A stretch of 61,875 nucleotides of DNA, filler included, from Choristocarpus tenellus KU-1152 (lineage: Eukaryota; Protista; Phaeophyceae), in assembly GCA_964200185.2 (NCBI GenBank). It is 15 parts of 15 records of this genome, joined end to end, with 100 filler letters (N's around TTAATTAATTAA, not from the genome) between each part and the next. Parts side by side here need not be neighbours in the genome. Positions count along the whole stretch, not along the records: positions 19,152 to 25,019 come from CAXNAD020009553.1; 14 more parts are not named here. One strand, 5' to 3'. The translations under genes were made by a program, and so were the position numbers. This document shows positions 1-61,875 of the stretch, one piece after another; within the stretch, counting starts at the first letter, position 1; each line of letters starts with the position of its first letter. A model generated the notes under the pieces. It saw nothing but the letters and a program-made list of their open reading frames with translations. It ran no database searches and was not told the DNA's origin.

Positions 1-112
1 TAGAGCCAAGACCTTGAAACTTGGTCTCACCCACTGAGGTGAAGGAGTTTCATTCCGGTGATTGTGATTGCCCCCTTGAGTAGAGAATTTGGCACCTTTA
101 CACTTTCACACA
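1..112 (+). mobile_element. 3' part of an LTR-like repeat, second copy of the 5503-5990 element
   Basis: 1-112 aligns closely with 5877-5992 (GAGCCAA.ACCTTGA...GAGGTGAAGGAGTTTCATTCCG.TGATTGTGATTGCCCCCTTGAG...GGCACCTTT.ACACTT.CACA). Confidence 0.75.
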
Positions 113-689
113 TGCACACATTAAGAACAACTAACTCAATTGTAAAATTGACACTGGCTATATTGATGAAAAAATTGTCATAGTTTCTCTTTTATATATT
201 ATTATAGTATGTGACATTTTGTAGATGTGTCAAATGAAAAACCAATGAAAACCTTTTATTATCCAAAATGTATCGCATAAATAAATGATATGGGGGAAGG
301 ACGGGGAGAAATCTTGTGAAAGTACAGTCCCCTATGTATGGCTGTTGTTCAAATAAAGCGAAAATGTGGTGGTCGTAGTTATCTTGCTGAACGTCACTTC
401 ACGTTTCTCCACTAGATCCAGCCTTCGGAATTTGGTGGACGTTGCCATGTCGATCTTCTTTATTGCACCCAAGGGAAAAGAAGTATATGGGTCACCAGTG
501 TGAAATGGGGTACATTTGTCTTAATAACATTCTCACACGCTAGCTCGACCACTGTCTCGTACACAACACAATGGAATTGCATCATTGTGTCATATCAGTA
601 CTTCTCCTCCTCCTTGGTCAATTTGTTCCCAATGGAAATAAACACAGTGGTGGAAAGGTATCAATACTTCTCAAGTTTGTTGCACCATG

Positions 690-1780
690 AATAATAGCCA
701 CGCACGATTAATTATACCACTCCTCCTCTTGGTGAGTGGCCCTGGTGCTCCAACCCTCAATTCCAACAATCCCAAGTTTACCAAGGTCGTCTTGGAGGCA
801 TGTCCATGACCAGTTCTTATCCTGTCTAACTTGCTTCGATTTTCCAGCCGTAAGGTTCCTAAATATCATTCCTATTGTGGGAGCCCCTCATCCCCCATCC
901 AAGTAACCAATTGAACCAGAAAATAATAGCCTCCACTACTGGCACAACACTGCGTTCATACTCTCACACCCAGCCTTCATAAGAGCACATTTGAGGTATA
1001 TAGACATGACCGATGTATTCCCGTTTGCGGAAATCTATGCAGAGGAGGAGAAATTTGTGGTGATTGGAGCGGAGTTTCAGATAATAAGCCTAGCGGAGTG
1101 TCCACGCTGTACAACCATATAACAAAACTTCAAGTATTTCAGCTTTGAGCATTTGAAATGTTAAGCTCGAGAGGGACACGTAGGGTTCTGTCATATGGCA
1201 CTTTACTAATTTGCGGAAATAACTCCAAGATTTCTTAATCTTCCGACTGATCTCAGGAGTAATCGCAGCATGGTCACTGAGGGTACCCCCAAGGTAAACA
1301 GTTCCCTCAAGGTAAACACGATGTGTAGGTCTGGTCGGGTACTGGATCCACCACATATGGTTTCAGCATCTTGATTAGGAGGGCGAAGGCACATAGTTAC
1401 CATAATTAATGCTGATACAGTCAGATTAAATTATTTAGTCATCTTCATGAGCACTCTCATCATCCTGGCCAACCTCCTTGTGTCTTGGACGCAACGCCAA
1501 TCCATTACGCTTATCATGCGGAGTACCATAATCGAAACAAGATTTAATGAAAATTCTATATCATCGAGGGGATTTGAACCTGCTGCATTATCGGAGTTTG
1601 CTGCAAAAATATCCACCATTACTTATGATGATGAACTCTCGGTGAGATATGAACGGTCAACAATATACTGTTATGTTCCTCGAATTATGTGATGAACAAG
1701 TGATCCAGGCATCTGAATCCAGTTAGCTGTTTTCTAGGTGGTATTATTCAACGCATCCACGATCCTGGTAAAGACGAGCT
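690..1780 (-). mobile_element. Degenerate RTE-like non-LTR retrotransposon (LINE), reverse transcriptase C-terminal half
   Basis: Frameshifted pieces on the minus strand: LARMMRVL..FNLTVS..TMCLRPP, VYLGGTLSDHAAITPEISRKIKKSWSYF, MLKAEILEVLLYGCTAWTL and KLRSNHHKFLL. These match the YLG and LLYGCxxW motifs of RTE-clade ORF2. Many stops. Confidence 0.8.
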
Positions 1781-2049
1781 TTTATTCCGCCAGGCTGTGT
1801 GGAGGTGAAGGTGCAAGAAGGCTCTACCTACCATGAGGAATGGGAACGCCTCGACTCCTCTCAATCGGTCCTTTTCTCGTGAGTGACGACTCTTACCAAG
1901 AAATATTATGTTGACTTGTAAATGGTTCAATTATACGCCACATATCTCTAAAACACGGCTGCTGTGCAACATCTACTCAACTGGACAATGCCCCCTTTTT
2001 CGCTCATTCAGGTGGTGTTGAATCCTCCCCGTCCTACCAGAGCTTGAGC

Positions 2050-3080
2050 TACAGATCATCAGGAGATACAGCAGAATATGCTAGTGACCTCTCTCAATCA
2101 GACAGGGACAATAAATATACCAACCGTTCCATATCTGGGAGCATTTCCTCCTCCCTCAGGAACATATGGAGGTTGGTTCCCAGCTGTCCGCCAGCCCTGA
2201 GTAATTGGCTGATTTGGTCATGTCTTGTGTGTGTGAGTGTTTGTTGGGATGTTTTTGCATTGTAGGTATACTCTATACAGAAGACTTTGCCCAAATCAAG
2301 TTGCTCCTTATCTATCATGTATGGTTAAATATTCTTTGCTTAGGCTATACGAGCTCTTTCTGGTGTCTATGCACAACAAGCGTATGCTCTCGGTTGCAAT
2401 CATGCAGCATCTAATGTGTTGGTTGTATAGCGTAAGAGGATGGAAATAGGTAGTGCGTTCCGCATGCACAACGCTCCGCTCGCCACACTGCGATCCAGTG
2501 TGGGGTGGTTTTGATTGTCCAAATCTTACTACGACTAAAGAAAAGTGCCCTCGATGGTAAGCCTCACCTGTCAAAAGGCGTATGATCTAAGAACTACCAC
2601 CAACAGTGTCATCCCCAGTGCAATAGGCAGTGTTACCTCATCATCATCCTAGTCATGGCAAAATGTTTCCATCCTACCGCATTATAAGCTTGGACAATAG
2701 TTGGACAGGTAGGAGACAGTCGTTATACGGATTGGTGCTCTTCAGCAACTTTCCTGTCTTCAGTCTTTCCCCGCTCGGTCTCCCTGGTTCTGATCACTCA
2801 CAGTTCAACGCGGCTATGGAGCTCATCTGGGAGGTTTCCCACTGCGCGCCTGATGGATAGAGATGCAGCATTTTTTCAATCCCTAGGTAAGGAGTGTGGA
2901 ATGCATCGCTCCGTTTTAACATGGACGCTGAGGTCATGTTGTATCCAATGTACAGCTCCTTTAACAAGTGCTTCAAGTATCACCGAGTGGCATCCACATT
3001 TTGTGTGTCTCTGATTCGCTAGCTTTAGATGGTTGCTTGTGCGACCTTCTTTACCCTTACCTCTCCTCCAGTTGCGCACA
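2050..3080 (-). mobile_element. Possible upstream (endonuclease/early RT) part of the same decayed LINE
   Basis: Weak motif echoes (LKLAN, PTIVQAY, LLCIDTRKSSYSL) in the expected order upstream of the RT remnant; heavily decayed. Confidence 0.3.
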
Positions 3081-4093
3081 CTTTTTCAACCCCACGCCTC
3101 TCCATGCTTCTCCCCTCGCCGGACCCGTCCACCCCTCCATATTTCCTCCCTGCACCGTGTGTAGATCTGTTAGACTCTTCACGTACTAATTCTCTAGCTC
3201 GAGCTTTGCACCCTTAGCTATCAGATGGTTTCTTTTCACAGATTGCATCCCTCCTGAAAGCAAGTAACTGTGATACAATTCATTATCTGTACATGTGTAT
3301 CCTTTTTTTGTTTTAGGCCGATGGAACATCCACCGGATCAAGACTACTCCAGGCATCAAGGATCTGATCGATAGGGATTTCTTCCATACTATACTTAATC
3401 AAGACACTCACAAGATCGTCTTCGGCCTCGTTTTTGTGGTGAGTGCGCCTCTTTTATCAGCTGTGCACGCATTGCTAACACAAGTTCTGTCTGTGCATGT
3501 GCCACCCTCCTCACCCAAGTTCAATCCTCGTTGAGTCTTTCCTCGGTGAGGTACAGCCTCCCTCCCCTCCCTCCCCTCCCCTCCCCTCCCCTCTCTCTCT
3601 TGACACTCCTTTCCCCTTCTTGCAATATGCCTCCTGGCAGTACCTATGTCTTGTTGGATGCTTCGCCATTGTGTACTTGGTCATTTCTAAGACTAGGGGC
3701 TGTGAACTAAAACTTTCAAGTGTCCGAGAATCTTACCTCTTCTCGCTGGAGACTATGGTGAGTGACAGGGAGGAGGGCTAGAAGAAGTGGTGGGCAGGTG
3801 AGGGAGAGATCAACTGCTGAGTTGAAGTAGAGTTCATCACCCCTGGTTCCAGGCAGAAAAATTGTTCCTCTCCTGAAAGGGTGGGAAGATTAGACTTGAT
3901 TTTGTGCTTATCAATGCAGTGCCGCCCTTTCCCTGACCGTCCTTGCCACTCTCCTCTTAGCCGTAATGTTTTACACGAGCAAGCTAAGTGGAAGGCGCAC
4001 GTGGCTCCTGTTCCCCCCCCCCCCTCCTCCCTTTTTTTTTTTTTTTTTTTTTTCCCTTTTTTCTCTTTTCTGTGTCTTTGTCCTTTTTCGGCT

Positions 4094-4193
4094 NNNNNNN
4101 NNNNNNNNNNNNNNNNNNNNNNNNNNNNNNNNNNNNNTTAATTAATTAANNNNNNNNNNNNNNNNNNNNNNNNNNNNNNNNNNNNNNNNNNNN
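4094..4193. other. Artificial contig-joining linker N44-TTAATTAATTAA-N44 (first of 14)
   Basis: Identical 100-nt spacer at 4094-4193, 6764-6863, 9706-9805, 12729-12828, 19052-19151, 25020-25119, 30715-30814, 34715-34814, 38354-38453, 41040-41139, 44361-44460, 47786-47885, 52164-52263 and 55569-55668. The palindromic 12-mer puts TAA in all six frames. Confidence 0.98.
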
Positions 4194-5502
4194 GGGGGGG
4201 GGACAAGTATTCCCCAATAAAGAAAGCGTCACAACTTTCACCCACTCCAATAGTGTAATTTTATTTTATCGATCAAAATGCCGTGTAGCTTTCTCGTTGC
4301 CCGTTGATCCAATCAATAGGTCCGGTTGTACAGAAAAAATAAATAAATTCTATCCCCCTTGGCATGTACTCACTTGGATCGCTCTCCAACACTAAGCTAG
4401 GTAGGGAGACAGTCAAAGTTGGTCCAAAACATGGTGAAGGCGTTTTTGGTGTTACATTATTAATATATATATATATATATATATATATTCAAGTATGTTG
4501 TAGTGCTGCAGATTGACGAGGGAGTATGGGTATCTCACCCTCACACTGCACACCTAGCAATTTGTTGCGGCTACAGTAACGTATGAATGTGACACCCAGA
4601 AGGAGACGGTACAGTAGTAGTGCATGGGATATATGACATCGAGGTGTCTACAGCGTGAACCTCTGTGGACAAACATGGTAGGTGGCCTGGCAAGCAGTCA
4701 CCCCCCGTATGCACACTGGACAGGCACAGGGTGAGCTCGAGGACTGTGCCTGCAATTAGTGATAAAAATAATGATAGGAATGATAGTAAAACAGTAAGCG
4801 ATGCCTTGGTGCATGTGGTGACACTACCACATGATGCCCCCTATGCCACTGGTGTTCAGTAACGCCTCAAACACAACACACGAGTTGTGGGTGTTGAGGG
4901 GAATACGATATACACATGTTGTTCTAGAACACTTCCACCTCCACGCCAGGAAGAACCTTCTTTAGGGACGTGACGGTCAGTGTTTGAGAGAGAGGGTTAT
5001 GGATTAGTGCACCGAGCAAGGGACTGGCCAAACACGAGAATTTTCCAGCTTTGGGTGCAGCCCACAAATAAAACTCCCACTATCTTTAAATAACATCGGT
5101 CGCGGAAAATCCTCCGCCCCTTCACGAGGTCACATTGTATTCCAACAAGATCTTCTGATACAACAGGCAGCAACATCACATTGCTCCCAAGCATAGGGAA
5201 GAGCTACAGAGCGGTTAATAGTCAAGGGCCTCAACAGGGGGGGGAATTAGGTACTGAATTGACCTGGGGGACAGGCCAGCTCTCGAGTTGTTTCTTAGGA
5301 AGAGGACTTTCAATACATTAAATAGTATTTATGTACCAACTACACTGAACGTGTGTGATCAGGCATACTGCATTGTTTATATATATATATATATATGTAT
5401 ATATACTACTTACTACTGGTATATATATACATATATACATTTTTTTTCTTGTGTTAATGGCAACTTCCAAAACAAAATAAAAATATAAAAATATAACATA
5501 CA

Positions 5503-5990
5503 TGTCAGGGACAGGTTCCTTTTCTGGGATCTCCGACACACACGTTACGTATTAGACGTGCGGTCAGATAGTAGTCAGATAGTAGTCAGATAGTGGTCAG
5601 ATAGTGGTCAGATACAATTGCATGCGCCAACCGCATCATTTGAGCTCATCCACACCAACCAGTCCAATGAAACAATCATGCCCATAAGATCGAAATTTGA
5701 CCAATAAACAGCCAAAATGGACCATTGATTTGACCATCATAACAAAGGACCATTCCGATTCTGAAAAATCCATTTCTTTGCTGTGACGTTGCTCAGTCAT
5801 TCGGGAACATCTGTCACGTTGTGTTCTGAAGGTGTTGTTCTGTTCTGGATTTACTGATCTGTTATGAGATAGATGTTGAGCCAATACCTTGAGACTCGGT
5901 CTCACCCTCTCTCTGAGGTGAAGGAGTTTCATTCCGATGATTGTGATTGCCCCCTTGAGCAGAGAACTTGGCACCTTTGACACTTCCACA
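5503..5990 (+). mobile_element. Solo-LTR-like repeat (about 490 bp)
   Basis: Starts TGTCAGGGACAGGT, with its first ~37 nt shared with the LTRs at 45314 and 20897, and ends ...CTTCCACA. The 3' part is repeated at 1-112. Flanks TACA/CACA give an imperfect 4-bp TSD. Confidence 0.6.
5563..5614 (+). repeat. 11-bp tandem repeat (GTCAGATAGTR) x~4.7 inside the LTR-like repeat
   Basis: Directly visible in the sequence. Confidence 0.9.
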
Positions 5991-6708
5991 CACATATATA
6001 TATATATATATATATTATTATTCTTTTTCTTCTTTGTTTGAACCTCGTACGGTTACTGGGAAAAGAAAAATACCTCTCTTTTGCCATTGAATCAATTGAC
6101 ACATACATTTCACTGTTTTAGAAACAAAAGCCTTGGCAATCCGTCTCAGAGATGCTGAGACCCCGCGTGTGTGGCTCCTCCTCCAGGTACAATCTGAACA
6201 CAACATTGGAGGGGGGCACGGCCCAAGCTTTTGCACCCTGATAGAAGCAAGCAAGCACCTAAGGCTCAAGATGCATCCAACCTGCATACCAAATACAACC
6301 AAACCAGTTCATATTTCAAATCCAATCCAATATTGCTCACACCGACGACCTCGTGGAGGCAGAAACAATCGCCATCTAGCAGCGCGCGCGCGCGCGTGTA
6401 AACGAGCTGAACCCTGCCCAACAAAAAACACACACACACACACACACACTCAAACATACATACAAAACTGTATCTTCTACCAAACGTTTTGATGTCTATC
6501 ACAGAAATATATTTTAAGGAGTAACACACTGAACACTATCCTGCACAAGGTGGTTAGTTTGTTAGTTAGTTTGAATGTCGGAGTTCACGCGTTCCACCAT
6601 GTAGACTCACTTCAGCGACTGCATGGCACCTCAAAGAAGATTCAAACAGCGGGCTATAAAGAGACAACGGCACAACAAACAAACCAACTTAGATCCCGTC
6701 ACATCACT

Positions 6709-6763
6709 GGGTCAAAGTATCTGGGGGGGGGGGGGGGGTCCACAGGGGGGGGGTCATTTAGAA
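6709..6763 (+). mobile_element. Truncated MITE end (family B TIR GGGTCAAAGTATCTGGG)
   Basis: Identical to the TIR of 17962-18146; the contig ends shortly after the poly-G. Confidence 0.7.
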
Positions 6764-6958
6764 NNNNNNNNNNNNNNNNNNNNNNNNNNNNNNNNNNNNN
6801 NNNNNNNTTAATTAATTAANNNNNNNNNNNNNNNNNNNNNNNNNNNNNNNNNNNNNNNNNNNNAACCTCCTCCACAACAGACTCCACCTCCACGTGGGGA
6901 CACACCCCCCCCCCCCGCCCACCCCCCCTGCGCCTCAAGATCTACAAAATTTTCTCAC

Positions 6959-7257
6959 TTGACAATACTGGCTCTGTGGTGATGACCTTCGGTGTGCACA
7001 CCTGGCTGCCGTTTGGCAACATAGCCCGCACCTCCAGCCGAATGGAATGTCCGACATCAGCATCCGTCGGAGTATACCTGCCCTCTGTGGATATGGGTAA
7101 CCACTCCTCTTCCTCATCCACCACTAAAGTTAACAAAAAAAAAAAAGGATAAAAAAAAAAATTAATCACCGTTTCATCGACCAATCAATTTATCCACACC
7201 GACCCGACCAACAGACAAACCAACAATGGGATGGGCAGACACGCACACGCACACGGG

Positions 7258-7288
<31 letters not shown>

Positions 7289-9628
7289 ACAAATAAGATG
7301 AGGGGGAAGGCCAAGGTAACACGGTGTGAACATGGAGGTATGGCTGAAAGAGGAGGTGAGGGGAGAGGGTACAGCGAGAGCAGAAGCCATCAACACACTG
7401 ATAGAGAGGGAGTGGGATATGAACTGAAAGTGATACTTTGCACACTGACAACCTTCATCACAACACAAACGACTTTCATGAACACACAACACAAACGCCT
7501 TCCTTCCTCTCCAGGACCTAACCAACTACCCAATACAATACACTTCACACTTGGCGAAAACGAAGACCACCCTACTACAGGCATCAGGCCCCTCAATTGC
7601 ACCATGAAACATGACCTCTGACCTCATGCAACCCACGAGTCCAAGCTTGTTCTGAACAAATTCATTTCTTCATCAGAAGACCTGGTAGCTCCAGAGTCAA
7701 CCACAGAGCCTAAACCAAGTATCACTAACCCTCCTCAAAATACTATTGTTAATACTATATTTCCATCAAATGTTTCAATCTTCACTTGCACTAGGAACCA
7801 CAACCATAACCCTAAACCAAACCAAGTGCATAAGCATCATCATCCCTTCAACAAAAAGTCAACAACAATGCATCATTGACCACTATCCATGCTAACAACT
7901 TTGTCCACGCCCAGAGAGATTCTTACCTTCAGTTCCTAAAACAGTTCCAATTCCCATCCTCAACACCACTCTAGAGCTTTCACAGATGCTCCAGAGCAAA
8001 AAATCACCAAACCCTAAGGGTTTATACAACTCACCGAGTGCATCCACAGGCACATCTTCCGCCTCCTCTCCCTTGTTTTCATCCTGAGCCAACTCCTCCA
8101 CACTATCTCCCACAAACTGATGCCAGGGCCATGCACAACAACATAAAGATAGAGGGGGGGGTGAGGGTTACAAACAACAGGATAGTTGTACCCTATCCTA
8201 TCCCATGATCCATTCCTCCACACACTAACATCAAACATGTACAGAAAAACATCCTGCCAGCTACACCAGCAGTGGGCCCATTCCGCAATACCCACAGATG
8301 CTTCCTTCCTAAACACCCCCCTTAGGTACAAACAGCAAGGGCTATGGAGACATACAACGGGGCCACAAAATAAAAAAGGTGATCTATACACAGTAACAGG
8401 AAAAAATGTTAGGGCTACCACTGCCGGATAAGCATAACGCCTGCTGGATACACAACAATACAAACCCATCCCTCTCTTCTTCTCCAGAGCTGCCGTACTC
8501 TATATACTAAATGCTACTAACACCCTCACTGAACCACCAAAGAGACTGCTTTGCGCCATCCCCTGCTAGACTCTCAAGAATAAAAAAAAATCATACACAA
8601 ACACCTTCTTGGGGCTGAGTGAGAAATTGTGAGACACCTTGCGTATACTCGACTCCCCTTCAGCTATAGCATGAACCTTCTGGTGATCCTTCCAGGCCTC
8701 CTTGAAGCACCTGTGCCATACCGTTATAATGAAGTAGTGGGGAAGGGAGATGGGGGCCAGGGCGGGTGGTTCAAGGGTACCCAATACAGTCAGAAGCGTC
8801 TGGTTTGCCCACTTACTACTTCGCCGTAGATCCTGTTGTAAATTGTGTTGATCCTCTAATCTGTACCATTCCCTAACCCTAGTGCCGTCTTGGATATCAT
8901 TTATTATTGATATTGCTTCAAAGGTTTCAATAGGGATAGGACAGATATCATTGAATTTTACTTAGTCTTGACATTCCACTTCCAAAACACACACACATAT
9001 TTAAATATGTATGTATATATATATGTGTGTACGTTGCTGAAAAGAGAGTTGCAAAAAGAGGTGTTGCCAATACGCCTTCTGTATGTTAGACCTCCAATGC
9101 CACGATCTACAAGGTCATACTCAGTCAAAGAGACTAAATTTCCCTGAGTGCTTGAACCAACTACCAGGAACTTTACAACCAGAGAGTAAAAGAAAAGATA
9201 TCTGGAATCAAACTCCCACAAATAAATAAAAAATGGAGAACTTCTCCTTTCCTTTCAGCACAAACGAAAGAGAATCTCTCTCTCTCTATATATATAGCAC
9301 AAAACCCCCCAAAATAATAAAAAAATGCAACACAAACTAATAAAACGTAATGTAAGGTAACTACAACATGTACCACCATAATCATAGCTACTGCAGTAGG
9401 GTAGACAAGCACAGCCTGGGAGGTAAGTGGGCGGTTGAGGGGGCCAGGGGAAGGGGAAAAGGGGTGTGGAGCTTGGTCTCACGTCACATTACAAAACACC
9501 GATTGATGCCTTGGCACCCTAAGCTTATGGCACACAACACACTGTATTCTTGTCCCCTGTAGAGCCCACTTTGACCACTCCAAAGGACTGAAGCTGTTGG
9601 CTCGGGGACAACGGGCATTAGAGCAAAC
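6959..9628 (-). CDS. CCR4: Plant-type CCR4 deadenylase (CCR4-NOT subunit), N-terminal region, partial
   Basis: Four phase-consistent GT-AG exons: 9628-9483, 8710-8638, 8116-8035 and 7123-6959. The peptide VCSNARC...IQCVVCHKLRVPRHQSVFCNVTCFKEAWKDHQKVH matches the C6H2 zinc ribbon, and WLPISTEGRYTPTDADVGHSIRLEV...VITTEPVL matches the YTPTADDIGH segment of plant CCR4a/b. Truncated at both contig ends; the EEP nuclease domain is not in the window. Confidence 0.8.
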
Positions 9629-9805
9629 CTGGGGGGGGTGGGGGGTGGGGGGTGGGGGTGAGGAGTATGTAAGACAATAAAATAAAAAAACACACACTAC
9701 TGCAGNNNNNNNNNNNNNNNNNNNNNNNNNNNNNNNNNNNNNNNNNNNNTTAATTAATTAANNNNNNNNNNNNNNNNNNNNNNNNNNNNNNNNNNNNNNN
9801 NNNNN

Positions 9806-9827
9806 CCCCCCCAGATACTTTTAGCCC
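9806..9827. mobile_element. Truncated MITE end (CCCCAGATACTTT-type TIR)
   Basis: Reverse complement of the family B/C TIR core at the contig start. Confidence 0.55.
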
Positions 9828-10249
9828 GATGACACGTACACTTAATAAAAAAAGGTTGCCTAAGTTAACGGAGGCAAGAAGTCGCATTTAGGTATGGGTG
9901 TCGATACAAACTAGGAAGTTGTGCTTGCCTATCAGATCGAATAGAATACTGTATGGAAGGACTCTCTGTTTTGAACTGCGCTAGAGTTGTGCTTGAATTG
10001 GTGGTATTGAAATGTCTTACAGGGCCCGCTCATCGCTAGGAACCTGATGGTGACCACCCCCCACCCTGATTTGTCCTGTGGGTGGATAACAATTTAGTGT
10101 GTCTACATGTTGTCACGGGTGCTCTGCTTGGTGTTGAGTGTAGCAGCAGTGGGAAGTATCACTCTGAATAAATTTGGTCATTTTCTGTTTGGAAGAGGTC
10201 ATGTGGTACCTTTTTTGTTGTTGTTAGGTGTGCAGTGGGGGTGCCATTT

Positions 10250-11660
10250 GAAGGCAGGCTTGGGCCAAGTCAAAAATACACACCTGCATAAACTGACATG
10301 CCTTTGTTGTGAAGTTACTTTAAGGCATATGCCACCATTTCCGGTCTGACATGCCTTCAAGTTTTTTTTTTAATATCTGCCTGCAAAAACTCAACAAACA
10401 GTATAATCTATGCCATTACGTGTCTGTTTTACGACTTTGTCTCATTCACTCCATTGTGGCAACATGTCCCCCTGCAATGCCATTTACATGGAGTTAAAAG
10501 ATTTGGTTCAGATATCAGGTACAGCATGAGCCATATTATCTTAGAGGGTAGAGCCGCGGTCCATTTGGGGGCCAAAATCCAATGTTGCGATTTTGATGTA
10601 ATTTTGGCTATCATGTTTGTTAGGAAGTGTCAATGTCCTTGTTCCAGATACACCTTTTCATAATGTATACAGTTTACCTACTCCGAAATATTTTGGAGTA
10701 GGAAAATGTCACAAAAAACCCCGAGGGGAGTCAAGCCCCAAATGGACAAACAGGGCAAAACTCGTACCCTCTAAGGTACTTTCACTCGCATATCACAACA
10801 TCTATTAGTTTAGGTACCAGAATCCATCTGCCCAGATCTTGAAGTAAAAGCACTGGAGAACTCCACTTCGCCTTATTCAGCAGTGCGTAGTCACACTCTA
10901 GTCCACTCTCTTTAACCTCCACCTCTAAGACCAACATGGTATGGTACTACTGTATAAACGGAGATGGAGGAATACTCATCCCTCCACCGCCATCTCCCTC
11001 ACTACCCTGTGTCTCTGTCCAGTCTTCTGATAATACAACCCCGTCCTCACCAGTCTTACTTGTATTGCTCGAAACACAAGCTACCTCCAGTAGCTCATCC
11101 TCTTACGTCCTGTGCCAAGGCTTTAATATTTACATGAAGTGGTGGTTTCTTTTCAATAGGTTCTGTTTTGACCTTAAGACCGAATGGCATGATAATACCT
11201 TGAGTCATCACCAGACCAGCGCTCGTGGCCTCCTCCACAAAGTCCATGACCACGGTATCCACCTCATACCAGCAACAAGGACCTGTAACTGGTCAGTCAT
11301 TTGGTTGTTAAAATAATAATGTAGATAAAAACATAGGGCATAGCTGCAGTTGGACAGTAGTTGCATGGCACAAATACTGTAATAGTGCAGACAGCATTAC
11401 TACAACACAGAAACAGTAGGCGTAAGAGCTTCCCCTTGTATGTCATGGTTTCCTTACTGCCTCCTCATGCCCTTTCCACTAGCAAGAAGTCGCTCTTGTT
11501 CTTGCTGACACTAGTTCATACAATGATCCTCACGTCAGCACCATATTGCCCCATTCTACTCACTTGGTTTATCTTGCGTCCACCTAGCAACTCCAGCACT
11601 TTGTCTTTCTTTGACAAAGGCGTTTTTTTTTCCAGTTTGTCGGCACCCCGTTTGTCCTTG
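10250..11660 (-). mobile_element. Possible highly decayed pogo/Tigger-like transposase remnant, interrupted by MITE A
   Basis: Fragments resembling CENP-B-type HTH regions (LSKKDKVLELLGG, YEVDTVVMDFVEEATSAGLVMTQGII) followed by YLNQIFN in the expected order; many stops and frameshifts. Confidence 0.3.
10528..10787 (+). mobile_element. MITE family A (~260 bp, Sola2-like termini)
   Basis: TIRs GAGCCATATTATCTTAGAGGGTA / TACCCTCTAAGGTACTTTCACTC; 4-bp TSD GCAT; eight copies or ends in the window. Confidence 0.9.
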
Positions 11661-12535
11661 TGCTTCTCCTTGCTCTTTTCCATGCCAGACAAGGCACTTC
11701 CCCCAGCTATGTTGGTGGCAATTTATCCCAATGACGACCTTATCCTGGACAGCTGTGCCCTGCCAGCAACGAGATGGTTGTTTCCAGATGGAGGAGAAGA
11801 AGTCCTTGACACTGCAACAGGCTTGTTATCACTGGTGCCCTGGTCACTCTTCCCTTCTTGGGAGTGTGACAAGCAAAGCACGGCCTCTTCATCTCATCCT
11901 CTCCAAATCCAGATCCGCAGTACTCCAAGCCTCTCATGAACTGACCAAGTAGCTTTGAGGGGATGTCTGTGCACAAGAGGAATGTATGGAGAGATCATAC
12001 TATAATGGAGCCCATGCCCCATCCCATCTCCCTCATACACAGAGGATACGTTTTTCTGTTTGTGTATTTCTTCAAATGATGCTTGATATTTATTTTACGA
12101 AATTCTATTTCGTATCATAGATGTGCCACAGTACAAGACACATTATGGAGTGCCTATCTACCGGCGTTTTGAAATGCTAGGAATTAATTTACCAAAGATG
12201 TCCTAAAGAGGCTGAAATCTAAGGGAGGATTCAATCAGGCACTTCTTGTGTGTCTGCTCATTGGGTACTCTGCTCAAAGTTCCTCACAGAGCTTCGTTTT
12301 GCATGGCGCTGTGCATTCTCACTTCAATTCTATTCTAGTGTGTATTAATTTTTGCAGCAGAGTTCATTGGTGCTCACCAAATCTTTTGATTCGCATCTAC
12401 CAATATTTTATCTTCACTTCCACGTTCGATCTTGAAAATAGTTTCATTATATCTAGAGGCGTTCGCTTCAGAATCTCTTGCCATAGGCTCGACCCTATCT
12501 CACCTGATTGTGTCACTGTTCTTCCCATCAATCAG

Positions 12536-12728
12536 GATGCAGGATTGATTTTCCTCTGCAGAATCACGACAGATGTGGCGGTGATAATGCTCAATAACGG
12601 TTTTGCACCTGAGGAGACGGTGGCAACGGCCTTGGCAGCCACAGCGTTAGGCACTGCAGGGCTAGGGCTCTGCCTGGTGGCTGTGGGGAAGATGCACCTT
12701 GGTCGGTTTGTCACATACCTCCCCATGC
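12536..12728 (+). CDS. SulP/SLC26-family anion transporter, single exon, partial
   Basis: CAG acceptor at 12533-12535, then DAGLIFL...ETVATALAATALGTAGLGLCLVAVGKMHLGRFVTYLPM. The GKxxLGRFVxYLP(xPV) motif is typical of SulP transmembrane cores. Cut by the contig end. Confidence 0.75.
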
Positions 12729-13607
12729 NNNNNNNNNNNNNNNNNNNNNNNNNNNNNNNNNNNNNNNNNNNNTTAATTAATTAANNNNNNNNNNNNNNNN
12801 NNNNNNNNNNNNNNNNNNNNNNNNNNNNGGGAGAAAGCCAGCACCCCCCCAAAAAAAGGAAAGTACAAGTGCGCATCAATAGAGGAAACAACTGCACGTC
12901 ACAGTCAGCCAATAGGATGTGTGAATTTGCACTATGAGACCTCCCTTACCCCTTAAATACTTGCACCATTCTCCGGGGGGATGCATAGTGGCGGATACCC
13001 CCATCACCTGGGAAGCACTGCATAGGCAGTGATGGGGCCTGTCATTGTTGTGCAATGGCCTTTACTATATAAGACTAGCGAACTGAAACAAGCTGTGGGG
13101 CATGGGGCAGGGAAAGGTGAGGCAGAGTGAGGATGGCAGGGGAGGGGTCTCCCCCTCCAGAGCTTTCAGAGGAGATCGATAAATGGAACCAACGTGCACT
13201 CGAGGGTTGACCAAGGCGCCAAATCATTTTCGTTCCAACATACTACTCCAGAAGAATCCAAATTTTGATGAGCTGCGAGTGGGAGCTTAACAATTTATCA
13301 CATTTACTGCAACAAAACAAAACAATCACGGCGACCAAGGTTGACGTACATTTTTGGATTCAGCAATGTACACTTCAAACGTCCCTGCTTCCTTCGCCTT
13401 TGAACTCCCAAACAATCAGCCATTTCAGTGTCAGCCCCAGCACACCACAAAGCCCTAACCCCCTACCTACACCCCGATTACAAATCTCGAGGACCTAATC
13501 CTTGCCTCGAACTCCGCCTCCCAAGTGTTATGATGCATCACTTAACCGCCTCAACGCTTTGCGATTCCCGCTCGTCCGTTTCCATGACCTTGGGATGGCG
13601 GTGGTAG

Positions 13608-16600
13608 GTGGACATCGAACAGCTGCACAACACGCTGCAGCAGCGATTCGGCACCCCAAGAGGTAGAAGGTCCTCCTCAGCAGCAGGGGACAGGTTGCCC
13701 CGCCAACCCGTGATGTTGACGACCACCAGCGGCAGTGAACCTACTGCTATTCTTCCCGGCAAGGAGTTTTGCTCTACTCAAGGCTCAGGAAATGCGCCCA
13801 TTGCAGCCCTGCCGGCCTCGTGTGCCACCTTGGAAAGGTTCCGAAGGAAACTGGCCTTGTCGTTCAGGTCTGGGGATGGGTGGGGGGGTACCAGGAGCCT
13901 GGCGCAGGCCTTGTCGGCCTTAGACACGAATGGCACCGGTAGGCTCACCAAGGTGTGTATGGGTAGGTAATGCCTTGCGAACGAAAGTACCTTAGAGAGT
14001 AAAGGCACATCCATTTGGGGGCCAAATTCCAACATTGCAATTTTGATGCGATTTTGGCTATCGTGTTTGTTAGGAGATGTTGATATCCTTGTTGCGGACA
14101 CAACCTTTCATAATAACGTAAACATTTTACCTACTCCGAAACATTTTGGAGCAGGTAAAATGTCACTAAAAACCCGTGGGAAGCCAACCCTCAAAATGGA
14201 CACAAGGGGAAAAACTCATACCCCTCTAAGATACTTTCACTCTTGTAATTTTGAGTGAAGTGGTTAGTCCACTCGTTTGACACTCCTGGAAGGGGCTGCA
14301 GATGAACTTCAGTGCCTCTGGCCCTTGCTTGAGTTTCATCACAAGGCACGGCATCACTCCCTGATAATATGTTTCTAGCAGCACCTATAGCTTCGAATGG
14401 TAGCTTTGTAGGGTAGGACCAAGTTAAATAGCCTGTATGTTGGGTGACAATGAATCACTGAGGTATGAATGAGGCCTCTGCAAGGTCTTGGAAAACCCTC
14501 ATTCTTGGCAATAAGGCAAGGTAGACACCACCATTCGAAATTAGTTGTGACAGCTGCCACTCAATAAGTTGGTTGCTTCTGTATACATATATATAATAGG
14601 CTCAATTATATATTGTGTACATATAGTATAGACTAGTATATACTATATATGCTGAGCCCTGTTTTTTGTTGTTAGGAGGGTGGTATGAGAGTGTAGGTCA
14701 AAATAGCTACTTTTATCCTGGAAGCCAGTCCTGCTCATGAGGTACACTACCTTGTAATAAAATATCACCCAAACAATCACAACACTGATGATGGTGTGCA
14801 AACACGAGTACATGCGACAGGAGAGGTCCACAACGGCGCTTACCTTACACCTCCTGCATCCCAGATAGGAAAAGATAGCACAGAGAAATAGATGTGCAAA
14901 GGAGGTGCAGCACACACTCTGGAACAGAAGTTTAGACAAATTTAACCTACTTGGGAGAAGAAAAACTTGAGCACACCTTTTCGTAATGGTAAGTAATACT
15001 ACACAACGTTGTTAAGATTGTTGATGGGGTTTTTTTTAACGACATCTGTCCCTGTCAAGATCCTAGCCCTCACCCTTAACTCAAACACTTGTGAGAGACG
15101 GCGACTAGGGTTATCTGCAACGTGACAGTGTGACTGTGACAGAGGACATGTCACTGGGAGGTGTGCGCATCAATAGCAAAGTCCCATAGCATCCTAGAGG
15201 GGCGGGGGTGGGGGGGTGTTCTTCCTTAAGTGATCTGTTCATTCGGGCTTGATGAGGGTATTTACAAGACACCCAAGTTTTTGATGCCCTTTTTGAGAGT
15301 GAGTTCTCTTCGGAGTTGGACTGGGGAGGGGGAGGGAACTGGAGGGTGCATTTAGATGAAGGAAGTTGCCCTTATCTCTGATTCGTTCACTGGTATGACA
15401 TCATGAAACCACTACAGGGTTACACAGGTCCCACGTGGACGCCTGCACCCCCTCTAGGATGTTGTGCCTCGAGGTGTTACATGCTTAGGGTTAGGGCCGA
15501 TTAGATATCACGGGATACAGACGGGATAGATCTTCCGTACCCACCTGATTCGCTCTCTCCTCAAGGATGTTCGGACAACAGCGGGTGTTAATACAGTTCC
15601 TGTGAAGTTGGGTTGGTTCAGGAAGTACAGGTTCGCCTTGATAATCCTGGAGTAGTGGGTAGTGGAATCATTGCAACCCGGGTCTAACACATAGTTTGTT
15701 CCAAAGAGTTACTACTACTACATTTATTTGTTGCCTGGGTGTTGTCCAGAACTCGAATCCCCCAAAAAGGAAGGAGTAACCGTGGCCCTAACTCTGACCA
15801 CCTTACCTCTAACCAACTCCAGGAGCAGCAATGCGTGAGAGGGAGAAGAGGCAAGGGGTATTTGACGCTGCGTTCATTGCACGCTGAAAGCACTTGAATA
15901 GAAGAGAGAAGTGGCTTTGTAATATTTGTAGACAATGTTGTTCCTCCCTCAATCCCTGACACTCCAACAACTCTTTGTTTTCGCGTGTGAGCCAAAGAAG
16001 TAAGCGAGAGTCACCCAGCTCTTGCCCGTTCTACATCATTAGCTACTAACTACCCTTTCAATCTTTTTTGCAATTCACCCATATTTCTATGGATGAACCG
16101 TTAAGTTCGACACGAGAGCGTTCATCTCTTCCTTTCATTTGAGAATTTTCCGACACACGAGCCAGAAATTTTTCCTGTAAGCGTTTTTTTTTTTTTTTTT
16201 TTAAAATAACTTTTTATGCACCCTGGTTTTTTTTTTTTGCCCTTCTTAAAATTCAAAAACCTGTGGTACCTCTCTCGTTTACTATGAAATCTGTGCTCCT
16301 CTTCGTGACGGCAAAGGGCATAGGACTAGCACAATCTCGTTGTTGGACAACAAGAATAATGACGAGATCAAGGGGGAAAGTGGCATTGTGTGAACGTGAA
16401 CGACTGCGATAAATCGGGTAACATGCGTATGTCAGTCGAGTTGAGCAAGTAGGATAAGTTTACCTACCCCCAAAAAAGAGTATTCCCTAACCCATCCTCT
16501 CTTTGTTGTTGATAATCTTGGCACAGCTTGCACCTCCCTCTGTTAACCAAGTGAAGCAACTGGCAAGTGAAAGTATCTTAGAGGGTACGATTTTTTGCCC

Positions 16601-17488
16601 TGTTTTTTTGTCCATTTGGGGATATTGGCTTCGCAGGGGGGGTGGGTTATTACGTTTTTTGGGAGTTGGTAAAATGTATACGTTTTGAAAGGTGTGCCCG
16701 GAACAAGGATATTGACACTTCCTACCAAAAACACGATAGCCGAAATTACATAAAAATCGCAACAGTGGATCTTTGATCCCAAAATGAACACAGCTCTACC
16801 CTCTAAGGCCCTCCTTTTGTTCATTATCACTGCCCAAATCACCCCCTTTCGCATCGGCACCTTAAACTACACAAACACCTCTTTCCAAAAAAAAATAACC
16901 CTACCCAGAAACAACAATATTAACAACAACGAAAATATAAATAACAAAAATAACACACCTATTTATTTATTTTTCCCAGGAGGAGCTGAAACGAGGCCTA
17001 AACAAGCATGGCGTCCAGGTCACCATGAAGGACATGGAAGACGTCTTCACATCGTTCAAACACACCCGCAACATTCCCCGGGGGGAGAGTGAAAGTTCTA
17101 GTTCTAGTGCTGGGGTCATGTGTCAGCAGACCCTGGACTACTGCGTGCTACTGCGTGGGGTCAGGGGAGAGCTAAACACACCCCGGACAAAGGCCGTGGA
17201 GGGCATATTTCGAAAATTAATCAAGCTACAGGGTGGAGAAGGCACATTTTCCGGGCGGGCAGAGGGGATCTGCACTAGCAGAGGCGCAGGCAATGAAAAC
17301 GTGTTGTTAGGACAGAATGATTTTGGTGGAAAGAAGGTTGAAGTGGAGGCCTTGAGAAAGGCGTTTGTTGGCACCCGGGGAAGGACCTCGGGGGTGGAGA
17401 AGGGGAAGTATGACGTTCTGTGCCCTCCTTTCCTACTGCCGGGATGGACAAAGGCGGTTACGCTTGAGGACTTCAAAGAGTACTACAG
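13608..17488 (+). CDS. Calcyphosin-like EF-hand protein, partial
   Basis: Exons 13608-13952 and 16980-17488 join in phase 0: LERFRRKL..GGTRSLAQALSALDTNGTGRLTK|EELKRGLNKHGV..DMEDVF..LDYCVLLRGVRGELNTPRTKAVEGIFRKL..VTLEDFKEYY. This follows the calcyphosin (CAPS) layout. Confidence 0.75.
13979..14242 (+). mobile_element. MITE family A
   Basis: TIRs GAACGAAAGTACCTTAGAGAGTA / CCCCTCTAAGATACTTTCACTC; TSD TTGC/TTGT; intronic, 26 nt after a donor site. Confidence 0.88.
15179..15470. mobile_element. MITE-like element family E (~290 bp)
   Basis: Perfect 13-bp inverted repeat CATCCTAGAGGGG (15190-15202) / CCCCTCTAGGATG (15449-15461); the right end is ...GTGCCTC. The TIR resembles family A (TATCTTAGAGGG). 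No clear TSD. Confidence 0.5.
16565..16807 (-). mobile_element. MITE family A, inverted, one end decayed
   Basis: AAGTGAAAGTATCTTAGAGGGTACG...CTACCCTCTAAG; the body is the reverse complement of other family A copies. Confidence 0.85.
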
Positions 17489-17544
17489 GTGGGGCATGTA
17501 ACAGCAGGCAGTTTGTGTCGAGGTTAATGCATACTGCAGAAATA

Positions 17545-17803
17545 GAGTCAAAGTATCTTAGAGGGTAGAGCCGTGTCCGTTTGGGGGTCAAAATCCAATG
17601 TTGCGAGTTTGATGTAATTTTGTGTGTGTGTTTGTTAGGAAGAGTCAATATCCTTGCTCTGGACACAACTTTTCATAATGTGTACATTTTACCTACTCCA
17701 TAACATTTCAGAGTAGGAAAATGTCATAGAAGAAGAAACGTGGAAGCCAAGTCTCAAACAGACAAACAGGGTAAATCTCATACACTCTAAGATACTTTCA
17801 CTC
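17545..17803 (+). mobile_element. MITE family A
   Basis: GAGTCAAAGTATCTTAGAGGGTA...TACACTCTAAGATACTTTCACTC; flanks share ATA. Confidence 0.88.
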
Positions 17804-17961
17804 ATACATATATATATATATACCGCACCTTGTTTTGAAGTAGATTTTTCGAAACGTTTCGTTTTTCTTAGAGTACTTTGCAATATCAATGCCGTCAAGG
17901 GCTGTGTCCCAAAAATCTGAAGGCAATAAATAATATCTATTTTGCTGACCCCCACGCCTCA

Positions 17962-18146
17962 GGGTCAAAGTATCTGGGAGGGGGGGGGGGTGTCGGCGTC
18001 CGTTTTTCACCCTATTTTCGCTTTTCACTTTTTTGGTGTGATTTGGTTGCACGTGTCCGATTTGAAATGTCAGCAAAAAAATGAGTTGTTAGACCGAAAC
18101 GGACGCCCCCGCACAAACCACCCCCCTTCCCCAGATACTTTGACCC
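17962..18146. mobile_element. MITE family B (185 bp)
   Basis: TIR GGGTCAAAGTATCTGGG / CCCAGATACTTTGACCC; 4-bp TSD CTCA. Confidence 0.88.
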
Positions 18147-18530
18147 CTCATTCTTGTGTTGTGCTGTGTCATGTTCCAAAAAACTCGTATCAATAATATC
18201 CTCCTTGCTTGGTTGTCATGTGCGGGGGTAGATGACTGAACATCCCAGCAAGTGTCTGGGGCAGTCAATTTTGTTAATAACCGCAAGCCTTTCCTGGGGT
18301 CAAGATTGTCGTGTTTCTCACTAGAAAAGAGCTCACGTATTACTTGGTGGTTGGGGTGTAGTTGAGGGGTGTGAGTAGCTGTTGCTCGATACATTCTGCT
18401 GTCATGTTTACTGGGTATGTTTCTGGTTGGAACACCCTCCCATGAGGTTGTCCCTACCCTCCCATGTGGTTGCCCCTGCCAAGTGCAAACCTTCTGCACT
18501 TGCCCAACTGCTCATGCCATGCAAGGACAA

Positions 18531-18692
18531 GGCTCGAAGTATCTGGGGGGGGGTGACAGCTGTCCATTGGGGACCCAATTTTCCATGTTACAATTCTTGG
18601 GTGATTTAGTTGCATGTGTCAGATGGATAATGTAAGGGCATTTCTCCTGGTTAGGGTCTGAATGGATACCCTCCCCCCAGATATTTTGAGTC
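18531..18692. mobile_element. MITE family C (162 bp)
   Basis: TIR GGCTCGAAGTATCTGGGGGG / CCCCCCAGATATTTTGAGTC; 4-bp TSD ACAA; homologous in inverted orientation to 26101-26283. Confidence 0.85.
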
Positions 18693-18993
18693 ACAACTTG
18701 TTTAGACATTTGTTTCCTTGTTGAGGGGGACCTGGCATCTTAGTCTCAAGGGAGAAATGCCCTTGCTTAAACATATGTTGCTGACTATGACAATTATAGT
18801 GATATTTGTCTACCCTCCTTCTCTTGGGAAAACATTTTTGGTGTGTTCAAACCTATAGCTACAGGATGCGGTGATCTCCAGCATTATCGGAAGTGGCCTC
18901 TTATCCATACTTTTTGTGAGTTTTTCTCTATGCAATGATTTATCGGTTTTTGGTGAAGTGAAGTTTTACCCAAAGAAGCAAATAACATTGAAA

Positions 18994-19051
18994 GAGCCAA
19001 AGTATCTTAGAGGGTAGAGCCACGTCCATTTGGGGGCCAAAATCCAATGTT
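18994..19051 (+). mobile_element. MITE family A, truncated by the contig end
   Basis: GAGCCAAAGTATCTTAGAGGGTAGAGCC... Confidence 0.85.
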
Positions 19052-19360
19052 NNNNNNNNNNNNNNNNNNNNNNNNNNNNNNNNNNNNNNNNNNNNTTAAT
19101 TAATTAANNNNNNNNNNNNNNNNNNNNNNNNNNNNNNNNNNNNNNNNNNNNAAGAAGGAGACAGGGAGAGGAGGGAGAAGGGGTGCAGGAGTGAGGGGGG
19201 GCATACCCACAATCGCTGATACCGCAGTTGAGACATAGAGTTTCTATCACCAGCCACAACAAATGTGCAGGCGTGCAAAAAATGGAAAGCTCATGTAACT
19301 GCCTTGGTCATCGCTGACGCGAGCGTCTAAGATTCTCTTTCCGTCGGGGTTGAAAAATAC

Positions 19361-20104
19361 CTTGGGGTGCCAGGAAATAAGCCCCACAAAAACGTACGCT
19401 AGACCCCTTGCCATCCAGTTCTCCAGAAAGCCGAAGTGCTTTGTGAACCGACGCCATTCCAGCTCCGAAAATACCACAAATACGCAGAAGAAAATGTTAT
19501 AGCTTCGAATAACAACGCCTCTCACTGGATCCACAGGCATCGGCGAAGGATACGGAGTGTTGTTGTGATGGCGAAGTATTGCGAGTTCAACTTGTAAGGA
19601 AAAAGGGACGGTCCAGACCATTGACTTTATGCTTTGCAAGTTATTACAAGAGTGTTTCGAATAACTTGTGGAAAAGGAGTCCCGTCTGACTCGCAATCCT
19701 CAAAGTCTAGAGGTTTATCCAGGTTGAAAACATCGATAGGCACAGAGTGCCAACAAAATTTATATTTCCTGAAGACTCGACCTCACCCGGCCTTACTTTT
19801 CACACCCACCTCCGAGTTCATCAAAATCTACGTATATGATGTAGCCATTGGCTCCGAGCACCACCAAGGCCAGCAATATAGTGAGGATTGTGATGAAGCG
19901 GAAGAAGCACAGCGTCTTTGACAAACCACGATCATCGTCCTTGGCAGATTGCGCGGACGACACTGGACGAGGTGTCACCGGCATCGGTTGCGGTGAAGTA
20001 GGATCGATACCGATTGTATCGCCCTCGGGAACCAGCTTCTCCCCGAGATCGGAACCTCCCCCAATCTCTCCTTCCTCCTTGACCCAAGAAGGTTCATCCG
20101 CCAT
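19361..20104 (-). CDS. COPI-associated (Tvp15-like) membrane protein, 5' part
   Basis: ATG at 20104; exons 20104-19810 and 19524-19361 join in phase 1. The peptide VVIRSYNIFFCVFVVFSELEWRRFTKHFGFLENWMARGLAYVFVG has the FGFLxxWxxRGxxYxFVG signature of the COPI_assoc family. The 3' end is off the contig. Confidence 0.75.
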
Positions 20105-20469
20105 TCTTGAGGTATTTCAAGAACTGTGACGCCGCCCTTTACAATGCCTATGCAACCGTCGATGATGCCAAAACCTTTGCCTTCTCTTTGCTCTTGGTCT
20201 CGTTCCAGTCAGGAGGGAACCAAGTTGGTGATGGAGCTAATCGACTAGGTATAGGACATGCAACAATAGGACAAATGTAGAAAAGTAAATTGTGATTGGT
20301 CGACGATTTTGAGTGTTATACAATGCAGACTGGTTCAACAATGAAACTGGTGGTTCCAACAAACTATGACATGTCAGGACCAGGTCCACCAAGTATTGGA
20401 ACCTGTCTTTGCGTGGACCGGACTAGAGTGGTGATTCCAACACTTTCATATTTTCTTTTTCCCTTTATA

Positions 20470-20897
20470 TGTAGTGGGGGCTGGTTCTGTTGGCGCTGAT
20501 AAAGCCGAGGTCCCGGGTTCGAGTCTCGGCGTGAGTACCACTGTAATGGGGTCTGGTTCTGTGTGATGGAGGGTGATGAGAACCACCAGAGATGAGGTTC
20601 AGAAAGGAAGTGAAGGACGAGACTGAGGCATGCTGGGTGTATGTTGACAACTTCAGATGTGGATCAATCTTCGATGCGATTGGTTGTGATCAGCCAGAAC
20701 AGAAAACATAATCTCGAGGTTTGCTGGTTTGAATCCACCGTTCATATCGGGGTTACCGCGTGCCACGTGCGTCTGACCCACAACACATCACTTGCCTTGC
20801 CCTCAATCATAAAAGGTGACGCGCGCAATTGTATATGACCGCGCGTATTATCCTCATCAATGTCGGAGATCCCAAAAAAGGTGACCTATCCCTGACA
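20470..20897 (-). mobile_element. Solo LTR (428 bp) with embedded tRNA-Ile 3' segment and duplicated U5 end
   Basis: TG...CA termini, 4-bp TSD TATA (20466-20469 / 20898-20901), and full-length homology to 45314-45735 in opposite orientation. Confidence 0.85.
20491..20540 (+). pseudogene. tRNA-Ile-derived segment (tRNA positions 27-76 including CCA) inside the LTR; not a complete tRNA gene
   Basis: TGGCG-CTGATAA-AGCCG-AGGTC-CCGGG-TTCGAGT-CTCGG-CGTGAGT-A-CCA has canonical anticodon arm, 5-nt variable loop, T arm, acceptor 3' strand and CCA spacing. The D arm and the 5' acceptor strand are absent. Confidence 0.85.
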
Positions 20898-21506
20898 TAT
20901 ACTATCAAATCATACTGTATCATATGAAGATACCGATTGGATCGGTCCGATTAGAAAAATCGAAGATTAATCGAAACCGAAACTCTTGGGACCCATTTCT
21001 TGTTTGTTCTAATACTTCTTTTTCTGGAATGTTTGGAGAAGGGAGCAAGGAACACACAAAACGACACAACCAAACACACAATAATAAAAACATACATGTC
21101 TAGACTGTAAGCCTCGGGAGTGCCCAGGTACTCCGAAGACGGTCAGGGTGGATTCCTACAAGGAAGGAGTGAGTATGATGTCGACACATCTGTCGGATGT
21201 ACCCTTCTGGTTGTGTATGTGTGGAGAATGATGGCAAGGAAGGCGATGTGTGGCACCAGGAATGAACTGTCAACTGTGAAGACGGGTCGCTGACCGAAGG
21301 AAGACCACCGCCGTCATATCGCCACCCACCACCACCACAGCATAATAGAATGCTGTTGTTTGGAATGTGTGACTAGTGTAGCCTTGTCGGATCAGGGGTG
21401 AAGGATGCCATGAAATCAAGTCAGGTAGCTGTTAGGGCCTATCCCACTTTTAGCCAATGAAAAGAACGCTTGGAGGAAATGTGCAGGAAGGATGTCAACA
21501 ATCAAA

Positions 21507-21761
21507 TAGTCAGACCGACTGAGGTAGGCAGGGTTGCATTTTAAGGATTTTAAGAAAGGGCAAAATATTCCATTTTGTACAATTAATTGCAGAAAGAGCA
21601 CTACTTGCTTAAGATTATGTGGTGTCACTATATTGTTGGAGGGGAAAACATCAATTTTGTGAACATTATTGTGTACATTAAACAATGAATTGGAATGAAG
21701 GTAAAACGCGGCTTGGAAAGCAGAAGGTCCAAACCTGTCTACCTCTCAATTGGTCTAGCTC
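21507..21761 (+). mobile_element. MITE family D (~255 bp), diverged
   Basis: TAGTCAGACCGACTGAGGTAGG...CTACCTCTCAATTGGTCTAGCTC; homologous to 21823-22082 and 25729-25986. Confidence 0.75.
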
Positions 21762-21822
21762 AAACCCAAAGAAGTGAGTACCAGCTCCAACCATCTCCAC
21801 CACTCCAACTATTCAAATGTTA

Positions 21823-22082
21823 GAGCCAAACCAATTGAGAGGTAGCCAGTTTGCCTTTTAAGGATCGCGAGAAAAGGACAAAATTAGGTCATTATGTAAT
21901 ATTCCAAAAAGGGGCCCTTTGCTTCATCGTGGTGTCACTTTGGGTGTGGAAAGGGGAATATCAATTTTGTGTGCACTATTGTGCACATAAAGCAATGAAA
22001 TAGAGTGTATTGCGTACGGCAAGAAAGGTGGCTTAGAGTGCAGAGGGGTCCAAACCTGCCTACCTCTCAATTGATTTGACCT
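21823..22082 (+). mobile_element. MITE family D
   Basis: TIR GAGCCAAACCAATTGAGAGGTAG / CTACCTCTCAATTGATTTGACC. Confidence 0.82.
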
Positions 22083-24154
22083 ACTGCCGATTACTGGGTG
22101 GTCGTTACAGTCCTCCGTGGCCAATGGCTGACTCACAGGGGGACCACCACCAATTTATTGTACAGATGGACACAAGCAGGATGGCAAGAGTAGAGAATTT
22201 CTTAGGGCATGTCATTTGCTTGTACTGCCTGCCGTCAGGCTTAACCCTAACCCTGTAAGTACTAAGCCCAATACAGAGTGCCAAAGTCGCCATCTCGCAG
22301 GATGAAACAACAATCAAATTTCCATATTTGAACATTTTACTCTCCTTTGTACTTACTCTATTGCAAAAGGCTCATCTCTATTAAACATTTTTTGTGTAAC
22401 AATGAGTGAAAATGTCACAGTCATCACACACTTTATTTTACCCTCCGCTATCATCATCATTTGAAGATACGACAAACACACATGCAGACACACAGACACC
22501 AACAATTAACACTACCAGAGCATGATGCGGAAAAAACAGACAGGCACACAAATCACAAGGCAAAAGGGCAGGCCAGAGGAGCTCTGCTTCTTGCCTGCTC
22601 CGCAGAAGAAGTGGTAGATATGTAGAAGCGTAAGAAATACAGGTGACAAGAATGGTTCTCGTTCAAGAGGCCCAACTCTGTCATGAACAAGACCAAGATG
22701 CGACCAGTGAAGTCCATGTAGAGATTGCAAGTCTGAGCAGACAAAAAAGACGATGAGTCCTACAGCACAGCAAAATCGAAGCGCATCATTTCAAGGACAC
22801 AAGACCCACCCCAACAACGACAGAAATCATTTTCCTAGGATGCATTCAGTGAACCTCTGCCTCCTCCCTATGTGCTGCTGGTACCTAAAGCACATGATAG
22901 GTAGTCTTCTCCCATCCATCCCATACTGTTGCGACACTCACTCCATCGTGACAAAGACACACCAAAACTTCTTGACCGGTGTACTGGTCAAGGACCTGCA
23001 TCTCTCCTGCAAGTTCATCATCATCATCTCTCCATTTCCGCGCACTACACCGTACATAGCAGCAGCACAAACAGAAACAAAAACATACAACCGTACATCG
23101 TTAGAGCTCTGGTGCACATGCTCAGGCTCCTTGCAGGGCTCCAGCACTGGCTCAGAGGAAACTCCAACCCAGTCTTTGGACAATACTGCCCCTCATCCAC
23201 CGCGCCTACACCCGCTCAGTGTCTTTAGCCCCCACTAGCCTGGTGCTGGCAGCCCTCAGCCCACTCACACATCCATACACAGAAGATGTGCCAAAGATTG
23301 AAGGGGTATCGACTATGGCACCGAAAGCAACCCCCCCAACAGATCAAATTGCATTCCACATTTACAACAGTAGGGCGCGTTCATCCTGCGATCTCTGCCT
23401 CCCCAGTCACAACATATACATAGACCCCCATGATCAATCTGACAAATCAAAAGATCTCTTCCCAGTCTGGTGTGGACGTCGAGTCGACTTCCGTCGTAGA
23501 AGTGCGGTCCCTTGTGGAGAGTCTGCCGTAGACAGGTCTTCCCTCACATCAACCATCTCCCCCACTGCAAACATCCCTCCATGCCCCTCCCCACCCACTA
23601 CATGCAGAGGTGATACAGGGCGCTCAATGGCTATGCTGCCCTCCACCCACCCTGCTTCTCCACCACCAAATTGGCCCCCCTGCTCCTGTTCCTCGTGTCT
23701 GCTACTACAGCAGCCCTCGACAACATTATTACAAATGATTTCAGCCCCTGGAGTTTCCAATCATTGCAAGAGCATGGTATCATAAAGGAAATTTACGAAG
23801 GGGCGTGCGGACGGTGTGGGGCGATCAGGCCAGATGAACAATATAGCACGACGAGAGAATGGAACGCCTGGAGGTTAAGGGGGTGTCACAACTGTTGGGC
23901 TGCAGGAAGAGAGGGAGTGGGGGCAGAGGCGAGAGGGGACAGAGATGTACAATTACTTGTAGATGCTGGAGGCTCGAGGGGATAGAGATGTTGTACAATC
24001 ACTTGCAGGTGGTGAAGGCTAGAGGGGCAGGAGGGGGATAACACAAATAGACAGACGGGCATTGGGAGGTCAATCAACAAAGGTGCATCTGGTACACCAT
24101 CACCAATTTGCTCCCAATTGTTGTCTGTTTTGTATAAATCTTTGTTCATATGTT

Positions 24155-24158
<4 letters not shown>

Positions 24159-24199
<41 letters not shown>
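24159..24199. repeat. (TG)n microsatellite
   Basis: About 20 TG units, directly visible. Confidence 0.95.
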
Positions 24200-24201
<2 letters not shown>

Positions 24202-25728
24202 TGTGTCGGTGTGTGCGTCTCTCTGTCCACATTTGTCACTGTCTGCATGACAATGCAACTTGGCAATCATACCATCAAACATCGAGATGACCCTGTTCCA
24301 CCAGGGTTGGTTGTTAGTCACATCATGGCGACACTGTCTATCCCGGGGGACCAGTGCCATTTCAATGTTTGGCAATCTGAGTCTTGTCCAGAAAATAACA
24401 TTAATAACATCGTCAAATACGAGTTTTAAAATGCATCTCTTCTCGTGGAAGTTGCATCCCTGGGTTCATCCAACTGTAGTGCACAATATCCTAGATCCAA
24501 CCACTTCTATTTTCACGTTTGAATCTACAATACAGCATCAGCATCCATTATCACACATGGCACTACTCTTTCCTTGCTACAAGCAGGCCACAACAATTGA
24601 TCACCGAGATTCATCCTCAAGGTCTCTCTTCTCATCACTGGACACAAGAGATACAGGGTACCTCAAACTGTCACCAAACACATCAACCCACAAGAACGTT
24701 TTATGACAAAAAAAGACTCGGCAAGTCAGTCAGACAGTCAGCCTCTACAAAAAAAAAAAACTACCCAAAGAAAAAAAGAAAGGCCCCCCAGCTAGTCACG
24801 TTTGGCAAAACATATCATTTCTGGAGAGCACAAACAGGTGTTAAAATTCTTGGAGTCACCCATACAATCAACTGGACACTAAAAAAACCAACCAGAGGTC
24901 CGTTCCGCAGTATCTACATCAAAATCCACCCAGGCGCTTCAAAAAAAGATTCGGGGGGGGGGGGGGGGGGGGGCACACAAGGCGGAGGAAAAACGCACCC
25001 CACCCGCCCAAAACACAACNNNNNNNNNNNNNNNNNNNNNNNNNNNNNNNNNNNNNNNNNNNNTTAATTAATTAANNNNNNNNNNNNNNNNNNNNNNNNN
25101 NNNNNNNNNNNNNNNNNNNGAGAGTGTCGGGGTGGGTTTCTATGGGTGGAAGAGGAGGATAAGCTCCAGCAACTATCCACCACTGCGTTCCAGCAGACCA
25201 AGGAGGAAAGGGTCAGGGGGGTCGTCCACACCTAACTGTTGTGGAGAAGGAGATGACCTAGCTAAACAGACGTGCATATATAACAAAATATGGGATCTGA
25301 GCCACCCCTTTCAGGGTGTGTGAGATTAGTAACTGAGGGCCCTTTGACAGTATATTTTGGTAGTATTCATAAATACTTGAGTACATACGTGTGTTTCTAC
25401 CAATAGGACTATATCTAAAGTCCGATTTCTCATTTACTTTTGCCGGTGAATGCTCGTTTGTCCCCCTCTTCTACAGTTACAGCCTTCTACGAGGGTAAGC
25501 AGCATTTCAGGCATGGGAAATCGAGTGTCAGACAGAGATTGTAAAATCCATACCTGTATTCTACTCAAAAGGGCCAAGGCGGATCCCCTTTAATGGTGGG
25601 ATGGCTCATCTGTGCGTAACTTCCACCTTCAAACTGCCGACTAACAAGGCATTTTACGTAAAATACCACCAGTAGAAAAGGCGCACCACAGGCCAGGGCC
25701 TTGAAGTCGAACAAATGGATGACGCACT

Positions 25729-25986
25729 GAGTCAAACCAACTGAGAGGTAGGCAGTGTTGCATCCTGAGGATCCCGAGAAAGGGCAAGAGTTTTTCATTT
25801 TGTACAATTGCAGGAAGAGCTATTGCTGAATTGTGGCATCACTTGTGGGTGGAAAGAGCAAGGAGCAATTTTGCGTACACTATTGTGCACATAAAGCGAC
25901 GAAATAGTGTGTATTGTACCAAGTACGAAAGGTGGCCTAGAATGCAAAAGCGTCCAAACCTGCCTACTTCTCCATTTGTTTGGCTC
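25729..25986 (+). mobile_element. MITE family D
   Basis: GAGTCAAACCAACTGAGAGGTAGG...CCTACTTCTCCATTTGTTTGGCTC. Confidence 0.82.
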
Positions 25987-26026
25987 ATTCCGGGTCAACC
26001 ATCCCCTCAATATTTATTGACAAAGA

Positions 26027-26500
26027 GAGCCAAACCAATTGAGAGGTAGGCAAATTTGGACCCTTGCTCATCCTAAGCCATCTATCTTACCCTGTGCATT
26101 GGCCCAAAGTATCTGGGGGGGGGAGGGGGGGGGTCTACACCATGGTGTCCATTCGGGCCCTGACCAGGAGAAGTACACTTACATTACCCATCCGAAGCAC
26201 GCAACCAAACTACCCAAAAATAGCGAGATGGAAAAATGGTCCCCAAATGGACAGCCATCACCCCCCCCCAGATACTTTGAGCCATTACACTCTATTTCAT
26301 TGCCGTATTTCCACAATAGTGTACGCAAAATCGATACCTGCGTAGACCAACTAAGAGGTAGCCAGGGTTGCATTTTAAAGATCCTGAGAAAGGTGGGAAA
26401 TGTGTCATTTTGTACGTTTTCTTTGCTGAATTGTGGTGTAACAGCTTTGTGCGTGGAAAGGGGGAATATAAAATATGTGTATACACTCTTGTCCATAAAT
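26027..26500. mobile_element. Rearranged family D MITE pieces (inverted half 26027-26340, forward partial from ~26341) hosting a nested family C MITE
   Basis: GAGCCAAACCAATTGAGAGGTAGG at 26027. The host sequence ...GTGCATT/ACACTCTATTTC is contiguous in the 21823 copy but split here. Confidence 0.7.
26101..26283. mobile_element. MITE family C nested in a family D element
   Basis: TIR GGCCCAAAGTATCTGGGG / CCCCAGATACTTTGAGCC; duplicated target ATT (or CATT). Confidence 0.85.
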
Positions 26501-27446
26501 AGGATAGGAAGTGTTGTTCCCCTATGAGACAGATTGTTTTGTTAACTACCGTACGGGAGGCCTCTTCTTTTTGACCTGCGGTAGGGTTGTGCTCGATGGA
26601 TTCCTGGCATTGACATGTCCAACATGGTGACCAACTCTTCACGAAGTTCAGGAAGAACTTTGGTGGTGACCACCCCTCCTCATTCTTCTTCGCCTTGTGA
26701 TAGGATATAATTTCAGCGAGTGTACACATCGTCGCGTTTGGTAGTGTATTTTACTTGCGAATTTACACGGTGTGACTCACTATTATTGTTCTGGATTAAC
26801 TTAACTATAGGAATATATGTATCTTCTGCAGTATATTAATATTGTTAGGTCTTTGTTGGTGCGAGCAAGTGTTTCGTAGGTGTTTCAAGGTTGCGATTCC
26901 TGGTCAATGCAGGAAACATTAACACCAAATAGTCATCTAACAACCACAACTCAACGTGAGCTCCCAAACATCCAACCCTGTAAACTCACTTAAGAATTAC
27001 TTGACAATATAAATAGATGGTACAAGTATTTCATGTAGGTAAACCCCATACATAATAATAATCGATGATGATGTAGAAAGCAACTAACTCGACTGACTGT
27101 ATTACATCTGTCATTATGTCTGATTCGAAACTACTGCAACACCACTGATCCTTCAACTTTCACCTTCAACCCCTCCACCCTACAAATACTTATTGATTTT
27201 TTGTGGATGTCTCATTTTGTGACTCCTGTTGAGACAATAAATTGTATACCCACTTCTGTCGGTGTAAACGAACCCTTACCAGATCTGTTTCTTGTTCAAA
27301 CTACAGTATTCACAAAAAATCGCGCGATGATCAATCTTGCGCGCTCAACACGACTACTACTACTGTTATTAGGTTGAACTACCCTACACCAATTCTATGT
27401 GGAGCCCATATTACCCTTACTCCACATCTTCACCAGGTTGGTCGCC

Positions 27447-29789
27447 ATGAATTATGGTATGGAAGCCATGACAGCTGCGGCAGAGGCACACGCTGCCTCT
27501 GCCGCACTAGCCCTGTACCCAGAATCCCTTGAGCCATGGAAAAAACCCGGAAAGATGTCAGAGTACATTGACGGCAAACACCGCAAGTGCCAGGTGATAT
27601 TATGTGTGTGCTGACGAGGCTGTATCAATCCACAGGCTTGGGTTGTACGACTTTAAATGTGCCCACTGGTTTTTCTCTGACTCCCTAGACCTAGAGATGA
27701 TGTAGCAGAGGCTCCGTGAAAGCAGTTGCCAGTACCATCGGAGACTATTTCTCCAGTTTTTGTGTCCAACCTAAAGGATACGTTTACCCCGACGTAACTC
27801 AATTTGTACAATATTCAGTTTCCAGAGCTTGGAAGATAGTCGGGGGAGATATGAAGGTAGAAAATGGACAACGGAGAGGAAAAGGGTGGTGGAGGGAGAA
27901 AATGGTGACAGGGACCTGCCTTCCTCTTCCTTTCTGGTCTTAGTAGTCATCGAATTTGTGCCCTCTTGCCTCGAACGCGGCATGCGCTCGTCAACATTGG
28001 AGAAGGCATGCATTTTTATTTTACTTACCAATCGCACAATTGGTGTAGAATCTTACAGTATATCCCGTCATGGTCTCTGGCAGGCAACTGGGTGCACCAA
28101 ACAGTGCAACTTCGGCAATGAGGGGTCTCGGGCAGCCTTCTGCTTCTCGCACAAGTTGGATGGAATGATCAACGTCAACCACCGCCTTTGCCAGGTGTGT
28201 CTGCATGTATGCACGGCACCCTTGCCCTTAGAGAGAGGATTGGGGTGTATCATACTACATGAATAGTGCTCGCCAACATCTCTTGATGCACTGTGGCATA
28301 CACATTCTAAAGTACTTCGAAAGATAGAGTGGTTGTATAAAAACTTCCTAGCTGGAGGGAATCAGAAGCATGCGGAGCTCTAACATAACATTCCAACTAC
28401 TTTTTACACAGCTTGAACATGGGTCTCATTGTAAGTGTAATTGAATCTGCCAAATGCATTTGTCAGTGAACAAGATAATCATGATCACTGTAAAGATCAT
28501 TTCGAATTGTCCTGGCGAATAGGAGAGGGTACCTTACAATCTAAGTGCTACCCTGCTATCAACTTGCCATCCCCAGCCGAAATATGAAGCCACCATAACC
28601 TAGCGTAATGAGAGGGCAGAGGCAAGAGCGAAATCCAATCCTTTGTTGTAGCTTTGCGCACATAACGACCAGACCTATCAATTGCATCCTATCTATCAAG
28701 TTCTCAGGTCACTATAAATCTGACCCCTTGCGTAGCTTTCCCCCCCTGATTATCTCAACTGCTACATTATGTGTAACATATCTGTAATCATGAGATGAAT
28801 TTCGTCCATCTCAATGGGCAGTTAAAAGACAATGGTTGCCAAGAATGTGGGGCAGCGGGGGAGTCAGGAGTAGAAAGGTTGATATGTACTCCAACATCGA
28901 CAAAACACCCACAAGAAACACTCAGACCTCCCTTCAGGCTCTGGTTTTACTTGCCAGCGGTGGGAAAGGATTGACTCTGTCCCCCCTACTAACCCTTAAT
29001 GGTAACAAGGATGACAACTCTCTCATGAATCGTACCCACAACAGTAACAGTGACCCTAATTTTTAGGGCTTTAACCAAATACATTCTTCTTCAGGAGGAG
29101 GGGTGTTCAAGACTAGCAACCTTCTCCACCCCAGGAGAAAAGCCTGCCTTTTGTGGCCAGCACAGGGGAGAGGGCATGGAATCGAGGCACAAACGGGTCT
29201 TGTGTGATGCCCCCGGGTATGAGTGGGGGGGTAGGGGGAAGGCAAATGAGTGGGTTTGGAGGATATGATGGCTGGCGTGTCAGTAGTTTTTCTTTTTCTT
29301 GTTTGCACAGGAGCATGTGGTGTAATCTTCAAGGTTTGTTTCTATTTTATCTTTCTGCGACACAATGTATCTGTAGGTCTACTCTGAGCCACGGCTGTAC
29401 TTCACCTCAAAATAGCATGACAGAGAGTGGGGTGAGGGACAGGGGTGGGGAGAGAGGTAATGTGTTGAAATCTTGGCTGCTGTTTGTGTACATTGCAGTG
29501 AAGAGGAGGAGGCCCTTCAAATCGAAACCAAGGTTTGATTGTCTGCTGCATGTTGATGGTGTGTAGTCCAGAGATGTGTACGTCGTCTCCCAACAAGTGA
29601 TGTGGTCATCTCCGCTATCTATATCTGTAGCCCCAACCAATCAAACAATTTTACCAAGCAACTGTTGACCTATCTCCCTCTGGAGAAAATCTTAGGTGTT
29701 CCCGGCAGCCGATATTTGGACTTCTGGGTCAGCAGCAAAGGACTTCCTGCTCTCAACACAAGGCTGAGGGAATGGTCAACATGACCAAG
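27447..29789 (+). CDS. EsV-1-7 cysteine-rich repeat protein, 5' part
   Basis: Phase-consistent exons 27447-27593, 28084-28194, 29095-29216 and 29696-29789 encode three repeats of C-x4-C-x4-F-x(8-9)-C-x2-H-x3-GM: CQATGCTKQCNFG..FCFSHKLDGMINV, CQEEGCSRLATF..FCGQHRGEGM and CDAPGCSRQPIFG..SCSQHKAEGMVNM. The ATG at 27447 follows an acceptor at 27436, so there is a 5' UTR intron or a further upstream exon. Confidence 0.88.
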
Positions 29790-30877
29790 GTGAGAGATGG
29801 AGCCCCGAACCAGAGTTTGGGTTGATTGTACAGTGGGGAAGGCAAGGCCATGGCAGACTCTTGTGTTGGTTGAGGAATGAGTTGGGTGGTGACTGGTATT
29901 CTGGGTTACGTTGGTTTTGGATGGATCTACTATTAGAGAGAGGCCTTGATGTGGGATGCATGGAATGAAGTGAACATTTGCTATAGAATGTATCTCTGAG
30001 CATTGGAAAAGGAAGGAGGAAAAATAATTTTTGAAGGGTCAATTCACCCTAAGAAAAAGGTTTCCTATGGTGGCCTGAGAATGTCAATATCTTCTAACTG
30101 TCACTTTCAGTTGGACAACACATGTGATTGATATTCATTTTGGTGTAGTTTGTGCTAACTCTAGTCATGCTATCACTTTTTATTCACCTGCCTCGTATGG
30201 TTAATGACTGGAAGAAGGCAAGGGGTGTGTGGGGGAGGGGGGAGAGATCAGATATGAGACGTTTTCATCAAGGGCGAGGAAGGGATGAGTCGAGTCAGTC
30301 GCATGAATGTCTGACCCGTCGCCCTGCTTTTGTAGCCACAGCTAAGGCACCGACTGCCTCTATTGTCTATGCTATAGAGCACGTCTCTCGCACTCTTTCA
30401 TCACTCTTAAGGACTTCTCACTATGCACATGGTGCATATGCCCTAACCCTAAAGAACTGCCGCAATATACAAATAGAAATAATAGTAATGATATATATTA
30501 ATAAGTAAAACAAACTATTGTACACTGGGCAACCCTATTCCAGATTCGACTATGCAAGGGGGGCTGCGGTAAATCGGCTGGGTTCAATTTCCCAGGTCCT
30601 GAGGCGAAAGCTGACTATTGCAAGGATCACCGCTTGGAGGGCATGGTATCTCTCCGAGGAAAGGGCTGTGAGGTGGGGAGGGTTGTGTGAATGGAGGAAG
30701 CAGGACATAGGGGGNNNNNNNNNNNNNNNNNNNNNNNNNNNNNNNNNNNNNNNNNNNNTTAATTAATTAANNNNNNNNNNNNNNNNNNNNNNNNNNNNNN
30801 NNNNNNNNNNNNNNCAAATTTGGCCCAATGAGTGAAGCTGAGAAACCTTGTACTTCGCCCTTCGATTTTGTGCCCAG

Positions 30878-31709
30878 AGTTAGAAGAGGTCAACTATGAA
30901 GTATTGCCCAATTGCAAAGTCATAATGAGCTTGGACCTTGAGTGTTTTCAGAACAGGGAGATGTGGTTGAAGCGACTTCCAGGGACCAACTGTTAGTTTG
31001 CTGAGGGCTATGCCAATGGAGTGTATGGTTTGCTTTCTTGTTAAGGACAATGCATGCTCCCTTGTTGGTAGATATCAGGACAAGGGCGGGATGCCTACTT
31101 CAGCATTGCTTAAGGGAGTTAGTTAATGAAACCACTAAACTGATGCCAATTTCTTTCCACAAGCTAGCAGCATTGTGCAAGCAATTGTTCTTGAGTGGTT
31201 GGGTCTTGTCCATTTCCGACTCTTTACCCTACACTTTCTTTGGTGAGGAGTAGAAAACAACAATGAAGATCGGACGGTCTGTGGCCTTCTCCTCCCCACC
31301 TTGTAGATGTGTGATGAAGCGTGATGATTGCCATGAAGCGCAGCAGTATATTCCCCACACCCACTACCTAGTCTGACTGACCCCTTCAATGATCCATCCT
31401 CTCGGTTATTTGGCAGGTCTCCCCTACCTTAATCCCTTCCAGTTAAAAGAAAGGGGTATGAAGGCATTCTGTGAGGCACGCAAGGCTACCCAGGAGGTTC
31501 TGGACCAGCCTCTGCCGAACACATGCCATGCCCAACAACACAGTGGTAGTGGGGGGAGCGGGAACACCTGTGAATCAGGTCTTGGTAGAAATTATGGTGG
31601 CATAGGTAACATTAGAAGTGGTGAAGGTAGTGGCAACACAGTTGATGGTACAGGGAGGTTACCCTCATCTCCTGGGAGGACGCAGGGGATGGGTCTTGTT
31701 CTAATGGAG
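30878..31709 (+). CDS. Unidentified protein, two putative internal exons
   Basis: 30878-30991 (CAG/GT, phase 1-1) and 31417-31709 (CAG/GT) splice in frame: LEEVNYEVLPNCKVIMSLDLECFQNREMWLKRLPGTNCLPYLNPFQLKERGMKAFCEARK...GMGLVLME. No family recognised. Confidence 0.45.
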
Positions 31710-33106
31710 GTTAGTGTGCATGAGGGGGGCCAACAAATGAGTCCAAACAAGAGCAATTCTTATAGGCCTACATGGTCCAAGCTGTAGCAAGTGCCATGTT
31801 TGGTATTTTCACCTCGAGTGAGTGACACAATTGGAAGTCTTTGCCTGTGGTGTTCTGAGCTGCAAGTCTTGTCAAGGAGACATTTTGGGTGGAAAATAAT
31901 TTGTGGGTAGTGCTCTATAGTGAACAGACAACAAGTTGAACTCTGTTGTCAAAGGAGGTGTGGTGAAACTCTGTTGAGATTTCATCTGTTGCTCAAGCTT
32001 GAAAGGATTTTCAGACTGTACGGGGACTCTGGAGGTTGTGGGAAGTAGCTATTCAGTCCTCAGTGTAGTTCTATAGTAACACCGGTGCTACTGAAAGAAA
32101 ATAGTTATCACCCTGGAGCGATATTGTAGACAGCATGGTAAAAATGCATTTTTGCGGAGACAAGAGTTTCGTAGACAAGGACCCAACGACATCTGGTTAG
32201 TCTTCATGGCAAGACTTGCACTGTCATGCACAGCCAAGTGCAGTATAAGGAGAGCCATGACAGTGACGAAGCTCAATTGCTCAGAGTTGTCTCCTTGCAA
32301 AAAGCTATGATGTGCGAAAGGGCAGTGAGCAAAGAGATCTGAAAGTGCATTGAAGTAATATGTGAACCACTCTAGACCCCACTTGAGGTAAAGTACTGCC
32401 GATATCCAAGACCAGTGGGCTCAAATACAGATGGATGGAGGGTAGGAGATGATGCGCTCCTCAGGGACTATCAACATGCTTGGTCGATCTCCTTTGTGAG
32501 TTCATCTCTTGTCGTGGCCATTGGTTGAGCTGTAAATCTACTCGCAATACTAGTGAGCATACATTGTCTTTCATCCAAGGATATCACAACTTGGTAGGAC
32601 CAAAGAAGTGAAAGTCGGTAAGCTGGCTCGTGGGATAACCTTCCAATAATATGGCTGCAAGCCCTATTTTGAACATTTTCCGATACAATTTCCTGATACT
32701 GTGACAGTTGTGCTCTAACTTCAATTTGTGTGCAGTTGTTATGGCCAAATGTTTGAGATCGGAATAGTTAAGGGTCTCATGAAAGGAATTTCCAACATCT
32801 TTAGGGCCCTCATACAGCACAAGATGGCTATTGCTGTCCCACTGTAGTACGTTTACTTTAGCAGATGATCGATTCAATGATCCAGTGGAGACATGGCAAA
32901 ATGGGACTGATTGGATGAGCAACCTCAAACAGCTGATCATCAAAATTGAGGATAAGCGAGACGCGGATTGGTGTGCGGAAAGTGCATATATGGGGTTTTT
33001 TTAATGTTGCGGCACTTTTGGAAGGCCCCGCTATGAATGGGAATCCATCCCGATGAAGGTGGTAGTAGGAGAGTGTGTGGGGAGCAGCAACGATTTCGTT
33101 TGATTG

Positions 33107-33489
33107 TCATGTACATGTATGCCCTGCGTTGACCTGCTTTCTTGAATTGAAAGCGCTTTCGTGATCAAACTCTCTCTTCAACACCGTTATTCTATGTTTT
33201 CCGTCCAGTGTTTGTCCTTGAACGGCAAGCGCGGTGTCGGTGGTGAGCTGGTCCCCGTTGCCTAAGCAGTCTCGTTGGATGACGGACGGAGCAAACTGCT
33301 CGAGCGAGCCCTTTTCACGGATAGACTTGCTGATGTGTGCAAGGCCATGCTCGCTCAGGGGCTGCACCGTCTCCGTGCACGTGATGTTGCCAAGTTTCAT
33401 CTTGTACATGCCGAGGTAGTGCTATTCAAGGAGTGAGGACATGCCCTTGGCATTGCTGTCCAATGCTCTCGATCTGTGGGCAGCGCCAT
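33107..33489 (-). pseudogene. Decayed ParB/sulfiredoxin-like domain ORF, probably transposon cargo
   Basis: TVQPLSEHGLAHISKSIREKGSLEQFAPSV...TLDGKHRITVLK matches the ParB/Srx pattern (LxxSIxxxGxLQP...DGxHR). Intronless, with a frameshift and a stop between the ATG at 33489 and the ORF at 33409. Confidence 0.55.
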
Positions 33490-34127
33490 TGGTGCGCGGG
33501 GGGGTCGTTGTTGAGCGAATGTTGGACATGGCGAAAATTGGGAAGGTGTGACGGAGATAGATAAGAAAGAGCTGTTGGTGGTATGTGCGGAAGGGAAGGA
33601 ATGGAAATGAGGAGTGAGGGCGGGGAGGTGCTGCTTTATTTCATTTGGTCCGTCGGTACCCAAGAAACTCAAACTTCTCTTTCCGTTGATAATTGTGTTC
33701 CAAAAAATATGAATATCGAACAGTATACGATTTCATATTTAAAACAAATAGAGTATCAGTTTTTTGTGACCTTTTCGTTTCGGAACATTTCAAGGTATTA
33801 GATCAATTAGGTATGTGGTTTATATTTTTATTTATTGAAATTATGAATATAATCTAATTTTGATTTCATAAGAACCAGAATACACGTATTTTCCAGAACA
33901 TGGATTTCAGGCTGGTCCGACGGATGACTCGAAACTCAAACATCGTACGCCCAGCTTCGAATTAAATTCAATTGTGCCCAAGACCGCCTGTTGCCTGAAA
34001 ACACCATGACAGTTGCTCCCATCCATATATACGTACGTGCACTCGACGCCGTACATCGATGTAATTTTCTTTTATTTTGTGTTATCTTTCATCATCCATC
34101 TCCCCAACATGCTCAGCGGCTTGTTGT

Positions 34128-34387
34128 GAGCTAAAGTATCTTAGAGGGTAGGAGCGTGTCCATTTGGGGGTCCAAATCCAATGTTGCGATTTTATTGTAA
34201 TTTTGGCTATCGTGTTTGTTAGGAAGTGTAAATATCCTTGTTCCAGACACACTTTTTCCTAACGCATACATTTTACCTACTCCGAAGCATTTCGGAGTAG
34301 GTAAAATGTCATTAAAAAACCCATGGGAAGCCAAGCCCCAAATGGACAAACAGGGCAAAACTTGTACCCTTTGAGATACTTTCACTC
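34128..34387 (+). mobile_element. MITE family A
   Basis: GAGCTAAAGTATCTTAGAGGGTA...TACCCTTTGAGATACTTTCACTC; contains the perfect internal hairpin 34268-34309. Confidence 0.88.
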
Positions 34388-35596
34388 GTATCTGCAGCAC
34401 TATCAACGAACACTCTCCCTTGCTGCGCAGACACTATATACCATTATAATCTACTTCTATGAAAACTTGAAAGAAACAAACACCTGCTAACTCTCTCAAA
34501 AACAAAGCCATAAATATACCCCAATGTCAAAGTTGACTTTGGGTCTGTGTAGGTACAAAAACATCAGTCATCAATTCTAAACCTCTATCCTACTGCAGCC
34601 TCCCGTGGAAACATTATGGGGTACTTTCTCCTGCAAGTCCTTAGCGATGTCCCATTGCGTCTCCCACAATCCATAAAATGGCAGGGTCCTTAGCAATACA
34701 TCCAGCGTCTCCTANNNNNNNNNNNNNNNNNNNNNNNNNNNNNNNNNNNNNNNNNNNNTTAATTAATTAANNNNNNNNNNNNNNNNNNNNNNNNNNNNNN
34801 NNNNNNNNNNNNNNCCCTGGCAGAGGGATTGAAGACGCAGCAGCCTGTTGGGGTGGCAGGGAATGGGGGTGAGGGGAAGGCTTTCATGCTATCGCTTGCA
34901 CCTGATGCCAAGGCAAGAGAGGTGTGTTCCATTTTGCGCTTCCATCGTTGCAGACACCCCTCTGGGGTGGATAAAGGTGTTTGCAATGTGCAATGTGGTA
35001 AGTGATGCTTGTTTGCTGTGGCTGTGGCCCCTTTGTTGGTGTTGAGTGCCATGTTATTTGTGAAAGCATAGGCTCGTGTGCTTGTTAGAGCGGCGGTGGG
35101 TATTGTGGCTCCTCACCAGGTGACGACTTGAAGTGCTATGCTAGGTTCTTGGTGCTTGTTTGATGTATGTTGATGACAGTTCACGGTAGTGTGTTGGGGA
35201 TGACTATTGGCACTGCAACCTTGCTTGAATATCATCAATCGGAAGCCTCAAGAGGTAAGTAAATCCATGCCTTCAGATAGACAGACAGACAGACATCGAT
35301 TGTACCCCTGCTACAAATTGAAATGTAATTAGCCTGGTCGAAGGATGGTGGTTCAGCTGTGACCTACAGTGTGTGGAGTGGTAGGCACCATTCCTATTGG
35401 TCAGCATGATGTATGGAGTGTTTCGCTTCTTGTACCCTTCTTGTATTGTGGTGACTTGTTATTGTGGGGTGTGCGTTTTGTGTGTGGGGAAGACAGGCAG
35501 GCAGGTAGTAGTTGGTTGTTTGGTTGACTTAGGTCAGTCCGCTGTCTTGGAAGGGGAAGCACCTTTTTCGTTTCTTCTTTTTTTTGTTTCAAATAC

Positions 35597-35634
<38 letters not shown>

Positions 35635-37212
35635 CTTACAGTGGAATACAAAGTGCAGTAGTGTATGCAATACAGTTTTGCTTTGTTTATTCAACTATGT
35701 CAAGTCCATAAAAACTGTGTGCTATGCTTAGGATGACATTACTACCCGATAGTGTGCTACTCTAGTTTCAACAGACTGCTGGTGGTAGTCTGTACAGTAC
35801 GGCCTGTGTAAGTTGCGCGCTTGGAGTGGCAAAATTATGGAGGCAGTGCCGACGCACAGGGTTTTTTATTTTTTTCTTACGTATTTCACAGTTAAAAAAA
35901 AGAAGAAGATGTATCACAAGATACCTCACATTTCCACCACGCATTGCAGGAGCGGTTGTGCAAAAAGGTGCACTGTTGCTGCCACTCACCCCTCATCGTC
36001 AGGGGCGTATGGGAACATCAAATCTGTTGGGGTTCGCAAAAGATAGAGCCGGTGTATGTTGTGTTGTGTTGTCTTGTGTAGTGTAGTGTAGTGTGGTGCA
36101 GAAGGAAGGGTGATTGCCTCCACTCGAGTTTCATTTTTTTTTATGATATGCGGGTAGGCGTTTTGTCTCGAGACAAAAATATATATTTTTTGGTTGCGAT
36201 AAAAAAAAGAAGACCCTCTTAGGTACTGGGAAAATCGGCTCCTGAGTGAGTGCCCTTGAGTGTCGGTGGTTGTATCTTGTATCCACGGGCAGTGGTACGA
36301 ATCGGTGCTTGTAATTGGGGCATAGGCTCGGGGTGAAGAGAAGCGCAGTGAACGTTCAGTCTTGCTGTGTTGTATTTTCGATGCAAGTGATGAGTCGCAA
36401 GTCGTTATGGAAAGGGAGCAAAGGTTAGTGCCTTTTTGTTGCGGTTGAGTCGATGGACAGAACCGATACAGAGTGTAGTGTACTTTACTTTACTTTACTT
36501 TACTTTACTTTTTGAAGTGGGTATTGGCAGCACAAGTGTATGTTGCAGTCGGTGAGGTGAATTATCAATGCGATGGGTTGAAGCGGCGCAAGCATGGCGG
36601 AGAGTCCACAGTCCTTCAGGAGTGACACGGAGCATCCGTGTATCAGGGTCTCCAGACTGGTGTACCCTTATGCAATAGTGACACACTGTAGGGGAGAGTA
36701 AAACTGATCGTAGAGCTAGAGGTACCTTATGTGATTTTCCAGAGTAAGGCTCTCTCTCCCTCTCTCTGTCAGCTGTATGCACCACGGAGTAACAAGGTCT
36801 CTTGAAGTCACCGTGTACAACCTCTCCTAAACCGGGCCAGGGCTATTTCTTGGGAGATGGTGAAGCGTGAAATGCCTTGCACAACTTTTTGTGACACCAT
36901 GCCATGCACGATTGTCTCTGATTTGACATAATGTATATATCCGCTTTTATTGATATCTCGAATTTAAACCAACTTTTCTATCTTTTCTAGACCCCCTTTA
37001 CCATGCAATAGATAGGACCTTGTGGCCAGGAGAACTAATCCCAGTACAACCTAAATGAGAAGAGCCATCTCCAATGCCACTGATGCTCCCCACGCTGTAG
37101 GACCTGAGCCTGCCTCATTTCTCCTCCAGCTTGTTTAGTCTCTCATGAATTGACAAGGCACTCATCCCCCTCACCCCCTCTCATCCCCAACCGCCCCCTT
37201 GTTTCTTCTTAG

Positions 37213-37355
37213 GTGGACCAACTGGAAATGGATAGACGGGCTCTCTTGGTGGGTTGTCGAACTGGCTTTGCTGCCTGCTACGACCTCCTTGCGCCGGGGG
37301 AAAGAGGGGGGGGGCTTGAGAAGGAAGGGGAGGAGGAGAGAGGTGTTGCGGGGAG
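37213..37355 (+). CDS. Possible internal exon of an unidentified gene
   Basis: Pyrimidine tract plus TAG acceptor, open frame VDQLEMDRRALLVGCRTGFAACYDLLAPG..., and an AG|GTGAG donor; no family recognised. Confidence 0.3.
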
Positions 37356-38453
37356 GTGAGAAGATGGTTGAGGTGGCACAAACATGTTTTCTTTTTTTTT
37401 GACATGATACGGATTTGATTGCGATCAATTCCAAAAAGGGTTGTCACTCTCCTATTGTAAGCGATGAGAGAGAGAGTCGCTACTCCTGCGATTCAGAGTA
37501 TTTGTTTCTGCTCATGAAATGGTTTGTGCCGTCACTCACAAATGTACACAACTTCCATGTCTGAGCTACCCACATACGGTTGACTCTCTCTCTCTATATA
37601 TATATATATAGATAGATATAGATAGATAGATAGATAGATAGATATCTTGTTGTGGAACTTTTTGGAGAGATTTTTTTGTTTCGCTTGTGTTGACTTTGTC
37701 GTTGGATGGTGTATCTCTTACCATAGCTCGGTTTGCTGTGCTCTTGCTCTGATTGACTCTCCCTCAGCCTTGTACTGTGGGATGGTAGTAGTAGTTGACG
37801 ACAGCGGGGGAGGGGCCTAAGATTAGGATTGAACATATAACGTCTCGTTACGAAGAGTCGCCGTGTGTCTGGAGCATTGTTGATTGCGATTGGACTCCCT
37901 GTAGGGTGGATTTCATTCTGCAGTTTCAACTCAACCTCTTGGAACGGGACGCCAATGGTAGTGTGACGGGAAGCAAGAAAGTCTCTGCCAAGGGACTGTT
38001 ACCACAAAAATTCTGTCACCCATGCATTCTTTTTGTTGTTTTGGCAAGTGGAATGGTAGTCTCGTGTTTTGTCAAGGGCCTGTTTGTTGGGTGTGGCCAC
38101 CCTTTGCACTGCGTACAGCATGTTGTACATATTTTTTTTTCACGGTGTATTGTGTTCTGTTCTTACACACTCGTAATTGTGTTCAGACTCACGTGCTCGC
38201 TGGGTGTCATTAGACCGGAAAGGAACCAAGTAAGCATGGGGAGTTACACACATTGGGAGGCATTATAATGTATAGTGGTTCAAAGTTTGTATTGGGGGGG
38301 GGGGGGGGTTTTGAAATCCCTGAACTGGGGGTCGCCAAGATGGTTTTTTTTTTNNNNNNNNNNNNNNNNNNNNNNNNNNNNNNNNNNNNNNNNNNNNTTA
38401 ATTAATTAANNNNNNNNNNNNNNNNNNNNNNNNNNNNNNNNNNNNNNNNNNNN

Positions 38454-38670
38454 GTAGCATGACTCAGGAAGAAGGGCCCTTTTCGCGAGAAATTTTTACG
38501 CGCGAGCAAAACTCGCGTGAATATCTCTGGGATCTTGTGCCAAATCACCCGAATACGATAATTCTGGTACAAAATCCTATTTTTTGAGCATGTCGAAAAA
38601 AGCGGTACAAAATTGCACATCTTTCGATTTGGTTCATAATATTTGGCCCAAAATAGGGGCACCTACTGTA
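38454..38670 (-). mobile_element. Possible Tc1/mariner-pogo type DNA transposon end
   Basis: The reverse strand begins TA-CAGTAGGTGCCCCTATTTTGGGCC (TA target plus CAGT terminus); the other end is off the contig. Confidence 0.35.
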
Positions 38671-38819
38671 ACTATAAATGTTGACAAAATTGAAAAATAT
38701 ATCTAGAAGTAATGTCACAAACGTGAAGAACTACATTTCCAATAAATAGAATGTTGATGGTTGAAGGTGTTGGAGGTGTTTTGTTAGGTACTATTCACCT
38801 ACCAATCTGCAGACTTTTA

Positions 38820-39160
38820 GAATCAAAATCACGATGTGATGAATCACGATGTGATGAATCATGTGGTTCTGTGGTCGTGTGGTTCACTCAGGAAGGGGTG
38901 GCGAAGAGAACCACTGGGCAAGACAGACCAAACGGACCAAGACGAACCGTAACCAAGAGGAAAAGGTTAAGGTTAGACCCAAGTGCAAGACTGCAAGGAC
39001 TTCCAGGAAACCTGTGGAGATATGAGAATCTTACGAGAGGGAAATCATCGCAAAATTCCCTAAGTAATGCACATCTCTGGTTGCACGGATGTGCAACTTG
39101 TGGGATTCGTTTCTTGCACAAAATCCACCACCTCTTACCTAGTGGTAGACTTGAATCTTC
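38820..39160 (+). repeat. Dispersed repeat homologous (inverted) to the LTR-like element at 41281-41887
   Basis: Shares GTTCACTCAGG...GAAGAGAA.CAC.GGGCA.GAC.GACCA.ACGGACCA.GACGAACCGTAAC...TTAAGGTT.GAC and GTTTCTTGCA with the 41500-41830 reverse strand. Confidence 0.75.
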
Positions 39161-39805
39161 ATTTTTTATGGGGTTAGCCATTTCATGATGATCAAGAAAT
39201 CTATTTCATTAAAATATGATATGATGTAATGAACAGCCACCTCAAGCACACAAGTGCTAATGTGCCGGGTGATATGGTCTCTTCACCACCGCATGTGCCC
39301 ACTCATGCGAACGAGGAGAATTGAGAGAATAAAACTAATTGTATTATTGATTTATCTAAATACATCATATATGTACAGTCTATTTACAAGGATTGATAAA
39401 CCTGGTAAACACGAGACGCCAAATCAGAGCTGGTATTGAACAGGTTAACTGACATCTGTTACCAGTTCTCTCATCTCTTCACAAAACGATGCACTATACC
39501 CATCTATGACAAAATGACACACAAACGATTTGTCTAAACCTGATGGTCAACCTGTGTAAGGGATTACGAGATGTGGGTACCATGAGATCCAGGCAAGACA
39601 CACAAGTCATAAAAAGCACACCAATAAAAAAAATAAAGATTGGCAAGGATCTGTACCGTACATATATAAAATAATCTCTTTACTGAAACGATAGGTTACA
39701 ACATTATGCCAATGCATGATATACAGACTATGCAAAGGAGTATGATAACATTAAATAAGAATTATCAAGTCAACACTGTCTAGGACGAGAATTTTACTGA
39801 TTATT

Positions 39806-40980
39806 CAATCCATTTACTGCACGATAGGCTGCAATCATTTTACGGTACTGTGGAATCTGTTCTATTCCTTTGTGAAGATCACAAGACGGTCCATAGCGAC
39901 AAAGACGAAGGCGATAGATAACATTAGTGGACGAACGATAACCCAGACCAGGTCTATGTCTAATAATACTATCATTAGTGTATTAACCAATAACAGATTG
40001 AGAGATTCGATGGTCTAGATCCCAGTAATGGATGGTTTTCCCAGAAACAAATAATCCAGTCCATTCAAATCTGGTGCGGGAGGTTGGACTTGAGGATAGT
40101 AACGCTTCATTCTACCCGGATGAACAGAAAATGGACGTGGGCTTCGAGGTAATGCGACCCTGTACACGATGGGTGATACCTTAGAATGTACTTCATACGG
40201 ACCCCCCCAAGGGTGAAGTAATTCGGGATTCGGACCATCAGTACTCTAATGTAGCCTATGGACTAGAACTTGATCACTAGGTACGAAAACGGGGAACATG
40301 AGACGTTGGCTGTGTGCAAAATTGGACAAAAGTAAGGTGTACCCTATTTTGTATATGTGAGATTATTGCATTGAATTGAGTCCAAGCGATGTCATTAATG
40401 AGATAGTACATCTCAAGTATCAATGGTTTTCAGTATTGCAGTTAAACAGTTCTGCCGCAAATAATAATAAACAAGCAATAAGAAGACACCTCACAAGGTT
40501 ACTGTTCTTTTCATCCATGTAATCACGTTCAGCAATGGGGAACCGTGTGAGGCTCCACACCTTCTTGTCTTCACTACTGATTAATAGCGATATCTTCTGA
40601 GGTAAATTGCATAGGTTGACACGCTCCTGATTTTTAACATATTCTTGGAGGTTACGACATGCCAACTCAAATGCAAGCTGTAAAATATCTTGGTTTGCTG
40701 AGTAAACTCTTTCGTAGTGACATCTGAATCAGCATTAGACGAAACAAAAATAATATCAACAGGTAAACGACCTTGTCTTACAAGCAGAACGTAAAACGGA
40801 GTTTCATGCAACTTTGCACTGAATGCTGTGTTATGGGCTAATTGTACGAAGGGCAGTAAAGAAGACCCGTTATCCTCAGCAATAGAGATATACATTTCTA
40901 GCATAGAATGCAACGTAGCATGTACTTCTCTCTAACACAGAATTTCCTTGGGGGTGATACGGTGTGGTTTTGGTTTTATT
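39806..40980 (-). mobile_element. Ty3/Gypsy LTR retrotransposon remnant: integrase C-terminus, GPY module and chromodomain-like tail
   Basis: TTPYHPQGN...HATLHSML...LLPFVQLAHNTAF..LHETPFYVL..RLPVD (integrase), HPWGGPYEV (GPY/F motif), and YTNDSIIRHRPG..YRLRLCRYGPSCD..IPQYRKMIAAYR (chromodomain-like); frameshifted, with an insertion. Confidence 0.85.
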
Positions 40981-41039
40981 GTGAAAGTATCTTAGAGGGT
41001 ACGAGTTTTGCCCTGTTTGTCCATTTGGGGCTTGGCTTC
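40981..41039 (-). mobile_element. MITE family A end inserted in the Gypsy integrase, truncated by the contig end
   Basis: GTGAAAGTATCTTAGAGGGTACGAGTTTTGCCCTG... Confidence 0.85.
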
Positions 41040-41280
41040 NNNNNNNNNNNNNNNNNNNNNNNNNNNNNNNNNNNNNNNNNNNNTTAATTAATTAANNNNN
41101 NNNNNNNNNNNNNNNNNNNNNNNNNNNNNNNNNNNNNNNCTTGCCTGTCTCGTGTGCCGTCGTCGCCTTCCTCCATCACCTCCACAACCCCATCCCCTCC
41201 TCCTTCAACACGATTGCCCTTTGTATCCTATTAACAGAAGTACGTGGAGCACTTCTGTTAACTAGCTCACAACATTTTTC

Positions 41281-41887
41281 TGTTGGTGTGAAAATGATCG
41301 ATCCTCTTCCAAAGGAACCCCTAACCACATCGTTTAACTGGTTCGAAGATTCCTTTCGGATCCAAGGTCAGTGGCGAACCCAACCGTATCGTCTCTAAGA
41401 TTGGTAGACGGGACACCTGTATTGTCCTCAGGGTCTGTGGTTGACGGCCCACTTACAACTACCTCATTATCACACACTGTACAATCTACAGAGGGGATAG
41501 CACATCGAACCACCATTTAGGCGGGGAATTTTTGCAAGAAACCAATCCTGGAAGTGGTGGACATCTCTTCAATTAATTAGAGATGTCAAACATCAAAGAT
41601 TATCTTTGTTGTTTCGTCTTGACTTTCTGGTGATCCCACTCTCACAAGATCCTCATCATCACCCTACAATTTTCTGCAATTCCCTGCAATCTTTGCACTC
41701 GTCCAACCTTAAACTCGACCTCGCAGTTACGGTTCGTCCTGGTCCGTGTGGTCCGTCCTGCCCTGTGATTCTCTTCACCAACCTTCTTACCTGAGTGAAC
41801 AACCCTGCCACACAATGATGTGATTCACATTTGTAAGGTACGTAAGTCCAATCCAGCTGTGTGAGTGTGTGTTGTGGTACTGTCACA
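41281..41887. mobile_element. LTR-like repeat (~607 bp)
   Basis: TGTTG...TCACA termini and a second partial copy at 38820-39160; no TSD seen. Confidence 0.45.
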
Positions 41888-43478
41888 GGTATTTGCTTTC
41901 TTGTTTTCTAAGATCAAATGTAGTACATATCAATATACTCGAATGACAATAAATAATGACGTCCATTCACACAGATCAATTCCACTAAACTGAAGATGTG
42001 TACTTTACTTACGTATCTTTAAATCCTTATCAATAGCCTGAGTTTGATGTAGAATCAACTCTTACAACAAAGAACTACTAAAAACTGTAGTTGTCAACGG
42101 ATCGATTAGGTATTGGTTTGTTCCACGCGCGCGCAATCGCGCACAAATCTTGAGTGTAGGTTCGTGTTATCGAATACCAAATGAAACCTTGTGCTCACCT
42201 CACTGGACCCATTGAGTTGTGTGGTGAGAGGAGCTCTGTCCCTAGTGGGGAGAGCAGGAGCCTTCTTTTGCCATGGAGAATGCCAGCTTTGCCAAGATCC
42301 GGTTGGAGTCATCGCCTTTCAACACCAAGAAGGGTATTGGTGAGAACATTACTCCGGTACCAGACTCCATATACCCTCCCTCATCAAGACCTACTCGACC
42401 ATGGCATCTTGCTCTCATCTTCGCTGGATCTACGCGGTGGAAACCGTAAAGAAGTACAGATATTATTGGAATTTCAGCATCATTGCCTACTGCCTAAAAT
42501 TTTGCACACTGTGCATCCTTGGGGTGGTGGTCGGCCGGGCCCTATGTGTGGTAAACCGTTAACGATAGTGTAAACGCCGCAAGTGCATCCTCCAGATAGC
42601 TGTTGTGCTGCTATTCCAAGTTAATGTTTTGACTGCAGTACCACTAGTTCACTGATAGGCTCCTTGGGTACCCTGCAATCCTCTCTTATTTCAACCTGAT
42701 TGATTTGTTCTGCCAGGGGCACTCACCGCAGTGAAAGTCCTTGGCCTGCTGGTTTGCCTAATTATAGGCATGAACGGTCCTAGAGTCTTCGATCGTGCAG
42801 CTGATAAGGTTGAGACCGAGTCCCTTGAGGTGACATGGTACGGACAAATCTTTGGCATGGAACCTTGGCATCAGGTACGTTTTTAGTTTCTTTGATTATA
42901 CAACGATGCAAGGAGGCAGATGTATGTTGTTGGAGTTTTGATTTTGTTATAGCCTCTATCCTGGTGTGCTTGCGAAATTCGTATCGCATGTCGATTGCTT
43001 AGCCTTTGCACACCACCTACCCGTGAACGGGTAGAGTTTCGCAGTTAAGTTGAAGAAATCGTTTCATCCAAGTGTTTTATCCTCTCAAGATAAGTGCTAA
43101 CCTAGTTACTACGTCCAGGGTGGACTTGGATTTCAATCTCAACAGTGATGCTCACAGAGATGCACTTGTAATATGTGGTTGTGGTGGTGATTCCAGTAAT
43201 AGGTAGCAGTTACACAACCATAGATTGAATGCAAATTGATCCAATCTGCCACAAACCCACCAAATGTAAATTGATTCCTTCCTTACCACATCATTGCAAC
43301 TGGGCAATGGCATCATCCGTAAGGTTATGGCTCACACGCACACACACACACACACTCACATACGCACATACACAACAGAGGTGAAAGTACAAAATGTTAT
43401 TTATCGCAACCTATCACCGTGGATGACAGAACCTTTCTTCTCGAACACCGTGGATGACTCCTCTCCAATTCTTGCTAG

Positions 43479-43675
43479 GTCCTCTTCCTGCATATGCGGC
43501 TGAAGAAGCCTCTGAGTATTGGTGCTGTGGCCTATGAACAGCGATATTCTGTCTCTTCATGGGCATCAGAGGAAACCGACAACAATGTGATCTGTCCGGA
43601 TGATGAAGCTGATTGCGTCGAGCTCAGTGAGGGTGTGATGATGGATAGGACCATCAAATGTGGGGATGACAAAAC
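43479..43675 (+). CDS. Putative internal exon of an unidentified gene
   Basis: Pyrimidine-rich TAG acceptor, open frame VLFLHMRLKKPLSIGAVAYEQRYSVSSWASEETDNNVICPDDEADCVELSEGVMMDRTIKCGDDK, and an AC|GTGAG donor. Confidence 0.5.
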
Positions 43676-44648
43676 GTGAGAACTATGACTTGCGATTTTT
43701 TCTGTTCCTCTAAAAACAATAAATGTTGGAAGTCGGAATTATCTTTTTTTTTTTCAGAGAGGATAATAACGCCTGAGTTTCTTGTGCCCGAAGTGTGCAT
43801 GCCACTGTGTGCTTAGTTAAGCTGCAAGCAACTAGGGGTGACTGGGCCCCGTTCGCCCCTAGTTGCCTTCTTTTGTGTGCTTACTTCTGTATGGGTTTTG
43901 ACAGCGTGGGTGGGATTATCGGGAAGGCATTCTTTTGGTGTGTGTTGAGTGGTAGTATGCTTCAAGTCGTTCAAGGCAGAGAAGGTATTGTAGTCCATGG
44001 TTTGATGACATGTGTAACAAGTCTCAGTTAACAGTTACGTTGAAACGTGTCACTGATCTGTGGTAGATGCGGTAGATGGGGTAGATGGGGAGATGACACG
44101 TGCCAGAGTCAGGACAAACGGGAGGTACTGGTCCCCGATTTAAGATGAACTACAGTACCTTTATCGAAGGGCAATGGGCTAGTGTGCCCTTCAATAAAAA
44201 GGTCTCAGTGTCCATGTTATTTGCGTTTGTTGTTTGACAGTGACACGCAGGAGCCTCTTGAGGTCGAAAGCAATCCTTACTTTTCTGTTTTTTTTTTTTT
44301 GGGGGGGGGGGATGGGGGAGGGCGTGGGTTGCGTGTTTTTTTTTTTACCTCTCTTTCGCTNNNNNNNNNNNNNNNNNNNNNNNNNNNNNNNNNNNNNNNN
44401 NNNNTTAATTAATTAANNNNNNNNNNNNNNNNNNNNNNNNNNNNNNNNNNNNNNNNNNNNGGGTTGGGTCACAGTAAGATTTCGCCAGGAGAGCGACAAT
44501 ATGTTTTAGAAAGACTGAGGAGACTCTGAGGTAGAAGGTGCATACAATATTCTCCTTCCTTATGGCGAGGTGGGAGATGATCATTAACACATAAACATCA
44601 TTTTTTAAAAGCGCTCGTAATCGTTTCTATCCTATCCAAGAAGCTTAT

Positions 44649-44804
44649 GATTGATTTCCCAGCTCACCACGATTAATCAGTCGCTTCGATGATTGATTTC
44701 CCAGCTCGCCACGATTAATCAGTCGCTTCGACGATTGATTTCCCATCTCACCACGATTAAATAGTTGCTTCGACGATTGATTTCCCAGCTAACCCTAACC
44801 CTAA
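44649..44804 (+). repeat. 42-bp minisatellite (3.4 units) running into (CCCTAA)n
   Basis: Units start at 44649, 44691, 44733 and 44775 (GATTGATTTCCCAGCTCACCACGATTAATCAGTCGCTTCGAY), followed by CTAACCCTAACCCTAA. Confidence 0.9.
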
Positions 44805-45313
44805 TTACTACAAAATCGATATTATACCATATACATTGTGTGCCGCTTTTTTAGGGCATACCCATGGGTGAACAAAATCGGTGTAGGTACTGTTCGTAAA
44901 AAAATTAGCTTTCGAAACAGATTGTTGCGCTACCCAATGAAAATGCACTCTGAATGATACCGATCAGTTTGTTCTGTCCAACTTTCGACGAAGCCTTCTG
45001 TTTCTAATAATATATTATTATGCCCTCTGACATTTTGCAGATGTGTCAGGGGAAAACCAATGAAAACTATATATACATACGTGTATATAAAATGTTCTCA
45101 ACTCAAGAATAATTAAGATAATGCGTGGAAATAAGGTTTTCAAGTATACTTCAAATACGATTGGTATTTAGGGAGGGCTTTATTGTAGGCAATAAAGGCT
45201 TCTTGTTTTATTCTTTATCTTTTCTCTGTTGTGTATAGTATATGTTCCTTTCCTTCCCCATCTCCATAACAACAAATAACTCCATCACCTACTGCCTATC
45301 TATTATCTGCAAA

Positions 45314-45735
45314 TGTCAGGGACAGGTCGCCTTTTATGGGATCTCCCGACACTGATGAGGATAATATGTATACCAAGTCATACACATTTGTGCATGTCAC
45401 CTTCTGCCATTGACAGGTGGCCAAGTGATGTGGTGTGGGTCAGACGCACGACCGACTCGAGGTGACCCCGACATGAACGATGGATTCAAACCAGTAAAAC
45501 TGAGATTGTGTTTTCTGTTCTGACTGGCCACAACCAATCACAGTGAAGATTGATCCACATCGCTTTCTCAGCATGCCTCAGTCTATTCTTCCACTTCCTC
45601 TCTGAACCTCATCTCTGGTGGTTCTCATCACCCCCCATCACACAGAACCATGTCCCTTAACAGTGATACTCACGCCGATCTCTGATTGGGGGTCACCAGA
45701 GATGTAGGGCCATGCCACAACCAGACCCCTAAACA
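45314..45735 (+). mobile_element. Solo LTR (422 bp), same family as 20470-20897
   Basis: TGTCAGGGACAGG...CCCCTAAACA; 4-bp TSD CAAA; internal PBS-like TGATACTCACGCCGA at 45664 between two copies of the terminal ~21 nt. Confidence 0.85.
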
Positions 45736-46107
45736 CAAAATGTGCATTGCCATTATTTGAGCATAAAATAATAAACCCTTACTACGCCTAGTCCTAGCGA
45801 AAATAATAGGGTAAATATCTACTATATTACCACTTCGAAAAGTAGACCTTGTTTACTATCTATATCAAACTCGGTTGTCAGGAAGATGAGAGTGTCATTT
45901 CTCGGGTTTTGGGGTAGGAAGGATAGATAGTAGACGCGGAGGTCTCTTTATCATGATGTTCATCGTTTTTCTCTAGTGTCTTGGTTTATTTTGCATCCTC
46001 TCACCAACCAAAAATGAAGAAAAGAAGTATTGTTGTATGTACCTGAGAACGCCGCGAACACAACTGCAACTCCCGGACCTCTCCCAACTTGGATCACGAG
46101 TACATAG

Positions 46108-47419
46108 ATGTCGGGACCCTGGAATCAAGGTGGCAGGGGCGGTGGAAGTGGTGGTGGACCAGGAGGTTTCCATGATCGAGGATTTGGTGGAGATCGCCAT
46201 GGGTTAGGAGGCAGTCGTGGATTTGGTCACCGGGAAAGGTGCGACCAGATCCTCGTCCCTATTATGCAAAAGGCCTAATCTCTTGACCTCTACGTCCCGT
46301 ATGTGATATTGAGTGATATGGAGTGAACAGGAACGATACGTTGATTATCGCTCGGGGATGTGGAGAATATCAAATGACACTTTGGTCTCTCTCGTGACTT
46401 CAAACCAGGTAGTAATTGTGTGTGTGAGAGAGAGAACTCAACTTACCTTGAATTGTCCTGATTGCCATACTCTCCACAACCACCCTGAAACAATCCGTAC
46501 TTCAAGAAAAAACGCAGGAAATGTAACCCCGAGAAAGGTCTCAAAGATCTTCGCCCCTTTCTCTCTGGATCGCTTCCTCTACCACCCAATTGTCCACCAT
46601 CACGCGGGGCATCGTATTTTCTAAACGTACAACGGTTGTCCCATTCCCTGCGGCAGGGAGTGGGGAGAAGGTGACCATGCACAACGAAGGATGCGTCCTC
46701 AGGCGCCCCGCCGAGGGGTTGATATCATAGGAAGCATCATGCAACACCAGCTCGGTCGCATCCATAGAGCGGGTCCTGGTGGAAACCCGTATGAGGTCCG
46801 CAGCATGCAGCCACACTCGAGCTATGTTCGTAGGATGCTGCCCCCTCTGGCCCTCAAGTCCAATCCTTCTTCAGGAGTATGCACACAGGTAAGCATTAGG
46901 TGTTGTAGAAGGTCATTTGTCTATTTTCCTCCCTACCCAAGCACATTGTCCATGGGTTTTGATGATCTTCCTGGCATGTATGCGTTCGCGTCGTTTGCAC
47001 CTATGCGAGGGGGCAAACTATTGTGCTTGAGTCAGGATGAGTGACTAAGATAATATAACTTGAGGAGGGATGTGGGATAATTTTAGCTGTCCTAACTTTC
47101 TGATCAATATATCAACTAAGTCACGTGTGAGTCGAGGGGGTGAATTGAACTAAAGATGAATTTCCTCTGTAGTTGTAGAGACGCCTCTATTACCTGAGGC
47201 CCAGGACTCTAATGTTGTATCGTTCCTCCCCCTCCCCCTCCACATGCACGATGTCCCACCCTTGAAAAGTGGGTGAAGACATCAATCAACAAGCAGCGCT
47301 GTCCTGTGTTTTGCTTGGCATGGGCTCCGGAGGGGGTGACAAGATGCATCACTGGCAATTCTGGAGGGGAGTTTACACTGTGGAATGATGGTGCCTTCAA
47401 CTTCGCCACCATTCTGCAG
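46108..47419 (+). CDS. WDR33: Pre-mRNA 3'-end processing protein WDR33/FY/Pfs2, 5' part
   Basis: Exons 46108-46238, 46657-46888 and 47270-47419 are in phase: [13 protein letters not shown]...[14 protein letters not shown]...NPSSGVCTQ|[45 protein letters not shown]. This matches WDR33 [31 protein letters not shown]. Confidence 0.92.
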
Positions 47420-49132
47420 GTAGAGTAAGCCGAGGGCTCTATCAGAGAGGGATAAGCGTAGACAATAAAGTTTGAAAACATGTGAGAATCCCATGAGCAT
47501 GCTTGTTGCATTTGGAATAAGTATTTTTGCTTGTCCTGTCCTTCCCCTCATTTGGATTGTGATACTATCAGGTAAGATGGGTACTGACTGCTACCTTGGT
47601 CTATCTTGGCAAAGCATTATTCTTTCTTGATCCTCCCCTTCCTACCAAGAACCCCAACAAGAGATGCCCTGATCTGTGTGAGTCACCTTTCTTATTCTTT
47701 CGCTTTTCATGAGATTGTCTCAAACTCTCCCTCTACCCCCCCCCCCCCCCCCTCCCCCCCCCCCCCCCCTCCCCCCTCCCTCCACNNNNNNNNNNNNNNN
47801 NNNNNNNNNNNNNNNNNNNNNNNNNNNNNTTAATTAATTAANNNNNNNNNNNNNNNNNNNNNNNNNNNNNNNNNNNNNNNNNNNNTCCATTAACCATCTC
47901 GTCCCTTCCTTAACTCTTCCTTCCCTTCCTACTTCTTTCTTTTCTTTTTTCCCCCCCCCCAACCAACCAGAATTCTTCCGACCACAAAACTCAGTTTACT
48001 TCATTAACTCTCACTCTATTCATTTTTAACTTTTTTTGCTTTATTGGTCTTGTCATATTTTCGATCGAGATTATTTCAACGATTGAACAAAAATTGGCAT
48101 ATATATCCACCAATATATATAGTATATTATACATTCTAGATGATATCATGTTCCAAAACATCATGTTCTAAATTTTTTTCTACTACGATCAAATCGTCAA
48201 TATTTTTTTGATGAATCGAGTTGAATCGAAGTGAAAACAGGGCAGGAATGACCAGTGAAATGTGTAGTGCGTTGTGGGTATTGAGTTGTGGATATTGAAA
48301 CCTTGTGATGAAAATGTGTTTATTATTTTTATCAATACGGTTTTTATTAGTCACATTTCTTCTATAATGATATAAAATATAAAGATTGACTTGGTAGTTC
48401 AGTTTCTCGATTTGCCCAATTATTGGAATTCAACAATATTGAATAATAATGTACATGATAATATAATGTGACATTACAAATATTCAACGAATAGCATTAT
48501 TGTATATTATTTGCATATAATATATGGTTTTCAAAACTTGTATCTGGTAAAAAAAAATTGGTCAGGTATAGGAGTAGTAGTATTGACTATCCAAGAGTGT
48601 TCCCAGAACAAAGAGCTGCTAAAGAATAACCATAATTAACCCTGCTGCCAACTGACCAGACACAACAACCTAACACCACAACTGAGGTCTGTATGATATG
48701 GTGTACAACACTTCTCAAACCTTCAGCGTAGTGATAATCATCTAAAGTAGGCAGAGGTGAGTTCTAGTACATTTTGATGGACCAACAAAGTGTTGTACGG
48801 GTCTAGATTCAATGTTGTTTGAATGACTGTGTTAGTTATGGGTCTTCAGGGTGGTGGGAAGGAGATTGAGATGGAGCTATTGGGCGGGCACTTTCTGTGC
48901 CTTATTGATGGACCTGATCAATGTCTGCACTACCAATTCTGGTTCTGGGGATTTTCCTCTCTCATGTATTCTCTATGTTTAAACCTCTCCATTTCATCTT
49001 CTCAAGTGGGTGGAAGGACTTCATTTCATAATGCTGAGAATGAGATCGCTTACCCAATTTTAATCCTCATTGAATATCAGGTCAACCTATCCTACGAAGA
49101 CGTAATCAAATCTTGGGAAGCATACAGTAACA

Positions 49133-50467
49133 ATGTCTTTTCCGGAGTTCAACTTTTGGTGGAACCGTGAGGGGGAGTACGAGTTCAACTCGTCACCAAA
49201 GTATCGATCTTTGTCGACTTCGAAGGGATCCCCTTTTCCCGCAGACATGTCAGGACTGCGAACTACAACTGGCCAGGGTGTGGCGGAGTATGGTGATCGT
49301 CAGGTCCGATCAGTCAGTCATCTGCCGTCTTCTTCGCCCTTGAGGTCGTCTCAGGACTTTCGTGTCCAACCCCACCAAGATCCCTTGTATTTACAGCAAA
49401 ACGTGAGGTCGATGCGGGCACCCTCAATGCTTGGGAGTAACTCTGTTGGACCTTATCCCCCTGGGAATGTAACGGCGAAGATATTTGAAGAGGGGGAACC
49501 ATCATCGATCGGCAAGTCAGAAGGAAACACCTCGATGTATTCTGGGGGTGATGGCAAGGCCCCAGAAATTCCACCATTTTTCCATCCACTCCGAACTCAT
49601 TTCGAGACACAAGCAGGGGCTGAGGTGGCTCTGGATGCTCTGATCCGCATATTCCGCACAAACTCGATCGTGGTAGAGATTGAGAGACCATTCAGGCTAT
49701 TATGCTCAGCGCATGTGCGCCACAGGCTTGTCAAATTCTCAGTGCGTCTATTCCAGGGGCGAGGGGGTGGGGAAGAGGGCGGTACCACTCTCATTGAATT
49801 TCAGCGGGTTGAGGGCTGCGGGTTGATATTTTCATCAGTATTCCGTCACTCTCGTATCACTTTCGAGAGCTGGGAGAAGGGAACTTCCCCCCAACCTGGA
49901 GTTTTGGCCTCTGTCCTGAAAGCCTCTGGGGCGTTGCCTATGCCCTCATTTACTGCAACCGATGGGGAGGAAGATACCTTGGATGAAAAGACAGCTTCTG
50001 TCCTGATGGACTTGGTAACCGACACAAGCTGCCCATCAAGGCGAAGAGAAGGAGCTCAACTCTTTGCTATGGCGTTGAACGAAGCTGTAACTACCCGGTG
50101 CTCTGCTCTGAGTCACCCAGGAGTAGAGCGTGCCCTGAGGACCCTCCTCCGCTCAGAAGACGAGGCTGTGCGTTTATCGGGGATGTCTGTGTTTGCCACC
50201 CTCTGTGGCAGGTATTCTGAACTGGATGAGGAGCAGCAGGCGTGGCTTCGGGATCGTGTAGGGCAGCTGATCATGGGTCTAAAGTCTGACCAGTCTCCTC
50301 ATGTTCAAAGAGAGGCTGCGCGCGCACTGGCTGGCCTCTCACGGCCGTTGGCAGAGCACATTCGTGTCCTGGGAGGTGTAGATATTCTGATGCCGCACTG
50401 CAGAGCTCAAGATGCAGCGTTGTCAGGTTTTGCAATGACAGCATTTAACAACACGAGGGCGTGTTGA
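49133..50467 (+). CDS. Uncharacterised 444-aa protein: low-complexity N-terminus, KA1-like domain and ARM/HEAT-like repeats
   Basis: Longest ORF in the window and intronless. The KA1-like segment is THFET..ALDALIRIF..VKFSVRLF..LIEFQRVEGCGLIFSSVF; the helical repeats are RREGAQLFA, SEDEAVRLSGM and SPHVQREAARALAGLS. Probable 5' UTR intron (GTGAGT at ~48757 to CAG 49080). Confidence 0.8.
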   Translation: MSFPEFNFWWNREGEYEFNSSPKYRSLSTSKGSPFPADMSGLRTTTGQGVAEYGDRQVRSVSHLPSSSPLRSSQDFRVQPHQDPLYLQQNVRSMRAPSMLGSNSVGPYPPGNVTAKIFEEGEPSSIGKSEGNTSMYSGGDGKAPEIPPFFHPLRTHFETQAGAEVALDALIRIFRTNSIVVEIERPFRLLCSAHVRHRLVKFSVRLFQGRGGGEEGGTTLIEFQRVEGCGLIFSSVFRHSRITFESWEKGTSPQPGVLASVLKASGALPMPSFTATDGEEDTLDEKTASVLMDLVTDTSCPSRRREGAQLFAMALNEAVTTRCSALSHPGVERALRTLLRSEDEAVRLSGMSVFATLCGRYSELDEEQQAWLRDRVGQLIMGLKSDQSPHVQREAARALAGLSRPLAEHIRVLGGVDILMPHCRAQDAALSGFAMTAFNNTRAC

Positions 50468-51429
50468 TTATATTTTATTTTTGTATGGGCAGAGTGTGTT
50501 GACGACAACCTCTGCAGCTGTGGTCGGGCCGCCTATCATTCGTTTGCTGTCTTTGATGTGTCCTTGTGATGAAGCATGCAATTTTGTTGTATGTGATCCC
50601 CGTCGTGCTTACCGGCCCTTGGTGGAAGCTTCTTAGAAAGTAGAGGGAAAAGCAGGGTTGATGTTTGTACAGTACATTAGGAGATTTTTTTATGTTTTCA
50701 AAGTTGAATTATTGACAGGGCGGGTAGAGGTATTGTTTCTCACTTATGGGTACGACGTGTCACATGTTTGGCATACGTATGTAGATACATTAATGTCTTG
50801 TGTGAGCTATAGAGGTTGGCCCTTCTGCTAACCTTGGTTGAGGTTGGGCTTTTTATTTGTGTGCACAATTTTTCTGGTTTTCAGAAAGGTTGGGAATGAC
50901 TGTGTGTAACTTGAGAATACAAAATATGTGAACCAAGAACATTCTGTACACAGTGTTTCTTCTAACATTGTTTTGCCACTTCCATTTTTTTCCCCTTGAG
51001 TTCTCCCGAAAACCTTTTTGGCTACCTTGTTGTTAAAATTGTACCTGTATATACTGGCGGTAGTAGGACCTTTCTGTGCCAGCTGCATTGCAGTGTTGAG
51101 CAGAAAAGTTTTTGACCAGATCGTATCTGTATGCTCTTTCTGACGGAAGGACTGCCCAAACTATTGATAAATGACTCTTTGATTTGTGAACATCTGGACT
51201 GCACACAGGAAAATTGATCCTCTTTGTCTTGCCGTGTATTTTTTTACCTGGTGCATGCCTGCATGGCATGGATACTCAGATTAGATCAGTAAACCCATGT
51301 TTGAATCCAGTATGCAAGGTTCTCTAGTAAGTGCACCGGGTGCTGTTCTGTAAACAGAGTTGTATGCATTGTCCTTCAACACAGACACAGACACAGACAC
51401 ATGCACACACACACATGAAGCACTACTAT

Positions 51430-51720
51430 AGCAAGAACTGGGTGTGAGGGCATCTAGGTGATCATAAAAAAAAAGTTGCTTTGTGCAGGCTTGGAGGTGT
51501 GCGCATGGACAAACGCTCGTTAGGTGAATGGCTTCATTTTTTTTTCCAAGTTGGAGCTATGAAGCCAGGGGGGAAGACAAAAGGACTGGAAAAATAAAGA
51601 AAGCTGAGGTGTGTACCTCCAAGGTGACCTTCGAGTCCTTTGGAGTCACAGCTGAAGAGTGGGTTTACCTTTGCCAGGAGGCGAAATAATGTGGGTATTG
51701 CCTGTCTACCATTCTGGTAG
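51430..51720 (+). mobile_element. RTE-like LINE 3' fragment
   Basis: RTGCEGI*VIIKKKLLCAG..RMDKR..YLQGDLR..FGVTAEEW echoes the GCESIE..RRLLFAG..RM..DL..FG C-terminus of RTE ORF2. Confidence 0.55.
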
Positions 51721-52802
51721 GGCCGAACCCAGCTGTGTTTTGCCAGGGGAAAGTGATGACCATCACCCAAACTAGTGGCAGGACATAAGCTGAAAAAGTA
51801 TTTTTTGTTGGGAGGATTGCATACAGACCCCACTTTTTCGGACCTCAAGGGGGGTGGGGTGTCTACCATTACTCTGGGAGCGACGAGTTCAATCAGAGGG
51901 GAAAACATTGGCAGACTGTGCTAAGAAATTTCAGTCACCAATGAAACCCAGCGCAAGTAGAATCAATAGGTTCGGGAGGGTTGCTCGTCGGTCTACCGCC
52001 CTGATGCGTGGCACTGGGGTGCTCTTCAACCCCTGCTCCTCCTGTGGGAAAAAAAGAACCCTTCCCCCCCCCCCCCCCCCCCCCCCCCCGCCCCTGGCCG
52101 CCCCTGAAAAGCTGGAGGGGGGAAAGGGGGGGGGGGGGTGGGTGTTTGTGGTGTTGAGGGGGGNNNNNNNNNNNNNNNNNNNNNNNNNNNNNNNNNNNNN
52201 NNNNNNNTTAATTAATTAANNNNNNNNNNNNNNNNNNNNNNNNNNNNNNNNNNNNNNNNNNNNAGTCCTCATTGTCACAATTAAAGCCATAGGTCGGTTA
52301 TATCCACAAAGTACAAGATATTGTTCAGTAATACTATTGCAAGAGTTGCTGTATCTATCCTGCCAATGAGATGAATCTGCTCCGAACTGACCTTGGGTGG
52401 AAGTGTTAGTCGTTCATTCAAGTTCTGTCTTCTCAATCTCTGTGTTTTTACCAAATAATAACCCAAGGCTTACGTCTTAGAACTACTACTGATACCTCAG
52501 GTTTGCATTCCCCTTGCTGGAGATTTTTTCCCTCTTCAAAAAGTACACAACACAATTCACAGACGAAACAGTACAAATTTCAAATACAGCCACACACATT
52601 AACGCATTAGTTGTGCAGAGTTATTTATTCTTGGGTTTGTCATACTCCACCCATATTGATGCCCATCTTGACTCAACACTGTTGTGCTGTTCCCTTCATG
52701 CTCTGCTGACCGATCTTTCCCACTCCTCCAACTCTCGTCCCTTCAAACGGTAATGGTATCATAATAACCCCTTCATATGTTCATGATAGTATACATCAAC
52801 AG

Positions 52803-54275
52803 CAGACGTAGGGGGAGTGGCAAGCATAGCTCGCATATTTCGCTTGGGTCGTGTCCTGCGCCTCATCAACTCTGCAAAGAGCATCCGCCAGTTGTTCGAC
52901 ACCCTTGTGACATCACTGCCCAGTTTTGCAAACATTGGAGGTTTGCTGTTCTTGCTCTTCTTCATCTATGCTGTTCTTGGCATGGAGCTCTTTGCCAAGG
53001 TTCGGGCGCTAGGTTTATGACTAGGGCTAGGCCTAGAGCTCAGATTAGGGTTACGGATAGGCTTAGGCATAGGATTAGGGTCATGCTCGCAAAATTTCCT
53101 ATACCTTACTATGATATGTTTGATGTTTGTCGTAAGGGAGCTACTCTATTGTGAGTGCCATCTAGTTCTTGTTCAAATATCAATCCAACATGGTGCTGCA
53201 AATCTAATTTCAAGCGAATAAGGCAAATGGTTGTGACACAAGGCAGTGCGAAAACTAGACGTCGTAGACCATGCTTGATGGTATCAAATTTCCTATCTGT
53301 TGGCAAGTTCTGTTTATTGTTGATGATATGCTGATTTCTTAGGTGCTTTTTAAGTAGCTAATGGGTACTTCCACACTATGGAGAAATAGAGTTGATTTCT
53401 TGTTCAACTGTGTTAGGAAAAGGTTGTTGGTCACTTTCATCTTAGGTACCCCTGAGCAATAAAAAAAAAATGTCATTCTTAGTAGAGAAAAAGACGTATA
53501 GTTTACAATGAAAAACGTGTGTAAATGTTTTAGTCAGGCACATGATAATCGGTTGAATGCCACTCAAAACAGTATTTCCATCCAAGGTAATTACACTGCA
53601 TTGTCTGGTCCTAACTTTCTGATTCCCAATTCACTACACCCTCTCCCAACCACTGATTTAGATAGAGATTGGGTATTAACCCTCAAACGGTTTGGATGTT
53701 TATTCTTTGTGGTCTTGCAGAAGCCCAACTAACAATGTAGACTAGCACAGAATACCCCCGGATCTCAATATTTATTCAGGGGATGAGGCCAGTCGCGTTC
53801 AGGAATCCACACAGAAACTATTAAATAATCATACCAACACAGAAATATATATATATATATATACAAAAATAAAATATATTTAAAGTCATAGTAATGAAAC
53901 GGGGATTGATGAGAAGGGGATATGGAACATAGGACATGGTAATTTGCACTTCGCATCACATCTTCGTTTGCCTCAACAGGATGTGTTTGTCTAGGAACAC
54001 AACCTTCCTCTCCAATGCTTCCGTCGCCCCTGAGCCACAGTTTAGTCGTATTGTCTTTTTAGGTCACATTCTTGCAGCCACAAACGTCTCACAATGCTGA
54101 AATTCTTCCCCAACCACAAAGACAACACCTGCTTATATATGACCTCATGCCACATGAAAAAACGAATTCTCCAGGTGGCCGCAAGTGATGATTATAATGG
54201 CCATGCCAACTTTCGCAGCTTTGGGCTGGCTCTACTCACTCTGGTCCGCTTTTCTACTGGAGAGAACTGGAATGG
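52803..54275 (+). CDS. Four-domain voltage-gated cation channel (Cav-like), domain IV S4-S5 and pore loop, partial
   Basis: Exons 52803/52806-52999 (S4 RIFRLGRVLRLI; KSIRQLFDTLVTSLPSFANIGGLLFLLFFIYAVLGMELFAK) and 54175-54275 (HANFRSFGLALLTLVRFSTGENWNG). Confidence 0.9.
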
Positions 54276-54605
54276 GTGCGTTTGTAGTGTGGGTGCTTGT
54301 CTACCGCCTAAAACTCAACTTTTTCTTGCCAACATGATAGTGCATTCAAGCTTTTAGCCTTTATAAAAACAAGGCACAATGGTCCATATGATAGAATTGT
54401 GAATCGTCTCCAATTCCAATTTATCTTAGTTTAAAACATACCAATAGCGATCGAAACGGTGTGCCTGTTTTCTAGTCAGTCTTTTTGTGCCAGTCCAGAA
54501 GAGCGCCTGTGATATGACACTTTTTCAGGTAATGCAATAACAGCCCTGTTGCAACGTGGTAATATGGTTTTGTAGCATCAATAGGCAATTCAAGAAAGAT
54601 CCTAC

Positions 54606-54863
54606 GAGCCAAAGTATCTTAGAGGGTAGCGCCGCGTCCGTTTGGGGGCCAAAATCCAATGTTACGATTTTGATGAAATTTTGGCTATTGTGTTTGTTAG
54701 GAAGTGTCAATATCTTTGTTCTCGACAAACCTTTTTACAACGTATACATTTTACCTATTCCGAAAATTTTCTGAGTAGGTAATGTCTTAAAATACCCTGA
54801 GGGAAGCCAAGCCCCAAATGGACAAACAGGGCAAAACTCGTACCCTCTAAGATACTTTCACTC
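54606..54863 (+). mobile_element. MITE family A
   Basis: GAGCCAAAGTATCTTAGAGGGTA / TACCCTCTAAGATACTTTCACTC; 4-bp TSD CTAC. Confidence 0.92.
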
Positions 54864-55509
54864 CTACTCAACTGTATCTGTCTAGAGTAGATGACTAAAG
54901 AGTGAAAATATGTTATGTAAGATATTCTCGGTCCAATAATGCCTCAAGGTTTCAGTGCAAAACAAATTGAGACCAAATATGGATTGTACTGCGAACTGGG
55001 TAAGGAACACCATCTTGGAGGTTTGCCGTTGGTGATTTTTTTGTGCATATCCCAAGTTGGAAGTTAACACTCACAGTCTGAAAGATCCTGATGCTGCAAC
55101 AAGAGCCCTTTCGATTTTTTCTTCTCCACTATTGCTCACTTTCAAGAGGAAAGTGGATTAAACCACGAACCAGATCCTCTGGAAACGCATGCTTGACCTT
55201 ATAATCTTGTCAGAGGCTGGAGCAACCAAAATGAAAATAGGTCTACCATCAAAATACTCCCAGTGATAGGGGATGAACAGTACACCTATATCCTTCTGAG
55301 TCCTTGCAGGTGCCGAATATGCATGCAGATATTTTTTTTTGAAGTGGCTAGAAAAGGGGTAAAAAAAGGACACTTGCTGGAAGGGAGAAGCATTGGACTT
55401 TTAAGATAAATTGAAAGAGAAACCGCCATACACGATATTGTACTGCCAAATCTTTAACATCTAGAGTCCGATCACACGTCCAAACGAACCTCTCCCCCTC
55501 ATTTCCAAA

Positions 55510-55568
55510 GGCTCTAAGTATCTGGGGGGGGGGGGAGGGGGTCTACACCAGGGTGTCCATTCGGTCTC
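55510..55568. mobile_element. MITE family C end, truncated by the contig end
   Basis: GGCTCTAAGTATCTGGGG...GGTCTACACCA.GGTGTCCATTCGG matches 26101 onward. Confidence 0.8.
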
Positions 55569-56598
55569 NNNNNNNNNNNNNNNNNNNNNNNNNNNNNNNN
55601 NNNNNNNNNNNNTTAATTAATTAANNNNNNNNNNNNNNNNNNNNNNNNNNNNNNNNNNNNNNNNNNNNAACCAAGGGTTGGGGGGAGGATGCAGACGGAT
55701 GGAGGATGGCCATGGGCTTGTCTGGTTTAGTGGGAATGTCAGGGGGGGGGGGGGGGGGATACAGTGGGTGACCCATTTTCTGGGAGGAGCTGCAAAGGGA
55801 GCATCCAAGCCTGTACATATCCAACCCTAACCACGACCCTAACTCATTAAATGCAGTACTATCATCCTACTCCTCACATAATCCCAACCCACACCCTAGA
55901 CTGAAAAATTCTAACCTCTACCCTGTCATGCTCCTATCCAAATCTTTAAGAGAAAGGCTGATGAGTCAGAATACAACTATGCTGTGGTCCTGTTAACCAC
56001 TGCCTTGATTGGGTTGATGGCGGATATTAAAAAAAAGAGAGAATATAAACTAGACTTTTCGAGGGGTTACATAGTGACCTGGCAGGGAAAATCTTCTCCA
56101 GACCCAAGGGATACAAATATAGAGTGGGTGGACCAGATGAGAGATGGTGCAGTGACCACTCAGACAGTGTCATCCCAACCTTCCATTTTCCTGATCTTGA
56201 ATTGCACAATAATACCATTACATCGATTGATACTTTCTGAACATACAAAAACTGCACAATATTCATGCTTCTACAGGAATTCCTTTGTAGAGCTTGGATG
56301 TTTGGGCTCTCCACTGCCCCAGGCAACTCCGAATGTGGTATCTAAGTGGACCAATGAGAGATCACCAAAACGCAGACAAAAACATAAAAAAACAACTCAT
56401 ACTCACTATTTCTCAGCGATCGGGTTTTGCCAGATCTGACATAACAAAAATCTGTAACAGGCTCATTATCTTACAAGTCACTTCAGGAATCCTTGAAGCT
56501 TGATTGTACATGCACCATTTCCCGTCAATAACATGGAATGTATGGGATTCCCTACCCTTTCCTGTCAAAAGCAAGGCATGCCATGTGAATTTCCCTAC

Positions 56599-58849
56599 CT
56601 CTTCTGCCAGGATGCTGAGGTCTTCTATCAGGCGAGGAAGTTGCTGCTGGGCCCTTATGCGATCTGTTCGAGTGACCTCTTTGCCATCAAGGCGTTCAAG
56701 CTGAGGAAGGCGTCCAATCACATAGGCCTCGAAGTCCTCCCACGCCTCGAGAGGGAGGGGCGGGGCGGGAGGGGGAAGGTGTTGGACACAGACCAGGTAG
56801 GTAGGTAGGTAAGGTAGATAGGTGGGCCATGTGTGCAGAGGTTATGGGAAGGCATCAAGGATTTCAAGGTACGCATGTTGGAGGAGAAAGGGCGGGGTGG
56901 GAAATATCATTAATGATGCGCTTCTTGTTCCCCATCATTCCCATAGTTTCCTTGTAAACGAGCTCCCAGTACAATGGCAGATAAGTATCAGGGGGGGCGG
57001 GGGGCGGGGGGGAGAATATTCGTTAACATCTCTCAGAGGTTTGAGTAGTGACTACTGCATATCTGAAGAAGCTCACACACCATATGTAGGCACCCTGAAC
57101 ACATTGTTCACTGTTATTGTGCTCAATTGTAAAGAAGATCTCCATCATATGTATAAGCACTTCATCTCAAGCCGAGCAGTTCTCTAATGTTCTAGCCAGT
57201 AGCATGCTGGAAAATAAATGTGAAGCATTCTTCCAAACTTGTCTCTACTCTACTCTACTCTACTCTACTCTTTGGGGGGAACGAGAGTCACACAAAGGGG
57301 AAAAAAACATCAGTCTTTGGTACTCTGGGAGGTAATTGCCCTTTGGATCAAGCACCTACCTGGCAAGGGTTTCCCATCAAGTAGAGGTCTTTGAGTTGCA
57401 AGTTATTGGAGAGGCAGTCAATGCTAGTTTCCAGCTCATCCAAATCGATGAAGTTCACTGTCAAGTCCAGTTTGTTCAGAAACTCGCATGACTGCAATCC
57501 CTCAATCTGCTTGATTGTTTAGAGGCAAGGATCAAGTAAAGGAGACATTGGTTTTGTCTTTGGAGTCAAGGGCAAGTTAGGAACAGTGTGTGTGGTGTGC
57601 CATCTTTGTACTAGTCTGTGATATCTGCAAGTGTGTATTTACAGAGTGGGGCTGGGGGACAGAGGGTTTTGTACTTGTGCAATTGCATGAAGTAACAGGC
57701 GATTATGATATAACATAATCTTAACTGCATCAACAACGAAGTTCTCCTCCAAACATAGCAGAGACATTTCTTTCGGTACCCAACTGTATTGCAAACTGCT
57801 TGAGAAGTGACCTGGTCATAGTATGCTTGTGACCAACCTTGCCACCAGCTGGGGCCAGGGTACTCATACTGATATCAGTGCCCTATCATAGATGTGGCTT
57901 GCTCCTCATAGGAGAAATTCTAGGATGGAAGAAATGGTGACGTTCACTTAAGATTCTTGCATGGGTGCGCCAACTTGAGTCACTGACTACCCTACAATTG
58001 CGAAACACTATCCACTAGGGCCAAGAGGCTACGCTCCCAAACCCCCATCCGTCCACGGGAAGTTCTACAGTAGGGATACGACGTGGGAATAAGCATGAGG
58101 TATATCAAGTCCTTCGCTCGCCTTGGTAATGTTGTTGAGGGCAAGGTTGAGGTACTCGAGCTCCTTCATGTGCCGAAGGTTTTGCATTCTGGGTATTATG
58201 TTGTTCTGGAGGTACAATATCTTCAGCCGACGACAATTGCATCCCAGGGTCTCGTTGATAGACTCAAGCTCCTCCTTTCAGTGGATAAGATGTTGTTTCG
58301 AGTAAAAAGCATTGCAAATTTCAAGCTTCAGAAGGAAAACCCCAAGTTCCGCAAGGCGATCAACTCCTCAAGAATGTAGAGATTAGATTCGTCTTGGAAC
58401 CTGCAGGATAGACCTGGCCAGCTACTTCATCTGTGCTACACCAGGCAACACTGAACAACGCTTCTCCACTACTCTTCGTTTTCTATCTACATTGTACAGG
58501 TTTCTATGAGGGAAGATCTTTCTCAATTTGTGTGTGCACGTATCATCAAGAACAACCAAGGTGCATCAGTCCAAGGATGAAAACGTTGTGGCATTCATGA
58601 GCCCTGAAAGTACTCTGACAAAAACTTTGCGACAATAATTGCATATAATAGTGCTGGATTGTCCTTCCTCATGGGCAAGACACATTCTGGAAAAAGTTTC
58701 AGTCAAAATTTTGAGGGTACAACAACATCTTTATCTCGAAAATGTCAACCTTGCCTCACCTGGTGAAGGGAGAGCTCTTCGAGAGTGTGGATGAGTCCCT
58801 CATTATGCTCTGCCTTGCGGCGGATGAGGTCAATGGTGATTTCCGGCAT
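56599..58849 (-). CDS. DNAAF11: Dynein axonemal assembly factor 11 (LRRC6/tilB), 5' part
   Basis: Exons 58849-58760, 58274-58122, 57506-57360 and 56745-56599, all phase 0: [30 protein letters not shown]|[31 protein letters not shown]|[30 protein letters not shown]|..[27 protein letters not shown]. Confidence 0.95.
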
Positions 58850-59390
58850 ATTTAATATCACTTAACTTCTTTCCTGGAACTACTTGGGCGATTGAGGGCC
58901 AGGCTAACCCACTACAACAGTCGATAAAATATATTTTGACAGTTTTCCAATGAGAGGAACCTTGCGCAAACCCTAACCTTACATTCACATCGTGTAGTGC
59001 AACAACGATACTGGAGCAGAGAGAGACGGTAGGCGGGGAAGCATCAGAAAATCGTCCCTAGTACTTGTGGGTCGTTTTGTGGTTGGCCAACCTCTAGCAA
59101 CTTCCCTCTATAAAGGTGATTTCGAAGTCGTCGTTGGTAATTAATTGTTTAAGTTATGATAATCATTGTTGGCAGTTGAACTAGAAAAGGAAGAAGACCA
59201 GGGTGGTCTCAGAGCCCCAGAGTCTCTACTAGAAAGAAAAAAATTCAAAGTTCAAGTTGCTCCAATTATTGGTAGTGGACGAATCCTTGAAGAAGTCCAT
59301 ACCCACGTCAAGCTCCCCAGCCTAAGCATCACTCATTCCCGAGGTGGAACAAGGCGAACAGCAGGTGGAATATTATTTGGACTATAGCCC
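58850..59390. promoter_or_regulatory. Probable bidirectional promoter between DNAAF11 and GGC1
   Basis: 541 nt between divergent ATGs; contains the palindrome GGTTGGCCAACC (59081-59092) and TATAAA at ~59109. Confidence 0.55.
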
Positions 59391-61529
59391 ATGACTATTT
59401 CTAGTTGTGTAAATCCGCGGGTGGTGGCAAATTCTCCCACACAAGTAGGAGACCGACCTGCCAAAAAGCGTAACTCCACCGCTCGAGTGGTAGGGTCTGC
59501 CACCGCAGGAGTCAGTGAACTTCTCTTGTTCCATCCTGTAGATACGGTGGCTAAGCGACTCATGTCTAACCAAGGTAGTTTAGGTCATGGATCCTTAGTG
59601 GAGAAGGCCTCTACTCTAAACAAGGTGATTCGATAGAGGGGGGTGTAGATAGATCAATCTGCGATCTTTCCATTAGGTGGGTCACGGAGAGGGTGCAGAG
59701 GTTGAACTGATCAATGAGTGACATTTTTGATTGAAGAGCATGCCACAAAGCCAAAGGATGTTTTAGTATCCCAAAATCTGTCGGGCTCCACTGGTATGCA
59801 ATACTCGATCCCTTCCTGATACATGACTAGCGTAGAATCCATGCTTGGTTCCTTTTCCTGCTTTTTTCCAATAGGTAATTTTTCGGGATGCTTCAGGTTA
59901 CAGCACGACACGCAAGTACCTCAGCCTCTTCCCTGGGCTGGGTTTTGGGGCAGGCTACAAAATACTTCAGCGAGTCTACAAATTTGGGGGACAGGTGTGT
60001 TGTAAAGAAAGTCCGAGTTAGCAAGGACAAGTGAGGTACTTATCCTTCAAGAAGAAATACGTATACCCTTGTAAAACCGCAATACACACGACCTAACGGG
60101 TTCCCTCTTTTTTGCTAATCTCGCTGCTGTTGGTCTGACTCCCTTATTTGCAATAGAAATGTGATTCGAGATTCGTTTTCCAACGAGAGTGCGGTGTGTG
60201 TAAGTCAAAGTATATGCTCCACATCTTTGACATCTATTTAGGCTCATCGAAGAGGGTTACCAAGGACCTGATCTAACGTCAGGAAAATCAACCTGTTACC
60301 CTTCAGTCAGTTTTCTTGCTCAATCTCTCCCGGACCGATCTGTACCACAAAGGTACTATTTTTCTGATCTTGGTATTTGAGTCTCCACCGTATCCTTCGC
60401 TTTCAGCAAAGGAGACACAGGCCCGCCCGCCGGTAACTTATCTTCAGCAACCGACTATTGGGCCCCCACTTCTGTCTTCTATTCTTGTGTTGTAGCCATT
60501 TGCTAGAGACTATATGGCCAAAACCCATGGGGACACCTTCCGAAAGGCTTTTGGTGACCGTCACGCCACACCAATGATGGAGGCCACTGCTGGGAGCATG
60601 ATTGGGGTGGGAGAGGTAAGCACGCCTCTATTGTTTATTTCAACCATGCGTTGTGCTTTGTTTTGATTTGTAAGGCATTAAGATTTGTTCAGTGGTGTCT
60701 GAGGCTGTGTTGGTGTGTTTTTGGTGACACTGCAACTGTTGATTTAATAAGTTTCATTAGTTGCTGTTGCTACTATAATACTGATTTTTAGTATCACTGG
60801 AAGCTTCTGAGTGTCATGAGTGCACCAAAGAGTTGCATCTTAACATGACAACATATCGAACTTCATCTGAGGAAAAAGGGTGCTACCAACCTCCCCATTG
60901 AATTGAGGCTGGACTCTGTGAATTACTCATCTCCATCACTCAACATCCCGAGGGGCAGTGCTCAGTAGAGTGCAAGAATATATGCTGGAATGAACTTGCA
61001 TTTGATAGGTGGTAATTGATGCTTGACTAACCCTAAGTTTTACCCAAGGTGTCCAGAGGGTTGAATGCAAGGCGGTGAGTGAGAAAGAACTCACAAACAA
61101 GAGACTGCAAACAAGCAACATTATCGAAACATCTTATACTTGAACATGTGGTGCTACTGCTGTGACAGTATTACTACCTTCAATCTCAGCTCCTGCCCCA
61201 TGATCGCGTTGTCCCAGCTCTACTCAAAAATGTCCCACACCCACTTGACTTGGCTACCAGATTGCTCTGCTTCCCCTGGATGTGCTAAAGATCAAGGCTC
61301 AGACAAATCCGAAGAGCTTGGGAGGGAGGGGTATTGTGAGCATTTTCAGAACTGAGGGATTCGGACTTTACCGTGGAGCAGGCTGGACTGCTGCTCGGAA
61401 TGCTCCAGGGTCATTTGCATTATTTGGGGGTGCAGCCATAACCAAAGAGTTTGTGTTTGGACTGGAAAGACCGGGGGATGCTACGCTGTTTCAGGCGTTT
61501 TGCGCATCTATTGCCGGGGCAGTATCTAG
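59391..61529 (+). CDS. GGC1: Mitochondrial GTP/GDP carrier (SLC25), GGC1-like, 5' part
   Basis: Exons 59391-59624, 59875-59994, 60496-60615 and 61261-61529: ARVVGSATAGVSELLLFHPVDTVAKRLMSNQ..SLFPGLGFGAGYKILQRVYKFGGQ|PFARDY..ATAGSMIGVGE|IALLPLDVLKIKAQTNP..LYRGAGWTAARNAPGSFALFGG. These are characteristic of fungal Ggc1/Yhm1. Confidence 0.92.
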
Positions 61530-61875
61530 GTGAGGAGGGCAACAAGGTATAGTCAATTAGCGCTGCATGTTGAACTCAAGAGTGAGGTGAGGTATGTATG
61601 TGTTCCATGATTTCTGGGGTTATAGGAGTACACTGCCACGGATTGGTGTGTGCATGACTGTCCCCATCAATGGTTCTGGTTTCCATGGCAAGGAAGGTTG
61701 CCCGTGTTGTGAAATCCATGGTGTTGCATGTACATCTTTGTTCCAGTTGTTATGTAGTTGACAGTTCTGGACGATGTTATGGGGAGGGGGGGGGGGGGGG
61801 CAGGGAAGGGCGATTGGGTGGGGGGGGGTTGGTCCGGGGCCGCCGGCCCGGTGAGGTCTTTTGTGATGGGGTTGT

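Follow-up and report, generated by a model that had tools for sequence, protein, structure and literature searches.

An LTR remnant of the brown alga Choristocarpus tenellus KU-1152, in which a stretch complementary to a large part of a tRNA stands between two copies of the same LTR end, raises the question of whether the tRNA sequence belongs to this one copy, to the heritable LTR of its family, or to the family in some other way. The window, by which we mean the whole stretch of DNA that was analysed (61,875 nucleotides, consisting of 15 parts of the genome joined by filler), contains the locus in a piece of 5868 bp from contig CAXNAD020009553.1 (positions 19,152 to 25,019; all positions are those of the window). 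An earlier note, made from the sequence alone, had proposed that an ancestral element copied its own primer tRNA between two U5 ends and that the product became the new heritable LTR end. Contigs of public sequencing runs lead to a different division between family and locus. The unusual part is found at the level of the family, whose PBS-leader is complementary to two-thirds of a tRNA-Ile-like primer, at least 46 nt through the anticodon loop; the specific locus is an ordinary dead remnant.

Structure of the remnant and of its tRNA complement

The element and its two flanking duplications occupy 20466-20901 and are composed of the following features, listed in the order in which they are read on the minus strand.

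20898-20901, no strand: TSD TATA on the U3 side, identical to 20466-20469
20542-20897, minus: LTR of 356 bp, TGTCAGG...CATTACA, the 5' LTR of the original element (from the sequence and contig ends)
20541, minus: 1-nt spacer G between the terminal CA of the LTR and the PBS (from the sequence)
20491-20540, minus: PBS and extended leader, 50 nt complementary to tRNA positions 76-27 (from Rfam, the segment map and contigs)
20470-20490, minus: 21-nt copy of the LTR terminus (19/21), taken as the remainder of the 3' LTR (from a repeat search and contigs)
20466-20469, no strand: TSD TATA on the U5 side (from the sequence)

The LTR starts with TGTCAGG at 20897, directly inside the TATA at 20901-20898, and ends with ...ACAGAACCAGACCCCATTACA (20562-20542). 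One nucleotide past its terminal CA, TGG opens the 50-nt block 20540-20491, which is followed by the outer copy of the LTR end, ACAGAACCAGCCCCCACTACA, at 20490-20470. The two ends are identical at 19 of 21 positions (repeat family D9). The locus thus displays the TG...CA ends, the TATA TSD and the PBS with CCA right after the 5' LTR that are expected of an LTR retrotransposon. A second full LTR, a PPT and gag/pol are missing at the locus, where the second LTR is represented by the 21-nt stub only, and none of the ORFs of the 5868-bp piece encodes a TE protein domain. The 4-bp TSD, which would match by chance in AT-rich flanks in an estimated 1% or so of cases, is moderately informative and not proof. 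Peptide searches with the 61-aa ORF that spans the LTR end and the PBS and with the 65-aa ORF inside the LTR yielded no candidates.

The 50-nt complement can be divided without remainder into tRNA positions 27-76. The segment map consists of a 5-bp anticodon stem, the 7-nt loop CTGATAA, the variable loop AGGTC, a T arm with TTCGA, the 7-nt 3' strand of the acceptor stem, A73 and CCA. The plus strand is the tRNA sense strand, with the anticodon GAT at 20498-20500, the B-box-like motif GGTTCGAGTC at 20516-20525 and CCA at 20538-20540. The geometry has a single flaw, a G:A mismatch at pair 31:39. In a targeted search, positions 26-71 of the Rfam tRNA model matched 20491-20537 as a tRNA truncated at its 5' end (21.8 bits, E 0.005), a score below the 29-bit Rfam gathering threshold, as expected of a block that amounts to two-thirds of a tRNA. 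The Rfam scan of the whole piece misses the block, since it does not allow an internal truncated match. No whole tRNA was found in the piece by ARAGORN, and the block is not a functional tRNA gene, as the 5' strand of the acceptor stem and the D arm with the A box are absent and LTR sequence takes the place of positions 1-26. Judged by its anticodon loop, CUGAUAA, the sequence resembles tRNA-Ile.

The order of LTR, G, 50 nt, 19/21 copy of the end and TATA therefore reads exactly as the earlier note had described it, including the TATA duplication outside the second U5 end (20469-20466 and 20901-20898). Its description of the unit as an LTR whose tRNA-primed PBS continues as a contiguous tRNA complement was borne out by the sequence and the Rfam match, and the latter together with the segment map also confirms the geometry of positions 27-76, the CCA and the anticodon GAT.

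A gene lies near the element. An ORF on the minus strand (19250-19696) encodes a COPI_assoc domain and is 100% identical to a partial protein of C. tenellus (CAXNAD020009553.1, GCA_964200185.2). It belongs to an annotated partial gene of a COPI-associated membrane protein (PF08507; 19370-20104, minus), the first exon of which starts with the ATG at 20104. The LTR remnant lies approximately 366 bp upstream of this gene in the same orientation and, from its position in the sequence, could supply it with a promoter or with read-through transcription. Apart from this position, the copy is inert. Between the element and the gene, 20343-20435 is moderately repeated, with summed depths of 97, 443 and 40 in one of the sequencing runs described below (X1), compared to approximately 19 in the flanks, and a peak at 20374-20404. 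Immediately past the outer TATA, the minus strand continues with a run rich in purines, AAAGGGAAAAAGAAAA (about 20465-20450). On the other side of the element, a unit of about 310-320 bp occurs at 21520-22080 as two direct copies that have diverged (D1, D5, D6; 75-96% identical) and contain inverted repeats of 26-34 nt (I1, I2, I9); the region may represent a local tandem duplication or else a small repeat of the foldback or MITE type. Further away are a (GT)n microsatellite at 24150-24200, to which a spurious weak match of SCARNA7 in Rfam is due, and, close to the contig end, about 21 consecutive G (24953-24973).

Family copies in contigs of three sequencing runs

Logan contigs of three public C. 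tenellus runs (X1, X2 and X3) were aligned to 20250-21150 with a likeness of at least 80%. The flanks of the element are single-copy, each side being represented by one error-free contig, with an X1 word depth of about 19-21. The LTR, 20542-20897, is covered by 1223 contigs in X1, 767 in X2 and 80 in X3, where contig depth is not equal to copy number. At 20542, 24 contigs of X1 and 22 of X2 leave the repeat and enter unrelated AT-rich flanks (agreement 0.45-0.47), and at 20897 20 contigs of X1 leave it into diverse flanks. The true termini of the LTR are thus 20542 and 20897, and neither the tRNA block nor the 21-nt copy is part of the family LTR. The contigs also display a further property of LTR retrotransposons, a family of repeats in which the LTR termini are constant and the flanks vary.

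The LTR together with the tRNA block is nevertheless a feature of the family, and many copies carry at least 46 nt of the tRNA complement (50 nt in the copy under study). In X3, a contig of 3541 nt (record 17) aligns to 20496-20897 and extends about 1.8 kb past the block with no match to the 21-nt copy or to the flank, and another contig (record 18) spans 20496-20649, so that the block is joined to the LTR. In X1 and X2, contigs that reach into the LTR have their left ends at 20491 and 20495, as obtained from end distances of 33 at 20524 and 35 at 20526 and of 50, 52 and 57 at 20545, 20547 and 20552. With the contig of the locus itself excluded, 27 contigs of X1, 20 of X2 and 2 of X3 contain C at 20524 instead of the T of the window, and at 20526 C replaces T in 15, 13 and 1 contigs, respectively; among the contigs over 20498-20537 there could be genuine tRNA genes or members of another family that shares the PBS. 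Both changes render the T arm more canonical (G52:C62), so that the ancestral block was more tRNA-like than the copy at this locus.

At the left edge of the block the family comes to an end in another manner. The summed depth in the bin 20467-20497 is 94, 35 and 6 in X1, X2 and X3, compared to 2102, 490 and 122 in the next bin, and the value of 94 in X1 is close to the single-copy level. No family contig of the three runs connects the tRNA block with the outer 21-nt copy. As the matching to the family stops at about 20491-20496 and the depth drops there, the direct joining of the 21-nt copy to tRNA position 27 appears to be private to the locus. Unlike at 20542, the best-supported loose ends do not include a pile that enters unique flank at the left edge of the block, which fits the presence of repeated internal sequence at this place in the other copies. 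The contig ends at 20491-20495 are a hint that the conserved block of the family also ends at about positions 27-31.

These results separate what stands of the earlier proposal from what does not. That the tRNA cDNA between two U5 copies is the new heritable end of the LTR is not supported, given the family terminus at 20542 and the private junction. The antisense B-box that the LTR was said to carry exists as a B-box-like motif in the block, but the block lies outside the family LTR.

Origin of the locus and of the long complement

Based on these observations, the locus is probably an old copy, reduced by internal deletion, of an LTR retrotransposon present in high copy number in C. tenellus, and its tRNA block the leader of the family that would have arisen by ancestral read-through. 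A complete element, with 5' LTR, spacer, PBS and leader and, after the interior, the 3' LTR, would have inserted with duplication of TATA and would later have lost the whole sequence that separated the tRNA block from the last 21 nt of its 3' LTR. The loss may have occurred in the genome or, before integration, by a template jump during plus-strand synthesis. TATA at both outermost ends fits a single integration, and the outer 21 nt are best explained as what is left of the 3' LTR after the element lost its interior. The LTR ends differ at two of 21 positions, and the likeness of this LTR to the other copies is 80-90%, both of which indicate an old insertion. If the block of the family ends exactly at position 27, the coincidence of the breakpoint with this end would be unlikely for a random deletion and would favour a jump mediated by reverse transcriptase.

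The copying of mature primer tRNA is the most natural origin of the block, and the likeliest route would be ancestral plus-strand read-through into the primer tRNA. A contiguous complement that starts at CCA is the product expected when strong-stop synthesis passes position 58. Plus-strand strong-stop synthesis of an ancestor would thus have continued beyond this position into the tRNA, and the extra copy would have been fixed beside the PBS and from then on inherited through the RNA genome. In HIV-1, when reverse transcriptase does not stop at m1A58 or m5Um54, plus-strand DNA enters the tRNA and is non-complementary after transfer, an extension that normally kills the product (PMC8599865). 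A fixed leader would keep the read-through strong-stop DNA complementary at plus-strand transfer; the removal of the mismatch is a plausible reason for the persistence of the extension in a successful family.

At position 26 of a tRNA, m2,2G is a modification that would block reverse transcriptase. The block might accordingly be read as the germline-fixed cDNA of a mature tRNA-Ile(IAU), in which the wobble G would record inosine 34 and the end at position 27 the stop at m2,2G26, with reverse transcriptase routinely passing position 58 and the long leader kept for transfer. This reading of the sequence is tentative, and we consider it doubtful.

Alternatives to an internal deletion differ in what they make of the 21-nt copy. 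In one of them, the mechanism of the earlier note would apply to the copy at this locus only, as a single event of aberrant reverse transcription: plus-strand synthesis would have copied the primer tRNA or the leader as far as position 27, stalled, jumped back to the U5 end and run off, and the LTR-only product would have been integrated as a non-heritable mini-element. The breakpoint coincides with tRNA position 27/26, at which a block of the enzyme by m2,2G26 would be expected; the contig ends suggest that the family block ends about there too; the TSD at the outermost ends is intact, and additions of PBS or tRNA-primer sequence to retroviral cDNA ends have been documented, as dead-end products (PMC5618025, PMC9198661). 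Such an event, however, requires several rare steps, i.e. read-through, a jump without visible microhomology, the formation of double-stranded one-LTR DNA and its integration, and fresh copying of a tRNA is unneeded in a family that has already inherited the block. Its end product is indistinguishable from a deletion. We regard this course of events, the main rival of the deletion, as unlikely. That the 428-bp unit of LTR, tRNA cDNA and second U5 end is the heritable LTR of the family is very improbable. The TATA duplication outside the second end and the tRNA block in many copies would agree with it, but the family terminates at 20542, where the 24 and 22 contigs enter diverse flanks, its contigs stop matching at 20491-20496 with near single-copy depth over 20467-20497, and the long X3 contig runs 1.8 kb past the block without encountering a 21-nt copy or flank.

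In two other alternatives, for each of which we see hardly any chance, the tRNA sequence did not arise from the primer. The cDNA of a tRNA 3' fragment could have been retro-inserted into the LTR independently, a possibility that the earlier note had named, with the 21-nt repeat as its TSD. A 19/21 direct repeat does flank a CCA-bearing tRNA fragment, but the fragment is situated exactly at the place of the PBS, on the correct strand and with TGG 1 nt past the terminal CA, it has no A-rich tail, and it adjoins the LTR in many copies that have no second repeat. Alternatively, the LTR family may insert beside tRNA genes, the block then being a truncated genomic tRNA gene or pseudogene, or the block may derive from a bacterial or organellar tRNA-Ile(GAT). 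It contains a B-box, and its anticodon GAT is the one typically found in the tRNA-Ile of bacteria and organelles. Against such an origin, its CCA abuts the LTR in PBS orientation with a spacer of 1 nt. The GC-rich arms of the block are unlike those of plastid or mitochondrial tRNA-Ile. A better match to a bacterial tRNA-Ile(GAT), which the earlier note had also considered, was not obtained: exact patterns of the T arm plus acceptor strand (with or without CCA) and of the anticodon arm plus variable loop had 0 matches in 185,579 bacterial and archaeal genomes and likewise 0 in JGI metagenome contigs and in viral contigs. Derivation of the unit from a tRNA-derived SINE was considered and rejected, since an A box is absent, the CCA-bearing piece abuts a TG..CA repeat and the family copies begin sharply at 20542. 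The sole match of an exhaustive representative search (P0002) was discarded as spurious: a repetitive ORF of 2580 aa with no DNA similarity to the LTR. This ORF lies on an unrelated ENA metagenome contig (L002; ctg84964_25x_l, 10001-17743), has no Pfam domains and consists at the DNA level of tandem repeats of about 80 nt; it is a chance peptide match unrelated to the LTR element.

Significance and comparison with known systems

If intact elements confirm the internal deletion at this locus and the long leader of the family, the family would show that a PBS-leader complementary to two-thirds of the primer tRNA is heritable in, and tolerated by, an LTR retrotransposon. A leader of this kind touches the questions of what limits the plus-strand stop at m1A58 sets to the design of retroelements, of whether the tRNA-Ile of brown algae lacks this stop, and of a targeting of these elements by tRNA halves and 3' tRNA fragments. 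In the B-box-like motif, most family copies have C at 20524. Should the block accompany every intact element, many isolated antisense B-box motifs would be scattered over the genome as possible TFIIIC sites, which is pure speculation. If the reading as cDNA of mature tRNA-Ile(IAU) were true, the family would provide a natural genomic record of tRNA modification as well as a new PBS design. In the literature covered, which was partial and excluded older subscription papers, we found no description of a natural LTR element whose unbroken complement to a tRNA extends over about 50 nt, nothing on tRNA-Ile PBSs or on PBSs of brown algae, and no paper that contains the PBS string.

As a remnant, the locus closely resembles internally deleted LTR elements, which differ from the solo LTRs formed by LTR-LTR recombination and with which it shares a full LTR, little internal sequence, a stub and an intact TSD. 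Nothing fundamental distinguishes it from them; the one notable point is that the breakpoint lies so near the end of the tRNA block. With Cassandra TRIMs, which carry a 5S rRNA gene in their LTRs, the family shares a Pol III-type sequence that travels with an LTR element. The analogy drawn by the earlier note does not extend to a TRIM of the Cassandra type, where the Pol III gene lies inside both LTRs in sense orientation, whereas here the piece of tRNA is partial, antisense to the element and outside the LTR that ends at 20542. Over-copied primer tRNA beside U5 is also known from aberrant retroviral cDNA ends and 2-LTR circle junctions that contain PBS or tRNA-primer sequence (PMC5618025, PMC9198661) and from read-through beyond position 58 in the absence of m1A58 (PMC8599865). 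The retroviral products are somatic dead ends in infected cells; by contrast, the tRNA copy in C. tenellus is fixed in the germline and common to many members of the family.

A canonical PBS comprises approximately 10-18 nt that are complementary to the 3' end of the tRNA and is bounded by the m1A58 stop. The C. tenellus family has the canonical junction of LTR and PBS, i.e. a TG..CA LTR, a 1-nt spacer, TGG..., a short TSD, high copy number and LTR ends that abut the flank. However, a canonical PBS ends near position 58, whereas the complement of this family continues unbroken to about positions 27-31 (46-50 nt). Contacts of element RNA with the primer tRNA beyond its 3' end are a feature of Ty1, with its boxes 0, 1 and 2.1, and Ty3, the bipartite PBS of which pairs with the T and D arms of tRNAiMet. 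Pairing of this kind is predicted for the C. tenellus family from its sequence. The reverse transcription of Ty3 has been reviewed (PMC5371799). In Ty1 and Ty3 the additional contacts are short, separate boxes located elsewhere in the RNA, in contrast to the C. tenellus family, in which a contiguous copy of the tRNA adjoins the PBS.
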